DNA from: Adineta vaga
Lineage: Eukaryota; Animalia; Rotifera
Length of the DNA: 64,000 nucleotides
Assembly (NCBI GenBank): GCA_021613535.1
Contig: CP075497.1
Span: 2,976,001 to 3,040,000 of the forward strand
Direction of reading: 5' to 3'
Made by a program: the position numbers and the translations under genes. This document shows, one piece after another, positions 1-64,000 of the stretch (the stretch's first letter is position 1; each line of letters starts with the position of its first letter). The notes below the pieces were generated by a model. That model saw only the letters and a list, made by a program, of their open reading frames with translations. It was not told the origin of the DNA and searched no databases.

Positions 1-10
1 TTCTTTCTTT

Positions 11-567
11 TCAAGCTTCATTGATCATATCCTAAATCAAAAGATAAATATCATTCACTTCTTTTCTCTCCTTTAACTTACAATGAATTGTTTGAATTCT
101 TTGAGAAGATGTTCACGAGTTGTTGATTTTTTATTTGTTGATAAAGTTGAAGAATTTGTAATGAGAAATTGATGATATTTAGACATAAGTTTCGCTAATA
201 AACTCAGTTGTTTTTCATCAAACAGATGTTCACATGAATCACAGTCATTATAAACTTTGCCTTGAATATATTCATATAGCCAATATTTTCCATTGACATG
301 TCTTTCGTTTTTGATTGTTAAGATAGGTAGAGGAACACGATATTCCTCATTGCAATATTGATTTAGATTGACAAGGTATTTGAGTTCGAGATCTAAATTA
401 TTTGTTTGTGATGATTTAAGTACATAAGATAATTGGTCTGAACATTTGATTAACCAATTATGTCGAGATAATTTGGTGAGAGTAATGGATGTTGATGGAT
501 CGATGGATGAAAATATATGTGGCCAATGTAGTGAAAGAAGATTTTCAATATCTTCAACGTTTTCCAT
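11..567 (-). CDS. Aminoglycoside-phosphotransferase/homoserine-kinase-II-like (APH superfamily) N-terminal part; possibly truncated or a pseudogene
   Basis: ORF 73..567 has the APH N-lobe pattern (NWLI...YVLK...ELKYLVNL...VPLPI...YWLYEYIQG...LAKLMSKYH). A GTAAGT donor at 81 and TAG acceptor at 32 give DMINEA then TGA at 11-13. The catalytic HxD motif is not reached in the window. Confidence 0.55.
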
Positions 568-2122
568 TCTAATCTAGTTTGACATCTAAAATAAAGTTTC
601 AACCTTTTTTAAAATCAGATCAAAGGAGAAAACAAAACTTCTTAAAATAGTTCAAATAACTTTCGAGATCTATTTTTCTTTCTTTAAACAAATTTAATTC
701 CTTGAGCAAGTGGAAGTTGTTTCGAATAGTTGATTGTACGAAAGAAAGAGAACGAACAGTTGAAGCCATTCTACGAGTACTCAAGTTGGAATTGAAATGT
801 TTATGTTGAATTACACAATGAGATAAAAGAGAATTAATCATAATCAATAATCTTCAATAAGTATTTGTACTTAATTTGTAATATGACTATACTTCGTTTT
901 CTCTTGTTTAAATAAGTATTGATTAATTTTCTTAATGAATCTTGTTGGTTTCAAAAATATTTCTAATGAATTTCAATTAGTTCTATAACAATTTTTCTAT
1001 TAATTTCTTGAGAAATATTTTGTTTTATATGATTGATACGATCGTATATAACTGACATCTACATGTATATAGTACAAAGTCTTTGTGATTTATCTTTGAA
1101 AATTTGTGATAAAATTCAGAAAAATAATGTTTAATAAGTTTATAAGCATCCTGAATATTCTACCATTATAGGATAAACTGCTTTTCTACATCTCTTTTCT
1201 AATTGAAAATTGACATAGAACTTTATAAAAATGTTGATATCAGAATTTCTATCAGAACTATTCTTTTCGGTTTCGTCTAATTCGAAATTTGCATATTATC
1301 AATGCTGTCATGATACTCTTTATTGACGAACTTACCATTCTAAAAAATGATAGAAAATCGTCTTGTTATCCATTAAATCAATCGTCTGATAAAACAAACT
1401 TCGAAATTAAGGAGATCTTTTCTTCCTTTCGTTGAACCCATTTTGATATCTTTTTTATAAGTTAACATAATAAATATCAACTGATCGAGTTATCATTAAT
1501 TCTATCGAATCATATTTGACGACAAAATCAAATTAGCAAATGTGAAACATATTTATATATCGTCCATTTTTCAAATGATACAATATTTTAAGGTAATTGT
1601 AACAATAAAAGTAGTACATATGAGAGCTTCATCAGGCAAGGCTCTCGATTGTTTTTGAGCGTGGGAGGGGGAGCAAATATTTTTTGGGAGATAGTGGGGG
1701 CGCGAAAGGATATAAGCAGAGGGGGCATTCTGAAAAATATCCTTACATTCATAATAAAGATAGACTTTTTATCGCTTGATCATTTAAAGTAAACAGATTT
1801 TTTTCATATTCTCTAATTCGAATATGATACAAGATTAGTCTACAAAAACTAAACAATTATTCTATTCTTTAAACAATAAGAAGTGTCTAGAATTTTTCTT
1901 CATCTTTTTTTTTCGAATAAATATGTCTAATCTTTTCATGAATGAACATATAGCGTGTCGTTATGGACGTCGAATAACCAACATGATTGGCCAAACTTTG
2001 ACATATTCTTTCTTCAATCAATGTTCATTCATCTCATTTTCTCAGTCTATTCGAGGTCATTCGTATATCTATGATACAAAAATGTGTGTTTAACCATTGA
2101 ATAGATTCGAAAAAAAATAGCG

Positions 2123-5100
2123 ATGATCAAAAATACATTTGAATCGTTACCAAATGAACTTTTTCTCATTATATTTTCTTATTTATCTTCATTTGATCTT
2201 TGTCAAGCTTTTCTTGACATCAACAATGCTCGTATTCAATCTCTTCTTACTTCGATTCGTCATTCATTGGATGTTAGTTTAATGCATTATGATCAACTAC
2301 ATTTATGGCTCAATAGTAATCATGATAATAGAAATCGTTTTACTACTTTGATTGATACGGTTGTGCTCAATAATTCATATCCTTGTCGGACGTTGCTGGA
2401 ATATTGGAAAAAGACTTTCAAAGAAAGTGAACAAATCAATATACTCTTTCCATCAATAAAACGTTTTATAGTGTTACAAGCAGAACACTTTCCACATGAT
2501 TATATTCGAACGACACTAGTACCTCTAGTTTCTGCTAACAATACATTACAATATTTACATCTTATCTTCAAAATACCCAGATGCAGTTATCCAAAAGTTC
2601 TTGCTGAACTTATTCGTTATCGTATTTCAGTTCATACTATGATACTAGAAGTTGAACAGGGTATGTTATCAAACATGTTTTCAAAGTAAAAGTCTTGAAT
2701 GATCTGTAGTGATATTATTGATGAAGTCATCGTGCTGGATAGAGATCTCGAGTTGAGAAATTCCAGATAGCCTTTGGATTTAAGTTCGAAAAATAGTCAA
2801 ATACATTTGAGACTGGATGGGTAGTTTCAATACGAATATTTAATTGACTAACTGCGGGTGTCACATTTTGTTGTAACTAAATGTGAGGACAGAACTAGAT
2901 GTGTGACTCGCCCATCTATAGTATTTTGTAAGACGAGTAAATCATAGTAGCATCCAAGATAGAATGAAAAAGTTTGTTGTGCGCTCGCCTGTAATGATAA
3001 TATATTAATTGCTATATATCGTGTACAAGTGGATTATTATCAAATAGAAATCTTCTTTAAAGTATATTAATGTAATTGCGGAATTTTATTCAGCGAAATG
3101 TCATAGTTTGCCACAGAAATACTACCGAAAGCGAGTTTTCGTATGGTGAACACTTCCTTTTGATTATGTTCATATGAAATATATGTATTGAACAATATCT
3201 TTCATATAAATTAATAGATCGTTTTCACTCTGGCATTCAGTCTTCATGATAATACTTACGTCACTCATTGTAGTGGAGTAGTTCCACAAACAAAAATGAC
3301 ATTTTAAATTTATCATAAGAAGATATCAAATCTGTGATGGATTCATGCCTTTTTGATACTATTCTTAAGAAAGGAAATAATCGTATGAAAACTAGAAAAT
3401 CGAATCTACCAGAAGCGAATTATTCGATTAGACAACAAGTGGATACTTCTACTTTGCTAAGATAAAAAGTAGATTAAAGGAATATAATTTGTATCCTTCG
3501 TCTGTTTCGTTGCAGAGATTTTTCTTATTCTATCTCAGGTCGGAAGACTTCTCAAACATGAGTAATGATGATGTACAGTGAATATATAACAGAAAGCAAA
3601 ATATAGTATTCTGTAAAGAGCCAGTAATAAAAACTGTCATTATAAAAAAAGACCTGTAATCCATTGTTTTCATATTTATCAGAATCACTTTTGTTTTCCT
3701 TCGAGGAAAAAAAAGTTCGTTTAACTTTTCTAAAACAAAAAGCTATTGAAGTGAAAGAATCTTTTTTTACTTGGCTGTTATTTTTTACTGATCTTATTCC
3801 TAGATCACAATTGTTGGTCGGAACAAAGGGAATGTTTGCATAAAATGGAACAACTATCTTGGCCAAGTACAATTCAATTAACATTAAGTATTCAATATCC
3901 AAGCGAACTAGCACTTTTATTTCAAAACAATGCGCTACCTGCAATCGAATATTTGAATATTACTATCGAGAATCCACAAACTGTTGCATCTTGCAAAGTA
4001 TCAAATACTCAACGTTCCAAAGATTCTCTACGTGAAACAACTACTGGAGGTGCTCATCTGAGAGTTTTGATCTTACATAATGCAACTCTAAATGATGTTA
4101 TCATGTTGATTGGCTCGCTAACCTTGCCTGTACTTGAAGAACTGATACTTATTGATATGTATGATGATAGTAAGTGATTTCGTCGTCATCTATTGTTGTA
4201 ACAATAAGTGATTATAATCATCCATTTAGTTTCATTCATAATACACATGTTTTCATTCCATTTCTTTTTTTCTGGCAGCTTTACATTGTTTTGACCGATT
4301 TCAAGAACTTTGTACTTCAACACATCTACCTGCTTTGAAAAATCTTCATTTCTCATTATGTTTTCCTCAAGAAATCGAACATGCATGGAGAATGAGTTCA
4401 TTTAATTTCAATCGGCAATGGCCTTTTGACAATATTAATTATTATACGGATGAGCGTCATGTATATGTTTGGGAAACAGGAGGTTATATTACAAAGATCG
4501 TACTTGTTATCTATAATTGTCCAGTTAACCTTCTATATCACCACAAACGAACTTTTTACAATCATGGTTTTGCAACAAATGTATCTGCTCCGATTCGGAC
4601 AATTCGACGACGATTGGTTCAATGGACATGTGGTCAAAAATATGACGCTGAACAATTTAACAAAACTCTTCAAATAGTTGCAAGCGGTCATGTTAATGAA
4701 CTTCATTTAACATATTTAGATGAGCAAGTAAGTCAGAAAAAAGTAAATTAAATAAACCTCCTTAATCTCAATTCGGAATTATAGTAGTTTTTTTCTCGAA
4801 ACTGAACAAAAACAATTGATAGATTTCTTATAAACAACAAGTATAAACTTATTCTTTGAGTTTAAGAATATGTATAATAAATTCGAGACAAGTTAGAATA
4901 TTTTGTTTAGTCTGAATCAATGATGATAGTTTAATTCGAATAAATGAATACATCTAAGATTTTAATGTAAAATTTAACTAACATCATAGTACTATTTGAT
5001 TTGATTTTCTTTGTTATGAGAAGTTTAGCATGAATTGAATTGAATTTTGAAGTTAGTAAAGATTTTATTCTTTTTGTGGTGTCCAGTATATAAAATAACT

Positions 5101-6078
5101 CATTCCTTTTGAATTGTTTCAACGATATCTTCTGATCATTGGGAAAAAAATCAATGAGATAAATCTTAGTTTGATTTTCTTGTACGATTATAGTCAATTG
5201 TAATTTCCTGACAACCGAAGGCATCTACATATGATAGATTTCGACTTATGCCTTTTCTCTCTGTAAAAGGATAAGACATTGTTCAAATGTCGAAAATGAA
5301 TCATCATATACATTTGGTACGAAAGACACTTTCTAATCCAAAAATAATTACGATATTAAATATCTATTTGATTTATTCGTACTTGAACTCTATTCTTTGT
5401 CCTATTTCGTTACTATTTCGAATGTATAAAAGTCGAGTCTTGAAAAATAATCAATTTCTTCATCGAACAAGTAAAAACATGACTCAATACTGTAAAAAGT
5501 AATGATGTATTTGTGTTCTTTAGATGAACATATCAACGATACCGAATGGTGATTTACCGTGGAATTTATCTCTTAATCATTTACGATCTATTACATTCAA
5601 TATCGACTCAAATTCAATTAAGAACTGCGAACGCATCGTCATGGTTGAACGAATTCTTGATGCATCACCAAATCTTTCTTCTCTTGTCGTTTCATGGAGA
5701 GATTTTCGTCAATGTTCACGAAAATACTTGAATCTGAAACATGTACATCTCTTATTAAACGGACAATATGATAACCCAAAACGTTATATAAATATTTGTC
5801 AATTACATGAACTAGTGCCTCATCTATCTCTACTAGAAACAAGTGGTGGAGTTATGAAACAAAATGAAGATCTTGTTGAGGTTATTGTGAACATTAGTCA
5901 TCAATTTGAACAATTGGTCTATTTAGTATTAAACAAAAGCTGCTGTTATAGATCTACAGACAAACAAAAACTTAAGTTCAACAACGCATTAATTGCAGCT
6001 ACTCATGAGAAAATATTTCATGGTTACAATATTCATTTTCGATTTCATTTAAATGATGAGTTACGTATTTGGTTCTGA
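2123..6078 (+). CDS. F-box domain protein with LRR-like C-terminal region, 4 exons (2123-2660, 3804-4169, 4279-4727, 5524-6078)
   Basis: N-terminal F-box motif FESLPNELFLIIFSYL. GT-AG junctions join the four ORF pieces in frame (phases 1, 1, 0). Confidence 0.8.
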
Positions 6079-6348
6079 TATTATTTGAGAAAGTATGGAG
6101 TCTTACTAATGTAATCTTTACGAAAAATATCCGAGCATGTCATATTGTTGATTATTTGTATTATTGAAGAGCTTCGATCGTCAATCTAAAATATGTATAT
6201 TCACCAAAATTGTTTGCATAGGAAATTAGTTTTCTTTAATAAAATACCTAAAAAAATACCCCCTTGGGGACGAAGTGACTGTGGCGATAGATACCGAATA
6301 TTTCTAAAATATCAATCAAATCTGTTTATTGAAAATATGTTTATACGT

Positions 6349-6770
6349 CTAAAAGTATTTCAAAATGTGGTAATCTCAAAAACAATCAGAAATACAAAGT
6401 CCAACGTTGTATTCAGTACATTCATATCTCGAAACGGCTCTCTTCTCTGTTCTACTGATAGTATTTGCACAAACAATACATTGTTCTCGAGGATCTTTTG
6501 TCGTTGTTATTGACGGTATAAATGACGGAAAATGACGACCAGTAAGCCTAATAGAATTTTCATTAAAACCACATCGAGATCTTGTTGCGTTTGCACCTTC
6601 ATATACTTCAGTAATCTGACGAATCAGCTGTAATCGAAATTCTTAAAATCGAATACGATTACTAGTTTGTACTTATACAAAATAAAAGATTTGAGAACAG
6701 ATGCATTCAACAGATGAAAGAAAAGCTTCTTTTACCATTTGATTGTTTTTCTAACATATTGAATATAATT
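6349..6770 (-). mobile_element. Decayed piggyBac (PGBD4-like) transposase C-terminal fragment
   Basis: Manual translation: VRKTIKW*KKLFFHLLNASVLKSFILYK, then a frameshift, then F*EFRLQLIRQI...RLTGRHFPSFIP...CIVCA...SRYECTEYNVGLCISDCF*DYHILKYF*. This matches the piggyBac RKTxKWYKKLFFHLL motif and the C-terminal Cys-rich finger. Three internal stops plus a frameshift. A possible worn terminus (CCCCTTGGGGACG) lies near 6260. Confidence 0.85.
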
Positions 6771-7112
6771 AATCGGACGTTGTATTTTTTTTTCTTCCTT
6801 AACAAATTGCACTGGTGATTTTTCATCTGTATCACTAATAATAGCCGAAGGTATATTTTCACTCGGAACTTTTACTGGGTTGATAAGAACGACAGCAACT
6901 ACTTCAAACAAAATAAAATGAATAAAATAAGAAAAAGAAATTACGTGTTACAATATTAACTACTGATGTGAAATCTTCTGCAACAAATGAATTTGATTGT
7001 AGATATAGTGTAGCGAAAAATACGAAGAGAACGAAAGATCTATAAATAAAATATGACGTTGAATTTTTTCCTTGTTAAATTACGTTCGTATACATACGTA
7101 CCTGAGCGTCAT
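6732..7112 (-). CDS. Small secreted-type protein (90 aa; exons 7112-7102, 7039-6945, 6898-6732), paralog of 12918..13376, with a piggyBac-derived 3' end; may be a pseudogene
   Basis: Spliced product MTLRSFVLFVFFATLYLQSNS...SAIISDTDEKSPVQFVKEEKKIQRPINYIQYVRKTIKW*. Canonical splice sites. Shares a block with SAIVVDTDEKLPMKYVKEEK in the 12918..13376 ORF. Confidence 0.6.
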
Positions 7113-8437
7113 GTTAATTATTCATTCAAAACATAATTTCTTTGAATTTGAAGGCCTCAAATGAACATAATCTAGGCATCAACAATATGTTATTGAGAAC
7201 AGATTTGGAACCTCATACTTTTTCAAGTATACGGGAAAAGTAGGCGCATTACTAGAATCAATTGACGTGTCCATCCGTTCGTTCGCTTACACGATAACAC
7301 CTGAAAGGCTAATCCGATTATGATGAAATTTTATAGAGAGTATTGGAAAAATACTAATATTTTCCTATATTTTTTATCTCGTACATTTTTTGCAGTACAC
7401 ATGACTTTCGGTGAAAATCTGAAGTTTCTGCATTTATTTATTATATATTATTTGTAGTATTTGTGCTCTATCAGCTAGCTACAATAGCAGGCGAAACAGA
7501 GTCAACAATGATACCACCACCACCACCACCACCACCAAGCTCTTCAAGTTAGTTCAAATAAACGATTATAGATTGTCATTTGTAGGTTTTATTAATTATT
7601 TTAGGTATACAGAAAAGATACATGAACTTCAAGTACATTAGTTTGGTATGAAGACGTTTATAGAAGATTAATAGATCTAGCAATAGACTGCATCATATAA
7701 AAGATATAGTTGCGAGATTTTCATTTGCAGCGCAAAATGCATATTAGTGCATCTCATTTTGATCTTCGTTAGATGAAAAGCTCTTCATGATTAGTCTGTC
7801 AGATGAGTATCAAATAATGTTTTTAAAATTTAAAATTCGTGGTATAGAATTTTCCATAATGAGGATAGACATACGTCAGGTATCCCTATGAAAAATCATA
7901 AGGCGTATTGACGTTGAGTCGATTGAGTAGGATTATTTTGATCGACGAACAGTTGTTTATTACTGTGATTAATGTTTGTCTCTTCTGGATGACGAGACTG
8001 TTTTAATATTTTCGATAGATAGTGGAATCAAAGATGCTTCCAGCTTACATCGGTTTCAGATAATTGTGAAAATGTCTATGAATATATGATGAAGTCTTTC
8101 AAGCGAATTATTTCCAAGTGGAACAATCCGTCGAGGAACCGACCGGTTCCGTGGTATTCTGGATATTTCATGAAAACAGTATTCCCGTTGATCGGATCCG
8201 ATCGAAACTGATTGTTTTCGTTCATAGAGTTTTACTCTTAAATCGATTTGGATGAACGGTCGTTGGTACGTATCTCGACGACTTGAAAGAAAGTTAAAAG
8301 AAGAGAAAACGAAGTAACTGCTAAAAAAGATTGTTAATAGACAGTTTTTCCAATGAGTTTCGATTTTCTATTCCTATACTTATCTCTCTTTGAACTTTGA
8401 ATTGATTATGACTGAAGTTGTTTTCTTCTTCTTTTAG

Positions 8438-9010
8438 ACTCCAACTGCAAATTATTTAAAACAGATCAACAGCACGCATTATTTATTGCTGCTCACGTTC
8501 GTCTTAATTTTTACATATATCGTTTTGTTTGGTGTTTGTGCATTTAAATCGTCATTTTTATTTGAAACCAAAATGAACGAAATGTTATTAACTCACGGTG
8601 ATGACAAGAAGTTGGAAGAAGTTTTGGCGAATATGATCAACGACGAATGCAATTGCTATCATTGTGTGGAAATGCATGGAACTTTTCGAGGATTAAAAGA
8701 AATGATTCATCTACAAAAATTAAGTAAACAACGTGATTATGAATTGAAAACTGTACGAGCTCTGTTCAAAACTTTTTCGATTATAAACATGATAGTCGTA
8801 TTTTTCGTTTTTGGTGATTCAAAACTAATCTCGTTTATATCCTTCATTTCACTTCTCTTGATGTTCGGATCGATCCATGTAAAAGAAGCATCCGCAGTTC
8901 TTGCTTATGAATGTTCTGTATTGTTCATATCGTCCGCAGTATTATGCAAATCTTGTTATGTCATTGTGATCGATATCATGTCCATTGAAGTAAATCGAAC
9001 AAGCGAATAG
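8438..9010 (+). CDS. Uncharacterised multi-pass membrane protein (terminal exon; upstream exon not resolved)
   Basis: Pyrimidine tract plus TAG acceptor at 8437 is in frame with the 174-aa ORF. CxCxxC motif and several hydrophobic helices. Confidence 0.45.
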   Translation, partial: TPTANYLKQINSTHYLLLLTFVLIFTYIVLFGVCAFKSSFLFETKMNEMLLTHGDDKKLEEVLANMINDECNCYHCVEMHGTFRGLKEMIHLQKLSKQRDYELKTVRALFKTFSIINMIVVFFVFGDSKLISFISFISLLLMFGSIHVKEASAVLAYECSVLFISSAVLCKSCYVIVIDIMSIEVNRTSE

Positions 9011-9505
9011 TCTTGAACGACACTAAAAACATTTTTATTTTCATCACTATCCTTGCTTTTCTTTAGATTGTCATTGTTCCTTGTCATATATATTTCGATC
9101 TGATTGCGACGATTTCGTTCGAACACATGTCGATGTTTTTTATTGATTGATTGATTGTTTTTATCATTTTTCAGATCGTTTTAACATCGCTATCATGTCA
9201 TCGGACTCAGATTTTGCTACTAACACAGTAAATACAATCAATACTCCGCAACTAGTTGGTAACGTAGGGAATTGAATTGACTAGAATTTTGCAAAAGTCT
9301 TTTTTGCTTTTTATTCTTCTAGCAGAGATATTGTACAAAAAATGTTTTGATAAACTGGTACGTCGTCAATTGATAGAAGATTGCGACAAGAATTTTATTG
9401 TTCTTTTTTTTTCAGGAAATTTTTGAGAGATATTAATCTGATTGTTTTCTATTTTCAGCAACCGAAACCAATTGATTCCTTAATCGATCGAGGCCAAAAG
9501 ACATT

Positions 9506-9985
9506 GTGATTCCGATGATGAATAATATTTATTCGAAACATAAATATTTTTCGGAAAATTTACAAATTGAAAGAGAAACAATGAATAAATATAAACAAGA
9601 CTTAAAACAATTGTCAAGTAATTTGAAATCGAGTTTTAATGACAATGATTTATCCTGTCGACGATGTGATTATCTAATGATAAAATTAGATATGAAACAT
9701 GTTTCTCGTGTATTAGAAAATAATCGTCATATTAAATATGAATATGATGAATTTTTATTTCCTTTACAATATTTCTCGATTCTAATTTGCTTTATCAATA
9801 AAATTTGTATCATTATGATCTTCAAAGAACCATTTCGATTATTTTTTATATCGAATTTATTTGTTATTCTATGCCTGTGTATCTATGGAGAATTTTTCAC
9901 TGATGATCAATCAAGTCTTAAGTACACAAATACCATTGGTTTGTTCATTTGTGTAATTCTGCTAATCTCCTATTCAAAATATTGA
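9506..9985 (+). CDS. Uncharacterised membrane protein, possible distant paralog of the 8438..9010 gene
   Basis: 159-aa ORF with a coiled region, CxxC, then three hydrophobic segments. The 5' end is uncertain. Confidence 0.4.
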   Translation: MIPMMNNIYSKHKYFSENLQIERETMNKYKQDLKQLSSNLKSSFNDNDLSCRRCDYLMIKLDMKHVSRVLENNRHIKYEYDEFLFPLQYFSILICFINKICIIMIFKEPFRLFFISNLFVILCLCIYGEFFTDDQSSLKYTNTIGLFICVILLISYSKY

Positions 9986-11209
9986 AAACATTATTAATTA
10001 TTCTACATTATCAAATAATGAAAAATACTTTAACAAGTGAATGATTCAAATTTTTATTAAAAGTTTATCAGATATTAAAACTGAAAATTTCAAAGTGGGA
10101 AATCTGAGGTTTTGTCTCATTTTCAATGAATAGTATCACGAAAAATAATTGAGCTACTTTGTCAATGGAGTTCTTATTCATCAAAGAAATTCTCGTTATT
10201 TGAACTAGTGATTTAAATTTGTATGTGTATTTACTTTGATGATTTGTTTGATTAAAATACAAGAGTATAAACGAAGTTGTCGTGTATAGATATTCGAACT
10301 GTTTGTAATACATGTCGATTGTTCTTGCGCACTATTTTGATTGAATCTATAAAGAATTCGTGTTGACAAAGTTATAGAGTTCTTTTTTTGTCTAAATATT
10401 TTTTTCCCTAACGATTGTCCAATAGAATACGATGATTGTTTTTTCTCATTAATTTTCATGTGTAAACTTGCTTTTTTTCGTGTGTTATGTTTAATGGAAA
10501 AAAATCGAAATGTTACAAATATTGATACTATAATATTTATTAGTTCGTTTATACAATAAAACGTAACATACTTCTCAATTTCTCCTATTCTTGATTAATA
10601 GTACTGATAATTTTATCAAGAGAATAAATAGATTTGTATTTTACAACTAAAAAGCAATATACTCTTTCAACACACATTTTACATGAATCAGTCATTTTAC
10701 AAAATATAGAAAATCATCATGTAAATGAGCACAAAGTAATGTGTGTAGAGTTGAAATATTTTCCTTAATAGGAAATCACTATCTTCAGAGTTCAATTCGT
10801 TCGATTTACTGTCAGATTGATTTGACATGTTCTTTAGCAAAGACAAGATAGCTTCAACCAAATATTCATAAATAATTCTTATTTTATTTTCATTCATTGT
10901 ATTGCTAACAAGTATATTTCATTTCAGCTCTCATCGTTTTCTATGTTGTGAAGTGTTAATCTTCTTATTCTTCTTCGTTTGTTGCTTCTTGTCTTCTTTT
11001 TGATGTTATAATTAATAATATTAATAAGAAAAACAAATAATTAAAATGAAAATCGATTTATCTTCGTCGTTTTAATCGTTCATGCAATAAAGTAGCGACT
11101 TCTTTTCGAGCTTGATAATGAAAACGAATGGATGAAGTATTCAATTTCCTAAAAGTGACACGAAAAGAAATTATTATTCAAAAGAAACATAATGAATCTT
11201 TAGAAAACT

Positions 11210-12109
11210 TTACCATCCATGATCTTTATGTACAGCTGTATACGATTCATTAGTTCTATAAACACGTTCTGTATCAGATGGATCGATCATATAAAGATAA
11301 TCTATTCCAAAATTATCGAACATTCCTTCGATAGAAACACGTCGTGGTTCGAAATCTGCAGAAGTAGGAAAAGTCCATTCAATTTCAAGATAATCAACTA
11401 ATGCAAGACTTCGATCAGCAATCATTTTCTCTAGAATGGCTATTTCAGCTCCGTCAACAGTAAATTTAATGTAAAGATAATTTTCTGGTTTAAAATTTTT
11501 CAATAACCATTGAGAGAAATCAATAGCATGAACATAAGATGTAGAATTTTGATCAATTCTGGATTTTTCTCCTCTCTCAATTGCATATTGAACTCTATCA
11601 TTCTTTGTCCATGCAGCTAGATTGTGAATAGTTTTAGGTATCGATGTTGATTGTTCTTGTTTAGATTTACATGTGGCATAATTGATTGGATCAGGTTCAA
11701 ATGTAATAATCGTAAGATTTCTTGTTTGTAAGATTTCTTCTTCTGAATGAAAATGAATAAACTGTTCAATATCTCGTCCATCGAAACATCCTAAATCAAT
11801 GTAATAAAATTGATCACTTGTCTGAGTCTTGTTTATTTGAAGATAACGTTCATAATCATAATAGAACGTTTTTTCTGAACCAGATATTTTTTTCATTGAA
11901 TTAATTTGAGATAATGATGGTTTCATCTGTGTAAAAATCATTTCGTCTTCGCAACGGAAGAAATTGATTGCACTTAAAACATAAATAAATATTCCTAGAG
12001 TTAAAAGAGCATTTAATAAGAATGATCTTGAAGATGGTGTTGAAGTATCCAATGATTTTTTTGTTCGTAAATGATTATATTGACTGTACATTGGAATTCG
12101 AAATTCCAT
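11210..12109 (-). CDS. FkbM-family SAM-dependent methyltransferase-like protein with N-terminal signal anchor, intronless
   Basis: Motifs YYIDLGCFDG, ITFEPDP, IDFSQWLLKNF..YLYIKFTVDGAE..ILEKMI..VDYLEIEW. One hydrophobic helix near the N-terminus. Confidence 0.75.
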   Translation of the reverse strand: MEFRIPMYSQYNHLRTKKSLDTSTPSSRSFLLNALLTLGIFIYVLSAINFFRCEDEMIFTQMKPSLSQINSMKKISGSEKTFYYDYERYLQINKTQTSDQFYYIDLGCFDGRDIEQFIHFHSEEEILQTRNLTIITFEPDPINYATCKSKQEQSTSIPKTIHNLAAWTKNDRVQYAIERGEKSRIDQNSTSYVHAIDFSQWLLKNFKPENYLYIKFTVDGAEIAILEKMIADRSLALVDYLEIEWTFPTSADFEPRRVSIEGMFDNFGIDYLYMIDPSDTERVYRTNESYTAVHKDHGW

Positions 12110-12917
12110 TAAGCACTATACAGAAGAAAGGAAATAATGTTAATTTAAATAAAATGGTCTTATTATTCAATACCTTTCTTAACTCAATTAGAAAGAGAGA
12201 AGATACAATGAAAAACATGCGCCCTAATCATATATATATATACATAAACATAAATTTTCTTTTTACTCTACCGAGCAAGAACAATAAGGAGCATGCCTCA
12301 TGATTTTGACTCTTCGTCAGGTTACTTTAGTAGTGAGGCGATGATGCAAAACGTAATGAAAAAATAATTATGACACATTCTTCCGAGATAGTCGGAACAT
12401 ACATTTTTCCTACTAATTTAAAACCAATCGATTACAAAGAAATATATTACTTCCGAAAAAAAATGCCTAGTCACTATCACTGATTAACGACTGATCAACT
12501 ATATTTATCACCAGTATACTGTTAATCATTCAATATGCTATAAATGAACATGGAACAGAGTCTCTAGTTTACTAAGGACGTGTTTTCTTTTCATATCAAC
12601 ATTACATCTGATGTAATCAATCAAATACATAGTTTTTTTTCAATATGATGAGTCATCGACTGTATTCATGAAATTATACACACCATATACTTTTTTTACA
12701 TGACTGATTTACATTAGTCAATATTGTTATCATAGGAATGATTTTGGTGTGCTTCCATTTGCATGACATACGGACAGATAGAAGAAAAAACATTCCTCTT
12801 AGAGATAAATTTCTTTTTAGATTGTTTATTACAGTGAAAATGAATGATAATACAATATTGAAATAACTATATCTAAGAAGAGAGAAATAATTTAACGAAA
12901 TTGAATAATATTATGTT

Positions 12918-13376
12918 TCATTCATCTTCGTCTTCATCCTCTTCATCATTTTTTTCAAAATTTTTACTATTATCGATTTCTTCCGGTTCTTCATCACTAT
13001 CATCTGTCGATAATGATGTTTCTCCGTGTTTTTCTCCATCTTGTTTTTTTTCATTGGATTTGACGGTGGATTTTGTATTATCACTATCTTTATCGTCATC
13101 TATGGCCGTTTGTACTTCCGATGGTGCAGACGAAATTTGTTCTTCACCTTCTTCTACGCTTGAGTCATTGGTCTTTTTCGTAACATTGGATGTTGTATTC
13201 TTTTCTTCTTTAACATATTTCATTGGTAGTTTTTCATCTGTATCAACAACAATAGCTGAAAATATACTTTCATTCAGAGTTGTCGAAGAGTTATCAAGAA
13301 CATCAGTACCTATAGTCAAGAAAATAAACAAAATGATAATCAATAAATTACGAAAAAATATTACTCGAAGTAACAT
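12918..13376 (-). CDS. Small acidic, low-complexity secreted or signal-anchored protein
   Basis: 152-aa ORF with a hydrophobic N-terminus and a D/E/S/K-rich tail. Paralogous block at about 6790-6850. Confidence 0.65.
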   Translation of the reverse strand: MLLRVIFFRNLLIIILFIFLTIGTDVLDNSSTTLNESIFSAIVVDTDEKLPMKYVKEEKNTTSNVTKKTNDSSVEEGEEQISSAPSEVQTAIDDDKDSDNTKSTVKSNEKKQDGEKHGETSLSTDDSDEEPEEIDNSKNFEKNDEEDEDEDE

Positions 13377-13940
13377 TAACCACGACTTTTGAATCTTTCA
13401 CAACATATGAATCTATTTGATGACATAGTACAACGCAAAGTATGAAGAGTACGAGATATCTATAGAAAATATGATGTAGAATTTTGTTTTGCTTGCTAAA
13501 TTGTGTACGTACCTAAAGGCCATTTTAGATCGAAGATGGATGTAAATAGAAAAATGACCCTTGAACTACTGTTTTTATATAGCAACTGATAAGATTATTC
13601 TGTTCATTCATATTTTTGACCAACTGTTGTCTAGATACTTTTATTGATAGTCATATCAAACAGTTTGTATTGATAAGAGACTTAACTAAAGATATTGTGT
13701 ATATTATTTATCTATCAAGTGATGTTCATAAAGTTCATTCTGTTTCTATGTGTTGTCATAAGATATATAAGGATTAATAAACGTTGTTATCGATCTTGCT
13801 ATCTAGTCTATTCGATTATAAAAATGACAAATAGGATGATCACAAAAAAAAGTTTCAATAAATCAAAAATAGAGTAAGAGCGAGAGTAAAACTGATATAT
13901 AAAAAGAGAAGAGTTTTTTGCTGTTGATTATTTTCAGTTT

Positions 13941-14969
13941 TTAACGAGATTCAACATGTGCTGATGATGAACTGCTTGATGTTTTTGATGATTCAGCATG
14001 TGTTGTTGTTTTTCCAACTGTGACTGCAGCACCTTGAACATGAGTTTCACCTGTAGCAGCAGCTTTTGTGGTGATGACCTAAACACAAATATATGAACTT
14101 ATTCCTAAATATTCAAATCAAATCTTCATACTGTTGTGGTGGTTGATTGAAGACGACGTGAAGCATCTTCGTGACCAAGAGCAGTAACTTGTTCAGTAAT
14201 TTTTGCTACGATAGAGCAAATAAATATAAATCAACAAATGGAGAATTACAGATACTTACTGACTTGAGCGTTGCTTTGAGCTTGAGCTTCTTTAAGAACA
14301 CCCTGAAAACAAAAAAAATGATGAGAAATATTCGCGATAATGATTAAAATTATAATAATCAACTGACCATTTTCAATCGGTTAGCTTCTTCGTTAAGATC
14401 ATCGATACGTTGACGAGCTGAGATAAGAATTTGTTCTTGACGAACATTAAGTTCTTTTTCAAGTTGAGCAAGTAAAGAAGCTTTTTCAGCATCGAGTTTT
14501 GCAACATGTTCTTGTAATTTACGTTTGAAGTCATTTTCGATATCTAATTAAAATAAACATATTTTATTTCAAAACAATAAACATTTAGAAATTCAAATAA
14601 TTTACCAGATGTACGTAAATTAGCGTCAGCGAGGAGTTGTTGTTGTTGTAATTGTGTTTCAGCAACAACTTTTTTGATGGATTCAGCAACAGCTTCACTG
14701 ATTTCTTCAGTACGTTTGCGTGAATATTCATCAACTTGGAGATGTGTTGATCCTAAATAACATTATGTCCAATATATCTTCCGTCTTGCGATATATCATG
14801 TGAAAAACTTACCAAGACGAGCCATAAGATCATTTATTTTTTTGGTATTTTCCATGCTAACCTTCGATTGAGTTTCAGTTTGAACAACCGATTGTACATG
14901 AACATTTTCAGCTTGAGCTGAATGTACTTTGGCTGAGCCTGATGATGATGTAGCAGTCATGTGAGACAT
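13941..14969 (-). CDS. 244-aa hydrophilic coiled-coil protein (CAHS/LEA-like architecture), 6 exons: 14969-14813, 14752-14606, 14543-14368, 14302-14260, 14205-14132, 14078-13941
   Basis: Five canonical GT-AG introns. Exons sum to 735 nt in one open frame from ATG to TAA. Biased codon use (GCT, GTT, CGT, GAA). Absent from the ORF track because the exons are short. Confidence refers to the gene model, not the function. Confidence 0.9.
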
Positions 14970-15583
14970 ATTTTAAATAATTTGAATAGATCGATATACG
15001 AATAGAACGTTTGTGAAGAAATGTAACACGAGCAAGTAGAAATCATCCGTATATATACACTTAACGAACTGTTGATATCTTAAGACCTCGATTTAACTCT
15101 TTCGCTCTCTCTCTTTGTTACACATACGCATAGTCCATCGTTCATGTTTCTAGTCGCGAAAAACAAAGTATTCCTTTTACTATCCGTCCGTGTAAACACA
15201 CAAATAAAATAAAGTTTCGTCGATATAATAGAATTACAATGAACGCATGCACATGCGTTAACTTTATGACCGACGAAAGAAAAACCAGACGATCACCCAA
15301 AAGAATTCGATTATTCAAAGATAAACAAATGAATGTACTTGTACTTTGTGAATCTATTGCGTCATCTCATCCCTTTCAGACAAATGTTTTTCGGAAAAAA
15401 AACCGACTAATTTGATCTGCTTATTTGAATTTTATTAATCTGTTATATTCAACGTTTACCTGGGTGATTTGATAATAAATATAACTGTACATGTCAAGGG
15501 AAAAAAGAGAATAGATATCATCATTACAAAAAAAATTGCATTAAGTTCAATGTACAATAGAAAAATAGATCATGTGTGAAAAA

Positions 15584-18500
15584 CTAAATTGGACTTTGAG
15601 CAATTTGAACACGACGTGGTAATTTACGTTTAGGTGTTGGTGTTTCTGATGATCGTCCAAATCTAACTCCACGTCTTGTTACTTTAGTTGGACGATGTAC
15701 AACTGATTGAGTACCAAGAATATTTGCAAGTTCATCGAAATCGACTTCACCATGATGATCATCAATGATTTGTGTTGTATCATCAACAAAACTATCATCT
15801 TCATCATATGTATCATCTTGCATCGTCATATTTGGTAGTTGAGAATAAATATCTTCGATAGGTATAGTTCGTGGTGGTGGACGATAATTAATCTGTGGAC
15901 TTTTAATACTTTTTAAATAGACACTCGTCATATCAATATTAGCCAGTTGTGTTAAGACTTGTCGATCATCAATGAAACGATCATTTTCAATTCTATGTTG
16001 ATTTTCATCTTCATCGGACGATAAAGTATCCGATAGATTATCTTCATCAATAGCTTCTTGATCGAGAAAATCAGATGCTAAACGTCGATGAAAATGTCGT
16101 TGTTGATCGGCATGAAGTTCCTGTGCACTTTTGGATTTCTTTCTTTCAATTATATCGGGTGTAATGCCTGAAAGACGTCGAACACGTTTTCTTGATGGTA
16201 CTGGTCGAATCGGTGTGTCGAATTTATCAGAGTCAGTTGTAATATTTACTTTAGCTGTTGCGTCAGAGATTGAACTAAAATAAATTTATAAGAATTAGAT
16301 AATCATACTTTTGATCCGTGAGCATTGCCTATGAATATCCACTAGACAAAATAGTTCTCGTGAAGTTGTATTATCTGTAATTACTTACTTTGAAACTGAA
16401 GAATACTTTATTTAAAATGAAGTATGTATTGTTATGAAAAAGAGTTCATTTAATTCTTAGTTCAATAAATAAAATTTTTCGTTTATCAAGTAAACAATAA
16501 ATAAATACATATTTGACAAAACAACAGTTTATTTTACAATCGTATAATGAGAAAAAGAAAACCAGAACTGAAAACTTACGTTTCAAGAATATTGTTACTT
16601 TGTATGTCACTGTTATCAAGATCATCGAAACTAAATTCTAAATCAAATTTCGGTAGTGTTGTATCAGCTGTTGGCAATGGTTCTTGATATTGTGTATTCA
16701 CTCGGCCTGTTAGGACTAATACGGGACTTGGATTAATTATTTGATTTGATGACGATGATGATTCCATGTGTTTATCAAATGCTTCTAATAATTCATCATC
16801 ATTCATTCCATCGTCATCATCAAAAACATTTGTTTGTTGTGATTTAACGTCATTTAGTTGTAAAGTAGGCGATAAATGAGACGTTTGAGATGCTTGAAAA
16901 AGATCATCAATGGTAATATTGAAATTGCCAATATTATCATCTTCCTTTGCTTCATATTTCTGTTGAGTAAATGTTGGACTGGATGTTGTTGGAACAAGCG
17001 GTTGAGAATGTACATGTGTTATATCGAATATTGAACCAGCTAGAAATGAAAAGAATAAATGTAATCGAATGATTGAGAATGAAAACTTACTGCCAAATAA
17101 ATCTCCACAATCGATTTCTTCAACTTGTGTTTGTTCAGTTTTTTCGTGGATAATTGGTTGTAGATTGAATGATTGATCACATTCTTCAGACACAATTAGA
17201 GAGAAATTCAATTGAATGATTAAGAATGAAAACTTACTTCCAAATAGATCTCCACAATCAATTTCTTCATCATGTATTTGTTCCGGTTTTTGATGAATGA
17301 TAGGTTGTAGATTTAATAATTGATCACAGTCTTCAGGCATTTTTGACAGATCAATTGGTGAACAGGTTCGTTTAGCTTTGATTTGATCTTTTAATTTTGA
17401 ACGATCAAATGGTGAAGGCATTTTTGGTCGATCGACAATCGTTGGTTCCATTGGTGTTGGTTCGTCCATAGGCCATGTCTAAAAGAAAAGTTGAATTATT
17501 ATGTATTATCCGTATCGTATTCTTACATGAGATGGAATATCAACATAAATTCGTTCAGTTGTATAATTTTTCATAAAATCAACCAATATTTTTGTTCGAG
17601 ATGAATGCATTGTTGAATTTTGAATTTCTCGTTGTTCATTCGACCATTTTTCGATCGCTGTTTTCAGCATTGATTTCACTCGATCTTTCTGAAAGAGAAA
17701 GTTTTTCTCTTCTTTTCTTAGAAAGCAAATAGATGACTTACAGCAGAGATGGGTGATTTCTCACCGTTATCATCGTCGTCATCATCAATATCATTTAATT
17801 GATAGTTTCTTACCCAATGATAAAACTCATTATCATTAAGTAATTTTTCTTTACGAAATAGTTTCAATAAATTTTCTAAATAAACAAAAAGACTAATATC
17901 AAAAGAGAAGATTTTCTTTCTCCTATCTACCTTGTTGTTTTGTTTTACTAATGATTGAATTAAAATCTGTATCATTTGTTTTGAATTTTTTTCTATTTTG
18001 TGGTTCAGATGAATTAGTATCATCAGTTATTTTAACTGTCATTTCTTGACACACTGGTTGAATATCACTAGGAACCATTCGTAGATTATTACGATATAAT
18101 TCTAACATTTGTGCACCATCAACAATTAATTTCAATATACGTTTTTGTTGCATTTCACCTTCATGAAATATTCGTTCTTCTTTACCTCTGAATAAACAAG
18201 AAAAGTAAATTGAATGAGAAAAAAAAGAGAGATGGTACATACTCAGTCATAAGAAGAACAATTCGACCTTGTCGAGCACGACCAGTTCGACCCATACGTT
18301 GAACAAGTCGAATCGGTGATTTAAGTGCATCAAAACAAATGATTAAATCAACACTGCCTATATCTAAACCTTCTTCGCCAATCGATGTTGCTACAAGAAC
18401 ATTATAACCACCAGCACGAAAATCATTGACAACTTTCTTTTGTAATTTTTGATTGATACCCTCTAGAAAAGAATTCTTTATTTGAAGAAAATATACGCCG

Positions 18501-20349
18501 AAAAATGAATAACTTACGTCCAGCAGCATGTGATGATGCTTGTCCAATAAATGCCATTGGTTTGACCAATGGTTTATCTTCGTCAAGAAGATCTTTAATT
18601 TCTCTTACACTATCACGTTTTTCACTGAAGATAATTACTCGTGTTTGATCATTTGCGTTTGTTTTTGTTCGTTCAAATGTTTGAAAATGTTCTACAACAC
18701 ATTCACGTAATTTAGCTAATTTTGGATGACCTTGTTGAAGACTTATTCCACGTCGCTGTTGAGTACTAACTTGAGATAAATCAAATAGACTTTGTAATTG
18801 TGTATAAATTTCATTCAATGCACGATTATTTCGAAATGTTGAATGTAAAAGACCATTTTTCTTATCTTCAGTTAATTTTTTCTTAAAAAAATTATATACT
18901 GATTGTAAACCATGTTTTTCCAATTCATCAAGTGCATGATAAAATGATATAGCAAAGAAAATTGCACTCTTTGCTTCTTGATGTTGTTTATCCTGAGTAC
19001 AAAACAAAGAGAAGAAAAGTATTTTGAAAACATTATTAATCATGTTCATACATTTAAATTAGCAGGTTTATCTTTTGCGACTCTTTTCATAGTCATGATC
19101 ATGGATCCACATGAAACATATTCGGGATTCTTTTGATAAATAACACCTAATCTTGAAAGTGTTTCAACGGGTGGTGTAAGTATATTTAAAAGAATTCGTC
19201 GTAAATCTTGCATCAATTGATTCGGTCCAACAACGATTTTATCAATAATTTTATCAAAACTAAATTTTTTTATCTCAGGTGAATCATCTGTAAACATTTC
19301 AATATGAGATATCTTGAGATTATTGATTACATTTTGTACAGCCTAGGTATAAAGAATTGATTAGAAAAGAATAGATTCAATGGATTTCATTCTTACATCA
19401 ACATTATTTCCTGGTGTTGCACTCAGTGCAAGAACACGAAAATCTTCACCATTTCGAGACATTTCTTGAACAACCTAACTCAAATCAGAAGCAAAATGAA
19501 ACATGATAAGTAAGAATAGATTTTACTTGACAATAAGCATGTTGACCAAGTGCTCGATGAGCTTCATCAATAATTAAACATCGAATCTTTGACCATGGAC
19601 AGGTAGACTTAATAAGATCATTATTTAATGTTTGTGGTGTTAGAAAGAAGACTCTTTTATCTAACCAAAGTCTTCTTCGTTCTTCTGGATTTACTCCACC
19701 AGTCATTTCACACATTTCACTTTTTCGAATACCCATAACTTTAGCACAAGCATCCATTTGTTGAGCTACGAGTGGTTTCGTTGGAGCTGTGAAAATAATT
19801 TTACCCGTTGGATACCAACGACAATAATTGTACATTACAACAGCGGCGATAAAGGTTTTTCCAAGACCAGTTGGTAAAATAACAAGAGTATTTTGAAATA
19901 ATGCTGCATGAACAGTTTTATATTGATAATCACGTTTTTCATAATTTGTTGGATAAATCCAAATACGACCTGATTGCCGATCAAAATCTGGATATGTGTG
20001 TGTTAATTCATCAACATTTGCAGGTGCTGATATTGATGCTTGATAGGATTGTTTTGCATTTTGTTCTGGTTTATAAGAAATAGGCCATTTCGAAGTAGGT
20101 ATGGCGGCAGTCGTAGGTTTCGATGTTTTTGAAGAAAAAGAAGACGACGAAAGAAGAAGAAGGAAGATTATTTTTTTCAAATTGTTCCATTGCAGTAAGT
20201 AATTCAATATCATCATCGTTATCATCATCTAGAATTAACGGTGCTTTTTGAACAGAAGTATTCGATGGTTTAGATGCAGTTGATGACCAGAATTGTCCAA
20301 GAGTCGTCTGATTTTTGGATGTAGTTGAATTAGTTGTTGTTTTCTTCAT
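15584..20349 (-). CDS. FANCM: Fanconi anaemia group M DEAH helicase/translocase, multi-exon
   Basis: [79 protein letters not shown]. The C-terminal acidic block FLDQEA...SSDE...FIDD...[13 protein letters not shown] is as in FANCM. Apparent frameshift near 20150. Confidence 0.93.
17045..17340 (-). repeat. 147-bp tandem duplication spanning an exon end, splice donor and intron start inside FANCM
   Basis: Two copies of [30 protein letters not shown], each followed by GTAAGTTTTCATTCT. Donors at 17237 and 17090 are 147 nt apart. Confidence 0.85.
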
Positions 20350-21791
20350 TTATCTAAAGAATAGAATAGAAAAAATTCATTAACATATTGATCAAATTAA
20401 AGATAGTTTTTCATAATAATAAAATAGGCGCAAAGTTTTCCTTTTCAAATGATATCGATCGACATTTTCTGTTTGGAATTGGAATCAATCTGACAATTCG
20501 TTTTTCCTTTCTGTTCTATCGAATGAATGATAGGTTTGTTTTTATGAACCAATGAATAAACGCTATGAAAAATAAGCGGGTTCAACCGTTAGAGACATCC
20601 AAGAAAGGCAATTCTTTTTTTATTAAAGGCTGCTATACAAATTTGATTGTTAGTGTGTAAATGATATGGCACCAAAGATAAAGAATGTATCCGTAAACTA
20701 TCATAAAATTGAACATGCATATATGAGCAGATTTTCTCCCGCTAATATAAACATTAACATCTCTAAGAATCTTATCGAAAATATATAGATCAGAACAACT
20801 GCTGGTTTTCCCTTGATTTATTTATCTCAAATATATTATTTATAAATGATCACACAGTTCCTCTAACAGATATAACTCAAAGCGATTGAGAAAAAGAATC
20901 CGATTGACTTCCATAATTCAATGACATTATCTAAGAATTGAATCACGATGATTGAAAACAATGCTCAGATAAATGAATTGCAAAATGACTTAGATGTTTC
21001 GTCTTTGTTTTGCTTATTGAGAGGTCCAAAATAGTATTACAACTGTCCTGCCGCTTCATTAAATGTGTGTGGTCAGAGCAGCAGAACAGGACAAGACAAG
21101 AATATTTGTCCTTTACTCATCTCTGCTGTGCGCTAATCTGAACAAGGCATCAATGATGCATGACAAATATGATTATCAATATGGATCTTATTCAAATATT
21201 GTAAAAAACGAATAAATGATGAAGGAATATGACCTACAAAAATGATTTTTATGCCATCCAAATAAATTATGACTTTAAACCGTTGAGAGTTGAGAAAGTA
21301 TAATATTTAGTAGTAGGAAAGTTATAAATAACATAGCTGTCTATTTCATGAAATAGAAATTTGACTTGATATGCGAGAATAAAAGAAAATATAAATTGAA
21401 TTCATAACTAAATCGAGGTAAAGTGTTTATGTAGATTAATTCGTGATGCATATATTCTATTCGAAAAAATAATAAATCATATGTATATTTATTCAAACTA
21501 TAAGCTTCAATATAAGAATGAACTCAAGAAGACTCAATCACTCTGTTTTCGTACTATAAGAATAAAAAAAGTGTAAAACCAAAAATATCATCATACAAAT
21601 TCATTGTAATTTGATAGCTGCTATAGAAAAACATTTTTTTCTAATCGACGCTCGCTTAAAGATATTAGAAGGTGTTTTGAGTACGAAATATAACGTTCCT
21701 ACGTATGATGTAACGAGGTCGTAAGGAATCAACAGGAATATTTATGTGATGATATAATCATATTATTTTCGTTCTCTACGTTTCTTCGCAG

Positions 21792-21799
21792 TATAAAAG
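21792..21799 (+). promoter_or_regulatory. TATA box of the SOUL gene
   Basis: TATAAAAG 60 nt upstream of the ATG at 21852. Confidence 0.45.
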
Positions 21800-21851
21800 A
21801 AGCGTGCAAGTTTATAAACGAAAGTTATTTTATTCCGAGAGAAAACCAAAC

Positions 21852-22496
21852 ATGTATTCGATTACGATTTTATCTATCTTTTTTGTGATTAATTTTTATC
21901 TGGCATTAGCCAATCCGTTAACACATTTATTTGGTAGCATCAATAGTGAAACTCCACCCTTTGATGTTGTGAGTAAAGGTGCAAAATATGAAGTTCGTCG
22001 TTATCAATCAGAATTATGGGCACAAGTAGATTATACTGTGGATGCTTCAACTGATTTTGGTGATAAAGTATCAATTGGTTTTCAACCATTGTTTCAATAT
22101 ATAACAGGTAAAAATGAAAAACAACAGAAAATTCCTATGACAGCACCAGTTGTTATGCAACAATTAAATGCTGATTCTACTCGACGACGTATGGCATTTA
22201 TTATGCCAGCAAGTCAATTTACTCAACTTGATCAATTACCAAAACCAACAGATTCGAATGTTAAACTTGTTGCCGTCAATGAGCCTTTAGTTCTTGCTTG
22301 CATTACATTTAATATGGGTATTACAAGTAAACGAGTCAATGTACGTGAAGAAGAACTTCGTCAAGCAACAACTACAGATAACATTTCATTAGTTACTGGA
22401 CGAGAAAATATTCGTGTTGGTGGCTATAATCCACCTTGGACATTACCTTGGTTTCGAAAGAATGAATTGTGTATTCCACTTGTTAATCAAGCTTAA
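21852..22496 (+). CDS. SOUL/HEBP family haem-binding protein with signal peptide, intronless
   Basis: ETPPFDVV..YEVRRY, GFQPLFQYITGKN...KIPMTAPV, MAFIMP, LPKPTD, GYNPPWTLPWFRKNE. First ATG at 21852 is followed by a hydrophobic leader. Confidence 0.9.
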   Translation: MYSITILSIFFVINFYLALANPLTHLFGSINSETPPFDVVSKGAKYEVRRYQSELWAQVDYTVDASTDFGDKVSIGFQPLFQYITGKNEKQQKIPMTAPVVMQQLNADSTRRRMAFIMPASQFTQLDQLPKPTDSNVKLVAVNEPLVLACITFNMGITSKRVNVREEELRQATTTDNISLVTGRENIRVGGYNPPWTLPWFRKNELCIPLVNQA

Positions 22497-22718
22497 TTTT
22501 AATTCAAACTTTGAGTGTAACATGAATCTTTTTTACTATTCTAATAAATTCTTTACATTCTGAAATGTATGTTTTTGTTATTATATACAGACGTCGCCAC
22601 CGTTCGAAAAGAGAAGAGATAAAGACGTGTCTGAGTTGGTCGATAGAAAAAACGAATCAAGTTACTTTTTTATCAAAAGGTAACGTAAGGTGATGAATTG
22701 AATAGTATTTAGTACCTA

Positions 22719-24209
22719 ATGTTCCTCCGACTCAGTCGCCGTTTTTCAACTTCCCCATTAACTCGTGTTCGTCATCCTAAATTACGTCGATCTACACATT
22801 ATGCTACTTTAACTGATAAAGATGTCAATTTTTTCGAACGACTACTTCCTAACGGTCGTACAATTACAAATCCCGATGATTGTTTGCCGTATAATATAGA
22901 TTGGATTAAAACATGTCAAGGACAATCTCAACTTGTTCTGCGACCAAAAACTGGTGAAGAAGTTCAAGCTATTCTTCGTTATTGTCATAAAAATCAATTA
23001 GCTGTATGTCCACAAAGTGGAAATACAGGTCTTACCGGTGGTTCAGTACCTGTGTTTGATGAAATCGTTCTTTCATTAGGTTTAATGAATACAATCGGTG
23101 ATTTTGATGAAAACAGTGGTGTTTTAACGACTGATGCTGGTTGTGTATTAGAAACACTAGATAATCATGTCCGAAAATTTGGACATACAATGCCAATTGA
23201 TTTAGGTGCAAAAGGATCATGTTTAATTGGTGGTAATGTAGCAACGAATGCTGGCGGTTTACGTGTCGTTCGTTTTGGTTCTCTTCGTTCAGCTGTTCTC
23301 GGTTTAGAAATTGTTCTAGCTGATGGTAGTTTATTGGATTGTTTAACATCATTACGAAAAGATAATACTGGTATCGATCTTAAACATCCATTTATTGGTT
23401 CCGAAGGTATCTTAGGTATTGTAACACGGGTAGCATTAGCGTGTCCACCGGCAATGTCAGGTGTTGGACTTGGTTTTTTTGCTTGTTCATCATTTGAAAA
23501 AATTCTTTCAACAATGAGATTAGCTAGACAAATCTGTGGTGAAACATTATCTGCTATCGAATTTTTAGATGAATCAACTTATAATTTATCATTGAAAAAT
23601 TTACAACGTACAAATCAACCAATAGAATCAAATAAATTCTATATTTTAGTTGAAACAATGAGTTCAACAGAAGAACGAGCAAAAGCAACATTAGAAAATC
23701 TCGCAAATACAGCATTGGAAAAAGAATTCGTAACCGATGGTACACTCGCACAAGATTTAACACAATACAAAGATTTATGGGCAATACGTGAACGTGTACC
23801 TGAAGCACTTGTTGCTGATGGCTATGTATTTAAATATGATTTCTCTTTACCACCAAATCGAATGTATAAATTAGTTGAAGAAACTCAAAAACGCATGAAA
23901 CCTTTTTCCAATGTTAACAATGTTACTGGTTTTGGACATTTAGGTGATCAAAATCTTCATTTAAATATTACTGTTAAAAATGGTTATTCCGATGAAATTA
24001 AACATGAACTCGAACCATGGTTATACGAATGGGTTTCAAAAGAACGTGGTTCTATCTCAGCTGAACATGGTCTCGGTTTACATAAATCAAAATATCTTCA
24101 ATTAAATAAAGGTACACAATCATTAGAATTAATGAAACAAATGAAAATGATGTTTGATCCTAAATGTATTCTTAATCCTTATAAAGTTTTACCATATCAA
24201 ATAGATTAG
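22719..24209 (+). CDS. D2HGDH: Mitochondrial D-2-hydroxyglutarate dehydrogenase (FAD-linked oxidase), intronless
   Basis: Arg-rich mitochondrial leader. PQSGNTGLTGGSVPVFDE, DLGAKGSCLIGGNVATNAGG, LRKDNTGIDLK, GHLGDQNLHLN, GSISAEHGLG, FDPKCILNPYK. Confidence 0.95.
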   Translation: MFLRLSRRFSTSPLTRVRHPKLRRSTHYATLTDKDVNFFERLLPNGRTITNPDDCLPYNIDWIKTCQGQSQLVLRPKTGEEVQAILRYCHKNQLAVCPQSGNTGLTGGSVPVFDEIVLSLGLMNTIGDFDENSGVLTTDAGCVLETLDNHVRKFGHTMPIDLGAKGSCLIGGNVATNAGGLRVVRFGSLRSAVLGLEIVLADGSLLDCLTSLRKDNTGIDLKHPFIGSEGILGIVTRVALACPPAMSGVGLGFFACSSFEKILSTMRLARQICGETLSAIEFLDESTYNLSLKNLQRTNQPIESNKFYILVETMSSTEERAKATLENLANTALEKEFVTDGTLAQDLTQYKDLWAIRERVPEALVADGYVFKYDFSLPPNRMYKLVEETQKRMKPFSNVNNVTGFGHLGDQNLHLNITVKNGYSDEIKHELEPWLYEWVSKERGSISAEHGLGLHKSKYLQLNKGTQSLELMKQMKMMFDPKCILNPYKVLPYQID

Positions 24210-24907
24210 ATTGATTTACATTATTTTCTTTTCGTATTAAGATTATATTTCTATAGAGTATATTAGAAAATAAAATTTTCAACGTCACTATCGCCTTTTT
24301 TCCATGCTAAATTGTAAAAATATCTATCAAGGACACATTTGCTTTTCATTCTATTGTTATATTAGATAGATATGTCAACACTTTGATGAAAGGAAAGTTT
24401 TTTCTTTTTGTAAGAAATAAAAATAAATTTCGAATGATTCTGTCAATTAATTTGACAATAACATCAATCAACATAATGTCAACGAAAATTTGATAGGATA
24501 ATAGAAAAAAGAAACTTACGTGCAAACGAATTGATTCAACTGGAATATAATTATCTATAGATAAAAATAGACCTTTACCTTGATAATTCGTTACAGACTG
24601 TTGATAGAGAGAAAAGGATAGTATATTTGTCTATTCACTTGGTAAAATTTTATATAGCTACAAATGATTAGATGAAGGTCAAAGATATGTTCGTTGGCAT
24701 TTACTATTGTATAGAAACATGTACCTGACAAACGAGATTTAAGTTAATGTCATCAGAGTAATATCGATAATGTATACTATCATCTAAATTGACTTTCATG
24801 GTCATGTCATATTCAGTTAGAAATTTAAAATTTTAAGGTTGAAAAAAAAAGAGAGCAATCAATGATTTATTTAAACGAAAAAGACACATAGAATATCACA
24901 GGGAATT

Positions 24908-26572
24908 TTATGTAACAATTGATGTATATGGTTGTTCAATAGGTATATCATATGAACGTGAACGTTTTCCATGATCGAGTAGATTAAAAAATGAAGATTG
25001 ATGATGAGAAGAAGAGGAAGAAGAAGAAGTTAGAAATGGCATAAATAAAAGATAATTATCAGATTTCCATGTTGTAGGTAAGAATGTTTCATCATGATAT
25101 TGTTGACGATACAATCCAATAGCATGTCTTTCTTTGTATAATTCAAGTTCAGAATTGATTGAATCACTTGATATAGATGATGCAATTGGTTGAAAACGTG
25201 GGACAATTGAATATCGATCTAATTCCGTATCATAACAATTCAACGGACTGTTATTGACTAATGTATCTTGATGATGAAGATATATTAAATGATCACATGA
25301 TTGAAGTTTTCGATGATTATCCATTGATAATTCATAAATATTTGGACACGAATGAACAAGTCCACCAGCAGTTAAAAAGAACTCATCATCGTCATCATCA
25401 TTATCGATATTATAATTTTCTTGTCCAAATATACAAGGTGTTGTTGGTCGAATTAAATAAGAGAAATGAGTTGATGACGGAGGTATGGATGATTTTTCAA
25501 GACTATCAATTTCGTTACACAACATTGGAGCATTCGTCAAATAAGATTGACAGTTTGAAATAGGCGTCGAAGGAGAAGAAGAAGAAAAAGACGATGACAA
25601 CGATGTGGATACTGACTTGTTTTGATACATCTATAACAATAATAAATATGGTATATCTCTCTTTTCTTTCCTGTTCTATTCCTGAATAAATTGTCCACTT
25701 TTCCTATCATCACTCTTAGGACATAGATCTAACTCAACTAATATAATTTGTAACATTGATTGATCGGAAAAGGGTTCTCTATAGCATATACAAATACCAT
25801 TCATTCGATCATACTTACTCATATTCGATTTATTTCAAAGACTCACTGGACGAAAACTGACACGAATGAATATATATATATATGTGTGTGTATATGTCCT
25901 TAGTTAATATATCTTATTCACACACTCTTTGATGAAATATTATTAAGTATAGTGTGCATCATATGTAAATGTACATAAGAATAAAAAAAAAGAAAAAGAA
26001 AATGAAGAGAAAAAATGAATCGAATTTGAACGTGCTCATCTGCTCACACCCTATTTACGATTTACTTTTTTCTTCTTCTTCTTCTTCTTTTTTCAATCGT
26101 AAGAGAAAATACAAGAAGAGAAAGAACCATTGGGTAGTAATGAGACATTATAAAACAACGATTTACATCTGCTGCATATGAACAGATAAAGTCAAGTCTC
26201 ACGCTTATAGACAAAATGTGGGATACTTTGAACTTGACCTCGGATCAAGACAAATACTAACGATTTGCCCGTTTTTTTTCTTATATACTAAAGATTCTTG
26301 ACATATATATAACCTACTTGATCGATCGAAGTAAAATTAGTTGGATAAAAAGTCAATTTGTGTCGGTTAGATAAATACATGTTTCGTCGTGTAATGGCAG
26401 GACTTGGCATAATAAATGGACTGGAATAAGAAGGGTTCTCAATCATATATTCTGTTGAATCACGAGAACAGAACGTAAATAGATTCAAAAATTTGCAAAT
26501 TGTTTCTGAAAATCGATTTCGACGATAAATTCTTTGATATTTTCTCATCATTGCATTAAGAGAAAATGACAT
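24908..26572 (-). CDS. Uncharacterised Ser-rich, largely disordered protein, 2 exons (26572-26318, 25630-24908), about 325 aa
   Basis: GTAGGT donor at 26317 and TAG acceptor at 25631 join two ORFs in phase 0. Confidence 0.6.
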
Positions 26573-29500
26573 AGAAGAAATATATCTATATGTGCGACTG
26601 AAGGATATGATAATGTGTTAAAACCAAAACAAGTACAAAAAATCGTCTAGTTACTTTTCCATTGCCAACATTTATCACACGTACACGCGCCTGTTATCGT
26701 CGATATTTATCGTCTTATTTATAGTCGCCCTGGACCATTTCTAGTTTATTATCACTTATATATAAAGAACTACTGAAGGAGTTCTCTAGGACAACAACAC
26801 ACGGTATCTCAATCAAAGAATCGTATAACAAATCTTTCATTTCTATTGATTGATTCCATGCTGTTAAATGCCATCGTTTTTATTGCTTATATAATAATTA
26901 TTGAATTGAAAGCGGAAACTTATTTTCGTATATTGAACATTTAATATAAAATCGATCAAAGCAAGCTAAGACAAACATTAAGATTATGAAATTTGAATGT
27001 TTCTGTCAATGAATCAATATTTTATGTTGACATTAATCTTTTTTCTTCTACATATAACATAAACATAGTCTCTCTCTCTATATATATATGACTGAATGAT
27101 TGAAATATTCTTCTTTTTTCCCCCGCTACATATGACAACTATTGCATGCAAACATCTCTCGTCTTATTATAATGAATAGGTTCATGTCGAATGGATACGC
27201 AGATTAGTACAACTCTTCAGTTGAAGGTCAAACGAGATGCATACAACGAGAGAGAGAGAGAGATATGATTGTTAAATGATGAGCGTGGATGAGTTTCTGA
27301 CAGATAACTTTCGACAATGATGTGACAGGAGTAGAACATTGAAAGGACATACGGCTGCCTAAAGCATTATATTGTATATAATGGAAAAACAATTGCTGAT
27401 TAACTTTTTCTTTCTACGAATATACATTTCTATATCTATATATATATATATGCATATGGTCACCGCTTCAAATCATAGGCAAAACATTATACAATTAAAA
27501 ACACCGAAATGCGATATCACCAGCACACATATTTCCATATCAAAGAGCCTATGTATACATTAATATGTGTACATTGGCTACGCTATATGGCTCGTATATG
27601 CTCATTATTAGTCATCATATGAACAGTCTAGTTGAGTTTAATCATCAAACTTCAATCAACCATGCAAACGCTTTCACTCGTTTTCTCTCTCTCTCTCTAT
27701 CATTATAACCGGGTGGCGCATAGTTGAAATCGATTGATCAGTCACGATTGAATGTGGCCTTCAGTTGACAAACAAAGATTGTGTCTGCACATGAGTATAG
27801 GGCAAGATCCCAAAAGAAATCGCGAAGAAAGCTTGGTATTCATAAGAGAAATGAATAATCTAGTGAGAGTGTTAATTTTTTGCTTTATGTTTGTAAGATG
27901 TGCCTGTTTTTCTTTTTATCCGAGGAGAGACGAACAGAAATAGTGCGCATCGATTTTCATCTCTGTTTCATCAGTAGATAGAACGACTGAAAAGAAAAGA
28001 AAAGAAGAGACATATATAACCAATGCCGTTGTCTAATCACATTAGAATAGAAAACTCGCACATTATTAATTGACTAGAATAGTAAGGGAGTATAGGGAGT
28101 TCGATAACACGCGTTCATCAAATTTTATTTTAGTTCTTTATTGAAGGACAAACTTGATCATATCGTATACGAATGAATGAACAATGACTTTTTGTATTTT
28201 CTTTCTCTCGTTAGTTCATGTACATCGTTGCCTTCTTCGATCTCATCATCTTCTTCATCGAAAGTAATCAAGTAGCCAATGTGCAGAAATATTTTTTTAC
28301 TAATCATTTTGTCACCCTTGAGGCGAAACTGTTTCATTCGAATCGATGATCGACCCTGTAAAGAATAACTGCATCTATATAACGTGAGTCAATTAATACA
28401 ATCATTTTTTTTTCTAAATGCTTCTCTTTTCTCTGTTAATCGATCGAACTATATATACGCATATCTATCAGATTTCTCCATGAACAAATGTGCGAAATAA
28501 TAAATTCACTTGTTGACGATATCATACTCGTCTGTTATCAGATCTGATCCATTGATACGACAGGATGTGTACATAGCTGACAGAATCTATGAACATACTG
28601 TCAACGTTTGAGCTTAGTCTCAATTCATTTAACCTTCCTTCCGTCGCCGACACCATCATCACCGTTATTGTATTGTTAGAGCGAGAAAAAATTTAAATCG
28701 TCTTTTCTTTCGACCTGTTTGTCTGTCTGCATCATTCATATCATGTTGATTGTTTGCATTTAAGCTCAAATTCTTTATCGAATATATATTTATTTGTTGA
28801 TTCTTTCTATCATAAGTAAGAGTTTGTCTTTTTTTTTCATTTATAATTTTTAGACGTCAACTAGATGTCAACATATGTATTGAAAACGAAAAACTAACAC
28901 TTGAACAAATTACTATGAATCGATCATCATCATCATCGTCGTCGTCGTCTTGCAAGAGACAATACTTGTCAAATCATCCATATCGAAGACGCGTCTAATT
29001 CAATTGTAGGAGTGTTACCTTTGTTAAGAGCATGCATGCTTGAGTAGCGTAATGAGCAGTATGGATACGTATGTTCGTGCTTCACTTTTTGTCTTATCGA
29101 TAACGCACTATTTCATGGTTCGAATATTTGCATATATATTGTATTATAATATTGATGAGTCTTTTCGTAGATATTCGACCTCTTCAAAATTAGATTGATA
29201 AGACAAAGCGAAAGAGGGAGAGAGAAAGCAAATGGCTTCACCTGTCTAATGCAGGCGTTGGAATGAAACCACTTATCATTCTAATGAATTGCGTACAAGA
29301 ACTATTTGAAGATTAGAGCATTGACCATCAGCCACTTCGCACCTTTTAATTCTTTTTCTTTTTCTAACAGGTGTTGATTCCTTTCTTCTTTCTCGCTCTC
29401 CAGTCCTGTCTGACCGACACGGGAAGCCGATAATCGTTTTTCTCTTTAGTGATCGATGTTTTAAGTTGAGTGTATATACACACAGGCGCATAGTTGAAGC

Positions 29501-30706
29501 TCTTAATTCATTTAAAGCTTTTTTTTTCTTCCCTTTTCTCTCATTGTCGTTTATTCATCTACATTCATATTTAATTCATGGTACACTAATATTTTTCAAT
29601 TAAATGAATAAGAAAAGGAATGAACATTCATTTGATTAGATGTCTCTCGTCTTTTTTTCTCTTTCTCTTTCGTTCATGTTCGCTCTCTGTTCGTCTCTTG
29701 AGATACAAACTATAGACAGTGTTAGTTATTCATTCAGTGTACAAAACAAATAGATGATCTTTTTCTTCCTTTAGTATAAGTCATGCAATAGTTTTGTTAT
29801 TGTTGTTCTTCCTCCTTCGCGTTGTTCTATCATTAGAACAGTTCTTCCTGTTCCGTCAACATATACATTGAATTTGTTACATCATCATACAATTTTGACT
29901 CTTTTCTTCTTCTTCATTTTCTTTATCTATTGTCGAAATGGGCGGAGTGTCAAGTAAAGATTACACAAGCGACATGCGTATGTATATGTATATATTGATG
30001 AACTATTCACATTGACAATATGATTTCTATGTTCGTCATCCGGTTTGTTGATGTCTAGGAAGAAGAAATTTGTGATGGGTGACGGCAACTTCACTTCCTG
30101 TCATTTCAATTCTATTAAACCACTTAATGTTTTGGTCATCATCATCATCATCATGTATGAATGAAATGAAGTGACAATCGATTTTTTAGTTTTTCTTCTC
30201 TTCTTGACACAGTTAGGGGTTAGGGTCAATGAACTAGACTGCCGACAGCGATGAGACATGCGCCATGCTTCAACTGAATATTATCAATAGCTCTCGGAAT
30301 TCAATAGAGATGAGTATATACTTTTTACCCTATCTCTTTCCTATTTACTAACTTACATCATCGATGATTGTTTTTTCAGACCATTATATATAAGCATACA
30401 TATGAGTATTAATTCTTATCATTCTCTCGTTTTGTTTCTCTTCTACTTGCATTATATATATGAACCGGAAAAGTCCAAGTCAACTGTTATTCTTCTTTGT
30501 CATTTAAGTCACTTGCCTATCGACAACTGTACATAGAATAGAATATCAATCAACTATTGAAAGAGTTAATCGACTTTTTCTTTTATTCTATTGAAGAAAA
30601 AATGAACGAACACATGGTGAAACTCAAGAGAGATAACTCAGCTTCGTCTATATTTAATTTTATTCTATCTTGATGAACATCAAATATTTTTTTCTCTTTA
30701 TTTCAG

Positions 30707-32500
30707 ATGTTTTTATTCTTTATTTTCTTTCTTTTTCTTTTCAATTCGATCAAGTCATGTCCATTAACAGATAATTATTTATCACGTTGTCATTGTGGCA
30801 TTCTAACTAATGGAGAATCTTATATAAAATGTGAAGAAAAAACTTTAGATCAAATTCCAACATTCAAACGTTCATTTCCTTATGATGAATTAATCTTATC
30901 CAATAATAATATTCGAACATTACCACAATCATCATTTGATCATATAAAAACTATTAAACGAATTCATTTAGGCAATAATTCACTCTCATTTATTGACAAT
31001 GATCTTTTACGTTTATTAGGAAATTATCTCGAAGAATTGATTCTAACTGGTGATCATCGACTAAATTCATTGGAATTTCTTCTACGTTATCCATTGAAAA
31101 ACTTACGTGTATTGAAATTAGATCAATTTGATTTAAGTGAAATGAATCTCGAAAAAGTTTTTCTTAACATGACAAAATTAGAAATAATTTCATTACGTTC
31201 TTGTCAAATAAAATATCTACCAAATTTACCTAATGTTCAAATATTAGATTTAGAAAATAATCAAATATCGAATACCATTTCATTAACAACATCATATGTA
31301 CATTTAAATTTAGCAAAGAATTTGATTTCATCGATTAATTTAAAGAATAATACGTATTTAAAATCATTAAATTTAAGTGAAAATTTATTAACATCATTCG
31401 ATTTTTCAATGTTAAATGAGAATTTAAGAGATTTAAATCTAAATTCGAATCGTTTATTAGCAATTAATTTCAATACGTTACCAAATACTTTAACTTCTTT
31501 GTCATTAAAAAATAATCTAATCAAACAAATGAAATTTTCTCGTGAATCTTCATCGTTTTTATCATCATTAGATTTAAGTTTTAATCAACTACGAACTATT
31601 GAACAAAATTCTTTATTTAAAACTTTAAATTATTTAAATCTTGAACAGAATCCTCTTGAATGTAATTGTCAATTAGAATGGTTAAAAACTCTTGTTGTTT
31701 CTTCCAAACAATTCAATGCAACCATTTGGTCATGTAATTCTCCGAAATCTTCGTTTCTCTCATCAAATTTTCAATGTCAAACAAAATTAACCTTACCTCG
31801 TGTTGTTCTATTCAATATTTCTTATGTAAAAATCTCCTCAGAAAATGGTTTATTTCTTCAATGGTCAATCATTGATGAAGATAAAATTCTCAATTCAATT
31901 CAAATTAGTATTTCCGATCCATTTTATCTTTCACCGAAATTTCGTCGAAATCAAACGGAAATTTTCTTATCCAATCAAATTCAATCGAATAAAAACTATC
32001 ATATCTGTTTGATTCTATTACATCGATATGCACGAGATAAATATTGTCGAGAATTTTTAACTGATCAATTAATTTTCGTTCTATCAAATGAAATTCCATT
32101 GGAAAAAGACAATCGAAATACTCTAACAAGAAACTATGATATTAATCTTTATATGATGTTAATTGGTTCATGTCTTGGTGGAATCTTAACATTTTTATTG
32201 ATATTTTTATGTTGTTATCTTTGTTTTCAACTTCATAAAATGAATCGAAGAAAAAAGAAGACGAACAATGTTAATCATCTTCATCATTATCCAATCTATC
32301 AATCTCATTCAACAACATGTCCATATCATCATCATGAAAATCTTTCGAATTCAACAGATAGTAGTCAAATGGATACGTCATTATCAACAACGAATTTAAA
32401 ACATATTTATCAAACAATCGATAGTCAAGATTATACGAATTATAAACGTGAAAATCAGTTATTTGATTTATGGAATGAATCATTAAGACAGAAAAGATAG
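30707..32500 (+). CDS. Leucine-rich-repeat single-pass receptor/adhesion protein (signal peptide, LRRNT, LRRs, LRRCT, FN3-like, TM)
   Basis: CP...CHC cap, repeated LxxLxLxxN, NPLECNCQLEWL, YHICL...KYC, TM helix. The ATG directly follows a TTTCAG acceptor, implying a 5' UTR intron. Confidence 0.9.
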   Translation: MFLFFIFFLFLFNSIKSCPLTDNYLSRCHCGILTNGESYIKCEEKTLDQIPTFKRSFPYDELILSNNNIRTLPQSSFDHIKTIKRIHLGNNSLSFIDNDLLRLLGNYLEELILTGDHRLNSLEFLLRYPLKNLRVLKLDQFDLSEMNLEKVFLNMTKLEIISLRSCQIKYLPNLPNVQILDLENNQISNTISLTTSYVHLNLAKNLISSINLKNNTYLKSLNLSENLLTSFDFSMLNENLRDLNLNSNRLLAINFNTLPNTLTSLSLKNNLIKQMKFSRESSSFLSSLDLSFNQLRTIEQNSLFKTLNYLNLEQNPLECNCQLEWLKTLVVSSKQFNATIWSCNSPKSSFLSSNFQCQTKLTLPRVVLFNISYVKISSENGLFLQWSIIDEDKILNSIQISISDPFYLSPKFRRNQTEIFLSNQIQSNKNYHICLILLHRYARDKYCREFLTDQLIFVLSNEIPLEKDNRNTLTRNYDINLYMMLIGSCLGGILTFLLIFLCCYLCFQLHKMNRRKKKTNNVNHLHHYPIYQSHSTTCPYHHHENLSNSTDSSQMDTSLSTTNLKHIYQTIDSQDYTNYKRENQLFDLWNESLRQKR

Positions 32501-33025
32501 TTTTTCTTTTTCTTTTTTTTATACATCCGGATGAATTGAGTTGATATGCTAATTTATACATGTATGCTTTTTCTTCTCGTTCCTGTACAAATAAAATGGA
32601 AATTTGTGCTTGTCGTTATATTGAATTGTCAAGAGAATAAATGACAAGAATATAGTTGACTGAATCTCTCGAGTATGGATAATGACATTGTTCAATTGAA
32701 AGATGAAGAAATTGTACTGAAAAATGAGAACTTCACTATTCTTCATCTGAACATATGGATGACTCTTGTCAATGAGTACTTCTCATTTGATGCTAATTGA
32801 AATGTGAATCGAGAAAATATTTACATATGAAGTATTCTTCTTCTATTTATCAATCTTTTGTTTTTAAGGAATTATTTAAAACTAAGTTTATTATCAAATT
32901 CTATAAATTTTCATAAAAGCAATACAATGACTTTACTTGTATAATGTAAAAGAACAAAAAAAAACGTTTATTTACTAATAACTACGATAGACTTTGATAT
33001 TCTATACAAAAATGTTAGATGTATA

Positions 33026-34562
33026 TTATTGAAGTTGATCACTATTTGCTATTTTAACTTCTCGTGAAACATCACCATTTTCCGATCCACTCATTTCGAG
33101 ATCTTTAAGTATATGAAAACCTTGTAGAACTTGCCCGAATACAACATGTTTATTATCTAAATGTGGACATGGAACAAAAGTAATAAAAAATTGACTTCCA
33201 TTTGTATTTGGACCACTATTTGCCATGGATAAAAGACCAACATGATCATGTAGATATGGAAAACCTTCATCATCAAATTTTTCACCATAGATCGAATAAC
33301 CACCTGTACCATTCGATTTTTCAAAATCACCGCCTTGAGCCATAAAATCAGGAATAATTCGATGAAAATAAGATAGACGATAACCAAAACCATGTTCATT
33401 TAAACATAAGGAAAGAAAATTCTGTGCTGTACGTGGTAAAACATGACGAAATAGTTCCATAATAAGTCGACCACGTGGTTCACTATCAACTTCAATATCA
33501 AAGTAAACCACTGGATTTGATTCATATTTCATCGGTACTTGTGGACCAGTACCACCTCTATCAGAAAGAAAAAGAAGAAAATCAGCAGTTTACTGTAATA
33601 GGCTTTCTTTTCTCACTTACAAATTGAGAGAATTTGGTGCTATTTGTTGTTGCTGCTGCTGTTGCTGCTGCTGTTGTTGTTGTTGATATGAAGTATCAAG
33701 ATGATCAGTAGAAGGCATGGATGTTGGTGATTGAATACCAAAATTATCGATCATATCAGATTTTCTGAAAATTCACGGACAATAAATTAGATGAAGATAA
33801 AATAGATCCTACCGTTCATCCATTAGCTTTTCACTTTCCATATGTTTGTCAATATCATGATGTGAATGTTTGGCAGATCGTTTTTTATGTTTTTTCTTAT
33901 GTTTTTTTCCTTCTGTTCCATCTAAATTCGGTTGTGAAAGACTTGTAAATAAAGACGGTGGTATATCGTTCGACATGGCACCTAGAAATTAATAACATAT
34001 AATTATGTAGGAAAATTTAAATTATCATCGATGAAATATTTTATCTACCTTCCGTCATGCCTTGTTCAGATGCTATTGCTTCATTGGTTGCTTCTTGATT
34101 ACTAAGATTTTGATAAACATATGTTGGTTGACCAGTCGTTGGTATTGAAACATAATCAGTAATTGGACGAACAAATTTTTTATAATAATCATCAATCATT
34201 GTATTATTGTACTGACGGACAAAAGGTGATCCACGTTGATATGATATATTGATTTCATCTGCTGATGCCCATTTGATATTAGTATCATCAAATGTTGTAG
34301 GTACAAATCCTTCAATATCATTTGTTAATTGCTGTTGTTGTTGAGCAAATTCAACCGGATCAAAATCGAGACTTTCTTGCAATAGATCTTGTTGTGGTGG
34401 TGGAGGTAGTGGTGATTGCTGTTCCTCTTGCTGCTGTGGTTGTTCTTTTGAAGATTGATCTTGATGCGATTGATTACTATTTAAAGAAAGTCCAGAGAGA
34501 TTTTGTGATAGTAAATTTTCATTAAATTGTGATGGAAGGTTATAAATTGGATTTGAGAACAT
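33026..34562 (-). CDS. Cyclophilin-type peptidyl-prolyl isomerase with long Gln-rich N-terminal extension, 4 exons
   Basis: C-terminal domain FHRIIPDFMAQGGDF, GTGGYSIYG, LSMANSGPNTNGSQFFIT, HVVFG. ORF 34041..34562 links in frame through exons at about 33981-33813 and 33765-33621. Confidence 0.88.
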
Positions 34563-35148
34563 CGTTGACCGGAGAAATGTCGCTTATGAACAACAATCAA
34601 TCGTTCTCTTTCTTTAGTAAAACTTGTTGGAAGATGAAAAATAGTAAAACGAATGAATGATACGGTCCAATGAACAGACGAACCCCATCGATCCCGACTG
34701 ACTTTTGTCCGTGTTCAAAACGAAAAAGAGAAAAAGAAACGAAATGAAAGAACGATAAAAAAAACTGTCAATATCGATCAAATGTCTTTTCAAATGAGCT
34801 ACGATCATCGATCATATCTTTCTTATTAATATAAATACATACTACACTGAAATAACTTATGTATTTATACGATTTTATCAGTCAAGTACATTTTCAATTC
34901 GTGTAAAATGTGAAAAAAAGAATGTTCGTTTTTTGTACTTTTTTATGTTGAATCATAGATGATCTTTTATTAACATACGAAAAGGGATTCAAGAAGAAAA
35001 AGAAAGAAAAGTTCAGGTTTTCTTCTCGTTTGACAACAATAATAAACAATTGTGATTTTCAAAAAGAAAAAGTCTATGGTATTTCATACGACAAGCGAAT
35101 GTTGTTACACAGAACATTGAAAGAAATTTCAAACGTCTACATAACTCA

Positions 35149-35505
35149 ATGGCAACGTGGTATTTGAATATTTGGTGTGTTCAATTTTTCTACTAAATGA
35201 TATGAAAGAATTCCATTTCAATTCTGTTCTTTTTGAATAGTCGACAACGACTTCGTCCTGCTCGATACCATCATGTATTTGGTCGACAATCTGAACAAAC
35301 ATGGGCAATGATATGTTTACAATTTCTCATCGGAGTATTCAAATGTATTATATTTTATGGTCTTTTATATTTAGTTATTAAATGGTATCTATGGCCAATA
35401 GTTATACCACATCTCATGAAATATGAATTTGCACAGAAGACAGTTAATCATACTTCCATTCTTCTTGGTTGGTTAAGATCAAATAGTAAACTTTTGTCTA
35501 ATTAA
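35149..35505 (+). CDS. Small single-pass membrane protein, 2 exons (35149-35159, 35241-35505)
   Basis: ATG GCA ACG TG/gt...tag/T CGA joins in frame to an ORF with one long hydrophobic segment. Confidence 0.5.
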
Positions 35506-36257
35506 GATTCAATGTGAATTTTCTGCCAATAAAAACAAAGCATATCGACTGAATTTAAGAGAGTCAAATCTTTTTAGTATTTGATATTCTGTTTATACAA
35601 TTGAGGAAATGAAATGAATTGAATATTTTCAAGAGAGCATCAGAGGATTTATTTGAAGATCAGAAAGTAAAAAGAACACGTGGAACAACATTTAAAAAAA
35701 AGCATTCGATGCATAAATATACGAGAGAAAAAAAGATACACCACAAAAAAAAGCGAACAGAAAAAATGGACGAGGACTAAGACATAACATTAAAAAAAAA
35801 CATGTAAAAGTTGACAATTTTTCAACAAGGACATTTAAAAACAGATTTTTTTGTTTTATTTTTACAGAGTTTTATACTTTTTTTGTATTTTTAAGTTTCT
35901 TTTTTTTTGTTTTTATATGGCACATATTTGAAATGCTAATATACAACAACTACAATGTACATTCCTCAAAATTTTGCTTATTCGATGTTTAATAGCTAAC
36001 AAATATGATCTGTGCAGGTCGCCTCGGTGAGCGCCGAACTGTAATGGAGGGCCTCGCCTGCGTTCTTTCGACCGCACACTGTCTAGCGCGCCGTCACTCT
36101 GTACAATCATCTCCTAAATCGGAGTGTGTCGCTGCTCACACCTCGCCGCCGTCATCTCCTCTACTAAATAATAAGCTTGGCTCATCGCATAAATACGAAC
36201 ACTGTTCGTTTCACTGTTGCGAGTTTCGTCCTGTCCTTCAATATAATCTAATTTTTC

Positions 36258-38027
36258 TTAACTTTTAGCATTCAACATTTTCATACGTAATTTCAATGGC
36301 ATCATATCACCTCGAGATTCATGTGTTTGTTTTGTATGAGTATTGGTTTGTTCAGACACACATGTTGATGATTGTTGGGATGGCGGCATTGAAAAAGAAT
36401 TGCTTGATGATGTTGAAAAATAATTCATCAATGTTTTTAATTGACTCAATGAATGAATATTATCTTGCTGTTGTTGTTGTTGATCATGATGATGATGAAA
36501 GTTTTCACCTTGCATATGTTGTTGATGATTACTATGATAATCAATAGTAACTCGAGGAGGATTTGGTTTTCTTAATAGACCATTTATAACTGATTGACAA
36601 ACAGATTGAAGTGCTGCTGTTTGTTGTTCAACAGGTGCAATTGGTTGAACAGATGGCGGTGGTGGTGGTGGTTTATTTAATGAAAGTAATGTCATTGCTG
36701 CTTCATCCCATTTTTTTTGTTGTTCAGCATCTTGTTGTAATTGATCTAAATTTCGTTTCAATGATGAAATAGTTGGTTTTAATTCCGTTGGTGAAGCAAT
36801 TGTTAAGAGTCGTGATGTTGATGTTGATGTGACACATTCCGGTTGTTTTGGTTTTAGCATTTGATTTGCAAGAATTTGTAATAGAGATTCATTTGGCGGT
36901 GATGGTGATGGAGTTCTAGGTGTTGGGCTTTTAGTTGGAATTGTCGCTAATAAATTGCCTGTTTTGACTTCTGTTCGACTTAGATCTACTGCACTACTTC
37001 CAAGTAATTGACTGTACAGTAATGGATGTTGAACACGTGTATTGCATGTATTATCATCGAAATTTGTTGTAGATTCTACTTCATCATCGTCATCATGAGT
37101 TTCTGACGATGATAAATGTTTTGGTCTTGTTATTTGTGATGGATAGTCATCATCGTCACTAGTAACAGAACGATGACCAACGATGTTTGATGCAGATGTA
37201 GCTGGTTTGAGACAAATGTGACCAAGACGTTGTTCTTCTTCGAATATACTTTCCATTTCTGTTTCTTTCATATCCAAACGTGATAACATGAGATGAAGTT
37301 TAGCTCTTAATGCTTCATTTTCATTTGATAATTCTACAACTTTAGTTTCTATTAAAGAAAAAAACGATAAAAATTCGATGATAAAAAAAATTTACACAAA
37401 ATCATTTACCTAAAACAATATCATTAAGTCGTCGTTTTTCACGTGAACGTTTTGCAGCTAAATTATTTTTTCGTCTTCGTTCCCAATAATGATCATCTTT
37501 CATATCATTGGGAATAAAATCACGACGTTTTCTTGCAGGTATGACATCTTTTCGTAATAATAATTGAGTTAAAAATTCTTTATCAACAGCTTGTGGTCCA
37601 GCTGTAGTAACAACTTTGACAATATCACGATCACTTGTTGAACTTGATCGAGAATCTGTGGCAGATAATAATGATACTTGTGAAGGAGGTTCATTCGGCA
37701 TTGGCATAGATTTTCTATAAAATGAAGAAGAAATAAGACGATTCATCATAAATGTTAAGAACATACTTGATACGTTTTATTTGTGATTCGATTGTCGTAT
37801 CTGAAGGAGATGATGTTGATGATGAAATTTGTTGTTGAGTAAGTGCATAGAGCATATTCAATTGTGATTGTAAATCATTTGCAATTAAATGAGGTGAACG
37901 TACAAACTGAGATGTTGATGAACGAAGAAGATCGTTCGATTGCATTTTCTATTCAAATTAGAAATAGATTTTTTTTATTAAGAATTACTTTAGTAACTAA
38001 AAAGCAAACCTGAACGCTAGTTGTCAT
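36258..38027 (-). CDS. NFIL3: NFIL3/E4BP4/vrille-type bZIP transcriptional repressor, 4 exons
   Basis: [59 protein letters not shown] closely matches the NFIL3/vrille basic zipper. C-terminal MPLKLRMK resembles the LPHKLR motif. Short first exon MTTSVQ (38027-38010). Confidence 0.85.
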
Positions 38028-38102
38028 GATCTTTCTCGAATAATAATAATCTTCTTGATGATGATGATATACGTCTGTTCGCGTCGGACTCTGGCACGAA
38101 AC

Positions 38103-38913
38103 TGACCTTTGTTTCTCTCTATCATTTACTTATACAGTTCTCTCTATCTCTCGTTTTCTCTCGTTGCCCTAATTCACTCGTTTTTGTTATTGAGGGCATA
38201 AAGTAATGAGATGCATATGTGTATACATGTCTGCGGTCAGTATGAATTGGGTCAACTTGACCCTCTTCTGTTTGACCGTTATGGTCTTATTCCTCTTTTT
38301 TTTCCTACTTTCTTATGAGTATCGACATACACAACATTCTCATCGGACACTAACTATTGACCTTAGATATGTGTAGATTATTTGTTCTCTTTTCTATCGT
38401 ATTCATGATCAAATGTACTTGTATAGTTGAATTGATCGAGAAAGGAGAACGAAGAAGAAATTATCAAATGGATGACCGACAGAGCGATAGGCAATGACCT
38501 TCTTCTTCTTCTTTTCAAGTGCGAATAAAGAAAAAGAGAAATAGGTTAATATGACCTGAAAAAAAATCGATTATTTGAACTCAGTAGAATAGCTTTTATC
38601 GAAAGTTATTTAAATCACATTTGTCTTATGTGAATATTTAATTGTAGAGAAAATGAATTTTTCATTTCATTCATCATATTTTGTTGTCTTCGATGTGTAT
38701 TTTCGTCACAAATCATTAACAATTTCCTCAAATTGTGATATTTTTTTTTCTCATCAGTTATGACCTAGATCATTATTGACCATTGACCATTTACATTGTC
38801 TATATCTACATAAGGAGGTCGAACTGACCGACATAATTCCTTTCTCACTACTATGAAATACGTAGATGTATGTGAGTACGTGTCGGTCACACAATCTCTT
38901 CAATTGCTTGACC
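38103..38913. promoter_or_regulatory. Cluster of 15 GGTCA/TGACC nuclear-receptor half-sites, with three IR3 (ERE-type) palindromes
   Basis: GGGTCA-act-TGACCC 38249-38263, AGGTTA-ata-TGACCT 38543-38557 and AGGTCG-aac-TGACCG 38816-38830, plus single half-sites. Lies in the divergent NFIL3/ASB intergenic region. Confidence 0.7.
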
Positions 38914-39499
38914 GATCATAATAATAATAGTAGTCTAGATGATTTGTCCTTCTATTGATCATATATAATGAATAAGAATATAATTAATTCTTTAGTTCAA
39001 TGAACACTCAACTTGAACTTTCTTATTATAAAATAAAACAAAATAAAATAAAATAAAAGAAAGAAAGAAAGGAGTAATTGACATGACGATGATTTCAAGA
39101 CGATGAAAGCTAACAATAGAACATGTGATTGATTATTATGCGTAAATTGATTGTCGTCATATGTCACATGGCGCAAAACGAAGAGAGAAAGATATCTACG
39201 CCAATAAGTTACAATCTGGATGACTGGAACTGAGTAATCGAGTATTGCGTACATTTTCTCGTTATTTCTAATATTAACGTCAAATCTTTTTTCTGCTGGG
39301 AACAATAATATCGACGCAAAGAAAGCATAAGGAAAGACATCAGATGATCTTCGAAGACTCGGAAGGAACGCAAAGAAAAATTCCTAGGTCAAAGGCTAGT
39401 ACAAATATGTACATATAAATACTAGAAATCAAGAATGAGATAATGTAAGAAAACAAAGAAAAAGAAGCTAATCAAATCTATTCTTATTAACGAAATAAA

Positions 39500-41119
39500 A
39501 TGACTAATGAAAGTCATATTGATGAAGATTCATTATTATTACTTCTTCGAGATGCTATTGTTCAACATTCATCACTTAATGATATAAAACTTATTCTCAG
39601 GTAGATTTCATATTGATTTTTGTATTCTAATCTTTTCAAAATAATTTTCAGTTGTAAATATATTGATATCAATGGATGTGTTCGACGTGGTCTTCGACCA
39701 TTACATTATGCAGTATTTGAAAATGATTTTGAATGTGTTCGATTATTGATAGAAGATTATAATGCTAATGTTAATGTCTTAGATGAAGCTGGTTATTCTC
39801 CATTACATTTAGCTGCTAAATATGGTTTTCTTGATATCATACATTTATTAATTGATCATGGTTCTTTTGTTAATTTTCATTCAGCAGCAGCAACAAATAG
39901 TCAAACACGTTTATTAGTTGCACCTTACTATGATGTTATGATAGAACCACTAAGTCTTGCTTTAGAAAATAATCATATTGAATGTGCACGTTTACTTCTT
40001 TGTTCCGGTGCTGATGCTAATCAACAATATTTTCTTGGCTATGAAATTAATTTATTACCCTATGAAAATCATAGTTCATTGGAATTAATTCTTAAATATG
40101 GTGGTAATCCAAATGCTCTTTCACGTAGTGGAATAACACCATTGATTAAAGCTTGTCGAGAAGATAATGTTGGTGCAGTGATTTTACTTTGTCGTTATGG
40201 TGCAAATGTTAATTATGTAACGAGAAAATTTCGACAGAGAAATGCTTTGATTACAGCGATTGAATTGAAACGAAGTGATATTGTTGAACAACTTTTAACA
40301 TTTGGTGGTTTTGTAAATAAACATCCTGAATTAGCTAATTCACCATTGGAATTAGCGATACGAAAAGATAGTATCGATATCATTCGATTGTTAATTGGTA
40401 AAATTTCATTTCTCTTTCTTGAAGATTTAATTGAATAAATTATTTTGATTTTAGCATTTGGTGCTGATACGAATGAAGAATCGAATGACGATGTAGAATG
40501 TACAACACCATTGATTCTTGCTTGTCAATGTTCGTATTCAAAAAATCAATATGATATTGTTAAATGTCTTCTGGAAAATGATGCTCAACCGAATCAATCC
40601 GTTTCAAATAATCCTCAACATCTACATCAACATATTCCTTTTCGAACACCGTTGGTTGCTTATATTAAACATGCTCATGAACGACGATTAGATATGCGTA
40701 TCATTCGTTTATTAATTGGTTATGGTGCTCGAGTTTCATTTTCTCGAGGACGAGGTTTGTCAACATGATTTCATCGGTCGAAAAGAAAAAAACAACGAAT
40801 TTGATTTTTTTATCTTTTAGATAGTGTTCTACGTTTTTTACGTCATTTTCAATCGAATACAAATTTTATTGGATTACTTTGTGATGCAGCTTATTGTTTT
40901 CATCCAAGTTATATAGCTGAATGTACAGAATTAGATGAAAAAACAAAAAAAGAAATCTATCATCGTGCAACAACACCTTGTACATTGAAAAATATTGCAC
41001 GAAAACAAATTCGAACAAAACTTTTCAATTCACCATTGAAATTATCCATCGATCGTCTTGTAAAAAAACTTGATTTACCCGTTTTCCTTCGAGATTATTT
41101 ACTCTTCGAACATGCCTAA
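39500..41119 (+). CDS. Ankyrin repeat and SOCS box (ASB) protein, 4 exons
   Basis: Multiple ankyrin repeats (GLRPLHYAV, GYSPLHLAA, GITPLIKAC). The last exon encodes a SOCS box: PCTLKNIARKQIR...LDLPVFLRDYLLF. Confidence 0.9.
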
Positions 41120-41717
41120 TGAACTATAGTGTTTGTTTGTTTTTTCTCTATACAGATACATAAACATGAATGATAAATCATTTGGTGCTAAGCACAACAT
41201 AAATGACTAACAATATATCGTAAAAAAAAGATCGTATGAATATGATATGACATCGATTTATGGAAATCAGATATTATCAATTAAAAAGTAACGATATATA
41301 GCTGTTCAGGTGTAGGAAGTTTCTTTGAATCTAATTAACTGCTTGACTTGTTATTGAAACCTTGTGTTCTATCTTGAATAAATACATGACAAGGTTTTCC
41401 TCTTGTTAAAAGCATCTGAGAACTTACCACACATCTTTGTCAACGATAAAAAGAAAACTTCAGGTTAAGAAGAAAAATCATGTCCAGATGACTTTTTGTC
41501 TTCAATAAATCTTCATTGATATATATTGCATTCTACTTTCTTTTTTTTTCAAATGAAAAACATCTACACATAACACACAGAGAAGAAGAAAAAAAATAAG
41601 ATCATCTACTTTCTAGTAAAACAGGTGTCACACACACATATAAATATATTTCGTCTTGTTTATTCCTATGAGATTATCAAGCAAATGATTAAGTTCATTT
41701 CCATTCGTCAATGTTTC

Positions 41718-43616
41718 TTATTCTTCGATTATAACTGTTGTTGTTCGTTGAGAGATTTTCTTTTCCCGTCGAAAAATGAACCACCATATTGCATAAATCG
41801 GTATAGGTAATGTTGATATTGTACTCATTGTCCATCCTGCAATACTTACTCTTATTGCTGTTTTACGATCACCAAATGAAAGAAATTCTTGACTATCAAA
41901 TTGAATAAATGAACATATATAAAGTACAAAGAGAATCGATGGTGCAATATAACGACAAGTAATACGCCAATAAATACTCGGCTTATGTCCAGTCATTGTT
42001 TCAACATCTTGACTAAATCGATCCATTCCATATAGCCATACAGTGGCAATAAGTTCACATAGAACAATGAACATAATCGATGGTGATGTACCAAAGAAAT
42101 CCATAAAATGAACGATATATTTCCCACCATTAGTTAATGTAGGAATCGATGCTAAAAATGGAATTAAAACAACGAAAGCACGTGATATACGAGAATGTCG
42201 TGCTAGAATTGGAAACTCATCCGATAAAGCTGTATAAACACTTTCAGCACCGGCAAAAACACTATCAAGTCCTAATGTTAAAAGCATAATAAAGAAAAGG
42301 ACGGAAAAGAAAGGTGCACCACGTATGGATGTTAAAATTTCCGGATAAACAACAAAAACAAGACCCATATTACTTTCAGTAAATTGTCGTACATCACTTT
42401 TTAAACGATAGGATAAATATCCAAGACCAGCGAAGACAACAGTTCCATACAATAAACTTGTACAACAATTAATTAAACTTGCAATTAAAGCTGTACTCGA
42501 AACATTATCATGTGCATCGCTAAAACTAGCATAACTAAGTAAAACACCGAAGCCAGGTCCTAAACTAAAAAAGATTTGAACAGCAGCTGCTTGCCATACA
42601 GAATATTCACTCAAACGTTCGAATGATGGTGCAACATAATATTTTAAACCTTCAAATATACCATCTAATGTTAATGAACGAAACAATAAAATGCTTAATA
42701 CAAAATAAGGCACTAAAGCTGTAAACCAAATGGCTTTTCCTGCTGTTTTAACACCTTTGAATATTGATATATAAATGAGAAGAAAAACAAGCATAGAACA
42801 TCCAACTAATTCCCATTGTAATGAACCCAAATGATTAATATTTGGTGATAAATGAGATTTAAGCATTCGTCGTTCAAAATATTCATCAGCCGATGATGAT
42901 GAAGTATTCGATGTAAGATTAAGAATTTGTTCGCCATGTAACGAATAACAATTCTCTGTATTCCATTCATTTTTACAAAATGTCCATGGAACAATAGCAC
43001 GAAATGATGCCAAACAATAATGAATTGACCAAGCAATAATCGTATTATAATAAGATAAAACATAGAAATTGATAATTAACATTGAATAACCAATGCCTTT
43101 TAATGGAGGACAAACTTTATTCCATATTGTTATATAACCAAGACGGTGATATTGTCCAATTGCTAATTCCATATACATACCTGATGCAAAAGAGAGAGAG
43201 AGAGTGAAAGAGAAATAAAATGAATGCGAATGCTTAGAAAGAAATTTCAACTTACAGGGAAGACCAACAAGAAATAGAAAAGTAAAGTAGGGAACAAGAA
43301 AGGCACCACCGCCATTTCGATAACAAGTTGTTGGAAAACGCCATACATTACCTAATTAATAAGACATTTTGTTTATTTTTTCAAACAAATCAATACAAGA
43401 AAAAAGGAAGAGTCATTTACCCAGATCAACAACAAAACCAATAATTGATAATAAATAAACAATACGATTACTCCAATTATCACGATTACCTTGCATAATT
43501 ATTGTATCATATTTATCTGTTGTTTCTAATATCAACAGTGTTGTTGTTTTTGGTTGATCATGAGTTTTCGTACCAATCATAGGTAACTGTTCTTGTTCAG
43601 ATCTTTGTCGAGACAT
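41718..43616 (-). CDS. SLC6 sodium/chloride-dependent monoamine transporter (SERT/DAT/octopamine-transporter-like), 3 exons
   Basis: LLSIIGFVVDLGNVWRFP..CYRNGGGAFLVPY carries the TM1 Asp diagnostic of monoamine transporters. Also QIFFSLGPGFG and FFIMLLTLGLDS. Confidence 0.9.
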
Positions 43617-45051
43617 GAATCTATCTATATAGAATTAACCGGGTTTGTCGTTGATTAGTCTCATGATTGATGATATTTCTACAAAAAATTCGCATACGAA
43701 GAATTGTCGTCGTTTCTTTCTTTTTTTATATTAACTATAAAGATAGATCTGTCATTTCAATCTAGGCTTATCTCTAATTGTTTCTTTCATAGAAAATGAT
43801 CAAATGAAAGACATGTTACATTTCATTGATTAAATATCGTAGAAGAATCGAAATACAAACATTAATAAAATTTTGACATTATAAATTTAACCTTTCATGA
43901 AGAAAAACGAAGAGATAAAGATAACGAAAAGATTTTCGTACGTAATTTTGATCTTTCGATACCAATATATAATTTATGCTAAATATATGTAAAACTATTG
44001 TCAAGTACTTACGAAATCGTTTTCGTCATAATGATAAAAGATGAGAACGAAATCCATCTGATTGTTATATATTATTCTATGAGATTTTTTCTTATCAATT
44101 TTAAGAATAAAACAGATTTAACTGTTATGATTCTAATCATTGTAGTCATTATTTCTTCTATACGAACAAGAATTTCACTTATGACGATCTTTAACTGTCG
44201 AAATACTACTAATGATAATGAGCGTTAACTCGCCTATCATCAAACGAGTGACAATAAGTGTCATCAAGTTATTTTCTTCTTTTCTTAAGTTGACGCGTAC
44301 GAGTATGTTTGTGTATCTCTAGTCGTGATGTGCTGTTACTGATGCTTTCTGATGAAAGATCAATTAATTGAATACACACTATCTATGCTACTATCTTCAT
44401 TACAACAGACATATCGCCTGGATCTCTCATATTTTAAGCGTGTATAGAGGCGTTCTTCATTCTGATAACTGACATAAGAACGAGAGCGCAAAGGGTGGAG
44501 AGATGTGAGAAATAGAAAATGATGATTGTTTGCGTATGACAAGTAGAGTATAGAAGACCATTTGCCATCGCTTAAACCTTAGTATGTCGACTCGACTGAT
44601 AAGACAACGTATGTCATTCGTACACACAATAAAAAGTTGTCTTTAAGTGAGACAAGGAAGAAATCCAAGTGAATTTTCATATTTTATTTATATTTGAGGA
44701 GAAAGACAGAGAGAGAGAAAAGAAACCTCAAAGCTTTTTTTCTCTTTTCATAATGAATAAAGAGATTAACTACAATAATTTCCCTCGATGTATTTCTTTC
44801 TTTACATTCTGTCACAATAGAATTGTTTATACAATTATATTAGGATTTGTTTTCGATCTTGAGATATAGATACATATACAGGATATGAGATAGTTATTTT
44901 TATTCTTTTGGTTGCTTTTTAAAAAAAAGCATTATCAAATATTGATCGGAAGTCGTTCGTATGAGCTAATCCATAAACATTCATATATATCTAGGCCCTA
45001 CTTCACACACACACACACACATATATATGGGTAAGTTCGATGGTATTGCGT

Positions 45052-47880
45052 TTAACTACTTGTATCCAATCGGATCAATCGAAGTTTATTAGAATCACAG
45101 AGAACGGTTGCTGCTTCATTTTCACCGCCACAATAATGACTTGATGAAAAGACAGTTAATAAACGACCGTTCAATTGTACCTGGAACAGAATAAAATCAT
45201 CATCCAATGGATTAGTTTTCAAAAGAATTCGGTACCTTGAAACCTTGTTGTTGAACTTCATGTGCACGTACAACATAGGATAAAGAATTTTGTTGAAGAA
45301 AATCATTTAATGCTTTCGATGAAAAGAAATATCCTGTTCCTCGACGAATATTAGATATGAATCCATTGTTATTTGGTTCTAAATCTTGAATTTCATTTGA
45401 TAAAGGATCATTCCATAGTAATTCCCAAGCAAGTGGTGATTCATTTTCTGGATCTCGTAATGGACATGGAATTTGTGAAACTAATTTAAAAAAATCATTT
45501 TTCATATCTAATGACGGAATACCACCATGAACACATAGAATACGATTATCAACAAGCGCACCTATATATATATATATATATATATCCAAGAAATAGAGGA
45601 ATAATTGAAGATAAGAAGATATTTACAGATAGGCATAGCATCAAAACATCGATTGATTTCTTCCCATATTTGTTCACCAAGATCGGAACCAAATTTTCGT
45701 CGACATTCACTATGAAATTGAAACATATCTTGAACATTACGTAATTCATGATTTCCACGTAAAAGAAAAATCTACATGAAAATTTTGTTTTCTATATAAA
45801 ATCATTGTAAACTAACTTTATGTGGACATAGGACTTTTTGAGCAAAAAGATAAGCAACAACTTCAATACCTTCTTGACCTCGATCAACATAATCACCTAA
45901 AAGATTTCTTTACTAGATCTTTTCTTTCTCCCGAGAAGCAATACATCAATTTACCTAAGAAAAGTATGGATGCTGGTGTTAATACAGGTCCAAGTCGCCA
46001 GAAAGTTTTTTCAAAACAAATTAAATCACGAAAATTTCCATGTAAATCACCCACTAGTTCATCGAACAATGTGATATCAATCAACAAAAGAAAAAAGAGA
46101 CATAAGTTTTCTTACATATATAACAAGCAGATGAAATACGTAGCAAACGATTCTCTTTGATAAATATCGAATAAATTTGTTTACATAAAACTAATAAACA
46201 ACGAGCCATTGCAGACATATCAACTTTTCCCCATGCAAATGGATCTTTCAATGCTGGTCCACCTATAAAACCTTTCTAGGAGAAAAAAAGAAAATTTACT
46301 AAAGATAATCACCTTCTTTCGATCCACGTTCAAAATAACGTAATCCATTCAGCATTTCATTCGCATGTGTACGTTGATTAAAACAATCTTGACTATTTAT
46401 TCGATCACATTTATCATCAGCATCATCAAAAAATAGAGCTGTACTACCACTAATAGCTCCGGTTATTTCCAAATCATACAATGATGTTATATCGACAACT
46501 ACACCCGTTTTTTTCACCTAAATTTTTCGCTATCTAAAATACCGAGTTATTTTTTCAACAAACTTTCACAATATGAGTAGCGATTTCATATGGATGAGAT
46601 TCATCAATTGAAATATTGGATATTGCTGGTAAGGATGGTGATGGCGGTGGTGTACTACTTGATCGTCTTGTCATTGTCATTGTGCTTAATGTACGATTTG
46701 GTGTTATTGAAGGTATAGGAGATACTGTCCGTTTAAAATAATCATTTAACGATATATTTAAACGAAATAAAACGGATGTTCCACGAAATCGAAGTTGACC
46801 GACACCAGATAAAAAATCCATTAAAGTTAAAGTTTGATCACTTGATCGAAGTCCAAATGATCGAAACATTTGTAAAGCTTCATCATTTAATCTATCACCT
46901 ATTAGATCTTGTCCTTTATTTTTATGTATATCTTTTATCATTAATTTAAATTCATCAAAGGTCATTCGTTGATTATTACTTGTATTATAATAACGATAGA
47001 TATATCGACAGCGTTGTTCAGCCGGAATACCACCATGTTGAGTATTGGGATCAAGTGCAGCTAGACCAAGTAAATAATCAAGATATGTTAAATAATTTCG
47101 TTGTGTTGAATCAAAAGCACGAAAATAATTGAATAGATTGGATGAATCTAAACCTTTACGTGTGAGTAAATCTTTGAATGTTTCGAAATTCAAGTAATCA
47201 GAAGGTAAAACAGTTTGATGATATTCTTCATAGAGTTTTTCTTGAATAACTGTTGTAAATTTAGCTGATGAGAGTAATATTTCAGCTGTATTATGATGAT
47301 TTGATTTTGAAATCGTTTCAATTTGAGGAATTTTAATTTCTTCAAAAATAACATTCGTAGATTTAGTTGTCGAATGAAATATATCTTTAAATTGTTTATT
47401 TAATAGTAATGGTTCAATTCCTAATAATCTTGATAATTTACTAATATATTTCAATTGATTAGTTGTTAACCAGATAATTGCATTCTCCGATAATATATTT
47501 AGTTGTCGTTCAAAATCTATTTCATCAACTTTTCCATTTAACCAAATGTTAATGATTGTCATTGATTTAGGAATGATAGCATAGAAAAGAACATCACGGC
47601 CTCTAAATGGAAGTGTTTTTGTTGAACAAATTTTCACAAGTTGAATTTGATCTGAATCATAAACAAGAATGGGATCAAGTAAACGTTTAACTGTTTGAAT
47701 TGATGTTTCATTAGAACGACGTTCTGTAAATAGAAACCAAAGGCCATTTCGATATCGATAATTACTCATTAAATAGACATCTTTATTTTTATCATAGATT
47801 ACACAAACGACATAATCGGAGAATGAATATCCATCTATAGGATTTGTATTATTCTGTGTTAATGAACTTTTCTGATGCAT
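45052..47880 (-). CDS. PPP-family Ser/Thr phosphatase with N-terminal Nudix-like and EF-hand regions, multi-exon
   Basis: Spliced exons give GDLHGN, GDYVDRG, RGNHE, CVHGG, LLWNDP, RAHE and [10 protein letters not shown]. Exon 1 has EF-hand-like [17 protein letters not shown] and [14 protein letters not shown]. Confidence 0.88.
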
Positions 47881-48380
47881 ATGAAGATGAAAAATAAACG
47901 AAATAAGAAATAGTTGAAAGTAAACGGAATCTACTAGGTGATAAGAAGCGCTTATTTATATTTTTGATGTTTAGAGAAGTAAATATTTGCCATGAAAGAA
48001 AGGTATTATTGGCAACAAAAATTGAATTCATGATTTAATCGATGATATTGAGAACGTTTACCAAGTCTTATCGGTTTTATTTTGAAGTAGAGCAAAAGAA
48101 AAGGAACGAGCACAAATGAAAGTATTCTAGTAAAGAAAAGAAATATTTCAAAAACGAACAATAAACAACACAATACAATTAAAAAAAACATTGAAAATGA
48201 TGGCAAAGAAGAAAATTGATCCTTCTAGCCTAAATATGATAAATAGTAATAAGTTAGGACAATTAAGATAGAAAAACAACGATATCAATCGTCGTAGAGA
48301 AATAATGTCTATTAACAGAACACGATAAGTACGATAAATGTTCAAATTATCATAAACAAACAAGAATAAAGAGATAACTT

Positions 48381-51300
48381 TTAATAATTGATAGATACGG
48401 GCATATGTGTTTGACCTTGATGAGCCATATTTTCAGGATTAAAATGTTTTAAATCGCCAAGTGGAATGGACGAATATGAACCAGAACTAGCTGCATAACC
48501 AGGATGTCCACCTACGCCCGAACCTGATGCATAACTAGCTGATGAACCAGGTCTTTGAATACCGTCATTACCATTTCGTTGACGAAGTTCTTGATACATT
48601 TGTTGTTCGACTTGGTCAGTTTTTTGAACAATATCATAGGCTGGACGACCGTAGCGACGTACCAGTGTTGATTTATCCGTTCTTTGCCACGTATTATTAA
48701 TAGTGGCATCAAGTACTTCAATTGGAGCTGAACAACTAAGTGGAGCAGGATTAATAGCTGATGCACTATTGGTTCGTACCAAATTCGAATATGCTTCATG
48801 ATAAGCCTCACCAGCACCACCAGCACCACCACCTTGTTGAATATTGAGTTGAGCCGCCGATTGACTATGTTGATAATGATCAGGAATCGATGTTGTTTCC
48901 CCCTGATAGGTACCTGCCATTTCATGACCTGAAGTTGAATATTGCTGTTCTTGTTCTGTAGGGGTATAACCATAATTGACACCACCACTGTATTCAGCAC
49001 ACCGACCTCCATAAGCAACAGGTACATTATCTCGATAGACATAATCTTCATTAGTTATATTACCGTTCACACTTTCTTGCATACCACTACCACCACTACC
49101 AGCACGAAGTGGGACAGGAACAGGTTTTTCTCGATCAATAATGATTGGTCGTTGTGTAACTGGTACAGGTCGATCGACAAGTACAGGTCGAGCAACATGT
49201 ATGACTTGAGGGCGTACAATGACACCTAGGGAGAAAAAAGATTAATTCGAAAGATTATTTTAATGATCGAAAATATTTGAAAAAAAAAACTTACGTTCTC
49301 GAGGAACGAAGACAGGTTTAATAACAGGTACGTAAACATTACGTGGAATATAGACCACATTAGGTGGTCCACTAGGTGCTTGTTGTATAGCTGGACCAGA
49401 GGCTTGTCCTGTTTCGCCTAATATTAAAAAATTCAATGCAATTAGAGAAATGATTTTTCAAATCTTCTATTACCTTGTCTTGGCATATAGAAGACAGGTT
49501 GAATAGGTTGTACAATGACTCGAACTTCTCCACTACCACTCGATGATGGTCTTTTCTCTGTTTCTTTCTTATCATCAAAACCTGCAGTTGGATTGATTTG
49601 AGTTTGTGTACCACCATCATGACCAGTCCATTGTATTTTAGCGCCTGGTCCTCCGTTTTGTACCATACGTCTGAAATATATATTTTTTGAATAATGAAAG
49701 AGAATTGATCAAATATGAACGCTTTACTCAATAGCTGCTAGAATATCATTACGGAATCGTTCGAAATCAAATGCTGAGCCTGATTTAGGACTTCTTGAAC
49801 GTGAACGTGAACGAGATTGTGATTTTTCGCGTCCTTCACTCTACAAACAACAAATGGTTTTTTAATCGATTCATATACATATTAATAAAAACGATAGATT
49901 CTTACCTTGGCTCGTTTTTGCCAAACTTCAATAATTGTTGCACGATTGGTACTACTTCCTTCGGTTTGTTCTCTAAATAAAAGGATAGAAAAATATAAGA
50001 TCATATTTTAAATATAATGCTCGAAACTAGAATGCATTCGAGCAGTAGTTTTCATACCCGCAGCCACCACTTGAATAACCAGGAAAACTACCACCTGATG
50101 AACCAATATCACCAGAACCTGCTTCAACAATATAATCAGCAACAAGTTGTGCTTGTGGTGGAATAGGAAGACTAGCTGCTAAGTTAGCAAGTCCACCACC
50201 AGAGCCAGTTGCTCCAATAGGTCCAACTAATTAATGAAAAAAAACGAGAAATTTATAAAAAATATCACTTTTAAAACGTAGAATAAACACTAACCTCCAC
50301 CAAAACCCATACTACTTGTTGGAGCACCAAGACTACTCATACCACCGAGACCGGCTTGTGCAATGCCACCAGTTCCGATGACTTGTGCATGGTACATAGT
50401 AGCACCAGGTGGACATGGACCTCCAGGAGCAGCTGTTAATATCATTTGTTGCCATCCAGGTGGACATCCACTCATAGTTGATGCTGCTGGACAAGGTTGT
50501 GACATTTGTATAGGTAGTGGTGCCGGTGAAAGCGCTGAACTTTGGCCTTGAGATCGTGAGCGACTTTCTTTATCAATACCTTGAACTTCAATTTTGCCTT
50601 TATATTCATAGCCAGGTGGTGGTTCTTGTCGATGTGGACTATGATCACCACGCTCGATAAAGATTAAATCATCGTTAATATGACCATAACCATCAGGACC
50701 AGCTGATGTATGACCTTGAGAGATACGTGATTGATGTGCTTGACTATAACCAGCATGTTCGATACTATGTGTACGATGATGACGACGTCGTGAATGAATT
50801 ACTTGTTCAGTTCTACCTTCATCATCAGCAGATGGAATTGGTGAACGTACTTGTGGTGCTTCATTACCTAATACACTTGATGAACGTTGACCAATCAATT
50901 GTCTTTACAAAGAAGAAAAAGACATGTCATATAACAAATATCAACAGTTCTTTTAACACAACTTACTCAGGTATACCTTGAGTTTGATCGCCACCATGAT
51001 TTCCTACTTCACCACCATGATAACGATGACGATGTTGACGTCGATGATGTTTTATCATAGTTCCTCCTGCGCCACCATTAAACTGACCGTATCCGTTACC
51101 TTGCTGACTATAAGCAAAATTATTGGCAGCACCATAATGTTGCTGATGCTGTTGCTGTTGTTGTTGTTGCTGTTGTTGTTGTTGCTGTTGCAGTTGCTGT
51201 TGATTGTAATAACCAGTGGGACCACCTACTCCAAAACCGGCAGCACCATATGGAACTCCGTATCCATTACCATACTGTGCACCGTCATCTGTAATTAGAA

Positions 51301-51542
51301 AATATTTTTACTTAATTATAGATTAAAATCCAGATCTTACTCTGTTGAAAATGATGATGACCGTGATCTACTTTATGTATGGATTCATCGCGGCTTAATG
51401 GTGAATCACCAATACCATTTTGTCTACTTTTACGTTGACGATGATGACGATGACGATGATGATGAACGGGAACTCCTTGTGGTGCATATCCCGACGAAAG
51501 AGGAACAGCGCCAGCACCGGCAAAGCGCGGATCAATCATCAT
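48381..51542 (-). CDS. Large Gly/Pro/Gln/His-rich low-complexity protein with a Val-Pro-rich articulin/alveolin-like repeat segment, multi-exon
   Basis: A series of minus-strand exons bounded by GT-AG introns. The segment VVYIPRNVYVPVIKPVFVPRERVIVRPQVIHVARPVLVDRPVPVTQRPIIIDREKPVPVP spans about 49110-49360. Confidence 0.7.
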
Positions 51543-54116
51543 GAATGAATAAGTAAGAAATTAAATGCACAACAAGAACGTTCTTATAGCTGATCTGAAA
51601 TCATAAAACAAGGAAATTAATTTAAATAATTTTTTCTTTCATTGATTTAATTAATATTGAATTTTTTTTACTCCTATCATTAAAATGATAGTAAGTTCGA
51701 GGACAATATGTAAAGCCATCATTTTGTAGTTTTCTTTATTTCATTCAATGTCGATATATGTATCTATATACATTGCCCGAACATATATATATATATATAG
51801 ATAGATATATTTACTTTTCATAGCTCACAACTACCATTATCGTATGAATAAGTACCTAAAAGCGGTAGAAAAAATCCAAAGACGTACATTTATGACAATC
51901 AACTCACCTTCATACACTCGGTCACACGCGCGTACACATAAACACATGGATAGATATACGTAGGCCGTTTGTGACGGATGAAAGACAGTCTTGCTACTCT
52001 CACTCTTAATAAATAACGGCGACATCGCTGTCGACAATCAATCCTCAACAATATCGAACATATATATGTATGAATATGTATATGTATAACTGTACGTATG
52101 TGTGTTCGTGTGTCTGGACCACACCGAAGAAGGAGAAATAAGTATGAGAAGTAAAAAAGGGTGACAAGCACAGCCTCTCTCTTGCATTTCATCTCAAGCG
52201 TATCGATTGACATGCAGCAAATATACGAGAGGGAAGGAAAGAGAGAGAGAGAGCGAGAGAAAAAGACAAGAAATGTGAAAGAGAAGATAGAGAAACGATA
52301 TGTTCAGATTAATGATTTCATCAAGACGTTGTGAATCATAGAAAATGAAATGATTAAAAAATCTTTTAAATGTTTCTATCTGTGAAATAAAAACTACATT
52401 TTACCGTACTATTATATCGTAATGATCAACATCATGATGTGAAAAGAGAACTATTTCACACTTATTATACTAACGAAATTTCATTTACTGACAAAATAAA
52501 AATATACAAACAGGTGTATAAATAGTCGATGTTGTTGTTATTTTTAACTATCGTTCCTCCTATTACACCGTATCACTATTATCATGTTAGAATAATAAAA
52601 AAACAAAAAATACAAATTTATACATATTCAATTAAAACTGACAGAATCTTTCAAGAAAATCAATATCATTACAAAATCATGACTCGAGGTGGATACACTC
52701 GATTAAATAGAAATGAGTGACAAATATACATCAATCATACAGGAATATTATTTGTAAAAAAAACGGATATTTACTTATCACACTTGTCATCAAAAATAGG
52801 TGACGTTTTTTTTTCTCACAAAAAAAATCAATAGATATATTTAGAAATAGATTTTCACATGTATTAATTATCCTACCTGGAAATTGAAACTGATCGTCAT
52901 ATTAAGTTTTGATATCTTTCACATACGAATACATTTTCAGTAAGTTAAAACCATAAATTTCTTGATGAAAAAAAAAGAAGCGAAATAATGATGACAACTT
53001 AACGATCATAAATGAATCGTTTAAAATGTGTTTCTATGCATCTATAAAACTATTTCAAAGTGGTGATGGCGGACACTATACTCATTATTATGATATGTAC
53101 ATTCATATATATATCGCTCAACTTGATGTTCGTTAGATGCATTGGCTAAATCATAAGAATTTCTTTTTTCTTTTTTCTTTACTTGTCGTTGTAGATGAGT
53201 GAAGTGCAATGAAGCATGACCAACCCTCAGCCTTGCCTATGTACTTCTCTTTTTCTCTCGGAGGATTTTATCAACGAAAAAGAATGTAGGGTTAAAAAAG
53301 AAGATGCATGTGTAAGAAATCAACTAACGAGAATGCGGTAACATTCAATTTACATAAACAATACCACACAAGATCATAATATGATGCAACGATTTGAAAT
53401 TGAAATCATCTATATATGAAAATAAAATTCAATGATCATATCATGTTTGATTAGTCCTAGATAGATCTATGATCATCTAACGAAACAAAAACATAAGATA
53501 TTAATAATAATCAAAATAGATAACAGTTTCTTTTGTTTTGATAATTGATGAATATGAAAAGGGAGTGAATGAATACCTTGTTTTTCTTCATAATACTATT
53601 TAGATATTAACGATTATGTTTCTAATCAGATACAAGCAAATTAAATTCAAATCAATAGTGTTGTTTTTCTAATTAGAAAAGTGAGAGAGAGAGAGAAAAA
53701 CAAATTTACATCGTTTCTGAATGAAGTAGAAAAATCTTTTCTCATAAGTAAGAAAAAAAGGCAACGATCGTTATGACTCAGGTTATCATTGATTAAAATC
53801 TACCTTTGCAAGTATATGTATCCCGTCATCTCACATCGTCTCAAATTTCAATTGACAAGTCATGTTTCATTATCGATACGTAAAAAAAACATCAAGATAA
53901 TTATCAGTATCAACCATACATTCATGTATTTTCTTATTTAAAATCATTTCAATTTCAATAAGGTCTTTCTAAAAATAGGTTTTCTAACGGATTTTAATCA
54001 ATTTTTGCTAAGTAAATATAAAAAAAACAGACACACTCGGTAACGGTTAACAACATAGATAAGAAGAAAAGTAACGTAAATTACAAGTTAATTATTTAAA
54101 ATGAAAAAAAAATCAA

Positions 54117-57100
54117 TCATATTAATCGCAGACGACTTTCATCAATCGCATCCTGTACAACAGGATGATCAAAATAATCTATAGGTGGTTCAATATAAAC
54201 ATCTTGTTCTTCATTATCATCATATTCGTCTGGTGCAATAAAATGTTGTTCTCTATTGATAATTGATTCCATTTGAAATGTAACACTATCTTTTGGAATT
54301 GTTGATGATGATGATGATATTGCTGCTGATGTTGGAACAACTAATTCGATATCTAAATCTTTTAAAACTTCAGCTACTTCTTGACTTGTCATTCCAGCAA
54401 TATCAGAGCCCGGTTTTAATTTATATTTGCGATGTTTTTCGAATAATTTTGTACTTGCTAAGATTTCAATAAATGTTCCCCAACGATGTAAAATCATCGT
54501 AAAAAATTGTACAATCATACATGTAGCAAAAAATAACATAAATAATAAACCTAAAACTTGAACTTTTGCTTCATGTGAACCAAATAAACGGCCAACATCA
54601 ATCATAATTTCAGTAAATTGTGTGGCAACATATTCACATTGAAATTGTAAGATAATCCAAATAGCATTGAGCATAAAAAATGCAAAACCAGCATTATTTC
54701 GTAGACCGATGAGATCACATTGAATACGACGTTCTTCTTCAGCATCTTTATCAAGTGGTAGAAGATATTTCGAAAGAACCTGTTGCCAAAATGTGATTTC
54801 ATCGGTATGAAGATAACCAATAATAGATTCTGAACCAAGCCATGGTAATTCTGACCAAAACGGATTGATCATATTATTTCGCGATTTATTTAATAAAGAT
54901 GTTGATGCCGTTGTATTTGTTGTGTTATGTGATGAATCAATATCACTTGTAACGATGATTGGAATATTACTTGAAGATTCTTTAGAATTCTGAGGTACAA
55001 TGTTGCCTAAAAATAGATTAATAGGATGAAGTAGTGAAATTTACGTGTGAATATTTACTATTCTTTTTTTGTGAATCATCTCGATCAAGTTGGGTAATAA
55101 TTTGTTGTAAAAGTGTTTCTTGTCGTTTCATTGTTGGTCGAAAAACGTGTTCGATAACATCACCAGCTTGATGAAGAATACCACGCTGTTGTTGTCCATC
55201 ACCCCAGAACATATTATTGATAACATCAGTTGCGCGACGTTTTTTCGATCCTATATTGATTAAATCAATCACTTCGTTCTAAAGAAACTATTTCATTTAC
55301 CTAATTCGACTATTTCTTTACCATCGCTTTTACTATTCTTTGATTTTTTCTTTTTAACCACTTCGACTGTTTCTCTTGTTCCCCATGAAACGACATGTAA
55401 ATTACATAGAGCATATGTCACCAAAAGAAGATAACCACCAGGAATTGTAATCAAATAAAGAAAACCATGAATTAAATTAAACATTTCATTCGGATGAAGA
55501 ATACCAGTAACAATAAAAATCAATGCAACACTGGGAAGAAATACTGCACTTGGATCAAGAAAACCTGATTTAACAATTTGAGCTGTCGTTGCAACTAAGA
55601 CCATTGACATAACCAGAGCATAGATTGCTAAAATATAATGGAATCATTATAAGAAATATGAATGCTCAAAGCAAATTCACCTGTCATGATAGCTCCAATA
55701 ACAATTTGTGTATGTGCTTTTGTTTTCAAGCAAACAATAATATAAAAAAATGATGGAAGAATAGATATCATATATGATTCAGCAATTGTTAATGTTGAAA
55801 AAACTGTTCGTAATGCTGAAGCAATGGTTAATAGAATTGTTCCTGGTCCTAGAATTGTCGAGACAAATAGAACTGCTTGATAGAACATATATAGTTTGGA
55901 AATATTTTCATTAACGTAAGTTGTATGCTTTGTATCTTTCAATAAGTCCATAATATTTGCCATAGTCGAAGGCATCCATCGTCGACGTTGATTAAAAAAT
56001 TCTTTAAATGTTTCCGGTGCATGTGTATAAGCATCTGATGCTGCACAATACTCGACTCGATAGCCTTGTTGAAGAAGAAGAGTAGTTAACCAACGATCTT
56101 CGCCTAGCGAAACGAAAAACCGAATAATTAAATCAAATAAATTATTAATTAATTATTTAACCTTGATCATATTGCACGTAGTGTGCTGCTTCAGTTGATT
56201 TATCTGCATAACGTCGCATAACATTATCGTCCATCAATGACGAACCGCGAAAAAGAGAAAAACAACCAGGACAACATAGAACACTACCGAGTTTATGTTC
56301 AGCTGCTTTTTGAAGCCAATGACCAACTGCATATTCAAATTGTTGATACCAAACAATTGGTCCTAGAAAAAATAAAACTTTCAAGAAACAAAAACAGAAC
56401 TTTCCTTTCGTTCTTTACCATCGCCTGTAGGATGAATTCGACCACAAGCAGCTGCTACTTTGGGATTTTTACGCATTCGATCAACTAATAACAGAACTGC
56501 TTCAGGTTTAAAATCAACATCACCATCCAATGCTAATACGAATGTATTTTGAGCCTAGAAAAATTCTATTCGTCAAAAATTCTAATTAATCATACAACAA
56601 TGAAGTTTCTTACAGAAATCTTTTTATCCTGCGGTAAACTTTTCAAAAATTCACTAAATCCAATAAATTCTGTATCGAGATTTGTTACAGGTTGTGAAAG
56701 ATTATGTGCACCATTTTTTCGACGTAATAATTTAAATGACAATAAATAATACATATACATCACCTGAAAAATCAATGATTAACAAATGCAATCTTTTCTT
56801 AAAATGAAAAAACAACTAACTTGACTCCAACGTTTCTTATGTCGAATTAAATATTTATCTTTCATATGAACAATTAAACGATTCTTTCCTGGTAATAACC
56901 AGACAAGTCGTCCTCCATATGGTGTTGGAATTTTAATTGGATCTTCAACAACTTTATCAACACCATGAACATAACTAAATAACATTTTCTTCGATCAAAT
57001 GAAACAACTGAATAAGATCTACATACGCTCCAGCTACATTCACAGCAGCAACCAATTGTTTAACATAACGATTTGGTACACGATTTCCATTTTCATCATC

Positions 57101-59314
57101 TTCGAATGCATCATCAAATAATACATGTGTTTCAAATCGATAATAATCGGGATCGAGTATACGTAAATTTCTTTGTACAGTTCGACGAGCATGTTGATCA
57201 GAATCAAGTCTAATTATTAATAAACATAAGTCTAATGAAGAGATTTTAAATCAATTTATCTATTTACCGAAAAATTGATTTTAATAATTGAACCATTTCA
57301 TTTGTAGTTTCATGCCACATTGTTGCACATACATAGATCATTGGAACAGGAAATTTTCTTTTTAAAGTTAAATCAGGTTCAATTTGATCTTGAAAAAAAT
57401 CGAAGAAATTAAAAGGAAAATAAATCATCACATGTTTATTTCTTTACCTTTCATTTCCAAGGCATCTTTTTGTTGTTTATTAAGTAATAAATTCTGTTCA
57501 ACAATAGCCGATTCATAATATGGAAGGACAAAGAGTCTACATGTACATAAAATGTATAGAGAAGTATAGAAATCAATGAAATTCATACTTATGAATCATT
57601 GCTAAACGTTCCGATGTTGGAAACCAAACATGACTTGTGATTTTCATTCTTGATAACCAAAGAATTAAAAATCCAATCAAAGATATAATCATTAATTTTG
57701 AACCAAGTGCTAAAAAACAGAAAATTTCGAATTTTTTGTATATTTTTCTTTCGTTTTACCTTGTGGTTTATCTAAATAAAAGAATTGTCCAAGAACAATA
57801 ACATCCTTTTTATTTGTAAATCCTTGAGTAAAAAATAAAATGACATATGCAATCAATGTCGACATTGTTAATGGTAATGAAAAACCAAAAGATTGCATTA
57901 ATACCTAATAAAAATCAATTCAACAGTTGTTTCTATCGAATCATGACCAACTTACTTTGCAAGCAACACGTCCTGTATAATAACAAATACATGATGATAG
58001 AATTTGTAGAATAAATGGAACATATATTTGTTTTGTAATTCGAAAAAGATCTTCATGATCCTCAAAAAAAGGTACGGCACGACTATATTTTTCACCGATT
58101 GGTACTTGGTCAAATATATGAAAATACAATTTCTTGTCGACTGTTTTCGGTAAGAATAGAATAGCCGTAATGATTAAGACACTGATTTTTAATAAACTTG
58201 CAGTAATATATACTTTTGGACGTGTTTTTCGTAATAATCGAACGGCATGTTGAAACCATTTGAAGAAATGTTTATTCGGTAAACGTGTTTCAACAAAACT
58301 TTCCCAATAACCAAGTGAAATCAGGAAAAGTGCTAATGGTAATTGCCATTGAAGTGCACTGGATAGTTTTTCAGTTGTTTTAAGTATAGATGGAATGAAG
58401 CAAACAGATAATTGCATCAGAACTGAACCAATATCACTTATAAACACTAACAATTTCAAACTTGTATTATGATGACGACGGACGGTAAAAAGATTTAATA
58501 TTGCTGGAACGATACATACACCATTCAATACGAATAGACCTGTAACATTATCAATCGAAGGTAAAATACGAAAGACAAGCATTGAAAGACCAATGGTATG
58601 ACATGCTTCAGCAATATGAACCTAAGAATCGTTCATTCGAGAAAACTCATCAATAGAAATTAGAAAGTACATACCCAGATTGTTAAGAGAAATGGTGGAG
58701 AATGTTTAATACGAAAAGTAGATAAGACAAGACTTTGTACAAATGTGAAGATATAAGGTACAATCATTGCAATAAGTAATAATACTTGCCATCTAATCAT
58801 ATATATTTTAGGCTAGAATGAAAATATCAATGTTAGAGATGAATTTATTGTAGAAAAAATGCAACTAACTTGTTCAAGAGTTTTATATGCGTTAATCATT
58901 GTAAAAAGACTGAGTTTACTAACGACAGCTGATATAAGAACAACAAGAAAGAAAATGAGATAAACACATAGTTTAACAATACGCCGAAATGTGAGACGAC
59001 GTTCCTTATTTATAATTTGTTCTTCTTCAAAAATTCGACTAGTTACATGAGCAACATCCCACCAATAACCTTGACTCGAATTACTTTTAGTATCATTTTT
59101 TCTGAAAGATTAAAATTCATGAATAAAAAAATAAATAAACAATTTAATCAAAAGAAATCATTTACTTAGGTTTCATTGAGTCATCTAATGTGTGTGATGT
59201 AGACTGGGGAGGATGTGTTCTAATTATCGATGATGCTGCTAATGATGATGATGATGGTGGGTGTGACGTTAGAGAAGAAGGAAATGGTGGTAGAGGTACC
59301 TGTGAACGTTTCAT
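54117..59314 (-). CDS. chs: Chitin synthase (metazoan type, GT2), many exons
   Basis: CATMWHET, LALDGDVDF, QQFEYAVGHWLQKAAEH, CCPGCFSLFR, QYDQGEDRW, QRRRW (about 55976-55990) and SWGTRE. N-terminal TM block. Start MKRSQVP at 59314 splices in frame. Confidence 0.95.
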
Positions 59315-59953
59315 TCTTTCGTCAAATGTGACGATCGTTTCAAATGATTCGTATAGATGATATATCGGTTCATTTATGTATATATATATATATATCTTCT
59401 TTTAACACAAGTCAAACGGACGAGAGAAAAGAATAACAAACTAATGAGCAGTATTATAAAAGCTATTGTTTTCATCGACGGAATGATAACCATAACGTGT
59501 ACTTACTAGACATTTTTGTCTAAAAATCGTACCATAAATTTCTATTGATTTTACAAAGCTGCTAATAATTTTCGCTTTTCTTTTTATATATTTAAAAATA
59601 ATAATAACAGAAATGTATGAAACAATGATTCAACTGAGTTTTGTTTGAAAATACGTTTTTCTGTCTATTTTATGAAAATATCAGATCAGATCAACAACGT
59701 CATGTTTTATGTACAAACAACAGTCAATAAATGTGACAGAAAAAAAACGGAGAATAGTGGGTGATTACAAACAGGGTTGATATATACAATAAACGGAGTT
59801 GTGAAAAGGAAGAAGAAAAACTTTAAAAAATGAGCAATGAAATACTAATGTCTTATTTTCAACATGAAAAGATAAATATAATAATTCATCATCTGACACG
59901 TATACGTTCCAAATTGAAACTTAAGATAATAAATAATCATTTCTTTTTGTAAT

Positions 59954-60949
59954 TTATATCGATTGCATCGGACCAATAGACGATGTTGGTGGTGGTGGTG
60001 AAACTTTCTTTGACGGCGGTGAAGGTTTAGATTTAGATTTAGAAACTGGTTTAGTCGTCGATATTGGAGTAACTGTTTCCTGATCTCGTGGTGCATCAAA
60101 TGTTCTTTTTAACAGCGCATAAACTGGATAGGTAAATGCATTAGTTGGAATAGCACGAAGTGTACACGGTAAAAATCCTCGAGTAAATACTTGCCATCCT
60201 TCTGTACGAAATGATTTCACTGCACAATCCCAAACACTTTTGTAAACATGTTCTCTTGATGCTTGATAACGGCTTTTAATCACATCAAATGGATACGATA
60301 CTGACCATGCAGCAATTCCAGTAAAACCACCACCTAATAAACTCATATACATCGGCATATCGGCTTCTTTTCCTGTTGGAGAAAAATTTACAACAAAAAG
60401 TTGCCATGCTGGAAAATAAGCAGCAAATGATGGAATATCACGTGCAAGTGTCATTGATAAACCACGCATTGCACCTTGTCGAAAACCACGTCGATCATAA
60501 GATTTTCTTAAACAATCAATTGGACCATTATATAAATGAGTTGATAATGCAAATAATTTTCTTTGTTGTCCAATACCTTGCATTTGTAAACGTGTTTTAA
60601 CAAGTTCAATTGGTGAACATATGAATGCTTGAACAGCACCAGCAATAGCACCGGTTGTCGCTAAAGCTGTATATGTATCGGGATTTTCAAATAAACCTTT
60701 CGAAGCATTTTGAACAGAGAAGACAATACCATTGATAAGAGCAACGCCAAACATCGGCGATGACATGCCTTTATAAAATCCTAAGATTGATTCTTGTTTT
60801 GCAATTTTCATAAAACAATTCAATGAACCCGAATATAATCGATGATTCAGTGTTTGAGTTTGAAGACGGACTTTCACTGTGTCAAATGGATAGCCGGCAA
60901 TTGTCCCAGTAACACCGGCGACAAATCCAAATCCAAAATCCAATGCCAT
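59954..60949 (-). CDS. Mitochondrial carrier, SLC25A29/45/48-like (basic amino acid/carnitine carrier group), intronless
   Basis: Three carrier signatures: PFDTVKVRLQ, PIELVKTRLQ, PFDVIKSRYQ. Also GFYKGMSSP and RDIPSF. Likely ATG at 60949 (MALDF). Confidence 0.9.
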   Translation of the reverse strand: MALDFGFGFVAGVTGTIAGYPFDTVKVRLQTQTLNHRLYSGSLNCFMKIAKQESILGFYKGMSSPMFGVALINGIVFSVQNASKGLFENPDTYTALATTGAIAGAVQAFICSPIELVKTRLQMQGIGQQRKLFALSTHLYNGPIDCLRKSYDRRGFRQGAMRGLSMTLARDIPSFAAYFPAWQLFVVNFSPTGKEADMPMYMSLLGGGFTGIAAWSVSYPFDVIKSRYQASREHVYKSVWDCAVKSFRTEGWQVFTRGFLPCTLRAIPTNAFTYPVYALLKRTFDAPRDQETVTPISTTKPVSKSKSKPSPPSKKVSPPPPTSSIGPMQSI

Positions 60950-61181
60950 TATAAAATATAATACTAAAATGAAGAGAACATTACCTATTTGAAATTGAAA
61001 GTAAAAAAAAGGATGATGCAACGTCATGCACACGCATGGAAAATGAACAAACAAAAGGAAAAAAACGAGTAAAATGTGTAGGGAGACACACCTCCTTTGC
61101 GTTTCTCCTCTTATTGTTCTATGTATAGATCGACGCAAAAGGAGGCGATAACGAGAAAAAATCAATCTATGGGGGAAGCTG

Positions 61182-61253
61182 CACGTGGTCGACTATATAC
61201 ATATGAGTTGTTTATGTCGTACCACATTTTTCTTTTCGTATGACGTCATACGA
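61182..61253. promoter_or_regulatory. E-box (CACGTG 61182-61187) and CRE (TGACGTCA) within an 18-bp perfect palindrome (61236-61253) upstream of the SLC25 gene
   Basis: TCGTATGACGTCATACGA is self-complementary. Both sites lie 230-300 nt upstream of the ATG. Confidence 0.5.
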
Positions 61254-63166
61254 TTCGCTCTCATCGTATTTGATTTGCAGTCCGTAAAGAACAGATGAAT
61301 ATTACTGTCGTCATCTACGAAGAAAAAATACATATCAACACATCTGTACTTTTATCGTACTTTTCATTTCAACTTTATTGTTATGGAAGCTTTTTCTGGG
61401 TTACTAGTATACTTTAAAAACATACTTTGCGATCGAATAGATATGCTATTTTTACTTATTTTTTTTATACAGCAAAAGAGAAAATGTCCTGATTATCCAG
61501 ATATGAAATATGCAAAGTAAGGACAAAAAAGAAACATTCGAGAAAAAGAATCCGTTGATGTAAAATTTTAAACTCATTTCAATGATGCTGAAATAGATGG
61601 AAATATTGAAAACCGATGTGTAAAGAAAAGAAAGTATATAGAATATAGAATTCAAAGAATGTATTAAACGATGCGTTAATTCTAAGGAAAGTGAAAAAAC
61701 AATTACATACGTTTAAAGATATTCAATTGTAGTTCTGGTTTATGTTGGAAGTATTGTTATCATTATTTTTGTGAAGACAATATTATATACATGTATTGTA
61801 ATTAAATATTTTAATAAAACGTGACTATAGTGAACAGGTTATAAGATCATGATTCAATTAATTGCCTTAACTATCCGGAAGAATACAGTCAGTTCTTTTA
61901 GTGGACGATAAATAACGACGGAAAACATGATGAATGTAAAATATGTGAAGACAAAGACGTCAATATGACTAGTTTTTCTGTATTACGACGTAAAAATATA
62001 AAGACTATCAAGTGATCGAATTTGAAAATGATAATATGATCATTCATCATTTTGATTAAAATATTTAGTATTGTTTCTTTTGTACACTTTCAGTTGACAC
62101 AATCATGTGATAGTTACTACGCGAATACAGAACAATCTGGTATTAATGACACTATTTGATTGGTGTTTAATGACTCATGTTTTCAACCTCGTCATCATGA
62201 TCACTTGATCTCTTTTATCGATGAATATTCGAATTTGAAGTTTCTAGAGTAAAATAATAGAATCTGCAGACAATAAAGTTATATTCCGTAACTTTCTATC
62301 CGCATATGGTGCAAAATACTATGAGTTTTGGTGTGACATATACTATAATTACTCATCTATTCATTTTAGCACTACTATGTGACATTTTATACTGAAGATA
62401 GATATAATTGGTATTCTCGGTGTCTTATTTATTAACTATCATTGATAAAGAGAAATATAGATGTGGTTCTTCTTAGGATATTATCATCAACCTACATCTT
62501 AGTTCTTATTTCTTAATAAATCGATTGTTGATGAACGTTACTTGTGGAAAATGAATTGTTATAAATTAATCTGAATCGTTTTTTTTTCGAAGGAATTTTC
62601 AAATCATCTATTTAGGAAACGATTGTGAATTATTTCAACCTGAAAAAATCACTTATTTCAAGTCCGTTCATGAAGGACATCCATGAAATGAATATTTCAT
62701 CGCGACTGAAGTTCTTATAAGAAAATATTTGAGAAAGTACAAATTATATTCGAGTAAAAATAAGCTAAATGAATATTTGAATAAATATGTAAAATAAAGT
62801 ATGAAAGTACATTTATGTTGTTTTTCCATTAAAAACGCTTGAAAATTTCACTAATAAAAAGCTAAAAAAAGCAATATATGTTATTGCTGATTCATACACC
62901 GTTCATAATGATAATGGGGGTGTTAAGTAAGACTAATAAAAAGGCGTCCGTTCGGTCGTTCGTTCGTTATTTATTTCCAAGAAAGTCACAGAGTATTTTT
63001 TCACTCTCACTCTCTCTCTCTCTTATATTCTGTAATTCTCGATCATCAAACGGCAACAATTAGCAGGAATGAGAAAAAAAAAGTAGAGAAAAAAAACGAC
63101 GTTTTTAACACGGCAACACATATATCATTGATCGATGTTTGGTAAGAACTGAAAGCGTGTTTATAA

Positions 63167-63903
63167 ATGCCGATATCAGACTTGGATTTTACTTTTAAAG
63201 TAAGATTTTGTAGTTTCAAAAACTTTTCCACACTTCTTTCTAGTTTTTTCATCCACCACATCGTACTGTTCCTTTCCATAATGGTCTATTAGATACACGA
63301 ACTAAACATACGGTAGCTCAAGATCGTCTTGTTGTTGCTGAGCAACGTATACTCGATATTGAACGACGAAAATCAGCAAGTAATCTTCAAACACTTATAT
63401 TTGAACAAAAACAATTCGAAAAAAAACTTGCATCATTTCATTATCATGTTAATTCAATATCGATAGAACGACCAACTAAAATGCGTGATCGATCATCGAG
63501 TGAAATCGGCCTTCCCCCTATACGTCCATCAAGTCCTTTGAGCGGATCATTACCAAATCGTCTTTCAAAATTATCTGTAAGTTTAAATGATAGCAAACAA
63601 AATCTTTTAGTTCTTCCGAAATGTATTGATTCTCGCCGACGTTTCTCTGCTTATTCCGATGGTGATGCATCGGAAAATTCTTTCTTTACCACTGATATGG
63701 AGAGTGCGGAGGAAGAAGAAGATACAGAAACTGAACGAATTCGATCTGTAACGATGAATCCTAAAACTTTAGCAATAAGACGAGACAAACCTCTGAAGTT
63801 GGTTAAAAAACCAAACAAACTATTACTACCTATTGTTTCAATAATTCCACCGGAAGAAGATGTTTTATTTCTTACACAAAATGACTGTTCGGATTATCGA
63901 TAA
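63167..63903 (+). CDS. Uncharacterised 230-aa protein (N-terminal coiled segment, Ser/acidic disordered tail), 2 exons (63167-63199, 63244-63903)
   Basis: ATG..AAA/gtaag and tag/TTT join in phase 0. The frame is open from 63244 into ORF 63481..63903. Confidence 0.65.
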
Positions 63904-64000
63904 TATCATATTCTTACTCTACTTTTGTAAAATCTTAATAAAATCTCTTTCAATGAATAATAACAACCATGTCATTGATTATTCAAATGAGAAAATTTGT

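Follow-up and report, generated by a model that had tools for sequence, protein, structure and literature searches.

A spliced gene of Adineta vaga belongs to an undescribed bdelloid protein family with a predicted CAHS-like design

Introduction

Bdelloid rotifers tolerate drying although they do not accumulate trehalose, and the means by which they do so have long been in question. To our knowledge, only LEA proteins, which bdelloids are known to use, and chaperones have so far been proposed to account for this tolerance.

Two described systems lie closest to the protein considered here. Gelation of the tardigrade protein CAHS D proceeds from an antiparallel dimer of its linker, through heterotypic beta contacts of the N and C termini, to fibres and gels (PMC10949331). 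A coiled coil with beta-containing flanks has been proposed as the general requirement for such behavior (PMC10949331). In group 3 LEA proteins, the 11-mer carries apolar residues at places 1, 2, 5, and 9, a pattern that is also the core pattern of hendecads (PMC6975979).

The gene described here lies in a window of 64,000 nucleotides (the whole stretch of DNA that was analyzed; C6:2976001-3040000) of the bdelloid Adineta vaga, taken from a 100.8-Mb assembly of six contigs. It is a real, spliced, and transcribed member of an undescribed bdelloid-wide family. We regard this as a family that is new but of a functional kind already known, with a well-supported structure and a function that we infer.

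Gene structure and transcription

The gene occupies positions 14969..13941 of the minus strand (window coordinates are used throughout this section), where six exons join into a 735-nt frame encoding a protein of 244 aa. Its five introns measure 60, 62, 65, 54, and 53 nt; every one is of the GT..AG type, and their GC content is 13-30%, versus 38.6% in the coding sequence. The features of the locus, in the direction of transcription, are the following.

15050..15057, minus strand: possible TATA box TATATATA, 81-88 nt 5ʹ of the ATG, proposed from its letters
14813..14969, minus strand: exon 1; ATG at 14969; S/T-rich N tail, beta-prone N motif, and start of the helix; joint 14752/14813 present in RNA
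14871-14906, minus strand: N motif (residues 22-33), conserved and beta-prone, inside exon 1
14606..14752, minus strand: exon 2, phase 1; helix with the conserved G-S/T-T-H..Q.D.Y block
14368..14543, minus strand: exon 3, phase 1; most conserved portion of the helix
14260..14302, minus strand: exon 4, phase 0, 43 nt; helix
14132..14205, minus strand: exon 5, phase 1; last stretch of the helix, then the opening half of the C motif (S-T-T-T-T, 14132-14146)
13941..14078, minus strand: exon 6; rest of the C motif (V-I-T-T-K, 14064-14078) and S/T/V/H-rich C tail; TAA stop at 13941-13943
13794..13940, minus strand: 3ʹ UTR, about 140-147 nt long; RNA contigs stop at 13802 in X1 and at 13794 in X8

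Evidence from RNA comes from Logan contigs of four runs, placed on window positions 13700-15200. All six exons are spanned, with at most one mismatch, by a 908-nt contig (X1) and by a 753-nt contig (X6). The splice joints appear at their exact positions, as CT..AC on the plus strand, and all five are present in X1, X5, and X6 and four of the five in X8. In addition, the independently annotated orthologue P0076 of A. steineri is identical to the window product at 215 of 240 aligned residues, and the alignment has no gap at the splice junctions. With five joints in RNA contigs, orthologues that align over their full length, and a product that agrees by eye with the one first proposed, the six-exon gene put forward in the earlier note is real. 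That note had also called the gene hidden; the spliced structure stands, but orthologues in other bdelloids are already annotated, as unnamed products.

At the 5ʹ end, the two contigs that span the whole gene start at 14973, four bases ahead of the ATG, and positions 14974-15025 are uncovered; the AG acceptor that would be a sign of trans-splicing is absent at 14974-14975. At the 3ʹ end, the unmatched letters of the X8 contig that stops at 13794 include a plus-strand run of T, consistent with a poly(A) tail. Two further joints, at 14200-14367 and 14749-14836, occur in X8 only, each from single contigs, and neither is of the GT..AG type. One omits exon 4, and the other has 26 foreign letters between its two sides. 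The probable cause of both is chimeric assembly with transcripts of paralogues and not alternative splicing. Among the neighboring open frames of the window, a Pfam search returned no informative match.

Codon use sets the gene apart from its surroundings. On a score that compares actin and RPLP0 exons with other open frames, the gene reaches +0.134 per codon, and the 31 other open frames of at least 150 aa in the window all fall below zero (-0.07 to -0.41), which bears out the earlier suggestion of codon use like that of highly expressed genes. Arginine is encoded by CGT in 10 of 12 cases and alanine by GCT in 24 of 28, and CTA, AGA, ACG, and GCG do not occur at all. Taken together, this codon use and the many environmental transcript contigs described below indicate high expression; the depths of the RNA contigs cannot themselves rank genes by expression.

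An unbroken helix with an 11/3 period

The 244-aa product contains no cysteine, tryptophan, or proline and only a single phenylalanine and a single tyrosine, as had been counted before, and is rich in serine, alanine, threonine, glutamate, and glutamine. Charged residues make up a fraction of 0.33, the net charge is about 0, and no hydrophobic stretch is found at the N terminus of the window protein.

The structure was predicted by AlphaFold2 from a 32-sequence alignment headed by the orthologue P0076, which is 90% identical to the window protein. In this prediction a single unbroken helix extends over residues 33-191 (about 159 residues), 143 of them with a pLDDT of at least 90, and both tails are unstructured (pLDDT below 50). 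The amphipathic helix of about 150 aa with flanking tails that was first read from the window is thus reproduced in the model of P0076.

The helix has a pronounced hydrophobic period. In the window protein, hydropathy peaks at 3.68 residues with a power of 108.7, and the best of 500 shuffles reaches 95.6. The family profile has a power of 102 at 3.69 and 87 at 3.667, above every shuffle, compared with 10 at 3.5 and 3.5 at 3.6. The peak falls at 3.67-3.70 in 31 of the 32 members, including those of the GC-rich clade discussed below; the remaining member, P0070, peaks at 3.75, and its gene model appears faulty. When the helix is written eleven residues to a row, the apolar ones fall at places 2, 3, 6, and 10, which are adjacent on an 11/3 wheel, and charged places stand beside them. 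A period close to 11/3 with this set of apolar places makes the helix a series of about 14 hendecads. The classical heptad type of coiled coil was also considered, and the power of 10 at 3.5 versus 87 at 3.667 rejects it. The coiled-coil helix of the earlier note therefore survives as a long helix, but of a hendecad-based type and not of the classical heptad type.

The sequence itself is not a tandem repeat. Self-similarity recurs weakly at lags of 22, 33, and 66 (z 2.7-4.6), and the two halves of the helix align no better than shuffles (44 vs 32.5 +/- 6.5). The earlier statement that no LEA 11-mer is present is accordingly correct for an 11-mer sequence repeat, but it overlooked the strong 11/3 hydrophobic periodicity. 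If the models hold, about 14 unbroken hendecads would form an unusually clean natural example of an antiparallel 11/3 coiled coil.

Predicted self-pairing and the end motifs

Two copies of the orthologue P0076 were modeled together, and ipSAE reached 0.52 in three of three runs, versus 0.00 for the best of three controls; in a calibration that is weak for eukaryotic proteins with no solved relative, the ipSAE mark was reached by 21 of 30 solved one-chain pairs and 0 of 23 solved single chains overall, and by 17 of 29 eukaryotic proteins but 1 of the 7 among them without an older solved relative. At least 42% of contacts agree between runs, and the pLDDT of the partner is at least 67. The confident contacts in the model (82-141, 67-156, and 104-119) are antiparallel, with a register centered at about residue 111, and the modeled interface runs from residue 37 to 185 with the 4-4-3 spacing of the hendecad stripe. 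This model covers the orthologue and informs the helix only, the tails being disordered in AlphaFold2; it supports the view that the chains may form an antiparallel dimer.

Outside the helix, strongly beta-prone hexamers are limited to three places: the N motif (residues 23-33), the C motif (residues 195-205), and a stretch of the C tail (residues 218-223). The N motif stands directly before the helix and the C motif directly after it, and these are the best conserved segments outside the helix; in the C motif the commonest residue is found in 0.86 of sequences on average. With antiparallel pairing, each end of the rod would bring together an N motif and a C motif from different chains.

The "dumbbell" arrangement described for CAHS (PMC10949331) is thus present, as an amphipathic helix (33-191) between beta-prone termini. 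The earlier note had drawn an analogy with CAHS from layout; with a long amphipathic helix, beta-prone motifs on both sides, and an antiparallel two-copy model, the predicted likeness appears stronger than was claimed then.

The family across bdelloids

Exon 3 alone matches 13 places in the genome, and the family profile finds 13 loci and one fragment of the N motif. That fragment (C6:8318491-8318604) is an isolated 37-aa match to the N-motif region (E 4.4e-5) with no adjoining helix-coding part. Two origins would fit it, a gene fragment and an exon belonging to an unrelated gene. In an exhaustive phmmer search against 1.84 billion representatives, exon 3 gave just 63 matches. Searches with the gene itself used its single exons, and full-length searches used the relatives P0076 and P0014 or the alignment A1 in place of the joined product of the window. 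All named relatives in the full-length searches with P0014 and A1 come from Adineta, Rotaria, or Didymodactylos; they are labeled unnamed or hypothetical, and none carries a Pfam domain. A single complete hit list contains no named monogonont (Brachionus) homologue, and literature searches found no paper describing the family. Environmental contigs from JGI add about 100 distinct full-length clusters; these contigs measure about 0.9-1.1 kb and hold complete frames of about 245 aa, for which reason they are taken for spliced environmental transcripts.

In a maximum-likelihood tree, the gene falls within a supported subfamily (SH-aLRT 99) that also includes its C3 ohnologue P0118 and members from A. 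steineri, A. ricciae, and five Rotaria species. Several subfamilies each contain both Adineta and Rotaria, which makes the expansion older than the split between the genera. Values of dN/dS between paralogue pairs are 0.21-0.25, and the family is under purifying selection.

The paralogues differ strongly in intron number. Five introns interrupt the gene described here, and several paralogues (L003-L006, L011, L012, and G000:C5:15364881-15365615) encode the entire helical core, or almost the complete protein, in a single open frame (131-262 aa). The subfamily of the gene has therefore acquired introns, or the other subfamilies have lost them. Two paralogues 52 kb apart on opposite strands, C1:10652285-10652677 (plus) and C1:10704466-10704858 (minus), are nearly identical (dN 0.033, dS 0.073), the result of either a recent inverted duplication or gene conversion. 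In the predicted proteins P0028 and P0031, a B-box or coiled-coil N-terminal part is fused to the helical domain of the family; P0028 corresponds to the paralogue L005 (G000:C1:10704466-10704858). These putative fusions may be either real transcripts or artefacts of the gene models.

A divergent clade in a GC-rich eukaryote

P0055, P0057, and about 14 relatives form one long-branched clade (SH-aLRT 100) that is 33-36% identical to P0076. The N motif, the helix, the C motif, and the period of 3.69 are all present in it. The contigs that carry these genes are 60-65% GC, and loci of this clade include the following.

L013:5001-5939: divergent-clade gene
L014:177-1079: divergent-clade gene
L015:10001-10555: divergent-clade gene

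A gene for eIF3c adjoins the family gene on two of the GC-rich contigs, and a threonine synthase fusion is also found on one GC-rich contig of 27 kb. One source run of these contigs is a spruce-bark metagenome in which 3% of reads are eukaryotic. The host of the contigs is a eukaryote and not a bdelloid, and it is probably not an animal. Matched against PDB chains of ribosomal P0, its own P0 favors those of animals over those of plants and fungi by only a small margin. Neither its proteins nor their neighbors have a named member in their clusters. Since the divergent clade sits on non-bdelloid contigs, the family extends beyond rotifers, which amends the description of a convergent rotifer counterpart in the earlier note. 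This raises the question of whether horizontal transfer took place or the family is wider and older, and of how bdelloids acquired it.

In the ESM Atlas, a comparison of language-model features places second, and nearest outside the rotifer clusters, a 224-aa cluster that is commonest in Tardigrada. P0076 scores 0.89 against this cluster (191 shared features) and the divergent P0055 scores 0.82 (169); the tool itself grades such values as leads. A search of the same resource by shape returned, besides the family's own cluster, generic long helices only. An evolutionary link between the family and tardigrade CAHS, through a very distant common ancestor or through gene transfer between small eukaryotes of soil and moss (bdelloids, tardigrades, and the GC-rich eukaryote), is a reading that we consider quite improbable. 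Were such a link true, hendecad-helix protectants would make up a wider family spanning unrelated organisms from places that dry out, and the "tardigrade-unique" CAHS-type gel formers would be a single branch within it.

Possible functions of the protein

CAHS-like self-assembly is the best-fitting reading of these data, at a probability of roughly 0.45. The gene would encode an abundant cytosolic protein that assembles with itself. Two chains would pair antiparallel over their full length into a rod of about 24 nm, each end of which would carry the beta-prone N motif of one chain and the C motif (S-T-T-T-T-V-I-T-T) of its partner. Through these heterotypic ends, rods could then associate lengthwise or laterally. 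Water loss or osmotic stress would concentrate the protein, which might then form reversible filaments or a gel, as reported for CAHS D. Higher-order assembly, gelation, and any protection on drying are steps that we infer by analogy.

Rotaria socialis and R. magnacalcarata are obligately aquatic and do not survive desiccation (PMC7943196). Both keep intact members of the gene's subfamily (P0068 and P0070), which speaks against a dedicated role in drying. Many highly expressed "unknown" genes that are induced on rehydration appear in the tables of Moris et al. (2024), entered there under identifiers without coordinates or sequences.

The protein could instead be a surface-binding 11/3 helix of the kind found in group 3 LEA proteins, apolipoproteins, perilipins, and synucleins, which lies flat on membranes or lipid droplets and stabilizes them, either during drying or constitutively, and builds no protein network. 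The apolar places of the family coincide with the 1, 2, 5, 9 pattern of group 3 LEA proteins after a shift of one place, which favors this possibility, as does the recurrence of similarity at lags of 22, 33, and 66. The names that recur below threshold in Pfam searches, V-ATPase G, Apolipoprotein A1/A4/E, and phage gp3, are those of long-helix families. Apolipoprotein A1/A4/E (PF01442) is listed for 4 of 32 members, all of them weaker than E 0.001 (best E 0.067), and when the family profile is compared with all PDB sequences, the best E is 0.31 and ApoA-I appears at E 3.7. However, LEA_4, Apolipoprotein, and Perilipin are found at threshold in 0 of 32 members, and LEA_4 (PF02987) gives no match at E up to 10 in seven members or at E up to 1 in all 32. 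The helix also lacks tandem repeats, prolines, and proline-punctuated 22-mers, and its stripe consists of leucine, isoleucine, and valine rather than the alanine and threonine of LEA proteins. Moreover, the predicted self-pairing passes its controls, and binding to surfaces would give the conserved beta-prone end motifs no role. On balance we consider a surface binder unlikely.

The protein could also be a filament of constitutive structural or cytoskeletal type, located in the syncytial integument, cilia, or muscle, for instance, and without any particular part in desiccation; this is likewise doubtful. Conservation is high all along the helix, far above what is usual for protectants that are disordered when hydrated, and would suit a constitutive structural protein too. 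Purifying selection on the paralogues and the retention of the gene in obligately aquatic Rotaria point the same way, codon use and the transcripts assembled from RNA suggest that expression is steadily high, and the old paralogue subfamilies could be tissue isoforms. Against this, no known rod family is recognizable: Pfam searches with the four larger exons gave no match, none of the 32 full-length members has a match at threshold, and neither intermediate filament (PF00038) nor tropomyosin (PF00261) is matched, nor is a heptad period present. The earlier note had named intermediate filament, tropomyosin, and apolipophorin as families of which a confident match would speak against its reading, and Pfam and PDB profile searches gave no such match. 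In addition, a named Brachionus homologue is absent from the one complete hit list despite the rotifer body plan that the two groups share, and known cytoskeletal rods do not resemble a protein of this length (244 aa) that bears S/T/V/H tails. Should the protein nevertheless prove to be an ordinary structural one, it would still represent a new rod family, of modest interest.

That the reading frame is a chance one stitched together over false introns, with no real gene behind it, is virtually impossible given the presence of all five joints in RNA contigs, orthologues that align end to end from at least nine bdelloid species, and purifying selection among paralogues.

Under the preferred reading of CAHS-like self-assembly, the family is a concrete candidate for a desiccation protectant: it is nameless, present in many copies, conserved across bdelloids, and has the codon use of highly expressed genes. 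By analogy, the candidate may share the three-part design shown by experiment to be required for gelation of CAHS D. The mutational predictions that follow center on the two end motifs and on the apolar stripe.

Comparison with known systems

Like intermediate filament proteins and tropomyosin, the family has a long alpha-helical rod, non-helical ends, and a probable capacity for self-association. Unlike them, it shows no stutter or linker pattern, and the protein is much shorter.

ApoA-I, ApoA-IV, ApoE, and apolipophorin-III share with the family long amphipathic helices with an 11-mer periodicity, and there are weak profile matches below threshold. However, the family has no signal peptide, no prolines or proline-punctuated 22-mers, and none of the breaks of a helix bundle; it is modeled as one straight helix.

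Group 3 LEA proteins resemble it in the eleven-residue apolar period and in a hydrophilic, charge-balanced helix. In place of a LEA_4 match and a tandem 11-mer motif, the family has conserved beta-prone motifs at its ends. Furthermore, the apolar stripe is built of alanine and threonine in group 3 LEA proteins and of leucine, isoleucine, and valine in the family, and for this reason the hydrated protein probably has its helix already folded and paired.

The layout also resembles that of CAHS. In size (244 aa vs 224 aa for the Atlas neighbor), in the lack of a signal peptide, and in belonging to a multigene family, the protein is like CAHS proteins, and it likewise has a central amphipathic helix between beta-prone, S/T/V-rich termini. 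As in CAHS D, an antiparallel helical dimer that would yield heterotypic ends is predicted. Unlike in CAHS, the helix of the family is longer (about 155 residues), unbroken, and strictly hendecad; the rotifer family is much more conserved; and it occurs in bdelloids and in a non-bdelloid, GC-rich eukaryote. The comparison supports reading the likeness to CAHS as a shared design.
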